Shown piece after piece: positions 1 to 64,000 of a stretch of 64,000 bases of DNA. A program made the translations under genes and the position numbers. Numbering within the stretch: position 1 is the first letter of the stretch; every line of letters starts with the position of its first letter. Below the pieces are notes generated by a model. It ran no database searches. It was not told where the DNA came from and worked only from the letters and a program-made list of their open reading frames with translations. Origin of the DNA: Diplonema japonicum (taxonomy: Eukaryota > Protista > Euglenozoa: Diplonemea); assembly GCA_964019335.1 (NCBI GenBank), contig OZ025680.1, positions 1 through 64,000 on the forward strand, given 5' to 3'.

Positions 1-318
1 GTTTGCGGGTTTGCGGGTTTGCGGGTTTGCGGGTTTGCGGGTTTGCGGGTTTGCGGGTTTGCGGGTTTGCGGGTTTGCGGGTTTGCGGGTTTGCGGGTTT
101 GCGGGTTTGCGGGTTTGCGGGTTTGCGGGTTTGCGGGTTTGCGGGTTTGCGGGTTTGCGGGTTTGCGGGTTTGGGGTTTGCGGGTTTGCGGGTTTGCGGG
201 TTTGCGGGTTTGCGGGTTTGCGGGTTTGCGGGTTTGCGGGTTTGCGGGTTTGCGGGTTTGCGGGTTTGCGGGTTTGCGGGTTTGCGGGTTTGCGGGTTTG
301 CGGGTATGCGGGTTTGCG

Positions 319-320
<2 letters not shown>
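1..320 (+). repeat. Tandem 8-bp satellite (GGGTTTGC)n, about 40 units, running off the window edge and followed by a T-run (321-348)
   Basis: Directly visible near-perfect array with two variant units (about 171-176 and 305-308). The RVCGFAGL ORFs are artefacts of it. Confidence 0.97.
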
Positions 321-355
<35 letters not shown>

Positions 356-644
356 GGGACTTGAGAAAATAAATAAAAAGGGGGACTTGAGAATGTTTTT
401 TTTTTTTTTTTTTTTCTTCAAAAGACACACAAGGCACGATATGTCTTAAGAGAAAATAAAAATATTCCAAAACAGACAATCAAGTTCCAACCTGGGAGGA
501 AGGCATGGGTTTCTCTTTTTCTTTATGGGAGGGAGAGGGGAAGAAGAAGAAGCTCCTCCAAATGATAAAAATTCAAAAATAAAAATCTCAAAAAAGGCTT
601 AAAAGAAGAAGAGGCAAATTCAAAAACATACTAGGGAGGAATGA

Positions 645-882
645 GTGGGGCAGGGGGTAAAATTTAGGAGGGGGAAAGAGGGAGAATCAAAAAAGGGGAA
701 AGGGGCAGAGTGACCAATGTCCATGCGAAAAAGCATAGAGCGGGGGAAGAAGAAAATCAAAAACAGGAAAAACACATCACCACAAAAGAAAAAATTGCGG
801 GTTTGCGGGTTTGCGGGTTTGCGGGTTTGCGGGTGGGGCAGGGGGTAATATTTAGGAGGGGGAAAGAGGGAGAATCAAAAAA
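645..882 (+). repeat. ~50-bp direct repeat (645-694 and 833-882), with a short (GGGTTTGC)5 array at 795-834
   Basis: gtggggcagggggtaa(a/t)atttaggagggggaaagagggagaatcaaaaaa occurs twice. Confidence 0.9.
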
Positions 883-967
883 GAAACCGCTACAGAAAGG
901 GGAAAGGTGCAGGAAGACGAAGAGGACGAGAGGGCGTCTCACAAAGACTCTCTTTAATTCATATATC
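881..967 (+). mobile_element. Tiny 3'-terminal fragment of the LINE family seen at 10450-11070, in opposite orientation
   Basis: gaaaccgct...aggtgcagg...gtctcacaaagact..tttaa.tcatatat matches the reverse complement of about 10450-10540. Confidence 0.7.
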
Positions 968-2125
968 TTTTATTTTCCTTTTTATTTTTCTTTTCTTTAT
1001 TTTCTTTCTCCCAACCCAACCCCCCCCGAAAAAAAAAGAAAAGAAAAGAAAAGATTCATTCCTCCCTAGTTTATTATATTTTGCATCAGGTTCGCCGAGA
1101 AAATAAAAGGAAAAACACAGAAAGAGAACGGCAACCAAATTTTAAATTTTTATTTTATCATCAAAGGAGGTTTGAAAAAGAGAAAAATTAAAGAGAAGAA
1201 AGAGACCTTTTTCTCCTCTATCGATAAGTGATTCACGAACTCGAATCTTTATCACCACTTATTTGTGCATGCCAGATTTTTTTTTTTTCTCCCGCCTTGT
1301 TAAAGAAGTTTTAATTTACAAATAAAAAAAAAAAAAGTGAAAAGAGGAGTAGAAGACGATCCGGTGGGGGGCATGGGAACCATAAACCGTGTCTTCCATC
1401 GCGATCGGCAAGGCGGGGGCTTTTCCGTCCCATGGGTGAAAAGAGGCGGATAAAACCACTATTCCGGACCCCCCCCCAACACTGAGCATGCACTTTTTCC
1501 CCCATACATACCTCTCTTGTTTATCAAAATATCACCACTTTTACGGCGGACGCCAAGAAAAAAAAAAGCCAAGGAGAAGGAGTTTAGGGAAATAACAAAA
1601 GACCTACGGCCCCAAGGAAGGCGGTGAAACAGCCATGGTGGGCCAGCCCTGGCAGACAGGGAGCCTGAACACCAAGAACACCGCGGAGCCAAATTTGTAT
1701 CCGGAATTTTCGGTTTTCAAACTTACAAAAACCCCCTGTAGGCATCTGCGTCCGTCCAGCCCCATTTTGGCACCCCTTTTGGGTGCGAAAAAAAAAAAAA
1801 AAAAAAAAAATATGATGGGACGAGAAATATGTTGGCTACGACCCACCAAGAAAAAAAAAAGAATTCGCTTTAAAAAAGAGGTTTGAAAGGAAGTCAAAGG
1901 TCCAAAGGTTCTTTCGGCTTTTTTCATTTTGAAAAGAGGTGTTCAGGGAAGGGACAAGTGTCATCACCTTACGCACCCTGCTCTTCCTAGCCGCTTTGGT
2001 CAGAAACATTTACCACAAATGGGACACAAAAATAATTCAATAATAAAAAAGTAGTAATCAAAAAGATTTTAAAATAAGAGAGAATCCCTCCTTTTTCTCA
2101 CATAGTATATATATTTGTGTGTAGC

Positions 2126-3605
2126 CTAGTTGCTGATCTTCACGCACTCGTAGTGGCAAACAGACAGGCACCTGGCCCACCACTGGTTCTGCTGGTAGCA
2201 CGACAGCCCAGCCTCGCAACAGTTAGGGTCACAGCTGGCGTTCGAGGTGGGGACTGGTGTGGAGGCAGCGGGCTGAGGAGTGGGAGCGGGGGTAGGCATC
2301 GGAGTAGGGGCAGGGGTAGGAGCAAGAGTGCGGGCAGTTGTGGGCACCGGGGTGGAGGCGATGGTGGTGGGCACAGGGGTCGGCATCGGAGTAGGCATCG
2401 GGGTGGAGGCAGGAGGGGGGTTGTTCCCGTGGCTGCACCCCCTGGAAGGAGTGACGGTGGCGGAGACTGCCTGGGACCAGGCCCCGTTCCCGTCGTGGGC
2501 GGCAACCCAGAAGAAGGCCCCCCCGTTGCAGGCGTACCTTGTTCAGGTCCTCCATCACGCTGATGGCCTGCTGCGCGTTGCTGTTGGAGCCGGTACCCCC
2601 GCAGTCGCTGATGCAGAAGCCGAAGACCACCTTCGTGGGGTCGTTCCCGAAGCAGTCCGTCACAAGAGTCTTGTAGTGCGCCAGGGCGGACTCGTGTACC
2701 CCGCCGTTGATCCCGTCCGAGTTGGGGCGCGTCACCCCGTTGTAGTACTGCGGCATGTGAAGTCCATGGAGCTCGCCACCTCCTTGATGACGTTGTAGTA
2801 GCCGGTCCCCTGCTTCATGTCGATGTCCATCGGGGCGTGCGAGACCTCGCTCCCGGAGGGGAGGCTCTGCCTCAGCCCGACCGTCACGTCCCTCAGGAAC
2901 TTCTGCGCCTGCGCCCCCTTCGCGAAGGGGGACCCCCTCTGCCCGTTCTCGTAGTAGTACTCGTAGTCGATGTCCACCCCGTCGAAGTTCTGGTCCCTCG
3001 CGATCTCCACCAGCTGCTGGATCACGAAGTCCTCCTTCCCGTAGCAGTACTCCCAGCAGTCGTCCAGCCCGTCCCAAGAGCCCCCCATCCCGGCGCCCCC
3101 GAAGGACAGATTACCTTCTTCCCCGCTGCCCTCCATTTCTGCACGAGCGCCGGCTGCGGGGCGTTTCCACACACCGGCACGGGCGACGAGATCTGGCACT
3201 GCTGGTTGCAGGTGTTCTTCCCGGGGTTCCACGTGTAGGTCACCGCGAACGACACGAGCACGTGCGTGTAGGCGTTCATCTGCGCATCTGTGGGGCACGC
3301 CTGCCAGTTCCCGACGTAGGCGATCATCCTGCTGTCCTCCTCCGCCTGCGCCGACGGCCCGGGCGGAGGGGTCGGGGGCGTCGGCGTCGGAGGGGCGCCG
3401 GCACCGTGCCCCCCATCGACGGGCACCATGTCGCCTGGTTCGACGTGCACACGCTCGCGCTGCCCCCGCCAGGGTAGCACGGCTCTGCCCACCCGGATTT
3501 GTAGCAAGGCTCGTTCCCGTTGATGCAGCGTTGGCAGTCTGCCACTGACTGCCCAGCCGCCCCTGCCGCAAGCAGCATCAACCCAAGCATCTTTAGTGTC
3601 TTCAT
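2126..3605 (-). pseudogene. Secreted GH18 chitinase with a Cys-rich N-terminus, Pro/Thr linkers and a C-terminal CBM1-like module; four frameshifts (pseudogene or sequencing error)
   Basis: Signal peptide MKTLKMLGLMLLAAGAAG, KVI/LSFGG, catalytic FDGVDIDYE (DxxDxDxE), MPQYYN, GGAFFW and CCEAGLSCYQQNQWWARCL. Frame changes occur near 3393, 3110, 2757 and 2537. Confidence 0.85.
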
Positions 3606-3835
3606 TATTATTTTCTTTTTTGTGTGTATAAAAAACCTGTTAGTGGTGGCGGGGGATTCAAACAACCATGAACAAAAAAAAAAAGAAAAAAAAATGGGAG
3701 GAATTTTCTTTTTTTTCCATATTTTTTCTTTCCACCCTGAATTTCTACGATACGAAAGTAAAGGAAAGAATAAAAAAAAAATGGGGCTTTGGTTGCAACA
3801 CTATTTGGCGTTAAGTGTGCAGCGTGGTGGGGGGT

Positions 3836-6800
3836 CTATCTTGTGTTGTTACCCTTCTGCGTCGCTGCATTTTTATCGGCAGATGGGGTGGGGATACTTC
3901 GGGTAGGTTCGAGGTAGGTCGGCACGAACTTGTCGCTCCAGTCGTCTCTCCCCGGTGAACCGGTTGCGAGTCGCTGTTCGAGGATGAAGCGCACCTTGTC
4001 GTACGATGCGAATGTGGGTCTGCAGGTATACCCTCGGATCCGTTTGTTTGCACCAATGGATCGGAGGGAGGATGTCAAGAAAGGTTTCCCGGGGATAGGA
4101 GGGGGTCGTGCTTTCTTTTCGGCCACCTCTGACAGTTTTGTCAGAACTTTAGCTAGCCGGTTTGCACGCTTACGTACGTCAGCCGTATCTTCCAAGATGA
4201 GCTGTTTGGTCGTGGCCTCAAAGTCGAGTGCGAGCTCTATCCTTGAGACTGAACCATGTGGGCTCCACTGCAGCATGCGAAGCCATTTGAGCACTTCTGG
4301 GACAATCGTATCCCCTTGGAAGTGTTTCAGTCCGTTGTTCTTGTACCAATCCAGGCTTGGCACCGAGCACCCTCTTCCAACCAGCGGTCTGTTCCAAGGG
4401 AACCTTTCTACCGCGGCCTTCTTCGTTTCCTGCTTCGCGCTCACTCTCCTGATGATCGCAAGCAGCATCTGTTGTATTACCTCTGGCCGTTCCGTCTTAC
4501 ATTCCAGAGGGATGATGCCGTGTAGTGCAAGGCAGCGTGTGATCCCCTCTTGCCTGTATGCATGCATTGCAGGGGCGAACTCAGGTGCACCGCGTACCTC
4601 TTCGTGTGCCTTGCATTTCCAGAACGTGTGTATGGTGTACTCGTCTTGCGTGGTGAAGAGCGCCTCACACCCAATACATTGTACCTCTGGTTCGACGATC
4701 GGGTAGCTGCGGAACATGGCACCCGTGATCATCCTCAAGCCAAGTCGTTCCTCTTGCACGGACCTGGCACTCTTCCACACCTCGTTAGTGCGGACTTCGT
4801 CAATTGCGCGGCCGACACCAATAAAGGAGGGTCTGCCTTTGGCAACTGCGTTCCTTCTGATCGCTTTCGTCACTCGCCGTATCTCATGACCTCTGGCAGC
4901 TTTATGCACGCCCAAGAGGGCCCTGGCCCAAGGCCATCCGAGCTTGGCTGGTTCCAGAAGACGCAGGAGTGTTCCTATGGGACCAGCGGACCTCATATTC
5001 TTCGTGTACTTCTTCCGGATCTTTCTTGCACGCTTTCGTATTCTTCGATTTTCCGCTAGCCTCAGGACGGTGCCCGCCGTCTTGTAGGCAAAGGCAGCAA
5101 GAGGGTCGTGTGTGTGGCCCGGTAGTGCGATGTTCAAGAGCGCGCCCGATGAGCGCGTGGTGTTGTACGGACCCCACAGACAATCTGTTACAGCGATCCT
5201 AAGGGCGTCGATCTTCGCGTTTGACGGTGGGGCATATGGCGCACCGTATAAGGCAGCGGGTAGAATAGATTGGCTCACGATGAGGGCTTTCTTTGTAAAG
5301 GGTAGTTGTAACGCGGCCAGTCTCTTGGCTGTCTCGACCGCTTTCTCCACCCTCTTGTTGTCAGCCCTACCTTTCCTTTCCATTGACAGAGTGACTCCAA
5401 GGATCTTCACCTTCTTCTTCGTAGCAAACGTAAATCCACCCTGTCGTAGAGTTGACGTATACTTCTTCACGGTGCTGAAAGCAAGCGTCTTCTCGTGGTT
5501 CAGAGCCATCCCTGTGATTTTACAGAACTCGGATACTCTATCAACAGCTCGCTGTACGTGTCGTTCTGACTTCCTGCTGTACATCGTCACATCATCGGCG
5601 TATGAGGTAGTTTTTGCCTTCGTCAAGTGTCCGATTTCTTTGACCATGATCGACAGCAGTGCGTTGATCAGAACGGCCGACAGCGGGCACCCCTGGAGGA
5701 TTCCATTGTCCACGTGTAGCACCTCGCCTACCCCAAGCGGTAGTTTTAGTCGGCGTTGCAGATTCTCATACACGTATCGCATCGGACGGGTGATGGATAC
5801 GCTCAGGCCAAGGTCCTCTACTAACGAAAGGGCAATCTCCTGCGGAACTCGATCAAAGCACTTTTGGAAGTCCAGCGCTAAGCCATACAGTGGCCTCCCA
5901 CCTAGGAGTGCATCCTCTACCATTGTCGATATGTCCATGAGGACATGGTCAGCTCCGTGTTTGGGCCTGAAGCCGTGCATGGTGGGATCGATCCATTTCT
6001 CCTGCCATTCGAGAACATGTTTGAGTCGGACACAGGCCCACAGGCGGTAAATCACACTGGTGACGGTGATCGGTCGATGGTCAAGCGGTTGGCCTGTACC
6101 ATTTTTCGGGAGCATCGAGATCAACGCAGTCATCACAGTGTCGGGCCAACGACCCTGTAGCTCAATAGCATTGAAAAGGTCCGCGAATGAGCCAAGAACA
6201 TCGTCCGGCAGACAATGGAGCTCAGCAAAGCGCCACCCGTCAACAGCACACGCAGTCTTCTTCTTCGTTCTCGCGAGGACTACGCGCAAGTCCTGCACCG
6301 TAATCAGAGGACATGTCATTTCGGTGCGTTTGATGAACTGTCCGTAGGTCGCTTTGAATTTCTTGTACGACGGCTTGGTCTCTCCGTTTCCGAAGAGGCA
6401 GAAAACTTTCGCCCAATGCTGCTCCAAGGTCCTCAACATTTCGACTGCGTTAGCGGTGATCTGCCCACTGTCGCGCCGTACGGTTTGCGTGGTCTTCGTT
6501 TCTTGTTCCACCGTACCATCCTTTAAAAATGCCGTCACACGTTTACGGTCCGTGCCAAACTCTTCCGCAGTCCACCTCGCGTACTCCTTGTTCCGGTGTC
6601 TCTTGTTGCGGCTGATTATCTCAGCGTTCGACTTCGCAGCCCTACCCCTAAGCTCAGCCATCGCCGTGTAAATCTCGTCGTTACAAGACCAATCTTGGGG
6701 GTCGGGTCTCTCAGTCCATAGCTTCAGACGCACTGCAGTGGTGTACACGTTACGTATCTGTGCCCTCATCTCGTGCGACATGCATCCTATCGCGGGTGTT

Positions 6801-8212
6801 TCTTCCATTCGTCGGATCAATGATTTAATCTTCCGCTTAAGGATCGCGACTTGGTTCTCTTTGCAGGTCGCTGCCCCACACCCTTCATGATTCGACGGTG
6901 CGGAAATCTCCCGAAGCACCGGTTGCCGCAAGTCTCCTCGCCCCCGCTGTGTGAGATCGGCTCCTAGGAGGTCCTCAACAGCGACGGCTAGGTATCGAAT
7001 GGCCGAGTTCAGGTTAGTCAGCAGGGTAGTGTTGAAGATTCTGCGGTCGAACAAGCCAGGCGTTCCCGTGATGACGGTGTTCGGACATTTGAGCTGTCTG
7101 GGTACCTTGTACATGGGTACAAGTTGCCGCATGGCTGGTAACTTCAGCGTCACAGTTAGCGCTCGATGCGACGGCACGCCTATGTCTTCAGTAACACAGG
7201 ACACAAGCGCTGCAGCAGCTATGGGGTTCATCAGGATGTAGTCGGGTCTTGTGGCTGCAACGGCAGTAACGTAGGTGGGGCTTGGGTCCCTCCCTTGATG
7301 TTTTGCAAACATCGCGGATGCGTCCACCCAGTGCGTGTTAAGCGCATGTTGCAATGTAGGAGATGCATCGATTGTAGTGTTCATATCTCCAACTACAATG
7401 ATCGGGACCTGGCCTAGCGATATCCGCAATCGGTTTAGGATATTGCAAAGTAAGGTTTCGCGAGCAGCGACTCCAGCCTTCGACTTATCAACATCGGCGT
7501 ACAGGTTAACTACGTGTAACCACCTGTTGCCTTCACCCATCGCGTACATTACATGTTGGAATCTCGTCTGCTGTCCAACATCCGGGAGGACATGCTGTTC
7601 TATGCAGGTGCCGGGAATACGGTATAATGTGGCGACGCCTCCCCTCTCCGCTAAGGTTGGGGATTCAACACCGTCCAGCATCAGTCCACGTTGCGGTTTC
7701 CCAAATATGACACGCCTCTGCGTCATACCCGGATCCCCCTTCATTGTTGTAGCCACTTGGAATTGTGTCGTAGCCGTCAGCGCCGTCTCCTGAACACACA
7801 GGATATTGGCTGTTACCTTCTTGAGGATGTGGAATGTGTTGTTCCACGAAGTAACGTTAACCGATGTTATCGTCACTGTGTCGCACGTTTTCGCATCACC
7901 TATCGATGTCAAGGGCGGACGCGGAACACTACCTTTCGTGCCTTGAGGTTCTCCCGCTGGAACGTAGAAGTCCTTCCATAATCCTGTCGTCTTCACCTTG
8001 AGGGATATCTTCTTGCATGGCGGGCCAGGGTTGGGGTGCACATCACCATCAGCTAACAGCCTGAGGAGTGCCTCCATCGCGATGTTTGAATATGCATGTT
8101 TTTGGTTGCATATTCGGGGAAGGGAGAAGTAGGGGCTCATGCTAAACACTGAAGGGGGGTAGCAGAGCAGGGGAACACTGATTGGGAGGAAGATCATGAT
8201 ACGGGTCCTCAT
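3836..8212 (-). CDS. LINE ORF2: short leader, 2A-like peptide, AP endonuclease, reverse transcriptase and C-terminal zinc-finger-like region
   Basis: APE motifs SVNVTSW, LCVQET, VVNLYA, VGDMN, RPDYIL and SH. RT motifs HRPITV, GFRP, LDFQKCFD, QGCPLS and YADD. CxxC...HTFWKC near the C-terminus. The start is placed at the ATG overlapping the ORF1 stop, although the frame is open up to 9160. Confidence 0.93.
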   Translation of the reverse strand: MRTRIMIFLPISVPLLCYPPSVFSMSPYFSLPRICNQKHAYSNIAMEALLRLLADGDVHPNPGPPCKKISLKVKTTGLWKDFYVPAGEPQGTKGSVPRPPLTSIGDAKTCDTVTITSVNVTSWNNTFHILKKVTANILCVQETALTATTQFQVATTMKGDPGMTQRRVIFGKPQRGLMLDGVESPTLAERGGVATLYRIPGTCIEQHVLPDVGQQTRFQHVMYAMGEGNRWLHVVNLYADVDKSKAGVAARETLLCNILNRLRISLGQVPIIVVGDMNTTIDASPTLQHALNTHWVDASAMFAKHQGRDPSPTYVTAVAATRPDYILMNPIAAAALVSCVTEDIGVPSHRALTVTLKLPAMRQLVPMYKVPRQLKCPNTVITGTPGLFDRRIFNTTLLTNLNSAIRYLAVAVEDLLGADLTQRGRGDLRQPVLREISAPSNHEGCGAATCKENQVAILKRKIKSLIRRMEETPAIGCMSHEMRAQIRNVYTTAVRLKLWTERPDPQDWSCNDEIYTAMAELRGRAAKSNAEIISRNKRHRNKEYARWTAEEFGTDRKRVTAFLKDGTVEQETKTTQTVRRDSGQITANAVEMLRTLEQHWAKVFCLFGNGETKPSYKKFKATYGQFIKRTEMTCPLITVQDLRVVLARTKKKTACAVDGWRFAELHCLPDDVLGSFADLFNAIELQGRWPDTVMTALISMLPKNGTGQPLDHRPITVTSVIYRLWACVRLKHVLEWQEKWIDPTMHGFRPKHGADHVLMDISTMVEDALLGGRPLYGLALDFQKCFDRVPQEIALSLVEDLGLSVSITRPMRYVYENLQRRLKLPLGVGEVLHVDNGILQGCPLSAVLINALLSIMVKEIGHLTKAKTTSYADDVTMYSRKSERHVQRAVDRVSEFCKITGMALNHEKTLAFSTVKKYTSTLRQGGFTFATKKKVKILGVTLSMERKGRADNKRVEKAVETAKRLAALQLPFTKKALIVSQSILPAALYGAPYAPPSNAKIDALRIAVTDCLWGPYNTTRSSGALLNIALPGHTHDPLAAFAYKTAGTVLRLAENRRIRKRARKIRKKYTKNMRSAGPIGTLLRLLEPAKLGWPWARALLGVHKAARGHEIRRVTKAIRRNAVAKGRPSFIGVGRAIDEVRTNEVWKSARSVQEERLGLRMITGAMFRSYPIVEPEVQCIGCEALFTTQDEYTIHTFWKCKAHEEVRGAPEFAPAMHAYRQEGITRCLALHGIIPLECKTERPEVIQQMLLAIIRRVSAKQETKKAAVERFPWNRPLVGRGCSVPSLDWYKNNGLKHFQGDTIVPEVLKWLRMLQWSPHGSVSRIELALDFEATTKQLILEDTADVRKRANRLAKVLTKLSEVAEKKARPPPIPGKPFLTSSLRSIGANKRIRGYTCRPTFASYDKVRFILEQRLATGSPGRDDWSDKFVPTYLEPTRSIPTPSADKNAATQKGNNTR
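8021..8077 (-). other. 2A-like (StopGo) ribosome-skipping motif MEALLRLLADGDVHPNPG/P
   Basis: Resembles the helical leader plus GD(V/I)ExNPGP consensus, with H in place of E, and lies upstream of the APE domain. Confidence 0.8.
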
Positions 8213-10332
8213 CTTTGGCGATGTGTGCTCTTCCCTGTTGCACACTTCTGATGTTGTTGTTTTTGTTGATGTTGTTGTAGAAGTTGTTGAGTTGCGCCTA
8301 GCTGTTGCACCATAGGCGCCATTGCCTGCGCGATCAACCTTTGTACCACATCGGTAGCTCCAAGCGGGTCTTGGGTGGGCGGGGTCGGTTCTGGTTTCTT
8401 GGTAGCGGTAACCTGCTGTACGGCCTGCTGCAGTTGCTGGATCTGTTGGACGATGGGTTTCAGTGCCTCTGCGATGATGCCGTTCACCATGTCCGCCCAG
8501 TTCGGTGGTGTAGGCTGCGGGGACGACAACGAAGGTTGTTGGGGTTTCCAGGCGCTCGTCGTGCCACCTTGGAACGTCACAGTCCCGCCGATCCCTACAC
8601 CTTCCTTCTTCGCCTTCGGGTTTTTCGCCTTTGGGTTTTTCGCCTTCGGGTCTCTCGCATTCGGGTTCTTCGCCTTCGCCCCAGCCGTCTTTTTCGGTCT
8701 TTGGTTTACCACAGTCTTCGATGTCACGTCGCCCTTCTCCGCGTCGGTCTCCTCCATCTTGGCGTCCACTCGGCGCTCGTTCTTCTTCCTTAGCAGTCCG
8801 ATCCCACCGAACAGCGGCACCTCGAACCCGGGTGGCTCCTTCTGTGCTAGCAGCATCCACCTTTTGGTCGACCCTCTTAGGGATGACCGAGTCACCTCGA
8901 CCGTCCACCCCCATGCAGCCAACATCATCTTGAGCTCTGTTGGTCTCATGTCGCGTGGCACCTTCTCCAGATACCAAGCCTCCGTCTGCGGTGTCGCTAG
9001 ACCCTTGGCTTCGAGGTTCTTCCGGAGTTCGTTCTCCGCTGTACCCGGCGCCACACGAATACCAACCCGCTGTCGCTGGTCCACCGCAACCCCAGCGTAT
9101 TGCTGGTACTTCTGTGCCACCGAGACGGCCATCTCGAGTGTCATACCCTTCTTCAGCCACACCACGCTGTCAGAGGTCTCATCCATCGGCAGCCTTGCGG
9201 TGATCCCGTCCTTGCCACTCCTACCTAGTAGCTCCGGTGCTCTGTTGGATGCCACACAGACCGTGGTCTTCGCGCACTCCGGGTATACCCTCGGCCTGGA
9301 GAGGTCGAAGTCCTTACCTCCAACCCAGGTGGTGAACATTTTGTTGGCCTCATCCAACGAGGACTTCTTGTGTAGCGTGAGATGCACCAGCGTCGTGCAC
9401 TTCTTCTTGATGGTTTCCGCCTGTCTTGCCATGGGGGCGAGATCGGACCAACCCATATGTGACATCCAAACTGTCAGTGATGTCGTGCCGGAGCGGTCTG
9501 GAAGGTCAAACGCGACTTGTTGCTTCTTGCCAGGGATCGCTGGTAGCGGTTGGCGGGAGATGAGAGTGAGGTGCTCCGGTTTGTGGTGCGACAGGTGCCA
9601 TTCGCACGCTGCCATGTCTTCCTGCTCGACTAGCATGACACCACAGCAGTTTTCCGTCACACCGATGATGTCTGTAATGATCGGGAATGTCCAATCCAAT
9701 TCGCGCAGCTTCAAGTTCGCAAATGTTTTCGGTGGGAGGGGTTCCTTCCCGGCGATCATCTCCGGGAGGGATGCGGTCTCCGGCCGTACCAGGACTGGGT
9801 TGGTCGTCAACAGGCCGTCCGGGCCGTCCGCGTCTTCCTTCTTCAGGGCGTAGTATTCACCCCCGATCTCAGCCAGCCAGCCGACTGGCACCCCCTGCGC
9901 GTGGCCAATCATCTGTGTAGTGATGACCTCCCCGTCCGTCTTGACGAGCCCAATGGGCGCGCCAATGCGCTCCGCGTAAGCGAGGATGGCGACTTCGTCG
10001 CCCCTTGCATTCCACTTCCTCAGGCTCGCGACGTAGTCGTCGAGCCTGACGGCAAGGAACCTCGCGTACAGCTCCTTGTTCGACTCCATCACCGACGCAA
10101 CCAACTCGCGGATCGTCGCTTCGGCGCTTACCTCTCCGTGTCTGATAAAGGAGAGACAGCGAAATAGTTGTCCTCCTTGGTTACCGCATGAACGCAGGCG
10201 GAAACCGTAGCTCCTCACCTGCCCGTCGTACCACTTACGCACCTGATGTGCCCACCCCTTCTCGCTCGTCTCTTCGCGGCCGAAGCCCCCGGGCGGCGCC
10301 TCCGAGGAGGCGGACGAGCCGGGTTTTGTCAT
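8209..10332 (-). CDS. LINE ORF1 (707 aa): N-terminal degenerate OTU-like domain, possible RRM-like region, KAKNP repeats and a Gln-rich coiled-coil C-terminus
   Basis: The ATG lies about 33 nt after the SL. GFRLRSCGNQGGQLFRCLS...YVASLRK..ARGDEVAILAYA...GGEYYAL follows the OTU pattern. Confidence 0.85.
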   Translation of the reverse strand: MTKPGSSASSEAPPGGFGREETSEKGWAHQVRKWYDGQVRSYGFRLRSCGNQGGQLFRCLSFIRHGEVSAEATIRELVASVMESNKELYARFLAVRLDDYVASLRKWNARGDEVAILAYAERIGAPIGLVKTDGEVITTQMIGHAQGVPVGWLAEIGGEYYALKKEDADGPDGLLTTNPVLVRPETASLPEMIAGKEPLPPKTFANLKLRELDWTFPIITDIIGVTENCCGVMLVEQEDMAACEWHLSHHKPEHLTLISRQPLPAIPGKKQQVAFDLPDRSGTTSLTVWMSHMGWSDLAPMARQAETIKKKCTTLVHLTLHKKSSLDEANKMFTTWVGGKDFDLSRPRVYPECAKTTVCVASNRAPELLGRSGKDGITARLPMDETSDSVVWLKKGMTLEMAVSVAQKYQQYAGVAVDQRQRVGIRVAPGTAENELRKNLEAKGLATPQTEAWYLEKVPRDMRPTELKMMLAAWGWTVEVTRSSLRGSTKRWMLLAQKEPPGFEVPLFGGIGLLRKKNERRVDAKMEETDAEKGDVTSKTVVNQRPKKTAGAKAKNPNARDPKAKNPKAKNPKAKKEGVGIGGTVTFQGGTTSAWKPQQPSLSSPQPTPPNWADMVNGIIAEALKPIVQQIQQLQQAVQQVTATKKPEPTPPTQDPLGATDVVQRLIAQAMAPMVQQLGATQQLLQQHQQKQQHQKCATGKSTHRQR

Positions 10333-10365
10333 TTTGAATGATTTGATAGTTTACCCAGTAACCCC

Positions 10366-10402
10366 CAATAAAGTACAGAAACTGTAGCTTTAGAATCGTT
10401 GG
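10366..10402 (-). other. Genomic copy of the spliced-leader exon, CCAACGATTCTAAAGCTACAGTTTCTGTACTTTATTG (37 nt)
   Basis: Contains the conserved euglenozoan SL 3' half (AGTTTCTGTACTTTATTG) with a diplonemid-like 5' half. It is followed by GGGG, not by an SL-RNA GT intron. Confidence 0.93.
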
Positions 10403-10449
10403 AAAAAAAAAAGAAGAAGAAAAAACAACAAAAGAATTTATAAAAAATA

Positions 10450-11070
10450 TATATATGAGTTAAAGGAAGTCTTTGTGAGACACCCCCTTGTTCTCATCCT
10501 CTACCTGCACCTGTCCTCTTTCAGCAGCGGTTTCTCTTCCTTTGGTGGTCTTGCCGGCCTTCTCCCTAGCCTGGCCGCTTTTTCTCTTCGTTCTCTTGCA
10601 CATTGTCCTTTCAACGCCTCTTGGTCATGCTTGGTCTTCGGTGATGTAAATATCGCCCTCCTGTTCCATCCGATCACCGCCTTTGTCCTCCCGATGGATC
10701 GTAGTGTGTGCACCCTTGTGCTCGACTCAGCTGGGAAGGCCCTCCTTCCTTTCACCTTCTTCAGTACCCTAGCTCCCATGTGTGCCAGATCTTCGTCATC
10801 AATCCATGCAATCCCTCGCTTTCTGCTGTACTTCTGCGAGATCCCCCAGCTTCCCTCCCAGGGTCTTCCCAGTCACGTTCCGAAATTCAGTGCCAGCTCC
10901 ACCGTCGACACTGACGTGTTCCTGCTGCCTGCATACCAGCGCAGTTGCCGCATCCACCTCAGCACCTCCTTCGTGTACTCCCATAGGACATGCCGGTAGC
11001 TTGCCGAAGTCCTTGTCCGACGGTTCTGGGTGTTCTTGGCCTTGCGTGATCTCCAGCCACTGGTGTAAAA
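10450..11070 (-). mobile_element. 5'-truncated, degenerate 3' end of a related LINE
   Basis: Broken frames read EVLRWMRQLRW...VSTVELALNF and HTLRSIGRTKAVIGWNRRAIFTSP. These match ORF2 C-terminal EVLKWLRMLQW...VSRIELALDF and SLRSIGANKRIRGYTCRPTFAS. Confidence 0.82.
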
Positions 11071-11227
11071 AGAAAAAGAAGAAGAGTGAGAACATTCTCC
11101 CGTTATGAAAGATTGAGATGGTCCTTATGGAGCTGTTGTAGTAAAGCAAGACTCTAAAAAACTCTATTTTTAAAAATTCTATTTTTCTTCCTTTTCGTTT
11201 CGCACTTTGTTTTCTGGTTTTCATTCT

Positions 11228-12466
11228 TTACTCGGTTATTTTTATTCTTCCTGGCATTCGATTCTTTAAGAGCTTAAAAAGGGAAACACTGCATTTACTC
11301 AAGTCGATTGTCGTAATTGCTGTTGCCTCCAAAAAGGAATGGTCAATGTAAGTAATATTGATCATCGGACTAAAGTCGATAGCCTCCAGCTTGCTGCACT
11401 CTCTGAGGAAGCATTGCCCAATCTTAGAAACATTGGTGAGCCCACTAAAATCCACGGTTCTAAGATTCGTGCAACTGCACAAGAAGTAATGCCCAATCGA
11501 AGGTAAATTAGTCATTGCACTCAAGTCAACAGTTTCTAGCTTTCTGCACCCGTTCAGAAAGTGCCCACCAATTTCAGAAGAAACATTACCCATGCCGCTC
11601 AAGTCGACAGTTGGCAGTTCGAAGCAATTAAACAAAAACTCACGACCAATATCAGAAACATTTGTCGTACTCCATTCCAAGGCCCTAAGACTCGTACACT
11701 CCCCCATGAAACAACAGCCGATGGTAGAAACCTTGGTCATCGCTGATAGATCGACGGCTTCTAGCTTTTTGCAACCTCTCAAGAAGTTCACACCAATGGA
11801 GGAAACACTGGTGAGGGAACGCAAATCGACGGCCTCCAGTTTTTCGCATCCACTCAAAAAGGAACGGCCAATGGATGTAACCTTGGACATTCTCAAGCAA
11901 ACGGTTTCTAGTTTTTCGCATTTGTAAAAGAAAGACTCACCAATGTAAGAAACATTGGGGAGGTTGATGTGGACAGAGGTCAGGTTGCTGCAATCCAGAT
12001 TAAACCTTGTGACACGGCCAGTGGAATCGGTGACAACAAGGTGCCGTAGCCCAGCTGGAAGGTCTTTTTTCACCATGTGCAAAGAGTCGTCGGGCGAATC
12101 CCCCACATCCACCTCCAGAACCTGCTCTGGGTCAGCTGCCACAAGCTTCTTTAGCTCAAACACTACTTTTCTTCTTGACCTCAGTACCTTCAGCATCATA
12201 GTTATTATCTTTTTCGCTTCGACATGAATCTCGCAGCCTTCCACGAGGCCGATCTCTTGAACCTCTGCGTCCCCGTTCCTGTCTAGGACCTCTCCCTCCC
12301 ATATCAAATTGAACCTCCCTTCATGTAAACCAGCAGCACACCCCGCCTTCTTGTACAGGTTCCCCACCGTCTCCTTCCCCGACACTTCCACATCGTGAAC
12401 CCCACCTCCCGTCTTCACGAACACTGTCATCTCGTTCATCTTTTCATCAGATCTTTTTCTCTTCAT
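11228..12466 (-). CDS. Ubiquitin-like domain plus BspA-type leucine-rich repeat protein (intronless)
   Basis: MTVFVKT...VEVSGKETVGNL...LIWEGEVLD resembles a ubiquitin-like domain. It is followed by about 9 repeats of the type IGxxFLxxCxxLxxVDLSxMxxV. Confidence 0.85.
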   Translation of the reverse strand: MKRKRSDEKMNEMTVFVKTGGGVHDVEVSGKETVGNLYKKAGCAAGLHEGRFNLIWEGEVLDRNGDAEVQEIGLVEGCEIHVEAKKIITMMLKVLRSRRKVVFELKKLVAADPEQVLEVDVGDSPDDSLHMVKKDLPAGLRHLVVTDSTGRVTRFNLDCSNLTSVHINLPNVSYIGESFFYKCEKLETVCLRMSKVTSIGRSFLSGCEKLEAVDLRSLTSVSSIGVNFLRGCKKLEAVDLSAMTKVSTIGCCFMGECTSLRALEWSTTNVSDIGREFLFNCFELPTVDLSGMGNVSSEIGGHFLNGCRKLETVDLSAMTNLPSIGHYFLCSCTNLRTVDFSGLTNVSKIGQCFLRECSKLEAIDFSPMINITYIDHSFLEATAITTIDLSKCSVSLFKLLKNRMPGRIKITE

Positions 12467-12781
12467 CTTTTGCTCCTTTTGTGTTTCTGATGGAAAATTA
12501 TAAAGGGGGGGTAGGGGGCGCAAGAAAAAATAACTGTCAATCTGCAGGCCCCCCTGCATGGCTTTCCTGCCTCGTTCGACAGTGTAATCTCTTTTTGTGT
12601 TTCTGTTCTGTTTCGTCCCGCGAAGCTGTCATATCACGAACGGGGAAATACAAATGAAAGTGACGAGGTACTATCATCGACAACCACACTGACACAAGCA
12701 ATGGGAACAGCCATCCGAAAAAATGCAACGCTAAAGGCATGCTCTTGTCACCACAGCTTACGAGGAAATGTACGTGAAGCT

Positions 12782-13026
12782 TAGCTCTCCTCGTCACCCG
12801 CGGTGAGCCCTATCCGTTTATTTTCTTTTTTGACCGGTGAGAGTGCAATCGGCTTGTGGTTTTCTCATTCACCCCTTGCTTTTGGGGCAATCTATTTTAT
12901 TGATTGTTCTTGCTTTTTGCAAGTCTTCAAGGAGCTGTTTGACCCCATCATCGACGGCGGATATGGTGCCGACGCCAAGCAGCCCACAGACCTTGACCTC
13001 GCTAAGTGAGCGAGACCGACATGGAC
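12782..13026. pseudogene. Fragment of the phosphagen kinase gene (46945-48339), split by a local inversion
   Basis: 12782-12810 is identical to 47882-47910. 12921-13026 is close to the reverse complement of 47764-47879, with a 9-nt deletion and a 1-nt deletion. Confidence 0.9.
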
Positions 13027-13275
13027 GGAGAGTGCACCTCCACCAACCAACAAAGAACTCCAAAAGCACCTCACTGGTGTTATTATCCGTCCCGGCTTCA
13101 CAGGTAGCCCTTCACAATAATGTGTGCACAATCATATTCCCGTCCTTCAATGTGAAACTGCTGTCATTGTGCCTTGCGTGTTCTACGATTGGCTGTAAAA
13201 GGTGAACACAAGGTGAGGCGACTAAAAATACAAAGCAAATAAACAATGTGGCTAGGGACCCATCCTTCTCACAAC

Positions 13276-16200
13276 TTAACTTTGGACCAGATCCTGCTTA
13301 ATGCCATTCGCAAGAGCCTCCAGACTGTTTTCGCCCTGAAATAATATGTTAAGAAAAAAAAAATAACTCTGCATACCTTTGCTCCTGGGCGTTTTATGGT
13401 CTTGTTTGCTTTTTCTGCTCTCTTCATCTCTTTGAGGATCGAAGAGGCCTCGGCTTGAAACTTTTCCAAAAAGGGACATAAGTTACAGAAGAACTCGTCA
13501 GGATCTGGGGTCTTGTTCGGGGTCTTCTTGGCAGCCCAGTAAGTCAACACTTTAAGAAAAGAATCTTTTGCTGCTTCAAACTTTACTTCAACTTCTTTCT
13601 GGTCAGCTTCTGCCTGTTTGAAAAAGGCACCCATCCTGGGTATGAAAGGGTCTTCTTCTTCTGAAACACCCGCAGCAGCAAGCTGTAGGTTGTGGTGGTG
13701 TCTCCATAACATACCTCGCTTGCAACAGATTTCGTGTTTCGGGAGAAAGATTTAATGGCGTTTGTTACGTTTTTAAGACCGTCTTCAAGATCACTGTTCT
13801 TGATGCCTTGTGCGCCGTTCAAACAAGGTGCCAGCTCCTCAGGGAGCTTTAGTGCCTCGATGTTTTTGTCTTTTACCTGATGCACTACGTACTGCAGCAA
13901 ATTGATCTTCCCTGTCGTGTCTTTTGTCATCTCAAGCTTCGAGAGCGTGGCCACAGCGAAACCAGGAGCGTTTCCTCTGACGTTGCTGTCGTGGTTCATG
14001 TAGTTCCCAAACCCTAATATTAAGCCCATCACAAACGGAAGGTGCTTGGAGTTCAGGATGCTGTCGCATGCCTTCTGTATCTTCTCTATAGGGCGCAAAG
14101 CAGTCTGCACAACCTCAGTCCAGTCAAAGGTCAGCATCCATGCCTTGCAGCGCTTTGTGAACGCGATGCTTGTAATGACCATCTGGTAGAACAGCTCAGG
14201 GGGCTCATATTCGTCTTGCGGTTTCTTGTCCATGTTCTCCTTGAACTCTGCCTCGTCCTCCTCGTTTGGTACCTGTGACACCAGCGCATCCAGCTTGTCT
14301 CTATCGAGCACGCTGTTGTCAAGCTGCTGCACTGCCCGCTGGATTTCAGGTATCGTGGGCATCTGTTATGTGTGATACATTGCAATTAAAAACAAAGCAT
14401 ACCTTGTGCATCATAATCGATATGTTCTGAAACTTTTTCCCCTCAATAAGTGTAATAACCTCTTTTTTTGGTGCGGTGTTGCTTTTTTGTGTTTTCTCCT
14501 TTTGCGAAAACATGTCCTCAAACTCTTCTTGATTGAAGCTGTAAGCAAAAGCATGACTACTAAAGAAACACATACGAGCAATCCAGAGAACCACCGAGAT
14601 CTTTGTGCACTTTGTGCCACATGGATGTCAACCCCTCATACAGAGCGTACTTTTCCCAGTGCATGACTCTCATCTTCTTCTTAGGAACTTCGCCCTGAAA
14701 AGTTATTGTTAAGTTCTAAAGCTTATACCATGAAATAGTTTAGCTTCAGCTCTTTGGGGCCACGCATTTTTGGTCCTTTCTGTTGTCCTGGAGGCCTAGG
14801 AATGGATTTTCCACCCGGCCCTGAGGGCGGAGGAGGTGCCTTAGGGCGTGCCACTGTTGGTGCACTAGGAATACCAGGTGCAGCGGGTGCTGCGGGTGCT
14901 CCAGGTGCAGCGGGTGCTCCAGGTGCTGCTGGGGAAGCACCTGGTGGTGCTGGCAAGGTGCCAGTGGTTCCAGAACTCGCGTGGGCGTCAACAGCACCTG
15001 CAAGACCAGGCTGGGAGTCAATGCCTGCAGCCACCTCAAATTCGTCGTCCTCCGGAGGTGGCATGTCATCTGGTGGTTCAGTGTCATCAGTGTCAGTGTC
15101 CGTGTCTGGTGGACCTTCAGTTTCAGTGTCCGTATCCGTATCCGATACGGGCCTCACAATGTTAATTCTCCTCCTCCTGTCTGGCTCGGAATCGGTGTCG
15201 CTCTGCGTTGTATATCAAGAGCAACAAGAACATACGTCAGTGTCATCGAAATTACCAAAAATCCCACCACTGTTGTCGCTAAACTTCTTCCACGACACCT
15301 CCTTCCCGACGGCATCCTTCACAGCTTGCATCATGTCAGCTTTGAACTCGTCTGTTGCAGCAAAATCTTTGAAGATCTTTTGAGAGTATGCACCCATATC
15401 CGCGTCCCACTTCTGCGGCTGGATAGTGGACGACGTAACTTTTGAGACATCTTCTTCAGAAAGAAAGTTCCTGATAAAGGGTTGCTTCTTTTCCTGAAGA
15501 CATACCTCAGCTCTTCAAATGCAATGCGTGCTCTTTCCATCTCACTGTCGACCAACTGTGCTTTTGGTTGCAGGCTTTGAAGCCTCTGGAGTGCAATGAG
15601 TGACTCTTGCTGCTTTCTTTGCAGCTCTGCAGCACGCTGTTGATATTGTTCCGCAGCGTACCAACCCAATGGTATCACATGCCCTGTCAGCTTCTGGAAA
15701 ACTGTGAGCTGAGCCTTGATGTCTTTGTCTTCGATATCATTGAGGGGGCACATGGCACGCATCATGCCGCACTTCTTCCACAGAGAAACAAGCTCGTTGG
15801 CCACGTCACGGTCGATCTCCTTGAATTTCGTAATCAAGATATTGAGAAAGGCCAAAACGTTAGTGATGACGTTCAAGTCAGCAGCGTCCAGCAAGGGCAC
15901 CAGGGCGGCGTAGGGCAATTCGCCCTTCACGACTTTCTTAGCTGCCGTGTGCACTAAGCCAGGGCCTTTGTTTGTTGCCCCAATGGTGACGATCAGAATT
16001 TCAAGAACTTGCTTTGCTTTGTTGCTTCCGCCTTTTAGCATGTTGTAAACCCTCTCCACGAATACGTGCTCCTCCGTGAACTGGTCCATCGCGTTTTCAT
16101 AAATAAGAAGCGTTCTGATGAGTTTCAAGAGCTCTGCCTGCTGAGCCCCTGTCACAGAGTTCAAGCAACAAGACACTACGTCCAGCCCACCGTGCGTGAG

Positions 16201-16386
16201 GAACTCTTCCGAGAATTGCGGGCTATTCAAAGAAGTGTTTCCTAGCTTAAACAGAAAAGCAACGAAGCTCTTCTTGTCGGCATCTTTACGCAGTGCATTC
16301 GCTGCTTGCTTCGGCTCCTTCACCTCTGAAAGGAGTTTTACCGCCTGCTCCGCGCTGCCATCCCAATCGTGGCCTAAACCCGCCAT
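13276..16386 (-). CDS. Formin (N-terminal armadillo/GBD-FH3-like region, Pro-rich FH1, FH2), multi-exon
   Basis: FH2 motifs MRVMHWEK, LIEGKKFQNISI and LGFGNYMN...NAPGF..LSKL..TKD. An APGAP/PPPP tract is present. GT-AG introns were traced at 13336-13376, 13683-13714 and 14363-14402, among others. Confidence 0.9.
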
Positions 16387-16994
16387 TCCTGGGATAGTTA
16401 AACTTAGCTTTTAACGCTTAGAAAAATAGGAAAATCAACAAGAAAATGCTAAATAATATTGCGGAGCTAGTAGCACTACTTGGAGGCACGAACAGTCCGT
16501 ACTGCCAAGAAGGGTTCCCGCACAACACAAAGAAGGACCTATTGGTCGCGTTGTATCGAGAATAGAACTTACAAGCGAAAAGGTTGGTTCAAAGTAATCT
16601 TTCACTTGCGAGCAAAATGAAAGTTATTAATGACCAATGGCTTGCATGCTGCGTCGAAAAGAGGAAAAGGGGAAGTCAACTGAACAGATTAGAGGAGAGG
16701 CGAATGAAAGGGGAAGGAGGGAGGGAGGGAGAGAGGGGGTCAAATGCTGTCACAATTGTAATTGAATACAAGGCATACAAGGCGTTTTGCTCCGAGGGTC
16801 ACCTTTACATTGTTAACCTGTTAACCCCCCATTTTTTCTTTGCTGCCCAAATAATTAGTTAAAGATTCGAAAGAGTAGGGAAACCATCCAAATAAAATTG
16901 AATCCGAAAAACGCGCAAAAAATTAAAAAAAAAACTTTAAAAAAAATAGAAAAAAAGACCATTTGACCTCCTAAAGCATTGACCCCCCTTAACG

Positions 16995-17211
16995 CATAGA
17001 GTGCATACGATTCTTCTAGAATATTGGAATATTTGGTGGGGCCCAGATTGTTTGTCAATTATTGACATTTAAACAAGGTGGTAGCCGATACCATTGGCCA
17101 CCTTCCTAATGACTAGCATTGGGCTTGTAACAACTGCAATATTTGAATTTCAAGTTATCCTTCCTTTATACGAATTGGATATGTTCGACCCCGAACCCTA
17201 TGCACTCTATG
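16995..17211. mobile_element. Putative MITE with CATAGAGTGCATA terminal inverted repeats
   Basis: Perfect 14-bp inverted repeat at 16994-17007 and 17199-17212. The flanking 8-mers ccttaacg and cctcatgg match at 5 of 8 positions. Confidence 0.55.
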
Positions 17212-17526
17212 CCTCATGGTGAGGGTGAAGAAAAGGTGGAGAACTACCTAGCAGCCGCAGCCCTCGGTTGCTCTGGTTATCAAAGACATTTCTTTTTTTA
17301 TTACTCCCCTTCTACTTTTTCATCGTTCCCCCTTCCCCCCCTTGTTTCCCCTTTTTTAATTGCTGCCCTGCCTCTTCAAGATCAGGATGCATGTTTCTAT
17401 TCACCTGAGGTAAACCTCGGTATTTTAGATTTTAATGCTATCCATACTCCTAAAGAGCGGCAGGCATTTGACAAACGTTTGTTGGGTGACTTATGCTGCG
17501 CAGTATCTATCTTTATGTTACAATGT

Positions 17527-17808
17527 TTACAGAGGAACGGGTGTGGAGGGTGTAGAGTGAGACCTGTTACGGTGCTTCTGCTGGCTAATAGGGTCGTACA
17601 CCGAAGCAGTGCCCAGCATGAGGATATCATCGGGCAGCTCGTTTGGGTAAGACTGCATGTCCTTCTCCTTGGGTTCCAGAAGCGAGTCGAGGTACGTGTC
17701 CACTTGTGCATCAATCCCTGCGGCATCCCCTAGCGCTGCGAACAGTGAAGGCTCAGGCTCTTCCATCTTGTAAGGGTCATGAGTGTATCTTGGTGCTGGC
17801 TGCGGCAT
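17527..17808 (-). CDS. Small hypothetical protein (93 aa)
   Basis: ORF MPQPAPRYTHDPY... with coding-like composition, on the cluster strand. Confidence 0.5.
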   Translation of the reverse strand: MPQPAPRYTHDPYKMEEPEPSLFAALGDAAGIDAQVDTYLDSLLEPKEKDMQSYPNELPDDILMLGTASVYDPISQQKHRNRSHSTPSTPVPL

Positions 17809-18711
17809 TCTGTTTTTTTTTTTTTTTTTTTTTTTTTCTTCTTTTCTTCCTTTCTTTCTCAACCATACTTCACTACGATCTTTATCGAAACAGCTTTAGC
17901 AGGCACGGTTTTAGTAAGCCTGCAATCGACGACATCACCCACAACAAGAATTTGTCTCGGCTCACCAGGCCTCTTCTTCACACTTCTGTACGCAAAAAAA
18001 TGCTCTTCACCGCCATCTATCTTCAACTTCGGTGTCTCCCCGATCTGCACAACAGTTGCACGGAAGCGGTCCTTTTTTTTTTGTTTGTATTACATTTTTT
18101 TTTTTTTCCCCAAAAAAAGTGCTACCTTGCGACAGGGGTGTTTGGGGTTCTTCCTTCTAGCACGCAACTGCTGCACCTGCGGGCTGACAAAGGCCATCAT
18201 TTACCTGTAGAGGTTTCTGGTGTTGCATTGAAAACGAGCAAATAAAGCGAAACAAAAAAAGAAAAGAAGCTTGAACAAGATAGAGAAGCAATGCATCAAC
18301 AGTCGTGCTGCTTGCACCGCACTTGGGCACAGGGAGCAAGTGCGGGCAAATATTGAGAAACCAACTTCCAACAATGTAAAAGAATAAAAGGGGAAATATT
18401 TTATTGTGTATCACAGGACGAAAGAATTCCCTCCCAAATGTCCCCCCAAAAACATCTTATGGTGTTAAAAGCGATATTTGTTTTTGGGAGGCCAGGTTAT
18501 CAAGCCATTCCTAAGTTCCCTCCGTACTTCGGAGCAAACTAGCATCAAGATTTTCCTCAGAAGTGCGACCTTTTTATAAGAGGTTTACTCATGCACTGCT
18601 GTGATGATCTCACACTAGACTGCGAACACTAACGAAAGAAGGAACAAGGAAGGTTAGACGGCTTAAGCAATAGCAAGAAGCAAGAGTTAAAACGGCATAG
18701 GTTGGCAACCC

Positions 18712-21700
18712 TTATAATCTTTCGTGCAACGAGATACCCCACTGCACACTCCAAACAGATAGCGGCCTCATGTAGCCAAGAGACCTAAAAGACCCGTCGC
18801 ACAACCAGGCTTCGGGGGTGCTGAACCAGAAGCCGAACATGTTGTAGGCACCTTCATAGATGCCCTTTGCAGTATCAAAGCCCTCTCCGGTGAGACCCTC
18901 CATCAGCATGTGTGAGGCGACAGCGAAGGTGGTGCCCGTCCAGCACTCCATACTCTGCATGGACGATGTGTCAAGGGCACCATCGGGGCGCATGCCGTTC
19001 ACTGCACCGCGTAGCTTCGGGCCCTTGTCCCCCTGGTGTGCCTTCCACCCGAACTTCTTCACGTTGTATGTGTACACAGTCTTCAACGCCGTCTTTGCCT
19101 GACCATCCGGCAGCACAGACGGCAACCCGCATGCTTTAATGTACCATTCTCCGCAACACTGGTCGGCCATGATACTGTTGCTGTGCGACGTCTTTGACGA
19201 GTCATAGTTGTAGTACCCCTTTGGGTTCCACAGCTCTGAGTACACGGACTGCGCACGCACCAAGCACTTCTTGAATTCCTCGTGATCATCATTTTTCTTT
19301 AAAAGCAGTGCGGCCTGCTCTGCCACTCGCAACGCAGCCAGCCACAGCCCACCACAATAGGCAGTGACTCCCTTGGCCTCCCAAGCATCGTAAGTCTGAT
19401 CTGGCCACGGCTCGTTCTGTATCATGCCGCAACCTTCGGGGTCAAACGAATTGCGGCAAACGTGGAGAACTTTCTTGATTGCTTCGTACATTGATGCAAG
19501 GAATTCGAGGTCTTTCCCCAGGGCAATGTAGTCCCTGTAAACCATCAACACAAACTTCAGAGGGAGATCTTTCCACCTGGACGTATCGTGGATGTTGTAA
19601 ATGTTGGGCTTTCCCCATGGCTCTTCCGTAGGGCCGCCCACGTCGTGAGGTACACAGTGCTGAGCTTTTCTGATCCCCGTCGTCCCCGAGTGCAGGAAGG
19701 TTCTTGTATCGGTCCACTCCAGTAATACGCAGTCAGCGATGTCCCTTGTCACGGACTTCTCCAGTAAAGGAAACAGCATGGCTAAGGCGAATGAGGCATA
19801 GAAGTGCACATCATAAGTGTTGTGCATGCGGTATTCCATGCCTTCTAGATACAGCCAATGCCCTACGTGATCCTTGGCAGGATCTTTCGAGGGATGAATA
19901 CCGCCATCAACTGTCCATAAGCTGCCACCAGACGTGAGGAAATACGTTTCGTTAAATAGCAGTGCTTTGTACCACTCGGGCGTTGCTGGGTTATCCAGCA
20001 CCGGCTGTTGCCAGGAAGCTATTTTATCGCGCCACGTACCCCTCTCACGTAGTGCCAGCAGGGCCAGGGCAACTGAGGCCTTACCATCGCGGCCGTACCA
20101 CTCAGTATACTTCAAATGATATGAACGCGGGGATGCACCGAAATTCACAATAGGGAAGTCCCACGAGAGTGAAAAGCACATCTTTGCAGTTTTCTTTGGC
20201 GGTATTTTGACACGTGCAGCCACAGCACCCAGACCACCTTTGCTCCCAAGGGACGGGCCAGATTGGCGCGTCTGCTTACGGGGAAGCTTTCCCTTACGTG
20301 CGAGGAACTCACTATAGAGTGTGTCGAACGACTCCGCAGGCCACTCTGCACATGTGGAAACTTGCGGAGCACCAGTAGTGTATTCTCCAACAACACCTTC
20401 AGCAGCTAGTGCATACGAACCTGGGTGTCCTTCAATTGGGTGTGCCATATGAACACATGCAGCTTCAGAGACGGGTGCTGTGTGCTCGCCTCCCTTTAGC
20501 TGCTGGCTCAGCGTAGTTCCGTTATGTACGGTGAACATGATCGAGACTTCTATTTCCTGATCGCTCCTACAATATGAGTACTTTGGGTTTTATTACATAC
20601 AGGTTTTCTATTGTCCACTCAAAAGCCGAAGTCGGCAGCGATGAGTCTTTATAGTTGTTTGCTATCACGGGCGATATTTGCTCGCATGTAGCGAGGTACT
20701 GCGGCGATGTTGTGGACATCTGAGTGTAGAACGGTTTGAAAAGAAAAAAAAACACGCAAAGGAGAAGGCGGGCACTTTGGAAGAGAATCATGCAGCTGCT
20801 GGGAGTGCGGGACTATAGGATTACGATGTGAAGGCGAAGTGGACTCCGTCATAACGAACACTCTCAATCTTGACAAATGAAGGATCGGTATTGACGGAAA
20901 GGCAGGTACAGGACCTGGAGAACAGTTGGACGGCAAGAGCTGGTTCTACCAGCTAGGGGCGAGAGGACTGAAGAGATACTTTGCACTCATTTTAAAACAA
21001 ATATAGACCAGACCAGACCAGGCCACGAGACAATCAGAGAGAAAAAGATCTTGAACCAGACGATTTGAAAGAGCAATGACATAGCAAGTAGTGTACATGT
21101 AAGGACAAGAGAACAAAAGAGAAAGGAGGTAAAAAATTAAAAGTGCAATTTTAAGCGCCGCCCCCCATTCTCCAACCCTTGCCATACCTTCGTAGGCGTG
21201 TCATAAACGTGCCAAGCTCTAGGATACAACTGGTGGCTCTGTGCTTTTGTATCGGCCGAAAGGTACCTGAATAACATTACAACGACTGACGGCTGGACAT
21301 ACCTCACATTCTTTGTTTGGCTGTTGCTTGGCTTGGGCAGCAGCATGCATCCTGAGGTCTCATCCGCGGAAGAAGCGCAGATTGTGAAGCCAGTGTGTGG
21401 CGTATCGTCAGTGATGTACACCAAACCCGAAGGTACCTTCCCCGTACTGTACCTCCTGAACTCTCCGCGCCACCCCCTGCCCATTGCACCACAGCCAATG
21501 CCCCCAAGAGGCACACCATGCGTTGTGTCGTGTTGCCAATCGTTAAAAGGGTCCATAAACACATCCTTCCCTGTGCCACGAACACTCCTAATGTGCCTCC
21601 ACATCCTGAAGCCCAAAGGCATCAATGGAATCGTTTGGCAAGCTGTCGGTTTCAGCGGCTTCTTCCTCCTTGGGGGATTTGCCCAAAAGTTCCTCACCCA

Positions 21701-21781
21701 CGCTGCTGAAGGTATCGCCACTGAAGGTCTCAAACCACAACTTCCATCTTTTTCGTCATGTTGCGGGTTGTAGCCGCTCAT
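18712..21781 (-). CDS. GBA2: Non-lysosomal glucosylceramidase / GH116 beta-glucosidase, multi-exon
   Basis: GVPLGGIGCG..GRG.RGEF, QISP....YKDSSLP, LFNETYFL, YLEGMEY.M.NTYDVHFYAS, PHDVG, WKDL..KFVL.VYRD, PDQTYDAW and YMRPL. Confidence 0.93.
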
Positions 21782-21831
21782 TGTGCCTATGGGTGACAGG
21801 GTGAACATAGAGTAAATTAGTACAAAACCAT

Positions 21832-24774
21832 TTACTTCAGCTCTTTTGTGAGGGATGTAAGACACGATGTCTTAGCACCAATCATGCTTGTTGCGAACTT
21901 TTTAAGCCACTCAGCCACCCAAGCAGTGTCCTGCGGGAGGCCCTCAAAACATACAACAACATAGAAAAGAAGACCAATTCGTGACGTGAGGACAGTGTAT
22001 CCTGTGGGTGCCTTGGGAACATCCTCCAAAGGCTTGGAGGGGGAAGGGACGGGTGTGGGCACCTTGGCAAAGCTTGCATTGGATTCCAACTCGTCGCACT
22101 CTGCAACGCCTTCCCACCAGCCCTTGGGATCTACCTCGCCTTCAAGAAGATCCTTGCTCCCTGTGTCCTGAGTCACACCGCTCTTGGCTGCTTCTAACTT
22201 CGATGTCCATAACTACAACGTGGTGTACATATTCTTCTTTTGGAACATACTCGCTTTCTAGCCTCAGCATTCACCAATCGTGATTGCCGTGCCCTCTCCG
22301 TCAGTTGCTCATCCAGGACCTCTGTGACCACACTCGGTACCACAGTTACCTTCCCCGAGTCATAGAAGGGCATTGACGTGAGCAACGGCATTACTTTCTG
22401 GGGGAACTTCTGCTCTGGGTAGCTTAAGATACAAGGGAAGCCTCTCAGTCCGCTCAACGTCTCGTTCGTTTGCTCCTTCTGCCCGCATGGTAGATACTTT
22501 GGCAGCACTTTTCGCGTGGAGCTCAAGTTCAGAGAATGAGAGAACCCACTCGCCGTCGCGTTATAAAATACATTGAAACTTGGACGCAGCCCCGTTCTGG
22601 CAAAGGCCTCCTCCTGCATTGAGTCAATAGATTTCAGCACGTTGCTTAGCATTTCGCTTTCATTAGGTGCCAGCCTCCCCAAACCATTCCTCCTCACCTT
22701 GCCGCAAGCCGGCCACAAGAGCAGCAGGCTGGCGTCGTCAATGGTGCGCTTGATGCGTGTATAGTCGGCAGGTGCGTCGCGCTGCTCGTCAACAGGGCGC
22801 TGCAGCATGTGTAAGAACACCAGTGTAACCTGTAAAGGGTGATACAAATGGCATTACCATACCTTTCCGTATGCAGATGAATACAGGGAAACCAAGAACT
22901 GCATCAGCCTCAAGTGGGACCGCTTCTTCAAGGTTTCGGGGGGCACTCTGTCTTGCAATTGATCTAGTTTTTTCTTGGCCGTTGCTAGATGGACAACAGC
23001 GGCCGGGGCCTGTAGTCGATTTGCTTCCCACAAACACTGATGCACCGACTGTGTGTGTTAATGATTCCGAGTTCCACATACCAGTAGGTACTCCAGCTCT
23101 ACTTGCAACAACTGATGCAACTCCTTTTGGGCTTCTTTAGTTTCATCTTGCGGCTTCAGATCAGTCGCCAGCGTAAGCAAGCTTCGTATCTTAGGAATGG
23201 TATCTATGAAGTTGAACCCCTTTTCGTCTAGCTCTCTGTACAGAGAAACAAATTCGCATCGGAGAGAACAGTACTTCTGCAGTGCAATCGCGTGTGCACC
23301 AGGATCTTTCCCCCTGTTTTTGTCATCCATCATCCCAATAGTTACCAATTGCAAGCTCTTGTTGATCACGTTATACCTATGACATACGTACTATTTCCCC
23401 CCTTGTATACCTGGCATCGATGTCCAAGAGTGCTTTGGTCTTCTCGCTGCCCTTCGATGACGAAAGCAGAAGCTTGCCGTCAAAATACGCCTGCTCTACC
23501 ACGGCCAGCAGCTGCAAGGCCTTTCGGAACTCGCTTTGTTTTTTAGAATCGGCAAATTGCGATCCACTTCCCTTCTTGAACGCCGTTTTGGCATAACTAC
23601 CAGCTTCAGCATGCCTCAACTGGCTGATGAGATGCACATAGTTATCCATAGCATAGTAGCTGAGGTGAGGTTGCACCGGATACTAACTAATGCAGTGCGA
23701 TTTCTCATGTATACTATGTTAGAAGGAAGGGGGGCCAAAAAGATCGTCTAGTATTACATTCTTTGCTGGAGGGGGAGCGGGTACTGGAGGTGCTGAGAAG
23801 TTTGTTTCGCCGAATTGTATCTCCCACTTCGGCGCTTCAGTGGGTGCCACTTCAATACCCCAGTCATCTACGGGAGCTGCGGGTGGTTGTTGGACTGGGG
23901 CGTGGGGGGAGGTTGTAGAGGCAGGAAACTGCATAGGTGCAGGCGCGGGGTCAGGAGTAATCTTGTGAGAGGGCGCAGGAGCAGGAGCAGGAACAAGTCC
24001 CGGGGACTTTTTCGCCTTCTGGCTACTGGAGGCAACTCGTAAAGCAATTTGAGATTTCTTCCCCTTTGCATTCACGATGGCCTGTGGGGTGCTGTTCGTA
24101 TGACTACTAACTGCATACCCTCTTTAAATCAAACGCCGTATGCACGTGTCCCCCATCGATAGTGGTCAACACTCCCAGCGGCACGCCTGCCTTTGCGGCA
24201 ATGCTTCCGGGCGCGACGTGCACGAGGGTTACTGCACCGCCTTGAATCTCACAATCAATGCCAAGTTCCTCTCCTTCCTTTGGCACAGGCACGATGAATT
24301 CCTCCCCCTTTGGATGCATGGGTGGCGGTGATGTGCATACCTGACTAACTGTCGCACGCTTGGTGGAGCATTTGTCGCAGACCTTTGCGAAAGCGCTGTT
24401 TTTAGTAGAACAAAAGTGACACGTCCACTCACCTCGTTTCTGTGATGCATAACAAGTGTTTTGTCGCATACTGTTACAGTTGTGGGTGCTTGCGTTGAAG
24501 CAGAAGTGCTTGTGTTGAGCTTTACTTTCGCAATGTCATTACAGGTGCTGCACAAGAATCCCCGCATCGTCTGATCGAAGAGCAGCTCCAACTTCCTCGT
24601 GTCATCCAACTCAAACCGCGATGTCTCCATCGTGCTTTCGCACACACAGCATGCTCTGCGGTACTCCAAGTCATCAAGTCTCTGAATAATGGTGTCAACG
24701 CGGCATTCACATACCTTTTGTTCTCTCTCTAACTTCTTCTTTTCTTTATCACGTTCACCGAGGAACATCTGCAT
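21832..24774 (-). CDS. Hypothetical multi-exon protein with a Cys-rich zinc finger, a RanBP2-type zinc finger and a PDZ-like domain
   Basis: CCVC...CSTC, WTCHFCSTKNSAFAKVCDKC and ELGID...VHVAPGSIAAKAG. The ORF pieces can be joined by short GT-AG introns. Confidence 0.7.
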
Positions 24775-24887
24775 TTTCCCTTCACCCTGAAAGAACTATC
24801 TGAGTCTTGATGCAAAGATATCATGGGTACAAAACAAGTGCAACGTGACCACTATGCATCGTGTACAGCTTCTTGCTTTACATTCCA

Positions 24888-25926
24888 CTACAAGATCTCT
24901 CGGAAAGGCTTGATCAGCGCTTCGAGGCCTTCAATAAAGTTTGTGTCGATCCGGTCAGGGGAGGTGGGTGTAAAGTGCGCGAGGTCGATAACCTGCATGG
25001 TTAAAGGTGTCATGATTATATTATTATACCTTCAATATACATCTCCCTTTGGGACGCATTTCGCGTGCCAAAAACAGGGAGGCTGCCCTGAGAACACCAC
25101 CGTAACCTGCTTTCATGACCTCTAAGAGAGAGCAAAACTCTTTCAGGAAGTACTCAACAGCCTCTCTGTCCAACTCGCTTGCCCCGTCACTCACTTTGAA
25201 GAAGTTCATCAGCCCGAGCATCTTAAACTCTTCCGGCGTGAGTCCGCCCCTTGCGGTGATATCGTAGTGCAGCAGCGACGCAGACCCCGCCTTCATTCCC
25301 ACCATGCGGAACCCAAGGTCTGAACACTTGCCCGGCATGGTCTTTCGGGACTCGCGGGCCTTCTTCTCCTCCGAAGCGTGGTCGTCGTATGTCTTCCTTC
25401 CCATCTTGATGTCGGCAGTGGCCACTGTCCCTTCGAGCTCATGAGTGATGTTCTCAATCTCCAGATAAGTGTCGCCGTTGTGTGTTCTCACACCATAAAA
25501 CAACGGTAGAAACCGCGCAAACCGGTCGTGGCAGCTGAGCGTGCGAAATCCATTCACCTCCACTTGGGCTTTCTTCGCGTTTTGATACGGCTTCAGCAGC
25601 CTTCCTTCGCTGTTGACAAGTATGTCGCCGTGCTTGTCTGTCCCCGAATCGTTCTTCACATTGAGCTTCTCGATGGCCCCCCACCCTTCCTGCATGCACC
25701 GTCGAACTATGTGCACACGCATGCCAGCCGTGCGGCCTGCAAACGTGGTCTGCACGCTAGCCACTTCATCTCTCGCATCCATCAGACCCCTACAAACGGT
25801 GAGCACTTGCTCCACGTTGTGCTGCGTGCATTCGATAAATGCTGTGCCTTTTTTTTCCAACAGCTCCTCTACCTTCACCACGTACGTCGCACAGTCTGCA
25901 TTCTTTATTTTTATTCGCACACTCAT
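24888..25926 (-). CDS. Inositol polyphosphate kinase family protein with a small N-terminal Alba-like domain
   Basis: YLEIENIT, ADIKMGRKTY (DxKxG), LGFRMVGM, ASLFL, and VIDLAH...DTNFIEGL after one intron. Confidence 0.85.
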
Positions 25927-26026
25927 AACTGGGATAAACTGAAAAGCAGCAAAAACAGATAAACGAGGCTTTTATATTTACTGTGGATGTACAAGTCTGT
26001 ATTTACGCTGTCGTGTATTATACATG

Positions 26027-29000
26027 CTAGCTCAGAGACATGGGCGTTTTTGGTGAACGGGGGCTTAGCCCACCCCTACTTGGGCTTAATGGTCTCATTG
26101 GGCTCGATGGTTTTTTACTAGGTGGTGGTGACATTGGAGAGCCTGCACGGGGTGTGCCCTTGGGGTCGCGTGGGGTTCCTCGTGGGACACGCAGTGGGGC
26201 AGGCCTTCTGGAGCCATGACTTGGGGAAGCTGCTGCTCTAGGAGACTGCGCGCCTTTGGGGGATTGCGCTGCTCTTGGGGAGAGACCTTCATGGTGCATG
26301 GTGCTGGCTCGTGTCGAGGAGACGGTACTTATGGCTTCCTCAAAGTGGTTGAGCTTTCCACGCCGCTTCAATTCATCATAATACCCATCGCGCCACTTCT
26401 TCAGAACAGAAGGCATTGTCTCACGGTCCTCAGGCTTTGAGTCTTTGTCGCCGCATGTCATCTCCTCTTGGATTTCTTCCTGCACAATCCCGCCCATGCT
26501 CTCCGTGAGATGCCTCTGCGTAGTCTTGGACACCTTCTCGATCATCCACTCCGTGAATTTCTGAGGTTAAAAATAATATTATGTTTCCAACATACCAGCT
26601 TGGGACCACCGCCACTGAAGTTCCTATCCCTCGTTTCAGCTAGTTTTGTAAATGTTTCTGTTATCTGGTGCAGTCGGCGAGTCTTTGCGGGGTTATGAGT
26701 ATTTTAACAGCATACCTGATACATCCACCACTTTTCGATGTCTTGCTTGTTATCAGGTGGCATGGCCGCCATCTCGTTCATGAGCTCCTCAGTGGTAGGA
26801 TCCCTGACAGCAAGTAATGGACTACTGGTTTGCATACCTTCCGTATTTGAGACGCAGCCTTCTGAATGTATCTTGCCGCGACTCCTCTTTATATTTCTCC
26901 TGTTGTCTCAGGAACATCTGACGCATTTTCTGTTCCAACCTACACGAAGATAAGAGGTCAACACGAGACATACTCCTTTTCCTGCTGCTCCTGCTGCTCC
27001 TTCACTGTTTTACCAGTCTGAGTGACCGCTTCCACCTCCCTTTTCCAGAAATGATGGAACTGAAGCACTGATCTGAGCAGCTTAGATGGCTCACGGTGCA
27101 TATACTATAGAAATAGGTAGGTAAACAATACCCCGAGCATACCATCGCGGGTTCCCACACAAGTGAGTCGACGAGCAGCTTGAAGTCGTTCCCGAAGTGG
27201 TCCATCAGGATATCATCGAGCTGCCTCGATATGAGCCTGCACTTGTCCGTGAACGGGTACGTTTGCATGTTGTCACGCATGTCGTCGAGTCTCATGCTCC
27301 AATAGATCCTCGGATTCCGTCTATCAGTGGACCGTTTCTTAGCCTGCCACACCTCATCCGACTCATCGTACTGGCCTGATATTAACAGGAACTGCAGGTA
27401 ACTCCTCCTGAACCACCACATCAGCTCCTTCATCAGCGGGTTGCTCGACAGGAATCTAACCACGATCTGTATTTCCTTTTTATCAAAGCAACGTGTACAT
27501 ACATGCTTCTTATTCTGGCTCCCTTGGGTGTCAAACTCAGGGTCGTCACTGTTGGACATCAATGCAAGCAGTTTAGATGGTGTATATTTCTCTTCCTGTT
27601 GATAACGGTTTGAAGTTGGGTGGGGAATACCTGAACTTTGCCGAACGCATCGTCCAAGATGGCGATGACCATGTTCAGTAAGATGAAGACGGCCAGTGCG
27701 TTATACAGCGCGAAGATGATGGGGGTCATGATGCGTCTCTCGATCAATAGCTCTTTGAAGTCGAAGTCTCCCAGCAGCATCCTACATAAGCTGATGACAG
27801 TTTGGGGGAAGTCACGGAAGTCTTCCAAAGCAAGGCCGTAGACGACAAAGGCGACAAGGGAGAAGGCGATGAAGACGATGATGAATATGATGACAATCCC
27901 GAAGAGGTCCGACGACGCCTTCTGCACCGTCTTCGTGAGAAGGTTGAGCTGTGGATGAAGCTGCAAGAAATAGAAGATCCTGCAGAACGTGAATAACCCG
28001 TTTCCAGCAGAGACAAAGGCCCCCATCTGGCCCTGCCATGCGATCTCTTCGTACCCGTCGGGGTAATAGCTCGTCTGCAGCACGGACTTCAGCTGTGTAT
28101 CCCACGATAAAGCAGTGAAGTACCATGCTGTGATGAAGAGCGAGAGGTTCACGAAATCGAAAGCTACCCAGAAGCCGAAAGACGCCCAGACGGCTTTTAA
28201 GGTAGTCCCCAAGCCCCACTCGCCCTTGACGTGCCGTTGCACTTCGCTCACAAAGCTATGCACCCAACTGAAAATATATATTGTGATGTACAAGTAATAC
28301 ACGGCTACGAAGAAGAAGTACACAGTGTTGTGCGAATCAGAGTCGAACATCTGGAAGGAGATAAACTGCTTCACAGGTATCCAGGTGCCTGTAGCGGTCA
28401 CCTCTACTAAAAATTGCGAGAAACTGAACAAGTTGACGTTTTTGCAGTAGAAGATGAGATCGAAACTGATAGCACGTGTTTGTGCATCGATCCAGGGCAC
28501 CTTCTTCTGGATAGTCCTCCCGTTTTCGTCGGTGTGCGTCATTTGAATGCCGTTCTTCATGATTCCAATGGCCTGTGACGCCTTATCCTTTGTCCAGTTG
28601 AAGGGGAGTACCATCCCATGGCCATCGCATGAATATGGTCCGAGCTTCCCCAACAGATAAATACCATCACTGCTGTTGAATTCGCTACATGAGTGGTACT
28701 GGTAAGCATCCAGCACGTAGCGTTCCTCAGGCAGGATGCCTGTATTGTTGTCGTAATACACCCGGTCTATGAACATAGGCGGGAGTGACGTTGTGTTCTG
28801 CAAGGAACCTGCCCAGCCGCTTGGGTTCCTCGGATCATTCATGCTGTACTTCACAACACCATCGTGCAGACTTGACGTAATGGCGTAGGGCCCCTTATCT
28901 ACCTTAGGACACCCCTCGGTGTCAATGCAAACACCGTGGTGCTTGAAGTGCAGCTCAGGAAAACACACAGGACTGAAGTCCATTTGTCTGCTTCGTATGT

Positions 29001-29893
29001 ACTCCACACCGCCAGGCATATTCAAGAGCTCTTCTACGTTGTTGCTGAAGAGTCTTGTTTGCTGTTCCGGGCATTCCCTCGACTGCACCCGCAGCTGCCG
29101 CATTTTCAGTGCACCGACCGGCATAAGAGCGGACTGCACTAGTTCGTGAGCATTACTACTCCCGTCGTCACCGCTCCACAGGCCCCCTAGAAGGGGGCCT
29201 TCTACAAATTCCCAAAATTCTCCCTCGCTACCGATATCCCAGTACGTCTTCACGAACCGGAGATCGTCGCTGTTGTCAAATTCTTGTCCAAGGAAAAAGT
29301 CGTCGATGTTGTTGTTCATCCAGTACCCCACGCCAAGACCCTTGCCTTGTACCAGGAAGTACGCGAAGAGGAACACAAAAGGTATATACGCAAAAAGCGC
29401 CAGGGAGTCGATCGCCTGCGGTGTGTTGCTATAATAGTATAAGTGACCATACCATTCTCTTCTGATATTCACAGTATTGCACGTCAAACCGTATATTGTT
29501 GTCTATCTCGTGGTACCTGATGAATGCCTCAACATCAATATGTCGAAGGTGCTTTATGTGATCAAGCGTTCTCTGTGATTGGGTCCTAATGAAGATAATG
29601 CAACATACATGCAGCTCTTTCAACGTCTGGTCGTTCATCCCCTTCCCCTCAACGCCTTCTACATCAGGCTCCGTGTCAAGCACGTTGGGTCTTTTTATAT
29701 CAAACACCCATTCTCTGAATGTGTTCCACGGCACCTTTGGGTACCTCTCTCTCTTCGGTTCGTAGTACCTGTGCATGAACGATGCTTTCTCGTCATCTAC
29801 CTCCATCTGCTCCGGCCGCTCTCGCATGTCTTTCCGCCATGTTTTGTATCTTTTCCTCAATTCTACGAAGTCCTCTCTGGTGAAGAGGTTCAT
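26027..29893 (-). CDS. Polycystin-2 (PKD2/TRPP)-like cation channel, multi-exon
   Basis: MRQLRV, WIDAQTRA...NVNLF, six transmembrane segments, RMLLGDFDF pore and LLNMVIAILDDAF. Confidence 0.88.
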
Positions 29894-29992
29894 TTATATT
29901 TTAATTTTATCGTGTACACCTTTGATCTAAAATCTTATTTCCTTTGAAGTCCTGTAATTGCGAAAAGGATAAAAGAAACAGAAAAGACAATT

Positions 29993-31058
29993 TTATTTAA
30001 CAGGTACACGGGTGACAATCCTCTTTCTAAACATGCTCCGTTCCTTTTCATTGTATATATGCCGCTCTCTGATGGACTCGGCTAGCTTTTTCTCTTGCTC
30101 CCGTTTGGTCCTCCTGTCTGAAGCATCCCTGAACAGCCTCGTGGAAGCCCCTTCAGGGTTTGGTTTGGCAGTCTCGGTGTTCACAGCTGGAGTGTAGGTG
30201 TGGGTTTCCTCCCTTACCCTGGATTTTCTGGTAGACGGCTTGTACTGCTTGTTCCACCAGCTGACGTTGCCTGCTTTGGATGCCAAATCGTATTCGTGAA
30301 TAATGGGCTTGAACCTGTTCTCCATTGGTATAGCCTCTAATTCGTCTTCACCCAGCCTACGGTCGGCATCGATGCTTGCAGCTCTCTTATTCAACTTGCT
30401 TTTGGTCCTGTGCCATTTCTTCCCATCTTTGTACAGCCTGCTCCATGGATTGCCCTTGCTGGTAGGGGACGGTGCTGGCGACGGCGACTCAGTAGAGCTC
30501 CTCCCTGCGCTTCCTACACTGTTGTGGCGGCAAGGTCTGCTCGGTCTGGGGTGCACCTTTGCGGGTGTTGGCGCGGAGTGCGACCGCTTTGGCCTGATAG
30601 GTTTCGGAGGGTGTCGCACTGCTAACACGGCTAGCTCCTCACGTAGCACTTCAGGGTCAGGCACCCCATCACTATACAACCGATCCCATATCGTACCATC
30701 TTGTGGCATGTGCACCTTCTTCTTTCGTGCTATACTCACTGTCTTCTTCCTTGGAGGGCTTAGGTACTCCAAGCTTCTGCCCCTTGGTGAAAGGGAACGA
30801 GATTCAGGTGCTGATATTACAGTGGGAACACGCACAGGTGATGTTAATGGGATAGAGTCAAGACGCGTTGGAGAGGGAGACGAAGTTCGATTCCGATACC
30901 TATTGGAAGGAGAGATGCTACGCATGGGGGTCATTGGGCTGTGACATTCTTGCCTACCTTGCGGTGAGAGAAGCGTTTGCAACCACTTCTCCTTTTCATC
31001 TACGAATCTTTCCGATTTCTGTTCATGCGGGAGCCGGAGAAGCGCATCTAATTTCATG
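29993..31058 (-). CDS. Hypothetical Ser/Pro/Arg-rich protein with repeated W(D/S)RLY motifs
   Basis: Long ORF on the cluster strand containing IWDRLY, PWSRLY and STRLF. Confidence 0.7.
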
Positions 31059-31276
31059 CTCTCCTTGTGGGATGGTGAATGGTACAACACAAAAGGAGGA
31101 AGGAAACGTGAAGCGGAAAAAATGAGAAAATAAAATAAAGGGTAAAAAGAAACGAGAAAAGGGATGCCAAACCAACACTATCGGCATTCTCATCAGTAGT
31201 ACACGATCCTATCAAACAGGTTGTGGAAAGAGATGACCCGCAGCCATCGAAAAGTGCCAAGTATTAAACATCTTAA

Positions 31277-31840
31277 CTAAAACTGGTCTTCTTCGGGGGC
31301 TGCCCCAACAGGGCGGAGGCGGCGTTGCTGTGAAGATTGATAAGGTGGTGGTGTACATACCTTGCTTGTGGGAGGTGGTTGCTTGTTCCTTTTACGGGCT
31401 GGCGGTGGGGGCGGCTGAGTGCGTGAACGTCCTTGGCGTTGAAGGTGTTGTGGCAGCTGGTCGGGGTGCTGTGGGTGTGCGTTTGTGGGCCAACCCGAAG
31501 AGGAGATGATGGGGGGGTTGATCTGGTCGTTGATGGCAGCCATCTGCTGCTTCAGCTGCTCTAGCTCATTCTCCAAATTCGTTAGATGGTTTGCATTCCT
31601 CTTCCTCTTCCTGATCACGACTCTTCTCCGGAAACCTAATCTTGTCATCCACCTGTTCCAGCATTTCTTTGTCTCTTGACTGCCAAGGTTCTCACGCACA
31701 GACTTCACCGCACCAGACAAGTACATGTAGTAAATGTCACCCATGAGATGTCGGGCTCCTGAGCAAACCGTGCCTGTCGTGGACGCTATCGTGCTGCACC
31801 TGCAACGGGGGGTTTGGATTCCTTGCTTACAGCATACCAT
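31277..31840 (-). CDS. Hypothetical protein (coiled coil plus Pro/Gln-rich tail)
   Basis: 187-aa ORF on the cluster strand; start uncertain. Confidence 0.5.
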   Translation of the reverse strand: MVCCKQGIQTPRCRCSTIASTTGTVCSGARHLMGDIYYMYLSGAVKSVRENLGSQETKKCWNRWMTRLGFRRRVVIRKRKRNANHLTNLENELEQLKQQMAAINDQINPPIISSSGWPTNAHPQHPDQLPQHLQRQGRSRTQPPPPPARKRNKQPPPTSKVCTPPPYQSSQQRRLRPVGAAPEEDQF

Positions 31841-31936
31841 TGTTGCGCCCGCCTGGCATACAACTTAGTGCGGAGTCCCATATCCTATCCTGTGTGGAAT
31901 GAAGAATGACAATAGAAGTAGAAGCAAAATAACTGA

Positions 31937-34000
31937 TCATTGTTTACTTGTGTGAAGGCGTTGAACAGTGTTCCCCCACTCTGCATGCGTCTGCCGTTTG
32001 AAAGTCGATTTCACGTCGTCGACGTACTTGCTGTGGTTGGCGGCTGCCTTTGCTTTCTTTGCTTCTACGGCGGCAGTATGGAATCTTTCGCTGCAGGTTT
32101 GAATTGCTTCCTTTCCCAGCTTCTTGTCCTTCAACGCCGATGCATGCACCTGGTTGTGCTTATCAAAGAGAGTTTTGCTCTTCCGTGCATTTGCTTCCGT
32201 CAGTGGTTTCCGCTCTTCGTAAAACCTCCTGTTCGCCTCGTCATTTGCACCTTCTACTATCTGCGGGGGCTTCCCAAAAAACCTCATCTGCATTTTAGTT
32301 ATCTCCTTTCGTTCCCACTCCTTCCAGTCACCCGTGACCCACTTCCCCGTCCTTCCAGCGCCCTGCCACGTTGACAGCGTCTTGTTCAGCAGATTGTCAT
32401 GTGTAGCTTGTTTCTGTCGGGTGGCGTCGTCATACAACCGCTTTACGATTTGTTTCACGGGGAGTTTCAGGTTAGGGTTTGGATGGGTCACTATTGGCTG
32501 CAAATACTTCCTCTCTTGCAACTTTTCCCTGCCCTCTTGCTGTACTTCTATTCTAGTGTAAAGCCTATCAAGCAAATCAGGGCTTGCACGAGGTGCCTCT
32601 TTTGTACCACTCTCCGAGTTTTCGCATTTTGCTATGTACTTTCGCCCACCTTCTCTAATACACAGTCTGCTGACTATTTTGTCTATGTTGCGGGATGACT
32701 TTGAGGGGGATACAGGCGGTGCATCGTGCAGCACTTTTGCCTTCACCTTCTTGAGATGTTCTCTGTAGACGTTTTCTAAGTCCTTCACAGGGAGTGTGTA
32801 ACATGTAGTATTCTCTGTCCTGCTTTCTGCGGCATAAACATGTTTAGATGAACCATTGAGGACAATGATGCTTCCATGTGCCACTACCGTGGAGTGTCCA
32901 GTGATGGGCGGCAGTGGCTGCGTCTGTGGTATGTGCACCCACAACTTCAAGACTAAATCAAGCACATAAACATCGTTAATTGCTGCGCAGTGCTCTCCTC
33001 CGATTACTACCATCTTGTCATTCACCACCGTAGCAGTGTGATGCGCACGAGCAGTTGGTACAGCACCAGTACACACCAGTCGTTGCCACTTAGATGTCGT
33101 GGTGTCGAATATCCAGACGGCATTTGACACGAAGAGCTTGCATCCAGCCTCCCCCAGTGCACCCTCAGTTACCCCCAAGTCTTGCTCCGTGCCCATGAGG
33201 CACGCTTTCGAGTTGTTGTCAAGCGCCACTACTTCAATGTCATCTGCGGGGGGCCTGGGCTGCACCTTGGAAAGTGCTGCTTCATCGCATAACATAGGGC
33301 TCTCATCGATGTAACCACCGAAGACTACAATAGTGCTGTTGTGCATTACTGCGGTGTGGAAGGCAACGCGCGGGCCCTGTTGCACGCTCTTCAGCCGTAC
33401 ACAGTGCCACGTCCTGTTCGTGAATTGGTACTTATCAATGTCATTCCGCCACCAACCTCCTTCAGGGCCCCATCCACCAAATACCCACATGACACCACCG
33501 TGCGTTACAGCTGTGTGTCCCCTTCTCCGTGAGTCCCCCTCTGGCATCGAGGATAGCCTTCGCCACGTCAGTGTTGTAAGTTCTATTTCGTAGAAGTGCT
33601 GGTCCCAAAAGGGAAGCTCTGTGCCGTGCTTTGTAAACGTGTGGCCACCAAAAACATACGCCGACTGCCCGTTGATTACCATTGTCTGCGAGTGGTAACT
33701 GCCTTTTGCTATTTTGTTGCCCAATAGTATCACTGCATCCTCATCTTCAGTGTCAGCATTGTTGCATGTTAAGCTGATGAAGTGAGCTGATCTACCTATG
33801 TCTCCTTTCTTTGCGTGCGTAAAGTCTATTCCAACGATGCCTCCCAGGTACTCACCCGTCTCCACGTCCCTTCCGCCGAACTGCAGCAGCCGACCCTCTT
33901 GTGTGACCTTAAGTAAGGAGGTCCCCCTGCTACATGGCAGTACAGTTTCCTTTCCATTGTTAAATGGCTTAAGACGGACAGGGTGCCATGTTATTTTCAT
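31937..34000 (-). CDS. Kelch-repeat protein
   Basis: Repeated H(T/S)A...VFGG...W motifs (RRGHTAV..MWVFGG, AFHTAV..VVFGG, RAHHTAT..VVIGG). Confidence 0.88.
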   Translation of the reverse strand: MKITWHPVRLKPFNNGKETVLPCSRGTSLLKVTQEGRLLQFGGRDVETGEYLGGIVGIDFTHAKKGDIGRSAHFISLTCNNADTEDEDAVILLGNKIAKGSYHSQTMVINGQSAYVFGGHTFTKHGTELPFWDQHFYEIELTTLTWRRLSSMPEGDSRRRGHTAVTHGGVMWVFGGWGPEGGWWRNDIDKYQFTNRTWHCVRLKSVQQGPRVAFHTAVMHNSTIVVFGGYIDESPMLCDEAALSKVQPRPPADDIEVVALDNNSKACLMGTEQDLGVTEGALGEAGCKLFVSNAVWIFDTTTSKWQRLVCTGAVPTARAHHTATVVNDKMVVIGGEHCAAINDVYVLDLVLKLWVHIPQTQPLPPITGHSTVVAHGSIIVLNGSSKHVYAAESRTENTTCYTLPVKDLENVYREHLKKVKAKVLHDAPPVSPSKSSRNIDKIVSRLCIREGGRKYIAKCENSESGTKEAPRASPDLLDRLYTRIEVQQEGREKLQERKYLQPIVTHPNPNLKLPVKQIVKRLYDDATRQKQATHDNLLNKTLSTWQGAGRTGKWVTGDWKEWERKEITKMQMRFFGKPPQIVEGANDEANRRFYEERKPLTEANARKSKTLFDKHNQVHASALKDKKLGKEAIQTCSERFHTAAVEAKKAKAAANHSKYVDDVKSTFKRQTHAEWGNTVQRLHTSKQ

Positions 34001-34074
34001 AACCTATATTGGCGGTACTACAAGCTGGAACAAAACCAGTGCAAGGCAGCCGGGTGGGCTGTAACTGCTCCCAA

Positions 34075-35609
34075 CTAAGAACCTCTCGAGGCATCCCAGA
34101 GGCTTTGAAATAAGTCTTCCGGTGATTCTTGCTTCCGCTTCTCTTGAACAGGTATCGGTATAGGCTGGGTAGTTTGGAGAGGTGAAGAAAAGGACGTGAG
34201 GGGTGCAGGGGTGGCGGTGAGGGCGTGAGAAACTGGCTTATTAAAGCAATCAAGGATCTCTGCGTGTGGGTGGTTGGTGGCCATGCCTTGCGCCCGTCTC
34301 CCATAATCCCTTGATGTCGTTGTTGGAGAAGCTGTAAGGAAGGATAACAAATCATTGCCGATAGAGGACTTCGGTGTGTCATCAGTCGCCTGAGGTGACT
34401 CTACTTCACACTCCCAAAAGACCTCAAGTGGGAAGGCGTTGTTGTCCTCTCCTGTTGTAGGCGTCATGGCATCATGTGATATGAGGTCAACTTCCTCTTC
34501 TTTCGGTGGCTTCTCCACGGGCTTTTCCTTCTTCTCAGGTTTAGGCGACACAGGCTTTGCCTGCACTCTGGGCGATGTGGGCGGCGACGCTGTGGGCGAC
34601 TCATCTTTTCTTTTCTTACTCGGCTTCCAGACATGCTTCAGCCACCGCTGTGATCCCGGCTTCTTCGGTGCCAAGGATGACGCAACTGCCGCATGTCTCT
34701 TCCTCAGCTTCATGGGGTCCCACTTGGGTACCCTTTCCCAGTCCACCTTGAACCCCAACGGGAGGTTTTTAGCAAGTTCAGTTATACTCTGCGCTAGCTG
34801 AACCGATTGAGGAATGTCAGTATCAAAAGAAGCCAGTTGCTTGACCAAATCTCTCTTGATAGACTGGAGTATAGCCACTGCCCACACGAAGATAGGCGTG
34901 CTCGAGAGTGCACCAACATCCCCGGCCCTTGAACCCTCCAGCATCAGCAACGAGTCCCATAAACAAAGGACAGACTCTTTCGGCAAAACACCTCCGAAAA
35001 CAGGAAGCAGCCATTTTGGAGATAGCAGTGCTACTGCGTCTTTAAAATTCTGCTCGCCCACACGGGCTGCCAAGTCCGGTAGCCGCTCACAGCATATCTC
35101 CTATTGTTGTGCTTGCATATATTTAACCCCTTACCTACCTGTAGGAGTAACGTGTCTGCTCTGTGACCCGAAAGCGGTGGCTCGGCATTGTAGAGCCCCG
35201 GTGAGAGACCTCGCGTCACTATCGCTACGAATATCCAAAATGCATTCTGCGTGTTCTTAACTACGCAAAGGGGTACGACGGCGAGAAGAGTCATACCCTG
35301 TGGAATTGAATACATGTGTTGTTACCATACCTGAACGTAAGGGGCTGCGTCAGGTAGCTCTTCCATCGAATAACCAACCCAAGCCTCCAAAATTGCACGC
35401 AGTGAGTGCTTATATTCTTCAATTTTGTCTTCGTCAGTCTCCCATAAACCAAAAGGTGTACGCGGAATATCCAGTCCTATCTGATTCACCTCACCTTCCA
35501 CACAGCACCCCGCTACATGGAATTGCTCAAATGTGCGCTTCGCTCTCTGCTGGACCTTCTTAGCTATCCGCAGCCATGTTTCGATACGGTCCCCGTTGTA
35601 CCCGTTCAT
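34075..35609 (-). CDS. Rab-GAP TBC-domain protein, multi-exon
   Basis: QIGLDIPRT (IxxDxxR), YVQ/GM across an intron, and KWLLPVF...VLCLWD. Confidence 0.85.
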
Positions 35610-35702
35610 CCTTTTGTTTGAATCTTATTTGTTGTAACGAGACTATAAAAAGAACATCTCATTGAGACATGGTCTATAGATCCTATTGCACATAAAGTAG
35701 TG

Positions 35703-38700
35703 CTATGAGGCCTTTCGCCTCTTGAGCACGCTGCTGGCTTTCGTGTAATCTTCGTAAGTGTCTCTGATGTCGTCCGATTTCCTGATGTCCACCTTCGTGG
35801 GCTGGGTACCTTCGTGTTTTGAGGCGAAGCTGTGACGTGTGTTATGCTTTTACTACAGGTGTACATACTCTTCCTTCCAAGCATTTAGCTTCCCAACCAA
35901 AGACTTGACAAGCGCTTTCAACTCACTTAAAGGCATCTCTTCGTAATTCTTGGGGTCGAGAGAAGGCACAGATGGGACTGATGGTTCGGAGGGTTTCACT
36001 TCCGGAGACTTAGACTTCGCTTTATCTTTCTGTTGGAAAAAGATCAATAAATGTATGCATGTGACTTACCTGCAGTGCCAAGTATTCGCCATACACCTCG
36101 GCAATATCAGGATCAGATTTCAGTACGTTCTTCGTGGGTTCTTTTCCATGTTTTTCCTTGAACCTGTGAACGCGTGTTGTGTTTGCTTTTGTTTTCATAC
36201 GCTGCCTTCCAATCATTGAGCTGTTTCACCAGTTCGCTTTTCCTCGCCTTCTTTTTCTTCTCCTTCCGCGGTTTTGCACTTCCGGTATCAGTGTCTTGCC
36301 CGCTAGCAGTTTTGCTTGTATCTTGCTCTATTGATAGCATGGTACTTCCGACCGGACTCTTAACAACAGGGTTTTCTGCTTTAGGGCTCTCTGCAACAGC
36401 GACATTTTCAATTTGGCTTAGAACCTTCTCTTCCTGACCAGCACCTTTTTCCTCTACTGAAGGACTTTCAAGAGGGCTTTCTACCTTCGGGCTCTCCACA
36501 GGACTCGACAAGCTTGCAACAGGGCTTACCTTTACCTCCGGGCTTTCAGCTTTAGGGCTTGGAACATTTGGAACATCTGCAACAGAGGCTTCTTGAACTT
36601 TCACTTCTGTTACCTTCCGGCTTTCAGTTTTAGGGCTTGGAACATCTGGAACATCTGCAACAGGGGCTTCTTGAACTTTCACTTCTGTTACCTTCGGGCT
36701 TTCAGCTTCAGGGCTTGGAACATCTGGAACATCTGCAACAGGGGCTTCTTGAGCTTTCATTTCTGTATTCTGCTGTTCTTCTTTCATTTCAAGGCTCGTC
36801 TCTTCTGAGCGTTTGTGTGCTTCGCTGTGCGGTACAGTCTCCACAAGACTCATTTCGGGGCTTGCCTCAGGAGTGATTTCTGGTGCTTCAAGAACGGCAT
36901 CTGCCTTTTCGTTCTTCGGTTCTGCTTCCACTGCTCCCACGGCTTCTTGTTTCGAATTCGGTTCGGTTTTGGTTTCTTTCTGTGGTTGTTCATCAGGCGG
37001 TGTGCCTTGCTCAGCTACGGCAACTACTTCTGCTTCCGCTTCGATCCCGCTAGGAGAAGTAGCAGGAAGAGTCAAGGGTGTGGTCTCTTGTGAAGAGCGG
37101 GGAGTCGTCTCCTTGGCTTTGCGCTCCTTCTTGCTCTTCTTCGGTAAAGGGTCGTTGACAGGAGACGCACGAGGCGATTTGAGATACTGATACTCCTTAT
37201 AAACTTTCGCAATGGAGCTGTCAGATGCTAGAGTTGCTTTGGTAGGGTTGTTGCCGTGTTTGGCAGTGTACTTCTCTTTCCACTCGTTTAGCTGCTTAGC
37301 CAAAGCCCTTTTGCGTCGCTTCTTATCTAATTCCAAGTCAGCTCCAAGCTGCGCAGCAGCTTGCACAGGGGTGCTTTCTTCTTGCTTTTTGACCATAGCT
37401 GCTTTCATCTCTTGCAATTTTCTCTCTTCAAGGCTTATCTGCTCGAAGCAACTTGCCATCTGCTCGCTTACAGGTGAAATATCTGCGATCTCTTCCTCGG
37501 CAATAGCTTCCTGTGCGCGATGGTAAAGAAGTCAAAACATACCCTTGCAGCTGTCTCTTTCGAGAACAACGCCATGTTGCTAGTGTACCATTTCTGCTGA
37601 AGACGTACGCCCTGGAAGGAGATATATGAAAGCGAACAGCATACCTTGAGCAGGTCTTCTGACAGCTCTGTCCAGGCTTTCCACTCGACATTTTCTTCTT
37701 TCGTCGTCTTCGCTCGCTGCTGTGTTTCTTCAGTTTCGCATGCTTGTCTTGCAGCTGCTTGCTTTGCGAGGTGCTTGCATTCCTTCTCACGTTGTGCTCG
37801 AATGATGCCCGTGTTCTCTTTCCACACCTCCTGCCGCTTGGTGCCCTCTTCCTGATCTAGACGCCCCCGGTAGATGTTCTCCCCTGATGTCATATTCTCG
37901 ATCTTTTTCACAAAGTTCTCTGTGATAACCACCTCATCGACCTCTACTACTTCTGACACCTGGAACGAGTCTGCCTCCGCCCTTCCGAAGAACGTACCTT
38001 TCCGAGACACAGCAAACAAGGCTTCTGCGGCGAAGTCCTCAGGACTCTGTTCTATTAGTTCTTCTTCTTCTTCCTCCTCGCATTCTTCAACCTTTGCAGG
38101 GAGAAGTTCTTCTTTCTTACTCACCAGCTGTATGAACATCCTGAGAACCAGCAGTTTGAACAACACACGAAGCATCTTTGGGTCGATAAGGGCAAAAAAA
38201 CGTGTCCGCCGGTTCATTCTATGATGCAAGAATGCAGAAACCACAGGCAGTGTGAACGCCCTCTTACCTACAGTGAGAGACCTAGGGCTGTGCACCCTGT
38301 ACTCATGGATCAACTGCTCGAGGGTGGACTCGAATGTAGGTGCCAAGGGATGGATGGCATTCAAGTGGTGAGTTACTCTTAGCTTCTGGCAGGCATGATA
38401 GCACCTTGTAACTCGCTGTATATGAAAGAGCAGGGATTCGATCCGTATGAGCTCAGGGGTGGCGTGCAAGAACGACACCTCCATGAGCATGGCGTTTGCG
38501 TCGCGCAAAACGTCGAGAAACCTGTTTGTCTGGTTCTCTCTTTTGATCTCACCGACAAGTGCCTGGCTCACTGGCCACATGTACCGCACACTTGACGACT
38601 GTGGGATTATGGAATACGTGGGCAGGAGCTGCTCATCTTCCTCGCCCTCCGCAGAAGAGAAGAGTTCCTGTTGCGTGAGTCGATGCTTAAGAAGGGACTG

Positions 38701-40769
38701 CAACATCTCCAATTCGTAGTCGCCTTTGTTGATGGACAAGGGGTTCTTGTCGCTGCAAGGACCACTCGTAGGCGATACCTGCCCTTCCGGTACTGGAATG
38801 AACTCTTCTGGTGCAAAATGCAGTGTCACGTCGTTCTTCTTAGCCTCGTCGCCTTCGCCTGAACCCCCGTCGTTCTCGTCCTCAGCGTGAAGCGACCTCT
38901 GCAACACTTCCATAAGCAGAGCTTCGTCCGTGACAGGCACGCTGCCGACGGCAGTCACCCGTCTGCTGATAAAGTTCTCCACAACAGCGACTTCAGGCAG
39001 ATCACGAACCTTCTGAGACACCAGCACCTGCTGCCCTTCAAACTCGAAGACCTGCTTGAAATGCAACAAAAGCATCTCGCAGTCGACGATCACTTCGTTC
39101 AGGATATTGTCTTCAACATACATCGACACCACATTCAGCACTTCCTTCAACAGCCCTCCTTCAGCACACCTGTTGCACACGTCTGCGGCCACAGCCTTGG
39201 TATCGACTGTGTTAGAGGAGAGTACCAGCTTAACAACGGCAAGGTCCTCTTCGAACACCACACTGCCTATGACGATGTCGTTGCCAGCGAGAGACGTCTC
39301 CCCGAAAAGCATGAAGTCACTGATAAAGGTTTCCTCCTCAAACGGCAAGGTTACCTTCGCCACAACAATCACTGAGTTGGAGCCTCCTGCCAACGGTTTG
39401 TAAGATGCACTCCTGCCTTTAATAAGCTTCTCTCTACAAAGATCAACAATCATGCCCTTCAACGATTTTCCTAAATGTAGATGTTTTCTGTTTTCCTCCC
39501 GCATCTTCGTAAGGTAAATGGACTTTGCCCTCTCTCGCATGATGGCACCCCCTGGTTGCATCAGTACGGAGAAGTCATGACTCACGTAGTACATACAAGC
39601 CATGCCCACGACGTACAACACAAAGACGATGAGTAGAATGGATTCCATTGCTTGGCCTTGCTCCTTTTCTGTCACTAAACGGGCTCCACAAAGTGTTATG
39701 AACCCCCATGTAGCGTAGAAGGTCAGTGACCAACACAAAAGCAACTGCCCCCAATCCGAAGATGTCACACGATAGCACCGAAGAAAAAATGTGTAGAGCA
39801 GCGTAGGGAGGGAATAGACAGCGACGCATATGCCTGCAACTTGGTACTTTGCATCAGATGTTTTCACCGCATGCACATTCGACACACATATCAGCAGCAC
39901 CATAAGCAGTTTTTGAATGAGGTACCATGGGAGCAGAAACCTCCCCCCTCTTGTGAAGCTGGACATCAGCCATAGCCTCTTGTCACGAAACAATGTGCTA
40001 AGTTTCAACATGTACTCTAGCTCACGAGTTCTTATGTACGTTTCATGCCGCAAAGTTGTTTTGTACAACGTCTGGAACCGTATCCTTCTGACGAGCACCC
40101 ATGGCAGGCCAATGACGAACAGCAAGGCGGGCAGAGACCACAGCATGCCAAGCAAGCTGGGTTCGCACTCCCACTTTTCGACTACAAATGCTTTGTAATC
40201 ACACACTAAGTACATGGTCTTCAGCAGCACAGGTAGATAAAAAAAGCAGAGTAGTGGACATGCTATTCGCTCGACATTCCGGGCAAGTGCTGGTCCCAAG
40301 AGACCCAAGTCAGGGACCAACTGCAGACCTAGCCACAGTACAAACAGAGCGGCGCCGAGTACTGTATAAATACCACTCCCAAGTGTTGAGGGTTCGGACA
40401 GAATAGGCTGGCACGTTGAGCCAACCAGTTGGCAGTTAGATGTTTCAATGGTGCAATTCAAGCACTTAGGAATCTCGTAGTCACGGATGGTGTTGAAGTC
40501 CAGTGCTGCGTAGAGCGTGAAGTGAGTCCTTCTCCAGAAATGCCACGGCCACTGCAGAGGGAACAACCACAGTAAAGCGAAGTCCTGAACACAGCTGAGC
40601 AGCAGCAACCACTTTTCACTCCAAAACATATCAACGCCCAAGAACGTGTCCAGCTCACCATTGTAGCGTAGTCTTGCGAGCTCCCGTGCACTCTCTTTTG
40701 TTGTCTCTGGCTCCGACCCGTCTATTTGCGGCAACAAATCCTCCTCTTCTTCATCTTCATCCATCATCC
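35703..40769 (-). CDS. Large multi-pass membrane protein with a long acidic C-terminal tail carrying three W-x3-(F/Y)-x2-KH..PTK helical repeats, multi-exon
   Basis: Many hydrophobic segments in 39500-40650. The 37468-40863, 36113-37459, 36022-36216 and 35853-36047 ORFs join through short GT-AG introns to a TAG at 35703. Confidence 0.75.
36530..36765 (-). repeat. Coding tandem repeat of 78 bp (26 aa), three copies
   Basis: QEAPVADVPDVPSP.(A/T)ES.KVTEVKV is repeated. Confidence 0.9.
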
Positions 40770-40849
40770 TGTAGTGAGTGCTCCGACTGCAGGTTTTGAA
40801 GCCGAAAAAACTCAATGGGAGAAGTGTATTGGGAAAAGGGCAAGGCAGT

Positions 40850-42056
40850 CTAAGCAACGGCACAGCAGCTGCCCTTACTTTTTGGTTTGTTATTTTTGTA
40901 CAATGGGCAATCCTTGCCTTTGAACTTGTAGTTGTGCCCCAACTGGGTCGTGCGTTCCTCCGTGATCACAACCTCCACGTGCGGGGCGTTGAATTTGAAA
41001 TGCGCAACTAGAGTTTTTGTAGAGTTTATCTGTGGAGAGCATACCGATGTCCTCTTCTTCTTTATCGTAGAACGTGTCTGTGATATTCAGTCGGATCAGG
41101 CAGGGCAGAGAGCTAAGCTGTTTCACTGTTTGGACATTATACTTGACGTCCCCTTCACACATAGGATTGTTGCTGAGGTTTATCTCTCTTAAGTTCATGC
41201 CCTTTTCCAACCCGCTCACATCACGTACCTCGTTGTCACTAACGTCCAGAAACTGCAGCAGCGGCATTGTCTCCACACCTTTGAAGTTATTAAAGCGGTT
41301 GTGGTGCAGGCAGAGCCACGTGAGGTTTGGGGCAAACGTGAGGCCACGGAAGGAAGTAATGTCTGACTGGGTTAGATCAAGCCATTCGAGGGCAGGGCTG
41401 ACATTCAGTCCTGTGAAATCAGTGAAATAGTTCCCGCTGGCGTCCAACCAGCGCAGATACGGAGCACCGGAGATCCCTTGAAGAGACTTGAGGTTGTTCC
41501 AAGAGAGTGTAATCCTCATAAGTGCGGGGAACTTCTCAAGAGCAGCAATCTTTGTAAGCTTGTTGTCGTGAAAGTTAAGGTGCGTCACAGCAGGGTTCAC
41601 ATCCAGGTTCTGGTCTGTTGTGGTGTAGTCATGTCCAGACAAGTCCGTGGTGACTTCGGCTGCGGGCTCATAGCTTGTATTAGCTACGTAAGGCTCAGAT
41701 TGGTTGTAGGCATTCACACTATGGGCAGCAACGTTGGTAGGATAGTTGTCGATACAGCCGCTGGGCATGCCGTAGTAGTACGGGGGCGGGGGTACTCCAG
41801 TATTTGCTTGCACAGGAGCAGCCATCTGTGGAGCAGGCGGTGCTGTAGGCTGGTAATAGGCCACAGGCGGTTGAAAGTAGTAAGGGTTAGGAACATTCCT
41901 GTTTGCGTATTCGTTAACCCAACAATGACAACATACTGCGCTGGGTATGCGGCAGCCGGTTTGATGGGCTCGCCAACCATAACGTTCCCTGTGGCTGTCT
42001 GCAAGTATGTGGCACATACCATTAGGGTCTTGCGTGAAGATAGGATCAGAGCCCAT
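40850..42056 (-). CDS. Leucine-rich repeat protein with a C-terminal CaaX-like motif (GSCCAVA*)
   Basis: Seven LxxLxLxxNx repeats. Removing a 37-nt GT-AG intron near 41008-41044 gives the ...KSKGSCCAVA terminus. Confidence 0.8.
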
Positions 42057-42296
42057 TGTTTGTGTTACTTTCGAGGGGTTGTTGTTATGAGGGCGTAAAA
42101 AAAATCTTCGATGAAATATCCTCCAAAAAAAAAAAAACAACTAAATTATATCAATGTCACCGACACCGACTGGTGCAGTGGCAGATGTAGCTGCGAGTGG
42201 GGAGCATGGAATGGGCTTAAGTTATGTTCTACCGTTAAACACTCTGTATAAAAAGTGGTTGGAAGCAGTTGGCTTCTTGTGGGTCTGCAAGCAAGC

Positions 42297-42953
42297 TTAG
42301 AGCTCCTCCGTACTTCCCTTCGGGTACGGATTTTCGCCTGTCTCGGCAGTTTTCGGGATGGGCGCACCGCCCTTTACCTGCTGCTGGGTGAGCTTCTTGA
42401 TCTTCATGTATTCAGGGGTCATAGGCAGCAGCTCCTTCACATGGTTCATGCCTGTGCAGTAACGCTCCTGCTTCACGCACAGGGCGTAGCCCAGGGCCTC
42501 CATGTCTCCATCGCCGATGCCGCGGCCAGTCATGATGAGCTTCTCGAGGTCCTCCTCATGCTTCTCGACGAGCTTGTCGCAGAAGATGCGCAGCAGGTGG
42601 CTGCTGATCGCGTAGTCCTTGTGCTGGCTGTGTGTCTCCACCTTGGTCGCCTGGTCTGCTCTTCGGAACTGTTTGATCTTGTTATCGTTGCGCTTGAACA
42701 GTGCGTACCCCTTCATCAGCGGGCACAGCTTTTCGATGATTTCTGTGGTGCGTAGCTCGCTCACCTCCCAGTTATCCTTGCCAGGCAATGTGTACCCTTG
42801 CCTCTCAGAGCTAAGCAGAGCACCCAACTCCCAAGCAATTGAAAGACACGATGTGCATGCGTAGTCTTTCTCCAAATCAATCACCTCAGGTTCCCCTGCA
42901 CCGACCGTTCGGTCACAAAGGGCCACCAGAACTAAACAAAGCAGGACTCTCAT
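42297..42953 (-). CDS. Canopy/MSAP-like saposin-fold ER protein
   Basis: Signal peptide, CTSC...SELRTTEIIEKLC...CDKLVEKHEE...LC...YC, and a C-terminal TEEL ER-retention-like motif. Confidence 0.8.
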   Translation of the reverse strand: MRVLLCLVLVALCDRTVGAGEPEVIDLEKDYACTSCLSIAWELGALLSSERQGYTLPGKDNWEVSELRTTEIIEKLCPLMKGYALFKRNDNKIKQFRRADQATKVETHSQHKDYAISSHLLRIFCDKLVEKHEEDLEKLIMTGRGIGDGDMEALGYALCVKQERYCTGMNHVKELLPMTPEYMKIKKLTQQQVKGGAPIPKTAETGENPYPKGSTEEL

Positions 42954-42978
42954 TTTCTTTCCTTTCTCATTTGAGTTG

Positions 42979-45900
42979 TTAACGATCATTGAAAAAAGCA
43001 ACAAAAGAATGAGCCGTGTAAATGTGAAAACTACAAGCTCCCGAGATAGTCAGTGTATGGACGCTCACGGTAGTAGAATACCCTGTGGAGATGGATAAGG
43101 TAAAACTAACATACTCATCTGGTGTGCATGGAGTGCTCGATGTGTCAGCATTTCTCTCGCCTAAGTACAGCGCTGGAGCGAATCGCTCTTGCATATCTGC
43201 TTCCAGAGCAGAAATATCATCACTTTCAACCTTTCCACTTTTGTTTCTTGGGGAAATAAACCGCTTAGGGCTAGGGAAAAACCGCGGAGACACTGAGGGC
43301 TTCTGTGAAGCTTTTGTCGAAGAGCGCATGACATCCTTCAACACCATACTCCATGACCTCTGGTCCAAGGTGCCTTCCTTCAGAGCCTGAGCACGCTGAG
43401 CCTCAAAAAGCTCTACAGGGTTCTCTAACATATCCTTCTTGTTCACCTCCATTGTAGCCCTCTCCCATTTCCTCCTTGCGCGTACACCGCGGTGCTTGTA
43501 GTAAATGTCCATCAGCAGTGACGTTTTGTGCTTAAAGGAGTCCATTTCTTCGACAACCGTGTGCTTAGTGATTTTTGGCATCTTCAGCTGCTTCTGTGTG
43601 ATGACTCCACTCAAGTTTACGTTCTGCTTCTTGGCGAAGGATATCAAGCGTTCCTTTCGCGGGGTACACACTTTTGGTGAAACGAGTGGTGGGGGCACTG
43701 GTTCTCGTGGTGTAATGTGGTCCCATGAGGTACCTCGCAAAGAACACTCTGAGAAGGGTATGGACTGTGGGAAATTATCGAGGGATACTCTTTTGGATTT
43801 CTGTGGTGGGCTCTGAAGAGATTGTGGGGAAGGGGACACAAGTGTAGCTACGTCGTCACTGCTGTCGCACCATTGACGTCTGATGAAAGCGAGCGACTTC
43901 CCCTTAGGCAGCGAGGACACGTTGGTCGTGTGGACGATGGCCTCAGGGATACTAAAGTCCTCCCTGCTCGCCTTGACCCAAGCACCGATGGATCTTTGTC
44001 CGTCCTGCTTTGAAGACAAGCTGCAAAGTTCATTCCCTTTATAATCCCACACAAGCACTTGATTGTCGAGCAGACCAGCTGTGATGATGTGGTGTTGGGT
44101 GACAACGAATGTTGACATTTCATCGCAGTGTGCCTGCCACCTGTTTACAACCGGCAATGCCATGAAGTGCAGCGGCTTTGTAAAACCACTGCAACGGTAC
44201 TTCTGTGCTACTACCTGACAATCGTACATCGTCACCCAGCCCTGGTCATCTGCGGCGATCAGAAATGACAGCTCTTCACTGTACCTTAATTGCAACCCAG
44301 AGGGCCTCCTCAGTGACAACTTCACGTTTTCCCCAGTCTCTAACATTCCTTTTACAACTCCTTTTTTGTGCTGATAATCTGGATTCGTCAACTTCCTCTC
44401 GCACAACACCCCGTATTCATCGGTGTTTTCCATTGTGCACCACAGCTGCACTTTTCCTTTTGCTGTCGCAACACCGATGACATCTTCACACACCCACACC
44501 AAGTCGTTGACTTCTGTGTGCCCTGCGCTGAACCTGCCCGTGATAGCTTTGAGCAGGATGTCGGTCACAAGAATGTCGCCCATCTGCGTGCTGAAGGCCA
44601 CGACTGTACGTGCAGGGACCACGCTAATAGCGCTGATCTCAGTTTCAAAGAGGTTCACTTCCCATTGCACTCTCTTTACTTTTTCATGTTTGTCAGTGAG
44701 GACCACCGCCCACCCTGTCTCATACCCTACCACCACGCGCCTGCCACCAACACTGCAGTAAGCCATCCTACTTATGGCATCCACCCGTGGTATGCAAATA
44801 TGTAGCACTTGCAACACCGACAGAAACACCACCTCCCCGACAGATGTCCCTAGCACTGCGTTGCGGAGGTGCCGTGTAGAGCATGTAATCTTCCCCTTGA
44901 CCAACGGCACCAAGGGAACGGCTACCTGCTTAAACTCAGTGTTCCACTCCTTGACCTCTGCGGCTGTATATGTGACAATTGACTCATTCAACCACTCCAC
45001 ACCACGCACCGCTTCGTAATGGGCTGTGTTCTTGTTCGAGTACGTGGCTCTCCAAGAGGTGACACTCTTCCCAAACCCTACCACCTGGCACTTGCTGGGA
45101 ATGTACACTAGACATGTGGGGTTAGGCTTCATTGCTTTGTTGGAGGTCAGGACATGCCTCACGCTCAAGGTTACAAGGCACCAGATTTTCATGTCGCCCT
45201 TTGTGTCCATTGTGACGATTTCCGGTGTGTTTGGGAATGACACTAGGTCCACAAGGATGGCGCCTTGCATGGTGCTAAGTCCGAGGCTGTGGGAGTGTTT
45301 AGGGTAGTGAACTGCCCAGATGGTAGGGTTGGTGGTTGCATGCCCGATGGTAACGAAGCAGGGGTTGCATGTGTTCATGACAAGGGCTCTAATGCCGTTG
45401 TCAGTGCTGACGGTGGCGGTGATGCACTCGCGAGCCGTGTCATAGAGGATGAGGTCGCCGCTCCGTGAGGCAACTGCGAGGAGCCTTTCGGTGGCATGCA
45501 GGGCAGTGATGGAACTCGATGTGATTTTTAGCTTCGTGTGGGGCTCCGCACTAAGCGCGGTGGGGGAAGTAGTGCGGCCCTTGAGGATGGCCGGGGAGAA
45601 GGAGGTAAGCACACCGTCGCGAGCACCTGTGAAGATGCGGTCGCAGTGCGGGTGGTAACATAGAGTGTGGATAGGCACGAGGGAGAAAAAAACCTTGCGA
45701 AGCTTCAGCTTGTTGAGGAAAAGTTCGTAAACATGGACGGTGGAAAAAGTGGTAGCGAGGACAAGGCAAGTGGCGGTGGGGGACTGAATGAGCTCGCAGG
45801 CTTGGGGGAAAAGGGAGTCTCCCACAGGATGTGCAACGGTAAAGGTGTCGAGACTGACAAGCGAAACGACACCTGATTGTGTGCCAAGGAGGATGCAATG

Positions 45901-46188
45901 CATACTCTCAAGCACAGAGGCAAAGACGACAGTATCGTGGGAAGTCAGGCCCTGCACCTCGCACCGCTCGTACTCATCTGGCTTTGCGTACACGCCACGG
46001 TCTTCTGCACGCTTGGACACGTACTCTTCAAAGTCACGCAGCAGCTCTTCCTCTCCCTGCAAAAGGACCTCCTCGCCCTTCGCCTTCTCGAACACTTTCA
46101 TTAGCTGGCATATCGATCCCCCGTTCTCATATGAATATACGTCCACCAGCTGCGAGAGCCTCTCTGGTGTCAGTTGCACCGAGTGCAT
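42979..46188 (-). CDS. WD40-repeat protein
   Basis: Multiple GH/xH...TG..DG...W(D) repeats. The 3' end may include an intron. Confidence 0.82.
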   Translation of the reverse strand: MHSVQLTPERLSQLVDVYSYENGGSICQLMKVFEKAKGEEVLLQGEEELLRDFEEYVSKRAEDRGVYAKPDEYERCEVQGLTSHDTVVFASVLESMHCILLGTQSGVVSLVSLDTFTVAHPVGDSLFPQACELIQSPTATCLVLATTFSTVHVYELFLNKLKLRKVFFSLVPIHTLCYHPHCDRIFTGARDGVLTSFSPAILKGRTTSPTALSAEPHTKLKITSSSITALHATERLLAVASRSGDLILYDTARECITATVSTDNGIRALVMNTCNPCFVTIGHATTNPTIWAVHYPKHSHSLGLSTMQGAILVDLVSFPNTPEIVTMDTKGDMKIWCLVTLSVRHVLTSNKAMKPNPTCLVYIPSKCQVVGFGKSVTSWRATYSNKNTAHYEAVRGVEWLNESIVTYTAAEVKEWNTEFKQVAVPLVPLVKGKITCSTRHLRNAVLGTSVGEVVFLSVLQVLHICIPRVDAISRMAYCSVGGRRVVVGYETGWAVVLTDKHEKVKRVQWEVNLFETEISAISVVPARTVVAFSTQMGDILVTDILLKAITGRFSAGHTEVNDLVWVCEDVIGVATAKGKVQLWCTMENTDEYGVLCERKLTNPDYQHKKGVVKGMLETGENVKLSLRRPSGLQLRYSEELSFLIAADDQGWVTMYDCQVVAQKYRCSGFTKPLHFMALPVVNRWQAHCDEMSTFVVTQHHIITAGLLDNQVLVWDYKGNELCSLSSKQDGQRSIGAWVKASREDFSIPEAIVHTTNVSSLPKGKSLAFIRRQWCDSSDDVATLVSPSPQSLQSPPQKSKRVSLDNFPQSIPFSECSLRGTSWDHITPREPVPPPLVSPKVCTPRKERLISFAKKQNVNLSGVITQKQLKMPKITKHTVVEEMDSFKHKTSLLMDIYYKHRGVRARRKWERATMEVNKKDMLENPVELFEAQRAQALKEGTLDQRSWSMVLKDVMRSSTKASQKPSVSPRFFPSPKRFISPRNKSGKVESDDISALEADMQERFAPALYLGERNADTSSTPCTPDEYVSFTLSISTGYSTTVSVHTLTISGACSFHIYTAHSFVAFFNDR

Positions 46189-46944
46189 TTCACACAGAAT
46201 TCATTTTCAAACCATTTTCCGCCTGGTATTTTAATTCTAAAAAAAAAAAAGGGGCATGTTTGATTCAAGCTAATCAGGGTTGGGAAGGAGAGTTTTTTTT
46301 TTAAAAAAAAGGGGTCGAAGGGAAGCTTTCTTCTTCTTCTTATTTTTCTCCGTTCTTTTTTTCTTTTTGAAGTTTTTCTTTAACACTTTTGCCGCCTTCA
46401 GGTGGACATGGGAGTTGAGCAGGGAGAAATAAGTGCCTTTTTTTTGTTCCCATAAAGGGGTTGGAAGGGAGAAAAAAATAAAAAACACCGCTTTTTGTAG
46501 AGAAAGAAATTTCTTAAAAAAAAACTTGACAAACTGTCGTGTAAAGACCCCACCCCAAACCGTGTGTGTGCTTTTCTTTTTTTTTTTCTCTCCTTTTTTT
46601 TAAATAATTGCCGTTGTTTGCTGTGTTTTTCTCTTTGGCATGTTCTTCTCATAAATCTTCATTTCTGAAGCAGGACCTTGAGATCTTTTTTTTTACTTTC
46701 TTCTTTCTTCTTCAGGCCTCTTCTGTTACTCGGCTATAAATCCCCTTTCTCCAACTTGTATTTTACAAAAAAATAAGAAGTAATAAAAAAAAAAAAAAAA
46801 GGAATGGGGGTGGGAGTGGGAAAGGGAGCAAGAGAGGAAAAAAAAAATCGGAAAAAAAAATAAAATGGAATGGATTCTTTTTATAAAAAGGAAGGAATTG
46901 CAAGCAGGTATTTTTTTTTTTACAGGAAAATAAGGGGCGGGTTA

Positions 46945-48339
46945 CTAGTACGAGGAGGATGCCTTGTCCACCTCTTCAGTCTTCCCCTCTTCGAGAAGTT
47001 TCTCCCACTTGACAAGTTGGGCAACACCGTCGATGACCAAGTTTACGAGCTCCACCTCGGACTTCCCGATCCTGTCGGCGTTCGAAATGTCCCACTTGCC
47101 GCCAGTCGAGGCAGAGTCCACACCTGCGGTACCACGAGCCTGCAACCTCATCTTCTTCAGCACGTCCTTAAAATCAGAGCGGGCACTGAACAGGGGCAAG
47201 TTGACCAAGGTCCCTGCACGCAACCCTGTCCCCAAGTTGGATGGGCACGTGAGGATCCACCCCAACCTGTCGCTGTGCATGAAGTCCGACCCTTCCATCT
47301 TGAGCACCTTCTGCACCTGCTCGCAAGCCCTCACGAATCTCCCAAACGTCTCTTTCATGTTCTTGTCACGCTGCATGCTGACAATCCTCAAGTGGTCTTC
47401 CTCACCCACCCACACGAACAAATTCTTCTCATCGTTATGGAAGATGCCACGACCATCGGGCCAGTGGCGCCCCATACCACTAGCAAGTAGCAGCGTGCTG
47501 TCGGGCTCCTGGAACAAGTTGCCCATCTTCCTCAGATCGCCTTCCTTCTCCTCGCTCATCCCATTGGGCTTCGCCGAGTACGAGTGGCTCCCGTGTAGCG
47601 GGAAGTAGTCGCCCTTAAGGTCGCCAGAGAGGTTGCTGAGACCCTTCACGGCGATGGCTTCCAGCCTGCGGCGCTCTTCGAACTCAATAGTTGGCGGGAG
47701 ACGGTAGCCCTTGATGCTCCTCCCTGTGCGCACACGGGTGGTTTCCACGTACTTCCCGTCAGGGTCCATGTCGGTATCGCTCACCTTAGCGAGGTCAAGG
47801 TCTGTGGGCTGCTTGGCGTCGGCACCATATCCGCCATGCCTAGCGTCGATGATGGGGTCAAACAGCTCCTTGAAGACTTCGTAGCTCTCCTCGTCACCCG
47901 CGGTGAGCCCCACGGTCTTGATGTGAGGATGCCCGGGGTTGTCCACACCAGTCTTCATGCAGTGCGCGAGGGTCACATTGTTAGGAGTAGTCTTCTTCTT
48001 CAGAGCGTCGTACACGTCCTTGTGCTCGCGTAAGAAGTCAGCCATGAAGTTGTTATGGTTGCTGAAGTCGGGCATCTCATCGGGTGTCACACCGTCTGGA
48101 GCGAAGGTGGCGTTCTTCTCCGCACAGTTGTAAGGTTTGTCGCCGCATCCCACCTGGATCCAGCCCTCCAGCTTCTTCACACCCTTGGCAAGGCCATGGG
48201 GCGGGTAGTCAAAGTACTCAGCAAGCCACGGCCTCGCGTCTGCAGGCCTCTCCTTCACCAAAGCCTGCACAGCACCATCGATCAAGTCGGGCACCTTCTG
48301 CTTGCGAAGGTACTCCAAGTTCTCGGGGTCCTTCTCCAT
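46945..48339 (-). CDS. Creatine-kinase-like phosphagen kinase with an N-terminal RIIa/Dpy-30-like docking domain
   Basis: TGVDNPGHPHIKTVG..AGDEESYEVFKELFDPII, RVRTGRS, EEDHLR, CPSNLGT and RGTAGVD. Confidence 0.93.
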   Translation of the reverse strand: MEKDPENLEYLRKQKVPDLIDGAVQALVKERPADARPWLAEYFDYPPHGLAKGVKKLEGWIQVGCGDKPYNCAEKNATFAPDGVTPDEMPDFSNHNNFMADFLREHKDVYDALKKKTTPNNVTLAHCMKTGVDNPGHPHIKTVGLTAGDEESYEVFKELFDPIIDARHGGYGADAKQPTDLDLAKVSDTDMDPDGKYVETTRVRTGRSIKGYRLPPTIEFEERRRLEAIAVKGLSNLSGDLKGDYFPLHGSHSYSAKPNGMSEEKEGDLRKMGNLFQEPDSTLLLASGMGRHWPDGRGIFHNDEKNLFVWVGEEDHLRIVSMQRDKNMKETFGRFVRACEQVQKVLKMEGSDFMHSDRLGWILTCPSNLGTGLRAGTLVNLPLFSARSDFKDVLKKMRLQARGTAGVDSASTGGKWDISNADRIGKSEVELVNLVIDGVAQLVKWEKLLEEGKTEEVDKASSSY

Positions 48340-48514
48340 GTTTAAAAGTTGTAAAGTAAGCTGGAGAATAAACTTGAACATCACAAGAATGCATAAAAAA
48401 TATACAAACAGTAAGCACGCCCAGATAGAAGGGACTTGAACTGACCCAAAAAAACCATACAAGGTGCACACTATCCGCATACATAACCGCTTCTTAGTTA
48501 AAAGTGCACAGTTC

Positions 48515-49670
48515 TTACTCTTGAGCACCCACAGACATTGTCTGGGACCCGAACCTGCAAAATGGAGTACAATAACAAAAGTGAGCATACCAGGTTTCCC
48601 CTTTGTTCAGTGTAACTGGCTTCTTTATGGCGCCCACTTCTATGCACACCATGTTGCGCCACCCGTAGTTGTTAAAGTCTCGCATTTTGCTTGCCTTCTC
48701 GACCCAAGGGTTCCACAGTACCGCATCTGGGAGGGTAGGGCTCTTGTGCAGCAGGGTCTTGCCCTGATATTTATCGTGTAGAACCAGCTCGTTAGGTGTG
48801 TCTAAGTAGATCCTGTCCGTCTCCTTTGTGATATCCAGGTGGTCTTCCGACTCTTCAACGCATTCTTTCCTCTCTGTGAATATTGTGAATGTGTGAAATG
48901 GTATGCATACCCTGCAGGTTGTCCATGTACGTAAGCCCGTTGAGCCCTTCGACACGTGCCCCGTCGATGTGCGACACGTTGAAGTACGTGTGCAGTGCAG
49001 TGGTGAAGTCAAAAGGAGCAGTGCCAGTGTTCTCCACTTTGAGTGAGGTGGTGAGTGTATGTGGTTTGAGGTGCACGGTATAAGACACGGCAAAGGGGCG
49101 ATCCCACTGAGCACGTGTCGCATCATTCTCTGTGTGCTGCAAAGTGACGGATACGTTGTTCGTGTTGGCTTCTGTGTCGACGATCCTCCACTCTGAGCTG
49201 TTTCTGAGGAAGCCGTGCTGGGGGAGGTCGCCAGGACCGAACTGCGGCCAACAGATGGGAATGCCGCCCCTGATGGCCTTGGAGTCGTCGTACACAGCAT
49301 CGGGCGACACCCACAATGCATCGCGGCCACCCACAGACCACCTCGTCACGTGTGCACCGTGCAGGTACACCTCTGCGATGTTCCCGTCCGTTGCACCATC
49401 CCCGTGCTGTAGCACCACCTTCACCATGCCGTTTGCCCCTAGACGGAACATCACCCTGTTTTCAATTCCGTGTTTGCTGTTCAGTTTCTCCAGCATCTGC
49501 CTTTGCAGAGACTTGCACATGCCCCCCAGAGGGTCAACAGGCAACTTGTCCTTAAACACGTCCGACAGCATCGTATCCACCACATCGGGGATCTTCTCGT
49601 TCCTGAACTCGTCCATTAGATCTTGCATCGTGTCGTATTTTGTCCTGTGGTGCGACTTCATGATGGGCAT
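48515..49670 (-). CDS. D-hexose-6-phosphate mutarotase (glucose-6-phosphate 1-epimerase) with an N-terminal RIIa/Dpy-30-like segment
   Basis: GAHVTRW, AIRGGIPICWPQFG, QHGF.R, ALHTYF, DRIY, VLWNPW and MVCIE. Introns at 48874-48910 and 48555-48590. Confidence 0.92.
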
Positions 49671-49726
49671 GTCTAATCTAAATATCTATCTACGAGGTAT
49701 CTGTTTTAACAAAAACCGTGACCACT

Positions 49727-52700
49727 TCAATAATAGGTCCCCTTAAACCGGGGTGTTCTATTAGGTGTACTGGTATGACTCTTGTTAGGCGGGGACACGT
49801 ACCGAGGTCTGGCCCCGTGCCTGTCCCGGTTGCACACCGACTCGATATGGCGGTGCAGAGGGGATGACTCTTCAGGTTCTATGGGGGTCACATTTCCAAT
49901 CGTCCACATTTCAGACGGTTTTTGCAAACTGAGCTTTCTTGCCAAGGACTTCATTGGTGAGGTAATAGAGATAGATGAGGCCTCGGTGTCGTAGGCCGGG
50001 CGGGTAACTGTAGTGTGTGCAGAGAGGCTGCTGTGCGAGTGGTTGGGGTTGGCGACTGCCATGAAGAGGTCGTGGACGGTGTGGAGCTGCTTCGTGATGG
50101 CGTCCTCCATCTCCACAATCCTGTGAAGGATGTTTTTCAGAGATGACTCCCGCTGCTGCCTGTGGTGGCCAAGTGTCTCACACAGGCTTTCTAAGCGATC
50201 CACAAGAACCGACACAGTCTTCGTTTCGTGCTTGGCTATGGACGCATGGACACAGTCATCGGAGTGAATGTGACTGTGATGTATGTGGCTGTGCGACAGT
50301 TGTGAATCCCATCTCTTTGGTGACACACCCCTCCTTGGCGACACGTCCTTAGCAGCTCTTTGTTCCACAATATGCGCCTGCTTTGCCAACGCCATAATCT
50401 CCCCCACGACCTGCCCGCATCTTGATGTAATGCCTCGGACGTTTTCCAAGAACCCTTCGCTTAAACCCATCGTTTGCTTGCCCCACCCACATTCTTCGAT
50501 GAACTCTTTCAACGACTCTAAACTAGTGCCCAGCGTCACGTTCAACACCTTGACCCTCCCCTCCAACCCGCCGTTGAGGATCGCCTCTGCAGCGCTGCCT
50601 TGCTTGACAAGCGTTTTGAACTCTCTTTTTAACTCCTCAAACTTCAGCACTCTCTGCCTGAAGTCCTCCTCAACTTTTGCCTTCTCCTCCTCCATTGTGT
50701 GTAACCTGTCGTCTGTTGTTGCAAGCCTCTCTCTTGCCGCGTTTAGTTCGTCACGAAGAGTAGTGGTATCGTCTCCTAGCTTGCTGGCATCCTGTGAAGA
50801 TAGCTCTAAGTCTGTTCGTAACTTTTGGGCATCGAATTCCAACTTCAACTTCTCTTCCTCTAAAGCGAGCTTTTGGTTGTGCTCCTCATCAAGGTCAGCT
50901 TCAAGGGAAGCGATACAGCGTTGCATGACCGTTACCTCTTTGCGGGCCTCGTTTCTTTGCTGCACGACGCTTGCTAGCTGCTTGCACACAACTTCCTGCA
51001 GCACCGTCAGCCTGCTGACGTAATGTGCGATGGTAACGTCGTTGTTCTTTTTGATTTTTGCGATAGTAGCGTTCAGCCCGTTCATCTTATCGGAAATCAG
51101 CTCCTTCACACCTGCCACACACCTAGCAGCTGCTTCCAACGCACGGATTGTATCATCATGGCTGAGCTCTTCTTCTTCCACCCCTTTCACGTACACCATT
51201 TCCAGAACCTTGAAGCATGCCATTTGATACTTTTCAGTTTGCTTCACTAGCCCTGTCGTTAATTCCTCGCTGCTGGCGCACTTCTCACTGTGCTCTTCAT
51301 ACAGTGTTTCGTATTGCGATGCCAGTGTCTCGTTCACGTCCTCCAATTCATTGATTCTGTTCTCAAGCTCAAGTATCTTGTGCTCATTGTTGAGTTTTTC
51401 GACTATGTCGCTTGCTGCAGGAATATGCGAGGGACTGAGGCTGCGAGCGGAAGGACCTATGTTTATCTAAATTAGACTCCTGTAATCATACTCTTCTTGA
51501 TACTCGAAGCGGACTGCGTCCTCATCAACTCCATGCCTATCTGGCTATGGGCTAACGTTGCATGCAGGGGCGAGGTAGGCTGGATCAGCGGGGAGAGCGT
51601 CCTAGGGCCTGGTGGATCAGCCATAGTAGCCAGAGGTGAAAGGGTGCGGTGTTCTGGCTGTACCAATTTCCTTCCTGAGAGGGTTCGTGGCAGCTGGTTT
51701 TGGATTTTCCTTCCCGAGAGTGTCCTTGTCAGAGTGGGGCGTGTCCCTGACAGAGTTCGCAGGTTAGTCGTAGGGTCGGGTTGCTCTGCGTCAATTCTTC
51801 CTGACAGCGTGCGGAACAAATTCCGCTCCTTTGCCTGTGGTGACATTCTACTCGAAAGAGTACGATGGAGCTGTTCAGGGCCCTGTCTCCCTGAGAGGGT
51901 GCGGTGCATGGCATTAGGCGGCGGGCTGCTCGCCAGCATAGGGCTCAGGGTGCGTGCCATTTCGTTCGCAGCTTTCGCTGCACGAGGAGTAACTGTTTCT
52001 GCTTCGAACCTGTAACGGTGTCCAAGAAAGGCGAGCATACCTATCGAAGTTCACAGACTCCACCAAGCTGATTGGTGACGAAAGATCTTGCGGAGACCTC
52101 AAGGAGCGGGAACTGTGGCTTCTGATAGACTGTGCACCAGGGCTCCTCAACATCGATTTAACTGATTCTGCCTTGTTCAGTGATCGCATGGACTCTGTCC
52201 TTCTAACAGATGAGTTTCTCATAGATTCAACCCTCTTCATAGAGCGTGAGGACACAGTCTTGGCAACAGCCAAGGGCGACGCTTGATGGGAAATGAGAGG
52301 GGTGCTGTACGGGGATGTTGCTGCTGCTGTTGTGATAGGTCGCTTGAAAGAGGTCCCTTTCTCTAGCTTCAGCGGGGAAACGAGGCTGCGTTAAAGATGA
52401 GTTGCACGGGTTTCATACCTCTTAGCAGACACCATTCTGTCAACACTTTCCGCATTCAACCGCAAGCTACGAGCAGAGCAGCTCTTTTCCAGTTGTGGAA
52501 ATAAGTTCAAGGGTGTCACACGCGGCGTGGCGGCTTTGGACGTGAGCCTTGTTAAATTCCTTGGCGTGATTGCGCGATGCATGAGCAGCGGCGAAGCCAA
52601 GGTGCCAACTAACTGTGTTGGGTTAGCCTTAGGCACCGCTCGGGGTGTTGCAGCTTTACTTCGTTGGGACCCTTGCCTAGACAATCTGCTATTGGATCGT

Positions 52701-54614
52701 GACAAACTCCTCGCAAGTGGCGACCTGTGTTGTTGATCACATAAAAGGGCGCATACTCCGGAGACGGTGACAAAGCCCTTGGTGTCTCGACTCTGACAAT
52801 CTCAACTTGCTGTAAGTCCTCCGCGTTCTTGAAGCTGTGGGCGATTAGAAAAATGACACCGCAACACACCTCAGGTTTCGGTCACAGGCGGCTGCATTTG
52901 GCGACAACATGCTCGCGGACTTACAGATCGCTCTTGCAAGAGGTGACTCGCATGCAGGAGGGCCAACATCTATAGTCATGTACCCAGTGTGTCTCCTCTG
53001 TTGCAGAGAAGGCAAGGATGTGTTGCTATTTGTGCGTGAAATAGGGAAGCTGTACTGATTCATGGGCTTATCTTTGTTAAGCAGTGCTTGCACGGGCAGT
53101 GTTTTCCTTCGGCCGTCTGCATCGCTACAATCGAAGTCACTCTGCTCTAAATCGTTGTCAACCTCTTCTTCCTGATCTTCGTCTTCTCGCAGCAAGCTCG
53201 CAGAGTGCTCTCTGAAACTGCCTTCCTGCACAGTCGAAATTTCTCTCAAAGAAGGATCCTTATCATCAAAAGCAACTTGCATCGACCCGTTAGTTGTGAA
53301 GAGTTCAAGGGCTTTCCTGCTCCCTTGACTCCTGAAGCTAACATCCCTGCTTACTGCCTTTGGTGGTGCGTCTGCCGCTATCACAGGAGTTGGTGTCTTT
53401 GACCCATCTTCGATGTGTGTCGCCTCCGGTTGGTGCGCGAGGGCATCCTCTAGAGCATCTGCAAGACGGTTCCGTTCCTCCAAGGCCACACTCAGCTCAT
53501 CCTCTAACTCGTGTATCCTGTTGATGTGTACTTCGTGCGCTTCAGCATGTTCCTCGCACCTCTCCTTCAGGCAGTCTCTTTCTAGTTCGATAGCTGCAAT
53601 GGACACTTGGTACTCTTCCAAGAGCGAATCTTTTCTTCGTACCTTGCTTTCAAGCAGTTTCGTGTTGTGCACGTACGCCTGCAAGTCGTCTTCAAGCTTT
53701 GTCACAGTGCCTTTCCATCTAAAGTCGCAATTCTTGGCGGTGAGCTCTTCCTTGTATCGAGCCTCGAGGACAGCCTCCTCTTGTAACACAGTACACCGTT
53801 GGCGTTCTTCGTTGACTTGCACACGGAGGTCGACCTTCTCAGAGTTGACAAGCCGCAGTTCATCCTCTAGCTTGCGGAGATGCTTCTCTACTTCTGTCCG
53901 CAAGTTACATTCTGCTGAAATGTCATTTAAAAGCTTTTCTTCTGTTTCCTGAGAACGGTGCTTTTGCTCGTGTGCAGCACCCCGCAAGGCTTGCACTTCC
54001 TTCCACAAATGGTCGCATTTAGCGCGGGTTTCCTCCAGCATGATATCGGTGTTGTGCCCCTCTGACCTCACTGCCTCGGAACTTTCGGACAACTTCTTGT
54101 TCAAAGACTGCAGCTCGTTGGTAGCAGCCTGCAGCGTTTTATTCTTTGTCGACAACCTGTTGATCTCTTCTTCCTTTTCTTTAAGGGTGTCTTTTAGGGT
54201 TGTAAGCTGTGCTTGTGCGCTGCCGCTGGCATGCTCTTCTGTAGCAGACAGCTTCACGATCTCTACCTCCTTCTCCCTGACGGTTCTGTCCAACTCAGAA
54301 AGCTTCCTGTCCCTTTCGTTAATCGCCTGCTGCAGTCTAGCATTCTCTTCTGTCATTAACGTGTTCTCGGATTTTAAATCGTTCATCAGCAGCAGCTTTT
54401 CAGTCACCTCATCCCCAAGGTCTAAGGACTGCAACTGCTCCTCCATAGTCAACAACCTGAGCTTAAGGTCGAAGTTTATCTTCCTAATTCGGTTGTGATC
54501 CTTCTCTAAATCCTGGTAGGTAGGCTGTGGGTTTTGCCGGTACGGCGATGTGATCCGAGGCCCATAGGAATGATCGGAACCACCGAAGGAGTCATCGAGG
54601 CCTGTTGAGTACAT
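49727..54614 (-). CDS. Large coiled-coil protein with an N-terminal centrosomin CM1-like motif and RTLS repeats, multi-exon
   Basis: TYQDLEKDHNRIRKINFDLKLRLLTMEEQL, long heptad regions and consecutive ORFs separated by short introns. It could be two genes. Confidence 0.7.
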
Positions 54615-55168
54615 GGCATGCCTGTGGTGGTGATGCTGAGCGTGAACGGGACAAAGAAAACTAATGAAGCGAGATTGCTCGGAAGAACACAAACAACTAG
54701 GCAAAAAAAAAAGCTGTCTCGATTTTAGTGGTGCCATGCAGTATGTGACACAGCGGCCACCCTTGTGAAACTTCGCCCCGAAGCCTCCCAAGTCCCCTGT
54801 GGTCCCGTAGAAAGTAAAGTGGAGAGGTAAAGAAAGCTTGGAAATTGAAATAGGGAGAGGGGCCACAGAAGCAATTAAACACCAACTAGAGAGTTGTGGG
54901 AGGCTTGCTTCACTGGCACGATGCCGCGGGGAGGCTACTTGACCTGGTGAAGCCACCTCCTTGTTCGATGTAATGGGATAAGGGACTCTCCGTTGAGGGC
55001 GATGCTAACTGGCGCCACGCGTGGGCTCTCCACCCCCGTCCAGGTTTCCCCACGTGTACGGCTTTAGAACGAGAGTTTCCCTTTCGCTTGTGTTTCTCCA
55101 AACCACAATTACCAGGAACCACCACAGGGAGGTTGGAAACATTGGTCCCCCCCCAAAAAAAAAGAAGA

Positions 55169-55530
55169 ATGACTTTGGTTGCTTATAAGCCGCCTGGCGT
55201 ACAAGCAACTGCAGGCACAGTCTACTTGATTACAGGGGGTGCTCCTCGGCCGAGTTGTAGCTTCTTCTGCGTTCCGCGTCGTGTCCTTAATGCGTGCGGT
55301 GTATAACTCAACCCCAGCCGGGGCGCCCCGGGTAACCAAGATTCTGCGCTCGTGCAGTTTGCTGCATGTTCGTCACCCTGAGCATCTGCAATACCTTCTC
55401 CCACTCGGGCGCTACCGGTGATGACCGACGAGGAGGTCAACAGCGAACAACACATCTGATGTACTTCTTATATTTCCATGTTATCCCCACCACCAATAAA
55501 GTACAGAAACTGTAGCTTAGAATCGTTGGT
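55169..55530 (-). mobile_element. SL-headed short non-autonomous retroelement (about 360 bp)
   Basis: SL at 55494-55530. The 3' end CTGCA..CTT..ACGCCA...GCAACCAAAG.CAT is shared with the LINE 3' UTR (3781-3822) and is followed by a T-tract. A second copy lies at 59074-59286. Confidence 0.8.
55494..55530 (-). other. Second genomic SL exon copy, ACCAACGATTCTAAGCTACAGTTTCTGTACTTTATTG
   Basis: Matches 10366-10402 except for one missing internal A and one extra 5' A. Confidence 0.92.
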
Positions 55531-55808
55531 GGGAAAGAAAGAAATGAAGAACGGAAGGAACAGAAAGGCTAAAAATAACTATTTATAACTATGTGTCTTT
55601 GTTGTTCGCACGCAAAAAAAAAAAAAGTTTTAAAAGCTGCGAAAGTGTTTTGCTCGGCACAAGTACATGTAGTTATAAAATCACTTTTGAAAGATAAATA
55701 TTTGTAACAAAAAGAAAAAAAGAAAATAATAAACGACAGTTTAATACAGCTTTTTAAAAGAAATCCGAAATGCACCGGTGAGCGAAAAGGGGATGATTGC
55801 GTGAATCG

Positions 55809-58800
55809 TCACGTTGCCCCATTCTCTGCAAACACGGAAGACTTCAGCAATGCTGGTGCTGCGGGCCTCTCGTCCGTGGCACGTGTCAAACAGGAAGTGA
55901 TCATGTCGAAGATGTCGCAGCTGACAACAGGTAGCGTGGGCATAAAGGCCTCATCTGAACCTAAGTTATGCAACAACCTCTCTCGTGACATAGACTCATA
56001 AGGGGTGCCCCCCAGCAGCACGATAGTTATAATACCAAAGCCCCATATGTCAGAAGCAAACTCTGTGTGCCCACGGCACGCTTCTGGAGCCATAAAACAA
56101 GGTGTCCCTAGCTGTGTTCCCAGAAAATCTCCCATGCTGCTCGTTCCGTAATCACAAAGCTTGCAGTGTCCCTCAGCACCCAGCAGCACGTTCTCAGGCT
56201 TCAGGTCACTATGCACTACATTATTTGCGTGCAGGTAACTAAGGCCTTTTAGAATATCCTCCAAAAAGGAGGATATGCATTTAAACGGGAGCACTCCGAA
56301 CTGTTCTATGACGCGTGCGAGGGACTCCCCAGGATAATATTCCATCAAGATGAAGAGGGTGTCCTGCGCCACAGCAGTATCGTAATACGCCACTATGTAC
56401 TCGTTAGAAAGACTGCTCAGGACCGAGACTTCAACAATCGGGTTGTTTAGTGACTGTCGAGAGGAAATGGGGTTGGTGGACCTCAACGCAGCTGGGGAAC
56501 ACTTCTCGTTCATGCCCAGCCACACCTTGCCGAGCCGACCCTTGCCCAGCAGCCTGTTGCTGCGATACCATGACTGTCTACTGCTGTCTATAAATGATGA
56601 AGGAATGTGTTTCGCGACTTCCACCTTGACCCTGTCATCTAAGTCACAGCTGTCAATAGACAACCTGGGGGACGCTGGGATGCTGCTTCTGTCGCTGCTT
56701 ACAGAGTACGTAATAAATTGCGCGAGCTCGTCCGGCAGTCTCACACTACCAGTGATAGCCTCGAAGAACGGCCACTCGTCACGAATCTCCCTCACATAGG
56801 TGGCAGGGAAGGGGATTTCACACTGGACAGAATACATGCAGTGCTTCAGGATGCGCCACACTTGCTCATCTTTGCTGTTGTTCTTCGCGAGCTCATTAAA
56901 TGCCTCCAAGGCTTCCTTATAGTTGTTGGCCTCAAAGGAGCTGAACCCAACCATGTACTTCTCCACAACAGGTTCGCGCAGAAGCTCGTACACGTACTCG
57001 TTCTGCTTGTGCACGAATGCGATAACGTCAACAGGCCGTGTAAAGAGTTTTACATTCACCCTGCTGTTGCAAGCTTCCGAGATCAGTACGCGTACGGACA
57101 GCAGATTTGCCAGCTTCACTAGGGATCCACATTGAGTGATCGTTGCGCCCACACACGTGCACGATTTCGTGCTAGCATTGCCAATTGTCCCAAAGTAGAA
57201 GCGTCCAGTGTGCACCGCGGCCGCCCAGTTTTTTGGCCCCTTTACGTCGCTCCTCACCTGATTACTGATAGCCAGGCAGCAGTGACACGCCGCGAAAGGG
57301 TGCCGTACCACGCTGCTGTGACAGTTAAAGGTCGCTACGACAACATCAGCGGCTAAGGAATGAATAACCCCGTCATGCTTCTCCAGCTCTACAATGCAGT
57401 AGTTAAGGTACCTTTCATTCACAGTGCTGACGTCCGTGTACCCAGGGCAGACAATCATCACGGTGCCGATTGTGTTGTTCAACATGGACACAGACCTCGG
57501 CCGCCGAAAAGGGGGGGATCTCGTTTCCGTAGGTTCTTGTTCGGCCTCGACTAATGCCGCCTGTGCGATGTGCGCTCTGTACTGCTGCAGGCACATAACC
57601 ATCTGGACAAACGATTCTTGAATGGACACGATCTCCTTCAGAGACGACTCCTGCATATCATCCAAGCTGTCGATGTGCATCCGAGAGATGGCCTTCATCT
57701 TTTTTTCCAAGTATGAAAGGGGCTTGCTCAGCAGCCTTTTCGTCATTCCGAGGGCCGTGCACCCCAAGATAGTCATGTATACCAGCCAGCCTACCAAAGA
57801 CATGGCTAGCATGTCGCTGGCATATGCAAGCGTCTCGTCTCGCGCATTATTGACTTTTATTTTTGCCTCTGCTGTTATGTTCTTAGTATAATCAAGGATG
57901 TTTGCTGACGACCTCAGCAGCACCGCTTGCAAAGGCAACCCTGAATGGTTTAGAGGGGCTTGGTAGGCCCAGAAGTGTGTTCCGTCAGCCGAGTCCCACT
58001 CCGATTCGGATTCTGCCCCCTCGCCATGTTGCAGCAAGTAGCTATGGTATTCCGCTATGAGCGGGTCGCTTGAGTTCTTGCCTTGTATACTACCGTGGGA
58101 CACTGCGAGAAGTGTACCGTGCTCGATGCCGTGCCATTCCCCTAAAGTAGAAAAGTACACGAGGTACATGCGTGTGACCTCCTCCTCATCATCCACGGCT
58201 AAGGACAGAAGGAAGCTGTGCGGATCGAGAACCCCGAGAACCTCGCCGACATATTCCCCGGATTGCTTAAAACGCGTCACGTAAATGAGTTCGGCGTCCT
58301 CTAGAAGCCAACCGTCGACGGTGTGACTCTCGTGGAAGTGAGAGTGGCTCCCGACGATGGGGCAGGAACCCGATATCTGTACACCCTGAGCCATGCGGCA
58401 AGGTCCCAGGTCAGGTGTAGCATTATGGTTGACTGTGCTTATAAAGGCGGAGTTGCCTGTCTGATTCATGAAGCAGGTGCTATTCACTTCTTTTTTGCGT
58501 GTGTACATTAAGAGGTTGAAGACAGGGAGCTCCATGCTGTATCCCAATCCGACCATTTCCAGAACATCGTATCCATGTGCCACATGGGAGAACATCAGTA
58601 GATGGATGGACTCGCGCGTGCTGTGCTGCAGCAACCAGGCGATCTCGTGCACCCTGCTCTCCAGCAAAGACAGCCTGTACCTGATGCTTGCTATCCTGTG
58701 GGCTGTCGCCTCGATCAGCAACATGTGCCGTGCATGCTGCATATTAGTCTCTCCCGTGAGGAAGCAACTCCGGAGGCTTTCCTCAGTCTCATCCTTGTAA

Positions 58801-58919
58801 ATCGTAAACGAGTGGTTTCCCGTAATGACAAACAAGGTGACTGTCCCTAATCCTGTCAGTAAAATAAGCCCCACGCACAGGATGACCGACAATCCTGACA
58901 CCGACACATGGCATGGCAT
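55809..58919 (-). CDS. Receptor-like protein: TM, extracellular domain, TM, HAMP-like, degenerate nucleotide cyclase-like domain and Ser/Thr kinase domain (intronless)
   Basis: Two hydrophobic segments, SKPLSYL...SSLKEIVSIQESF, DGVIHSLAADVVVATFN...AAVHTG...GTIG, and kinase motifs GKGRLG, HSDLKPEN, DYG, GTPCFMAPE and SDIWGFG. Confidence 0.85.
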   Translation of the reverse strand: MPCHVSVSGLSVILCVGLILLTGLGTVTLFVITGNHSFTIYKDETEESLRSCFLTGETNMQHARHMLLIEATAHRIASIRYRLSLLESRVHEIAWLLQHSTRESIHLLMFSHVAHGYDVLEMVGLGYSMELPVFNLLMYTRKKEVNSTCFMNQTGNSAFISTVNHNATPDLGPCRMAQGVQISGSCPIVGSHSHFHESHTVDGWLLEDAELIYVTRFKQSGEYVGEVLGVLDPHSFLLSLAVDDEEEVTRMYLVYFSTLGEWHGIEHGTLLAVSHGSIQGKNSSDPLIAEYHSYLLQHGEGAESESEWDSADGTHFWAYQAPLNHSGLPLQAVLLRSSANILDYTKNITAEAKIKVNNARDETLAYASDMLAMSLVGWLVYMTILGCTALGMTKRLLSKPLSYLEKKMKAISRMHIDSLDDMQESSLKEIVSIQESFVQMVMCLQQYRAHIAQAALVEAEQEPTETRSPPFRRPRSVSMLNNTIGTVMIVCPGYTDVSTVNERYLNYCIVELEKHDGVIHSLAADVVVATFNCHSSVVRHPFAACHCCLAISNQVRSDVKGPKNWAAAVHTGRFYFGTIGNASTKSCTCVGATITQCGSLVKLANLLSVRVLISEACNSRVNVKLFTRPVDVIAFVHKQNEYVYELLREPVVEKYMVGFSSFEANNYKEALEAFNELAKNNSKDEQVWRILKHCMYSVQCEIPFPATYVREIRDEWPFFEAITGSVRLPDELAQFITYSVSSDRSSIPASPRLSIDSCDLDDRVKVEVAKHIPSSFIDSSRQSWYRSNRLLGKGRLGKVWLGMNEKCSPAALRSTNPISSRQSLNNPIVEVSVLSSLSNEYIVAYYDTAVAQDTLFILMEYYPGESLARVIEQFGVLPFKCISSFLEDILKGLSYLHANNVVHSDLKPENVLLGAEGHCKLCDYGTSSMGDFLGTQLGTPCFMAPEACRGHTEFASDIWGFGIITIVLLGGTPYESMSRERLLHNLGSDEAFMPTLPVVSCDIFDMITSCLTRATDERPAAPALLKSSVFAENGAT

Positions 58920-59073
58920 CAACCCCTGTTGGCATGAGTTCAAGTTCAATGGGAAGTCGAATACGAAAAGACTAACGAAGGAAAAGGCCTTCACCCTAAG
59001 AAATAATCGGAAGCTGCAAGAATCCACCAAAAAGAAATATATAAGATCAAGAGGCCAGTGTTGGAGGCGTCCT

Positions 59074-59286
59074 GCACTGTCTGCTTGATTTACAGGGGGC
59101 ACCGTGGCCGAGCTGTAGCTTCTTTTGCATTCCGTGTAGTGTCCTTGATGTGCAACAACACCTGTTCGTCACCCTGAGCATTGCAATACGTTGGTCCACT
59201 CCAGGGTGCTACCGGTGATGAGCGACGAGGAGGTCAACAGCGAACATCTGATGTACTTCTTTATATCTCCACGTTATCCACACCAC
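59074..59286 (-). mobile_element. Diverged, internally deleted copy of the short element at 55169-55530, lacking the SL
   Basis: Shared blocks gttcgtcaccctgagcat, gctaccggtgatga.cgacgaggaggtcaacagcgaaca and catctgatgtacttctt. Confidence 0.85.
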
Positions 59287-59314
59287 GAGGGAAAAAAAAA
59301 AAAAAACGTACTTC

Positions 59315-59581
59315 TCACCCAAATACGGACTCCGTTAGATAAACCACATTCAGTTTGCCGTCTTCCAACATAAACGTGCTCAGCAAGGCGCTGGGGTTTG
59401 GTGATTGCAAGGAGGGAAGAAAGCAGTAGATGCCCTCATGTTTAATCTCGTTTATCTCCTTGAGCTTCCGAATGGCATCACCAAATGATGCTCTTCTGCT
59501 TAACCGTACCACAGCGGGGACACTCCTCACAGCACCCCAGGGTGCCCGCTCGACGAAACACACTTCAACAGTGCTACTCAT
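59315..59581 (-). CDS. ATG12/ATG8-family ubiquitin-like protein ending in an exposed Gly
   Basis: 88 aa with IYCFL...SPNP and DGKLNVVYLTESVFG*. Confidence 0.7.
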   Translation of the reverse strand: MSSTVEVCFVERAPWGAVRSVPAVVRLSRRASFGDAIRKLKEINEIKHEGIYCFLPSLQSPNPSALLSTFMLEDGKLNVVYLTESVFG

Positions 59582-60011
59582 ATCCTCGTGACCACCCGTG
59601 GAACCTTATGGTTGCGTGAATTGTGATAAGGGGCAAATACAAATACTACGGTAGGCTTTCTCCTCTAGATATACAAGCCATCCAACAGCAACTTCAGGAA
59701 GGCGTGTCTCCCCGAAGTTCGGCTCCCCTACCACCACCACTCTCTTTTAGCAACAACAATTGACCAGTTCGGCTGTAAACAAAAAAAAGAAAAAAAAAAA
59801 AAGGAAAAATCGATTTTTCTTTCTCCTTTTTTTTCTTTTCTTTCTTTCTTTTTTTTTTTTTTTTTTTTTAATTCCCTTGCTAGCCTACCGTTCACGACAA
59901 ATACCGAATAATTGGCTAAAAAACCGTTTTTTTTCTTCTTCCCCCCCCCATTCTTTTTTTTTTCTCTTCTTCCTCTTTGCTGTCATGTTCTCTTCAAGTA
60001 AAACCAAAATG

Positions 60012-60044
<33 letters not shown>

Positions 60045-60088
60045 TAAAGGAGGTTCCTGTTGGAACGTCCCCCTTGTCTCTAAGGTGC

Positions 60089-60126
<38 letters not shown>

Positions 60127-60128
<2 letters not shown>

Positions 60129-63100
60129 AGAGACATTTAAGGGTACCTGCGGTATGTGGCAGGACGCCTGAAGAGTCTCAATCTATCTCTTGATCGAACC
60201 TTTCTGCTGTGGTGTGGCCTTCGGCCCCTCATTCGCCCTCCTCGGTACCTTAGGTATAAAACCCTCAACCGAGTTGGTAAGGACACAATAGTTGTACAGT
60301 TGTTTCTCAAGGATGTGGCGGGTCGCCGGGGAGGCGAATACCGGTCTAGAGGAGTAGCCCCTTATGGAGCCGTTGCAGTAACCCAACGTGCGTAGGGAGT
60401 GGACAGAGGCTACCGAAGCAGCTGGAATGAGGGGCGCTATGCGCTTATTGGTGTGGATGCGTTCTAGTGCCGCTATCACCCGGCCTATGACACGCGCGCT
60501 CTCCTGGATGTCCTCACCCTCTCCACAAGGCGAGAGTCCTTCTGTGGCAATGAAGTCCACGGCCAGCTCAAGCCTGGAGACCTGTCCACCTGTTGTACCC
60601 CAGTGAAGGGCCGAGAGCCATCGGATGACGTGCGGGAATAGTCGCGGGAGGTACTGTTGCCTCAAACCGTTGTCGTAGTACCACCTCAGTGACCGCGGCT
60701 TGAGCAAACACCCCTTCTCGAAGGGCCTGTTCCACAAGTGAACACTAAAGTCCACAGTCTTCTTTCGTGCAAAGGCGAGTTGCAAGTTGCCAGTAATCTC
60801 CGCCATCATTAGCTGTAACTCAGCTGTTTCCAGCACGAGCCCCCCCGTCGCAATGCCATGCAGTTGTGTGCACCGGGGCCACTGGTTACGTTGTGCGCAT
60901 AGTGCCGCCCGCTTCTCGGATGCTGTCCTGATGTGCTCGTGTGCCTGACAGTCCCAGAGGGTGTGCTCCAGGAGCCTTGACGTATGTTGTGAAACGTCGA
61001 AAGTAGCGTCGCAGCCCATGCACTTCGTCCGCCCCCCGACCGTGTCATTGATGACCTTGGGGTGGAATGGGAAAACGGCCCCCACTATCACCTGTAGCAC
61101 CCTTCGAGCTTTGGGCGGATTGCGAGTCGCCAGGTGTAAGTGTAGCCCGTTGGTGGCCTTCTCGTCGATGTTGCCCGTCCCCTGAAAGGAGGGTCTGCTC
61201 TCTTCTAGGGCCGTTCGCAGGTGGACCTTCAGGAGCTTCCTGACCTCGTGCTTCAGGGCCCTTGGCTCCAGGGGTACCCATTGCCGCGCGAACTGCGCCC
61301 AGCTGGACCCCAGTTCCCCCAGCAGTTCGTGGGTCTGTCCGAGCATCCCGCAAGGGCCGAGGGGGCTCCCGCCCCGGGCGGCTTCCTTGTACTTGTCCCT
61401 GCACGTTTTAACGAGTGCCCTGGACCCTTCGTCGCTTTGCATCATTCGCGCAAACGTCGTGATTCTGCGGTATGCGGCTGCTGAATAAGGGTCCAGCCTG
61501 TGACCTTTGAAAGCCACCCCAAGGAGGGCTCCCGATGAGCGAGTCGGGTTGTGTGGGCCCCATATGCAAGAGGTAATCTTCTTCCTGAGGGAGTCCAGAA
61601 GCGAGTCCGTGGGCGGTGTGTAGAGCACTCCGTAGAGCGCCGCTGGGAGGATGCAGTCCTCTATCAGTAGAGCCTTACGCGATCTCGTGATGTGGGTTAC
61701 CGCGAGCCTGTCGACCGCATCCAGCGCCGTGGCAAACCTAGTGTTCTTCGTTCGGGTGGGCTGCAAGCACACTGTGCACCCCAGCATAGTAATGCTTTTC
61801 ACTGTTTCAAATACGGTGTCCCCCATTGTCAGCTTGCCTCTGTATCCCTTCTTGGTGCTGAAGGCCTTTGTTTTCCCCGGGTGTACCGACATGTTCGTCA
61901 GGCGGCAGAGCTCGTCAAGCAGGAGAATGGAACTCTGGACCGCCCTCTCCGAGATCCTAGAGAAGAGGTATAGGTCGTCTGCGTAGGAGATGGGTAGGAC
62001 TTCTGGGGATGTAGCGACGCATCGCCTGGTGTAGGCAGCGAGGATGGCATTGATGAAGACGGGCGAGATAGGGCACCCCTGGAGGATCCCATTTGTGGTG
62101 CGGAACACCTCCCCTACCCCCGCCTGGAAGCGCAGACGTCGGTCGAGGTTGGCGTACATGGATCTTAGTGGTCTTAGGATGTTCTCGGACATGCCCAGTC
62201 TCTCCGCCAGGTCGAACGTTAATGTGACAGGGATGGAGTCGAAACACTTCCTGAAGTCCACTGACAGACCATACAGAGGTTCCGCCCCCTGTCGGGCATT
62301 TTCCACTTGCGCACACACTTTGAAGAGTAGGTCATCCACACCGTGTTTTGGTCTAAATCCGTGCTGTGTCGGAGTGATCCACCGTTCCTGCCACTCGAGA
62401 ATGTCTGGAAGCCTGGCGCACGCCCAAAGGCGGTAGAAGGCACTAGAAACCGTGATCGGGCGATGATCCAGGGGTTCCTCCGACTCAGATTTCGGGATCA
62501 TCGTGATCAGGGCAGTCAGGATGGCCTGTGGCCACACGCCGGTCGTCTCGATCCAGTCAAAGAGGAACAAGAAACCATTGAGGAGCTCCGGGGGTAGGTG
62601 TGCTAGCTCACTCAGCCTCCATCCGTCTACCCCCGCACAGTGTTGCCGCTGTTTCTTGTGGAGGACCTTTTGCAGTTGAGCAAAGGTGAGTTCCGTGGTG
62701 GTCATCGAACAGTGCGGGATATATCCCCCGAAGAATTTCACGAACTCTTCAGTAGCCGGCTCCGGTCTGTCCTTGTACATCTGGAACACAGGACTCCATG
62801 CCTCCCTGAACGCGCGGTCGATCTCGCCAAGGTTGGTGCTGAGCCTCCCGTCAGCCGTCCGGACCGCCAGTAGCTCTCTCGACTGTTTGCCCTGCACCAG
62901 CCCTGCTATGGTCCGTCGATGCTTCGCAAAGTGGTGCTCCATTTCCCTTTTGTGCTTAGTCCCCCGAGCTAACTTGTTGGCGACGTCCATAGTTCTCTGC
63001 AGTTGGAGCACTTTAACCTGCATCTCCGCAGCGTCCTCGGCCAAATCCACCGACGGCGCCGCGTTCTCAGGAATGACGCGTTGATTCACCGCTCGTCGCA

Positions 63101-64000
63101 CCACGTTGTCCCATGCTTTACAGATCTCATGCGGAGGGGCTCCACATAGAGGCTTCAGCCGTCTGATTATAGCCGCACAGCCTACGCGAATATTCTCGAG
63201 CGCAAGATACCTTTTCGAGACGGCACCCATACTGTGCGCTGTAGCAGGCGCCGTAATGCACTTGAGAGTCGGCTCGCCCAGACTCCCTCGCCCAAGGTAG
63301 CTTGGATTAAAGCTTTCCCTTGACGTTCCCAGTAGGTGCCGTTCGCAAATCGAGGAAAGGAACTGGTAGGCGCTGTCCATGTCACCCAGCGCCCTGAAAG
63401 ACGCCAGTGTTTGTAGGAGGTCCGCGGGCGGGGGGCGCCTTTGTCCAGCCGGAGCCGGGGTAATCTGCCTAGGAATGGAAAACCGGTAGGTCGTTTGCTT
63501 GAGCGCTGTGATTCCTAGCCTAAGCCTAAGAGCAAGGTGTGAGGGAACCCCGATGTCGACCGTTTCGCAGTTCTTCAACGTGTGTGCCGCAACTTTGTTG
63601 AGCAGGATGTAGTCCGGCCTGGTCCTCGCTACTGCAGTGACAAAGGTCGGGGGGGTTTCCTCGTCCTTGCGTCCGGCAATAGTTGCGGCTGCGTCCACCC
63701 ACTGGTCCGCAAGTGCTTCAGCTAGTACGGGGGATTCCCCCAATGACGTGTTGAAATCGCCAGTGATCACCACTCCCCCAGCTCACACACGCCGCAAACG
63801 GTTTCATGTAGCAGCTTTTCCCTCTCCAATCTGGCGTTTGCGGTGCCGTCCTTCACCGGACAATATAGCGTGATCACATGCAGCCATGTGTTGGTACCCA
63901 CCGCGATCCTTGCGTGCACCCTCCGCGATGTCGGCATGTCCCCACTGAACACCGTGCTGTCCCGCAGCGCCAGGAGTCGCTTCTTCACCAGGATGCCCAC
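60127..64000 (-). mobile_element. Second, distinct APE-RT non-LTR retrotransposon whose 5' part lies beyond the window
   Basis: HVITLY, ITGDFN, RPDYIL, HRPITV, VDFRKCFD, QGCPIS, YADD and HTLWDC. One frameshift in a G-run near 63775. A ~55-nt 3' UTR is followed by a long T-run on the sense strand. Confidence 0.93.
60183..64000 (-). CDS. LINE ORF2 (AP endonuclease and reverse transcriptase), partial
   Basis: Collinear with, but clearly diverged from, the ORF2 at 3836-8212. Confidence 0.88.

Follow-up and report, generated by a model that had tools for sequence, protein, structure and literature searches.

Retrocopies tagged with a spliced leader (SL) are textbook knowledge for dinoflagellates. 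A different association with SL sequence is found in the retroelements SLACS, CZAR, CRE and NeSL-1, which insert site-specifically inside SL-RNA genes, use a restriction-like endonuclease and carry SL-gene sequence on both sides. The L1Tc element opens its enzymatic ORF with a 2A-like peptide. The relict-DinoSL retrogenes of dinoflagellates result from the recycling of processed cDNAs (PMC5585692, PMC6050394, PMC12014239). Ingi and L1Tc are euglenozoan non-LTR elements that encode APE and RT and reside in polycistronic genomes; in L1Tc, the 5′ end is defined by an internal promoter, Pr77, together with a ribozyme of the HDV-like type, its transcripts are unspliced and it ends in poly(A) (PMC3383444, PMC1874656). 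In the genome of Perkinsela, SL-RNA fragments are dispersed by the hundred, in part close to retrotransposons; they are pieces of the SL-RNA gene or intron, or comprise the mini-exon together with 20 nt of the intron (PMC5601477).

The locus described here lies in a stretch of 64,000 nt, referred to as the window. With the dinoflagellate retrogenes it shares a retrocopy headed by a DNA-encoded SL, the existence of SL-less parental forms and, elsewhere in the genome, tandem relict SLs attributable to re-splicing at an SL-internal AG. However, the lineage is euglenozoan, the SL tags an autonomous LINE and its SINE-like partner instead of a host gene, and most copies keep an acceptor remnant rather than the SL. 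Like ingi and L1Tc, the element is a euglenozoan APE- and RT-encoding non-LTR element, and a 2A-like peptide opens its enzymatic ORF, as in L1Tc. In contrast to L1Tc, a ribozyme match in Rfam is missing, either an AG acceptor or the SL marks the 5′ boundary, and T-runs form the tails; ORF2 is nearest to Diplonema LINEs. While the physical association with SL sequence recalls SLACS/CZAR/CRE and NeSL-1, the present element encodes APE, occupies dispersed T-run sites and carries the SL exon alone and at the 5′ end only. As in Perkinsela, retro-copied SL sequences are strewn over a euglenozoan genome, in part near retrotransposons, but here the exon stands alone and is fused exactly at the mRNA acceptor site.

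Anatomy of the SL-headed LINE

The features of the locus are compiled in Table 1. As stated in the preliminary description, the element opens with the SL, which continues directly into GGGGTTACTGGG..., a UTR and the start codon of ORF1; the 37-mer quoted there corresponds to the minus strand of the window (10402..10366). The span originally given for the element, 3772-10412, does contain it but takes in a T10 run at both ends. These identical runs bracket the SL+LINE unit, one immediately 5′ of the SL and the other 3′ of the element, which ends with ...AAGCCCCA followed by T10 and, in agreement with the earlier observation, carries no SL at this end. The LINE sits inside the T-rich tail of another retroelement, which ends with ...CTCATATAT(AT)n. 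At the predicted pre-insertion site, this T tail would continue directly into ATTCTTTCC....

Table 1. Features of the SL-headed LINE, its flanks and the SINE-like partner (window coordinates)
Feature	Position	Strand	Remarks
LINE window copy		minus	intact, full-length, 6.6 kb, APE+RT; SL fused to first base of the LINE
Second retroelement family, 5′-truncated copy	10442..11066	minus	>500 candidate matches; very high depth
5′ flanking T10 run	10403..10412	minus	candidate target-site duplication; directly 5′ of SL; within T-rich tail of older retroelement fragment
DNA-encoded SL exon	10366..10402	minus	nt 3-39 of the 39-nt SL, CCAACGATTCTAAAGCTACAGTTTCTGTACTTTATTG
LINE 5′ UTR	10333..10365	minus	33 nt; first base G (10365), predicted trans-splice acceptor position
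ORF1	8209..10332	minus	707 aa; ATG at 10332
ORF1/ORF2 overlap	8212-8209		ATGA stop/start
ORF2	3836..8212	minus	1458 aa
2A-like DGDVHPNPGP in ORF2	8050-8021		
APE domain in ORF2	~7828-7181		
RT domain in ORF2	~6109-5387		
LINE 3′ UTR	3782..3835	minus	ends ...GTGTTGCAACCAAAGCCCCA; family 3′ end partly common to SINE-like partner
3′ T10 run	3772..3781	minus	sense strand; tail and/or target-site duplication; no poly(A)
SINE-like non-autonomous partner	55169..55531	minus	~330 nt plus SL-derived head

ORF2 contains a reverse transcriptase domain (Pfam RVT_1, E = 2e-23) and, N-terminal to it, an Exo_endo_phos (APE) domain scoring 26.6 bits at a cut-off of 24.5 (residues 445-660 of the open frame). 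A restriction-like endonuclease C-terminal to the RT was not detected, the C-terminal 485 amino acids of ORF2 being blank in Pfam, so that the original assignment of an APE-type rather than a restriction-like enzyme is upheld. The best match among solved structures is human L1 ORF2p (E = 2e-22), and the closest relatives are LINE ORF2s of Diplonema papillatum and from EukProt with 34-40% identity. In ORF1, the N-terminal region shows a weak, sub-threshold similarity to OTU (E = 0.045, residues 69-152) and the C-terminus is rich in Lys and Gln. Besides the RT and the APE N-terminal to it, many 5′-truncated copies with a common 3′ end are found, as is typical of LINEs; the poly(A) or A-rich 3′ tail of LINEs is replaced by a T-rich run on the sense strand. 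By sequence, the element most probably belongs to a young family of APE+RT LINEs in a diplonemid-like euglenozoan and is an intact, full-length copy.

Within positions 3600-11200, no ribozyme, including the HDV-like type, was matched in Rfam at E <= 1, which lends indirect support to the earlier proposal that none is needed. A structured 5′ UTR or anti-SL hairpin was considered and rejected, since the fold of the 33-nt UTR is not significant (z = -1.0) and an arm complementary to the SL was not found in it.

The 22-nt core of the SL, for which no occurrence is expected by chance in the window, is present twice (10366-10387 and 55494-55515). The SL of this organism differs at two positions from a published 39-nt euglenozoan SL (PMC3795323); its 5′ boundary, AACC, was deduced from the organism's own SL-RNA genes, three foreign ones and the same publication. 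In SL-RNA genes, found at nine genomic places, the SL exon precedes an intron starting with GTACCCAATC... and is accompanied by a conserved upstream block; one of these places adjoins a 5S rRNA gene. Neither the intron, whose absence behind the SL had already been noted, nor the upstream block is present anywhere in the window. Since true SL-RNA genes thus look different, the SL at the head of the LINE is very probably not part of one, contrary to the possibility raised at the outset that it belongs to an SL-RNA gene repeat unit. A search of the assembly, as suggested in the preliminary description, indeed revealed the SL far beyond its genes: only nine of the 214 SL cores are of the SL-gene type, and the loci inspected represent many different families of dispersed retrocopies, each with flanks of its own. 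At seven sites, all in families other than this LINE, the SL is followed by a relict SL (SL + TTTCTGTACTTTATTG), which points to re-splicing at the SL-internal CAG.

5′ and 3′ ends of the LINE family

About 12 copies of the family are complete at the 5′ end, compared with more than 40 3′ ends. At least six of the 5′-complete copies are ~100% identical, and the window copy matches several SL-less copies at 100% over ~1.97 kb at each end. Alignment of the 5′-complete copies confirmed a common junction, all 12 beginning at the same G (GGGGTTACTGG...), but the SL precedes it in the window copy only. Immediately upstream, a T-run plus (A/T/C)AG is found in 10 copies, T10-CGGG in one and nt 3-39 of the SL in the window copy, while the sequences farther upstream are unrelated to each other. 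The 11 remaining copies occupy unrelated, non-SL sites. The earlier expectation that copies of the family spread with their SL in place is therefore not borne out, since the SL heads one of 12 complete 5′ ends and the rest display a leader ending in AG.

This leader, 2-25 nt long and rich in pyrimidines, is foreign to the target. Truncated copies, whose 5′ truncation points are scattered, abut T-runs directly and without AG, which indicates that the AG is borne by the element and travels with it. In addition, candidate duplications that include letters other than T (TTTCTATTTT in contig C62, CTTTTTTTTTTT in C18, and those in C93 and C103) lie upstream of the first G at a distance of 10-25 nt, which argues that the AG-ending leader moved with the element. 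That T(n)AG is a duplication of target sequence is ruled out by the absence of the AG from the 3′ flanks and from the truncated copies. The T-run plus AG most likely represents a trans-splice acceptor, inherited as the remnant of an outron. Three common 9-mers in the upstream regions (TGATCTTTT, CGGTGTGCT and TCGGTTTTT) were not counted as a conserved leader; they can be read more simply as the ends of other retroelements whose T tails the LINE may have entered.

At the 30 loci examined for the 3′ end, each end found consists of CCCCA and a T-rich run that opens with 3-28 uninterrupted T; a few older copies deviate from CCCCA by one base. LINE copies sit inside T-runs, and matching T-rich strings of 8-12 nt flank the insertions on both sides; they are candidate target-site duplications, the limits of which are uncertain due to their low complexity.

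Compared with coding sequence in the 1.5-kb flanks, 19 copies are oriented in the same and two in the opposite direction (eight unclear), which indirectly supports the proposal that the family rides on host polycistronic transcription. A strong bias of the host DNA towards T-runs on the sense strand was rejected: counting runs of eight or more in the window, 20 sense-strand T-runs face 14 A-runs, and as this excess is only modest, T-run targeting alone does not clearly explain the co-orientation.

The SINE-like partner, for which the genome yields more than 1,400 candidate matches, repeats the pattern of the LINE in that its 5′ end is either an AG acceptor or the SL. Its copy in the window is headed by a sequence that derives from the SL but is one base shorter, and its 3′ end (...AACCAAAGTCA plus a T-rich run) resembles that of the LINE; the predicted SL-join site of the partner is GTGGTGGGG. 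Of 321 exact 5′ ends, the first 100 were classified: 58 show T-run+AG and four the exact SL, and in 22 the T-run is directly followed by TG or GG. The SL is present on ~4-5% of the partner 5′ ends examined. As in other LINE/SINE partnerships, a non-autonomous family of ~330 nt shares the 3′ end of the LINE, here with a T-run tail; unlike in the usual case, no pol III-type head is evident and the AG acceptor or SL forms the 5′ end.

Origin of the SL at the LINE 5′ end

The window copy is best accounted for by reverse transcription of a trans-spliced RNA, since the SL/LINE junction falls exactly on the base that follows T-run and AG in 10 of the 11 other copies. As in SL-tagged retrocopies, the SL exon is present alone and joined at the acceptor used by the SL-less copies. 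The reading as a whole, a young LINE family that carries its own acceptor and of which this copy retrotransposed from trans-spliced RNA, is given a probability of roughly 0.8. Retrotransposition via a trans-spliced mRNA, as initially proposed, would thus apply to this copy but not as the usual route of the family; leaders that end in AG and are not target-derived rather suggest unspliced RNA as the usual template. Full-length copies lacking the SL had been anticipated as counter-evidence if they bore their own promoter or ribozyme. SL-less copies do exist, but what they carry instead is a splice acceptor, which strengthens the trans-splicing reading. What speaks against it is that cis-preference predicts the spliced, translated mRNA as template, yet the SL is this rare among the complete LINE 5′ ends.

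The SL could also be a heritable 5′ module, SL-bearing copies being masters that keep the SL as they propagate. Such a role would suit a copy that is intact, identical to the active subfamily and provided with a T10 tract and SL-internal AGs upstream of the LINE, and the sites with SL and relict SL suggest that copies of this kind were re-spliced and recopied in other families. Among the 12 5′-complete LINE copies, however, an SL plus relict SL does not occur, and the low frequency of the SL in both the LINE and its partner makes the proposal unlikely.

A template switch, in which the reverse transcriptase jumped from the 5′ end of the LINE RNA onto SL RNA or a free SL exon, is very unlikely. 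Modelled on the human U6-L1 chimeric retrocopies, it implies that the LINE transcript itself was never trans-spliced. Chimeric or tandem SL arrangements elsewhere in the genome (L018/L019 and L024/L025) demonstrate that unusual SL joins occur, but a jump onto SL RNA would bring along the intron, which is missing. Moreover, chimeras usually join at variable, truncated positions, whereas the LINE side of this join is the exact base behind the AG of 10 other copies, and according to established splicing chemistry it takes splicing to generate a free LINE 5′ end at that base.

Logan contigs end at 10366 and none bridges the junction of flank, SL and LINE, as might be expected if a cDNA-derived or chimeric read had placed the SL before a genomic LINE during library preparation or assembly. 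This break can be ascribed to the 37-nt SL repeat, which is longer than the assembler's word. An artefact is scarcely credible given the diverse dispersed SL retrocopies with their own flanks, the position of the SL+LINE unit between matching T10 runs like other insertions, and the length of contig C33, which runs on for more than 589 kb. Finally, insertion inside or beside an SL-RNA gene to which the SL belongs, as in SLACS/CZAR/CRE, has precedents in the SL-associated retroelements of kinetoplastids and the dispersed SL-RNA fragments of Perkinsela, some near retrotransposons (PMC5601477), but its probability is negligible, being already contradicted by the missing SL-gene upstream block and intron, the T-run of another retroelement's tail upstream of the SL, the APE-type endonuclease without a detected restriction-like domain, and the unrelated, non-SL sites of the 11 other complete copies.

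Proposed retrotransposition cycle

According to the preferred reading of an acceptor-carrying LINE, the family would lie sense-oriented within polycistronic gene arrays, with the short pyrimidine-rich leader ending in AG as heritable 5′ boundary and CCCCA plus a sense-strand T-run as heritable 3′ boundary. Judged from the genomic copies, the family transcripts are probably trans-spliced, whereby the 39-nt capped SL would be added to the first G; the resulting mRNA would code for ORF1 and ORF2 behind a 33-nt UTR. The family may do without a promoter, the absence of which sequence alone cannot show. New copies would arise by target-primed reverse transcription inside T-runs, possibly primed on the U-run, and the T-runs would then flank the insert on both sides. 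For most new full-length copies, the template would retain leader and AG and presumably be the unspliced precursor. In the case of the window copy the template would already have been trans-spliced, so that its 5′ end corresponds to nt 3-39 of the SL; the two missing cap-proximal bases might reflect a stop of the reverse transcriptase near the modified cap.

A more far-reaching reading, possible but doubtful, is that a whole retroelement community was rebuilt on polycistronic transcription and trans-splicing, with inherited mini-outrons, T-run insertion and tails, and copies derived from defined splicing states. Besides the LINE and its SINE-like partner of high copy number, it would include at least one further family, for which candidate matches number in the hundreds, and, at the ends of chromosomes, SL-capped families pointing outward. 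These elements would be promoterless, inherit a mini-outron (pyrimidine tract plus AG) and insert strand-specifically into T-runs, primed from a nick in the A-strand, with T-runs instead of poly(A) as tails. The leaders of 10-25 nt may mark where reverse transcriptase halted at the branch point of Y-intermediates of trans-splicing, and SL-headed copies would represent finished mRNAs. If true, the genome would hold a fossil record of RNA-processing intermediates.

In the searchable literature, no description was found of a euglenozoan LINE, autonomous and accompanied by a SINE, the genomic copies of which record both spliced and unspliced RNA states. If confirmed, the locus would prove directly, at the genomic level, how the 'no promoter' problem of a polycistronically transcribed genome is solved by a LINE, namely by carrying an acceptor in place of promoter or ribozyme. 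SL, AG-leader and bare T-run would constitute a built-in marker for the RNA species used by the LINE reverse transcriptase, which bears on the question of cis-preference. In addition, an unusual T-run target and tail chemistry would be exposed, and natural tags would become available by which retroposition events in diplonemid-like genomes could be dated.

Among the 80 metagenome loci listed with the SL core, homology to ORF1 or ORF2 was found in none; most are SL-headed transcript contigs, accompanied by a few foreign SL-RNA genes.

Structure of the window LINE and identity of its leader

The spliced leader (SL) exon that the preliminary description had placed at the 5' end of the intact LINE is real, with SL nt 3-39 joined to the first G of the element. 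The further proposal that this LINE is a retrocopy of a trans-spliced RNA is well supported by sequence comparison, the SL being joined at the position where sister copies carry an AG acceptor.

Position of features in the window and, where a contig (C) of the source assembly is named, elsewhere in the genome
Feature	Position	Strand	Remarks
5' T10 run	10412-10403	-	
SL part	10402-10366	-	CCAACGATTCTAAAGCTACAGTTTCTGTACTTTATTG
LINE start		-	GGGGTTACTGGG..., directly after SL; 33-nt UTR
ORF1	ATG 10332, stop 8209	-	707 aa
ORF1/ORF2 overlap	8212-8209	-	ATGA stop/start
ORF2	to 3836	-	1458 aa from ATG in ATGA overlap
2A-like motif	8021-8050	-	DGDVHPNPGP, 54 codons after ORF2 start
OTU-like similarity	~9877-10128	-	ORF1 residues 69-152
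3' UTR		-	54 nt, ends ...GTGTTGCAACCAAAGCCCCA
3' T10 run	3781-3772	-	
Truncated retroelement	10442-11066	-	
SINE-like element	55169-55531	-	SL at 55494-55531
SL+relict-SL sites	C8:849420, C12:811877, C20:399043, C58:506924, C76:2342, C83:358325, C102:195398		SL+TTTCTGTACTTTATTG
Terminal (GTTTGCGG)n arrays	window 1-350; C1:3, C4:3, C5:2 (+); C3:999812-999963 (-)		

ORF2 comprises an Exo_endo_phos (APE) and an RVT_1 domain. Its top match among solved structures is human L1 ORF2p, and in databases it comes closest to LINE ORF2s from Diplonema papillatum and from EukProt transcriptomes (34-40% identity). The similarity of ORF1 to OTU-like cysteine proteases is weak (E = 0.045, under the Pfam cut-off), and the motif GGQLFRCLSF occupies the place of the OTU catalytic Cys; the domain, if it is one, may be inactive. 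Some related LINE ORF2s contain a scored OTU domain. An Rfam scan of 3600-11200 found no ribozyme, and SL and UTR of the window copy showed neither a significant fold nor an anti-SL arm. For L1Tc, Pr77 and a ribozyme have been described, together with unspliced transcripts (PMC1874656, PMC3383444).

There are 214 occurrences of the 23-nt SL core in the 62.5-Mb assembly, as compared to 0 of the reversed control. At 9 of them GTACCCAATCTGATCC... comes next, and the fetched examples of this arrangement, one of which adjoins a 5S rRNA gene, share a conserved upstream block (...GGAGAAAGAGGTCCGGGAGGTTA); core, GTACCCAATCTGATCC and upstream block constitute the SL-RNA gene type. Metagenomes supplied three foreign SL-RNA genes with the same exon but different introns and upstream sequences, conservation starting at AACCAACG. 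Together with the published 39-nt euglenozoan SL, which differs at two positions (PMC3795323), this delimits the SL as AACCAACGATTCTAAAGCTACAGTTTCTGTACTTTATTG and identifies the 37-mer of the window as nt 3-39 of the spliced leader of the organism. In the SL-headed retrocopies inspected, the first SL base is mostly nt 2, against nt 3 in the window copy, which would fit a cDNA stopping near the cap.

At one locus (L004, C2:150572), possibly an SL-RNA gene that was dispersed or retro-copied, SL exon and SL intron follow an upstream flank that differs from the conserved SL-gene block. Four transcript-like metagenome or metatranscriptome contigs (L092, L098, L143, L124) carry a 5' SL joined to a second SL without its first few bases (...TTATTG/ACGATTCTAAAG... 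or ...TTATTG/CGATTCTAAAG...) and represent either double-SL mRNAs or template-switch artefacts of the library.

The 5' junction of the LINE family

In searches of the genome, the 5' end was complete in 12 LINE copies, and the 3' end was present in more than 40. Several copies match the window copy at 100% identity across ~1.97 kb of either end, indicating a young family; older subfamilies (88-93% identity) are also present. The first base is the same G in all 12 copies. It is directly preceded by a T-run and AG in ten of them (TTTTTTAG, TTTTTTAAG, TTTATAG, CAAAAG), by T10-CGGG in one and by the SL only in the window copy; farther upstream the copies have unrelated sequences. Each form of the junction has a run of five G (AG+GGGG in the sisters, ...TTATTG+GGGG in the window copy), so that the SL is attached exactly where the AG acceptor would direct it.

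An assembly artefact is an unlikely source of this junction: Logan contigs break at the SL and none bridges the junction, but many dispersed SL-headed copies have flanks of their own, and the T10 runs match on both sides of SL and LINE. A template switch onto SL RNA, of the U6-L1 type, is improbable: it would import the SL intron and give variable join positions on the LINE, and neither is seen. An SL-RNA gene unit as source of the SL, which the preliminary description had named as an alternative, was checked as well, and neither SL intron nor SL-gene upstream block was found across the whole window. Insertion into an SL gene in the manner of SLACS is incompatible with the flanks of the window LINE and with its APE endonuclease. 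In Perkinsela, SL-RNA fragments are dispersed near retrotransposons; these are gene or intron fragments, unlike the SL-headed LINE described here (PMC5601477).

Truncation at the 5' end places LINE copies directly against a T-run, without AG, and in the 3' flanks the T-run begins immediately after CCCCA. The candidate duplications are T-runs and their limits uncertain, but where they include non-T letters (on contigs C62, TTTCTATTTT; C18, CTTTTTTTTTTT; C93; C103), a distance of 10-25 nt separates them from the first G downstream, filled by a pyrimidine-rich leader ending in AG that varies from copy to copy. These observations assign the AG to the element: the T-run is the target, and the short leader with its AG moves with the element. 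Acceptor-bearing, unspliced RNA would thus have been the template of most full-length copies, and spliced RNA that of the window copy. Short words common to some upstream flanks would be explained more simply as ends of other retroelements whose T tails took the LINE.

The SL heads 1 of 12 LINE copies and ~4-5% of SINE copies, so that the stronger proposal of the preliminary description, propagation of the family together with an attached SL, is not supported. The family-level model is corrected in that the heritable 5' feature of the LINE appears to be the acceptor, not the SL. So few SL-headed copies are unexpected were translated mRNA the preferred template.

One derivative (C12:713947, GGGGTTACTGGGTAAACTATCAATCATTCAAAAGTGACTGGCTGG...) has lost ~480 nt of the LINE 5' region by deletion; the same deletion is found as the joint 9862->10343 in three runs (X1, X2, X4).

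A SINE-like partner and relict leaders

The second SL of the window heads a ~330-nt SINE-like element. The family of this element, with over 1,400 candidate matches, resembles the LINE at the 3' end (...AACCAAAGTCA) and likewise has a T-run tail. Among the first 100 of 321 exact matches, the 5' context is a T-run with AG in 58, one fixed context ending in CAG in 12, an exact SL in 4 and a degenerate SL in 1; T-runs with TG (15) or GG (7) and other contexts (3) make up the remainder. The SINE-like partner repeats the two-state pattern of the LINE on a far larger sample. The SL of the window example is one A short (CTAAGC instead of CTAAAGC).

At 7 genomic sites an SL is followed by a relict SL beginning after the internal CAG, which would mean that an SL was re-spliced onto the CAG within an older, DNA-encoded SL; these sites are evidence of repeated rounds of splicing and retroposition. 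They match the SL+relict-SL signature of dinoflagellate retrogenes (PMC5585692), DinoSL-relict retrogenes being well described (PMC5585692, PMC6050394, PMC12014239). SL-headed retroelements are not mentioned in the D. papillatum genome paper or in a recent diplonemid intron paper, and a search of mainly open-access literature found no account of the arrangement seen in this LINE family.

3' ends, targets and orientation

Each 3' end found in 30 fetched LINE loci terminates in CCCCA and a sense-strand T-rich run, with one-base variation at CCCCA in few older copies. Poly(A) is absent from the 3' ends of the LINE, the SINE-like partner and a further retroelement family, for which over 500 candidate matches (93-95% identity) were obtained. 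A 5'-truncated member of the latter, ending in ...CTCATATAT(AT)n and T(n) and itself preceded by a T-rich tract, received the window LINE in its T tail. Integration could involve nicking of the A-strand within a T/A run, with the U-run that follows CCCCA in a read-through transcript serving as priming site. Alternatively, the flanking T-runs may be a single T-run merely split by the insertion.

Flanking open frames have the orientation of the element in 19 cases and the opposite one in 2, with 8 unclear; by this crude measure, 19:2 corresponds to a two-sided binomial p of ~2e-4 (hand arithmetic). All long ORFs in the window lie on the strand of the LINE, and the start of a host ORF, resembling a signal peptide, lies ~170 nt downstream of it. 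Sense-strand T-runs outnumber A-runs only modestly in host DNA.

Contig ends

The orientation of the (GTTTGCGG)n arrays at contig termini implies that the strand running 5' to 3' toward the end is the C-rich (CCGCAAAC)n. The repeat of 8 nt is non-canonical and reversed in polarity relative to TTAGGG telomeres; inward of the array, the window has T30 and then AAAAAGGGGGACTTGAGAA twice. Two related families, SL+GTCGTTCGTGTT... and SL+GTCGTCTGTGTT..., account for 95 of the 214 SL cores (examples at C5:503(-), C36:2072(-), C38:573580(+) and C33:589661(+)). Their members, mostly situated less than ~10 kb from contig ends and facing outward, in places form head-to-tail stacks and have the appearance of telomere-associated SL-capped retroelements.
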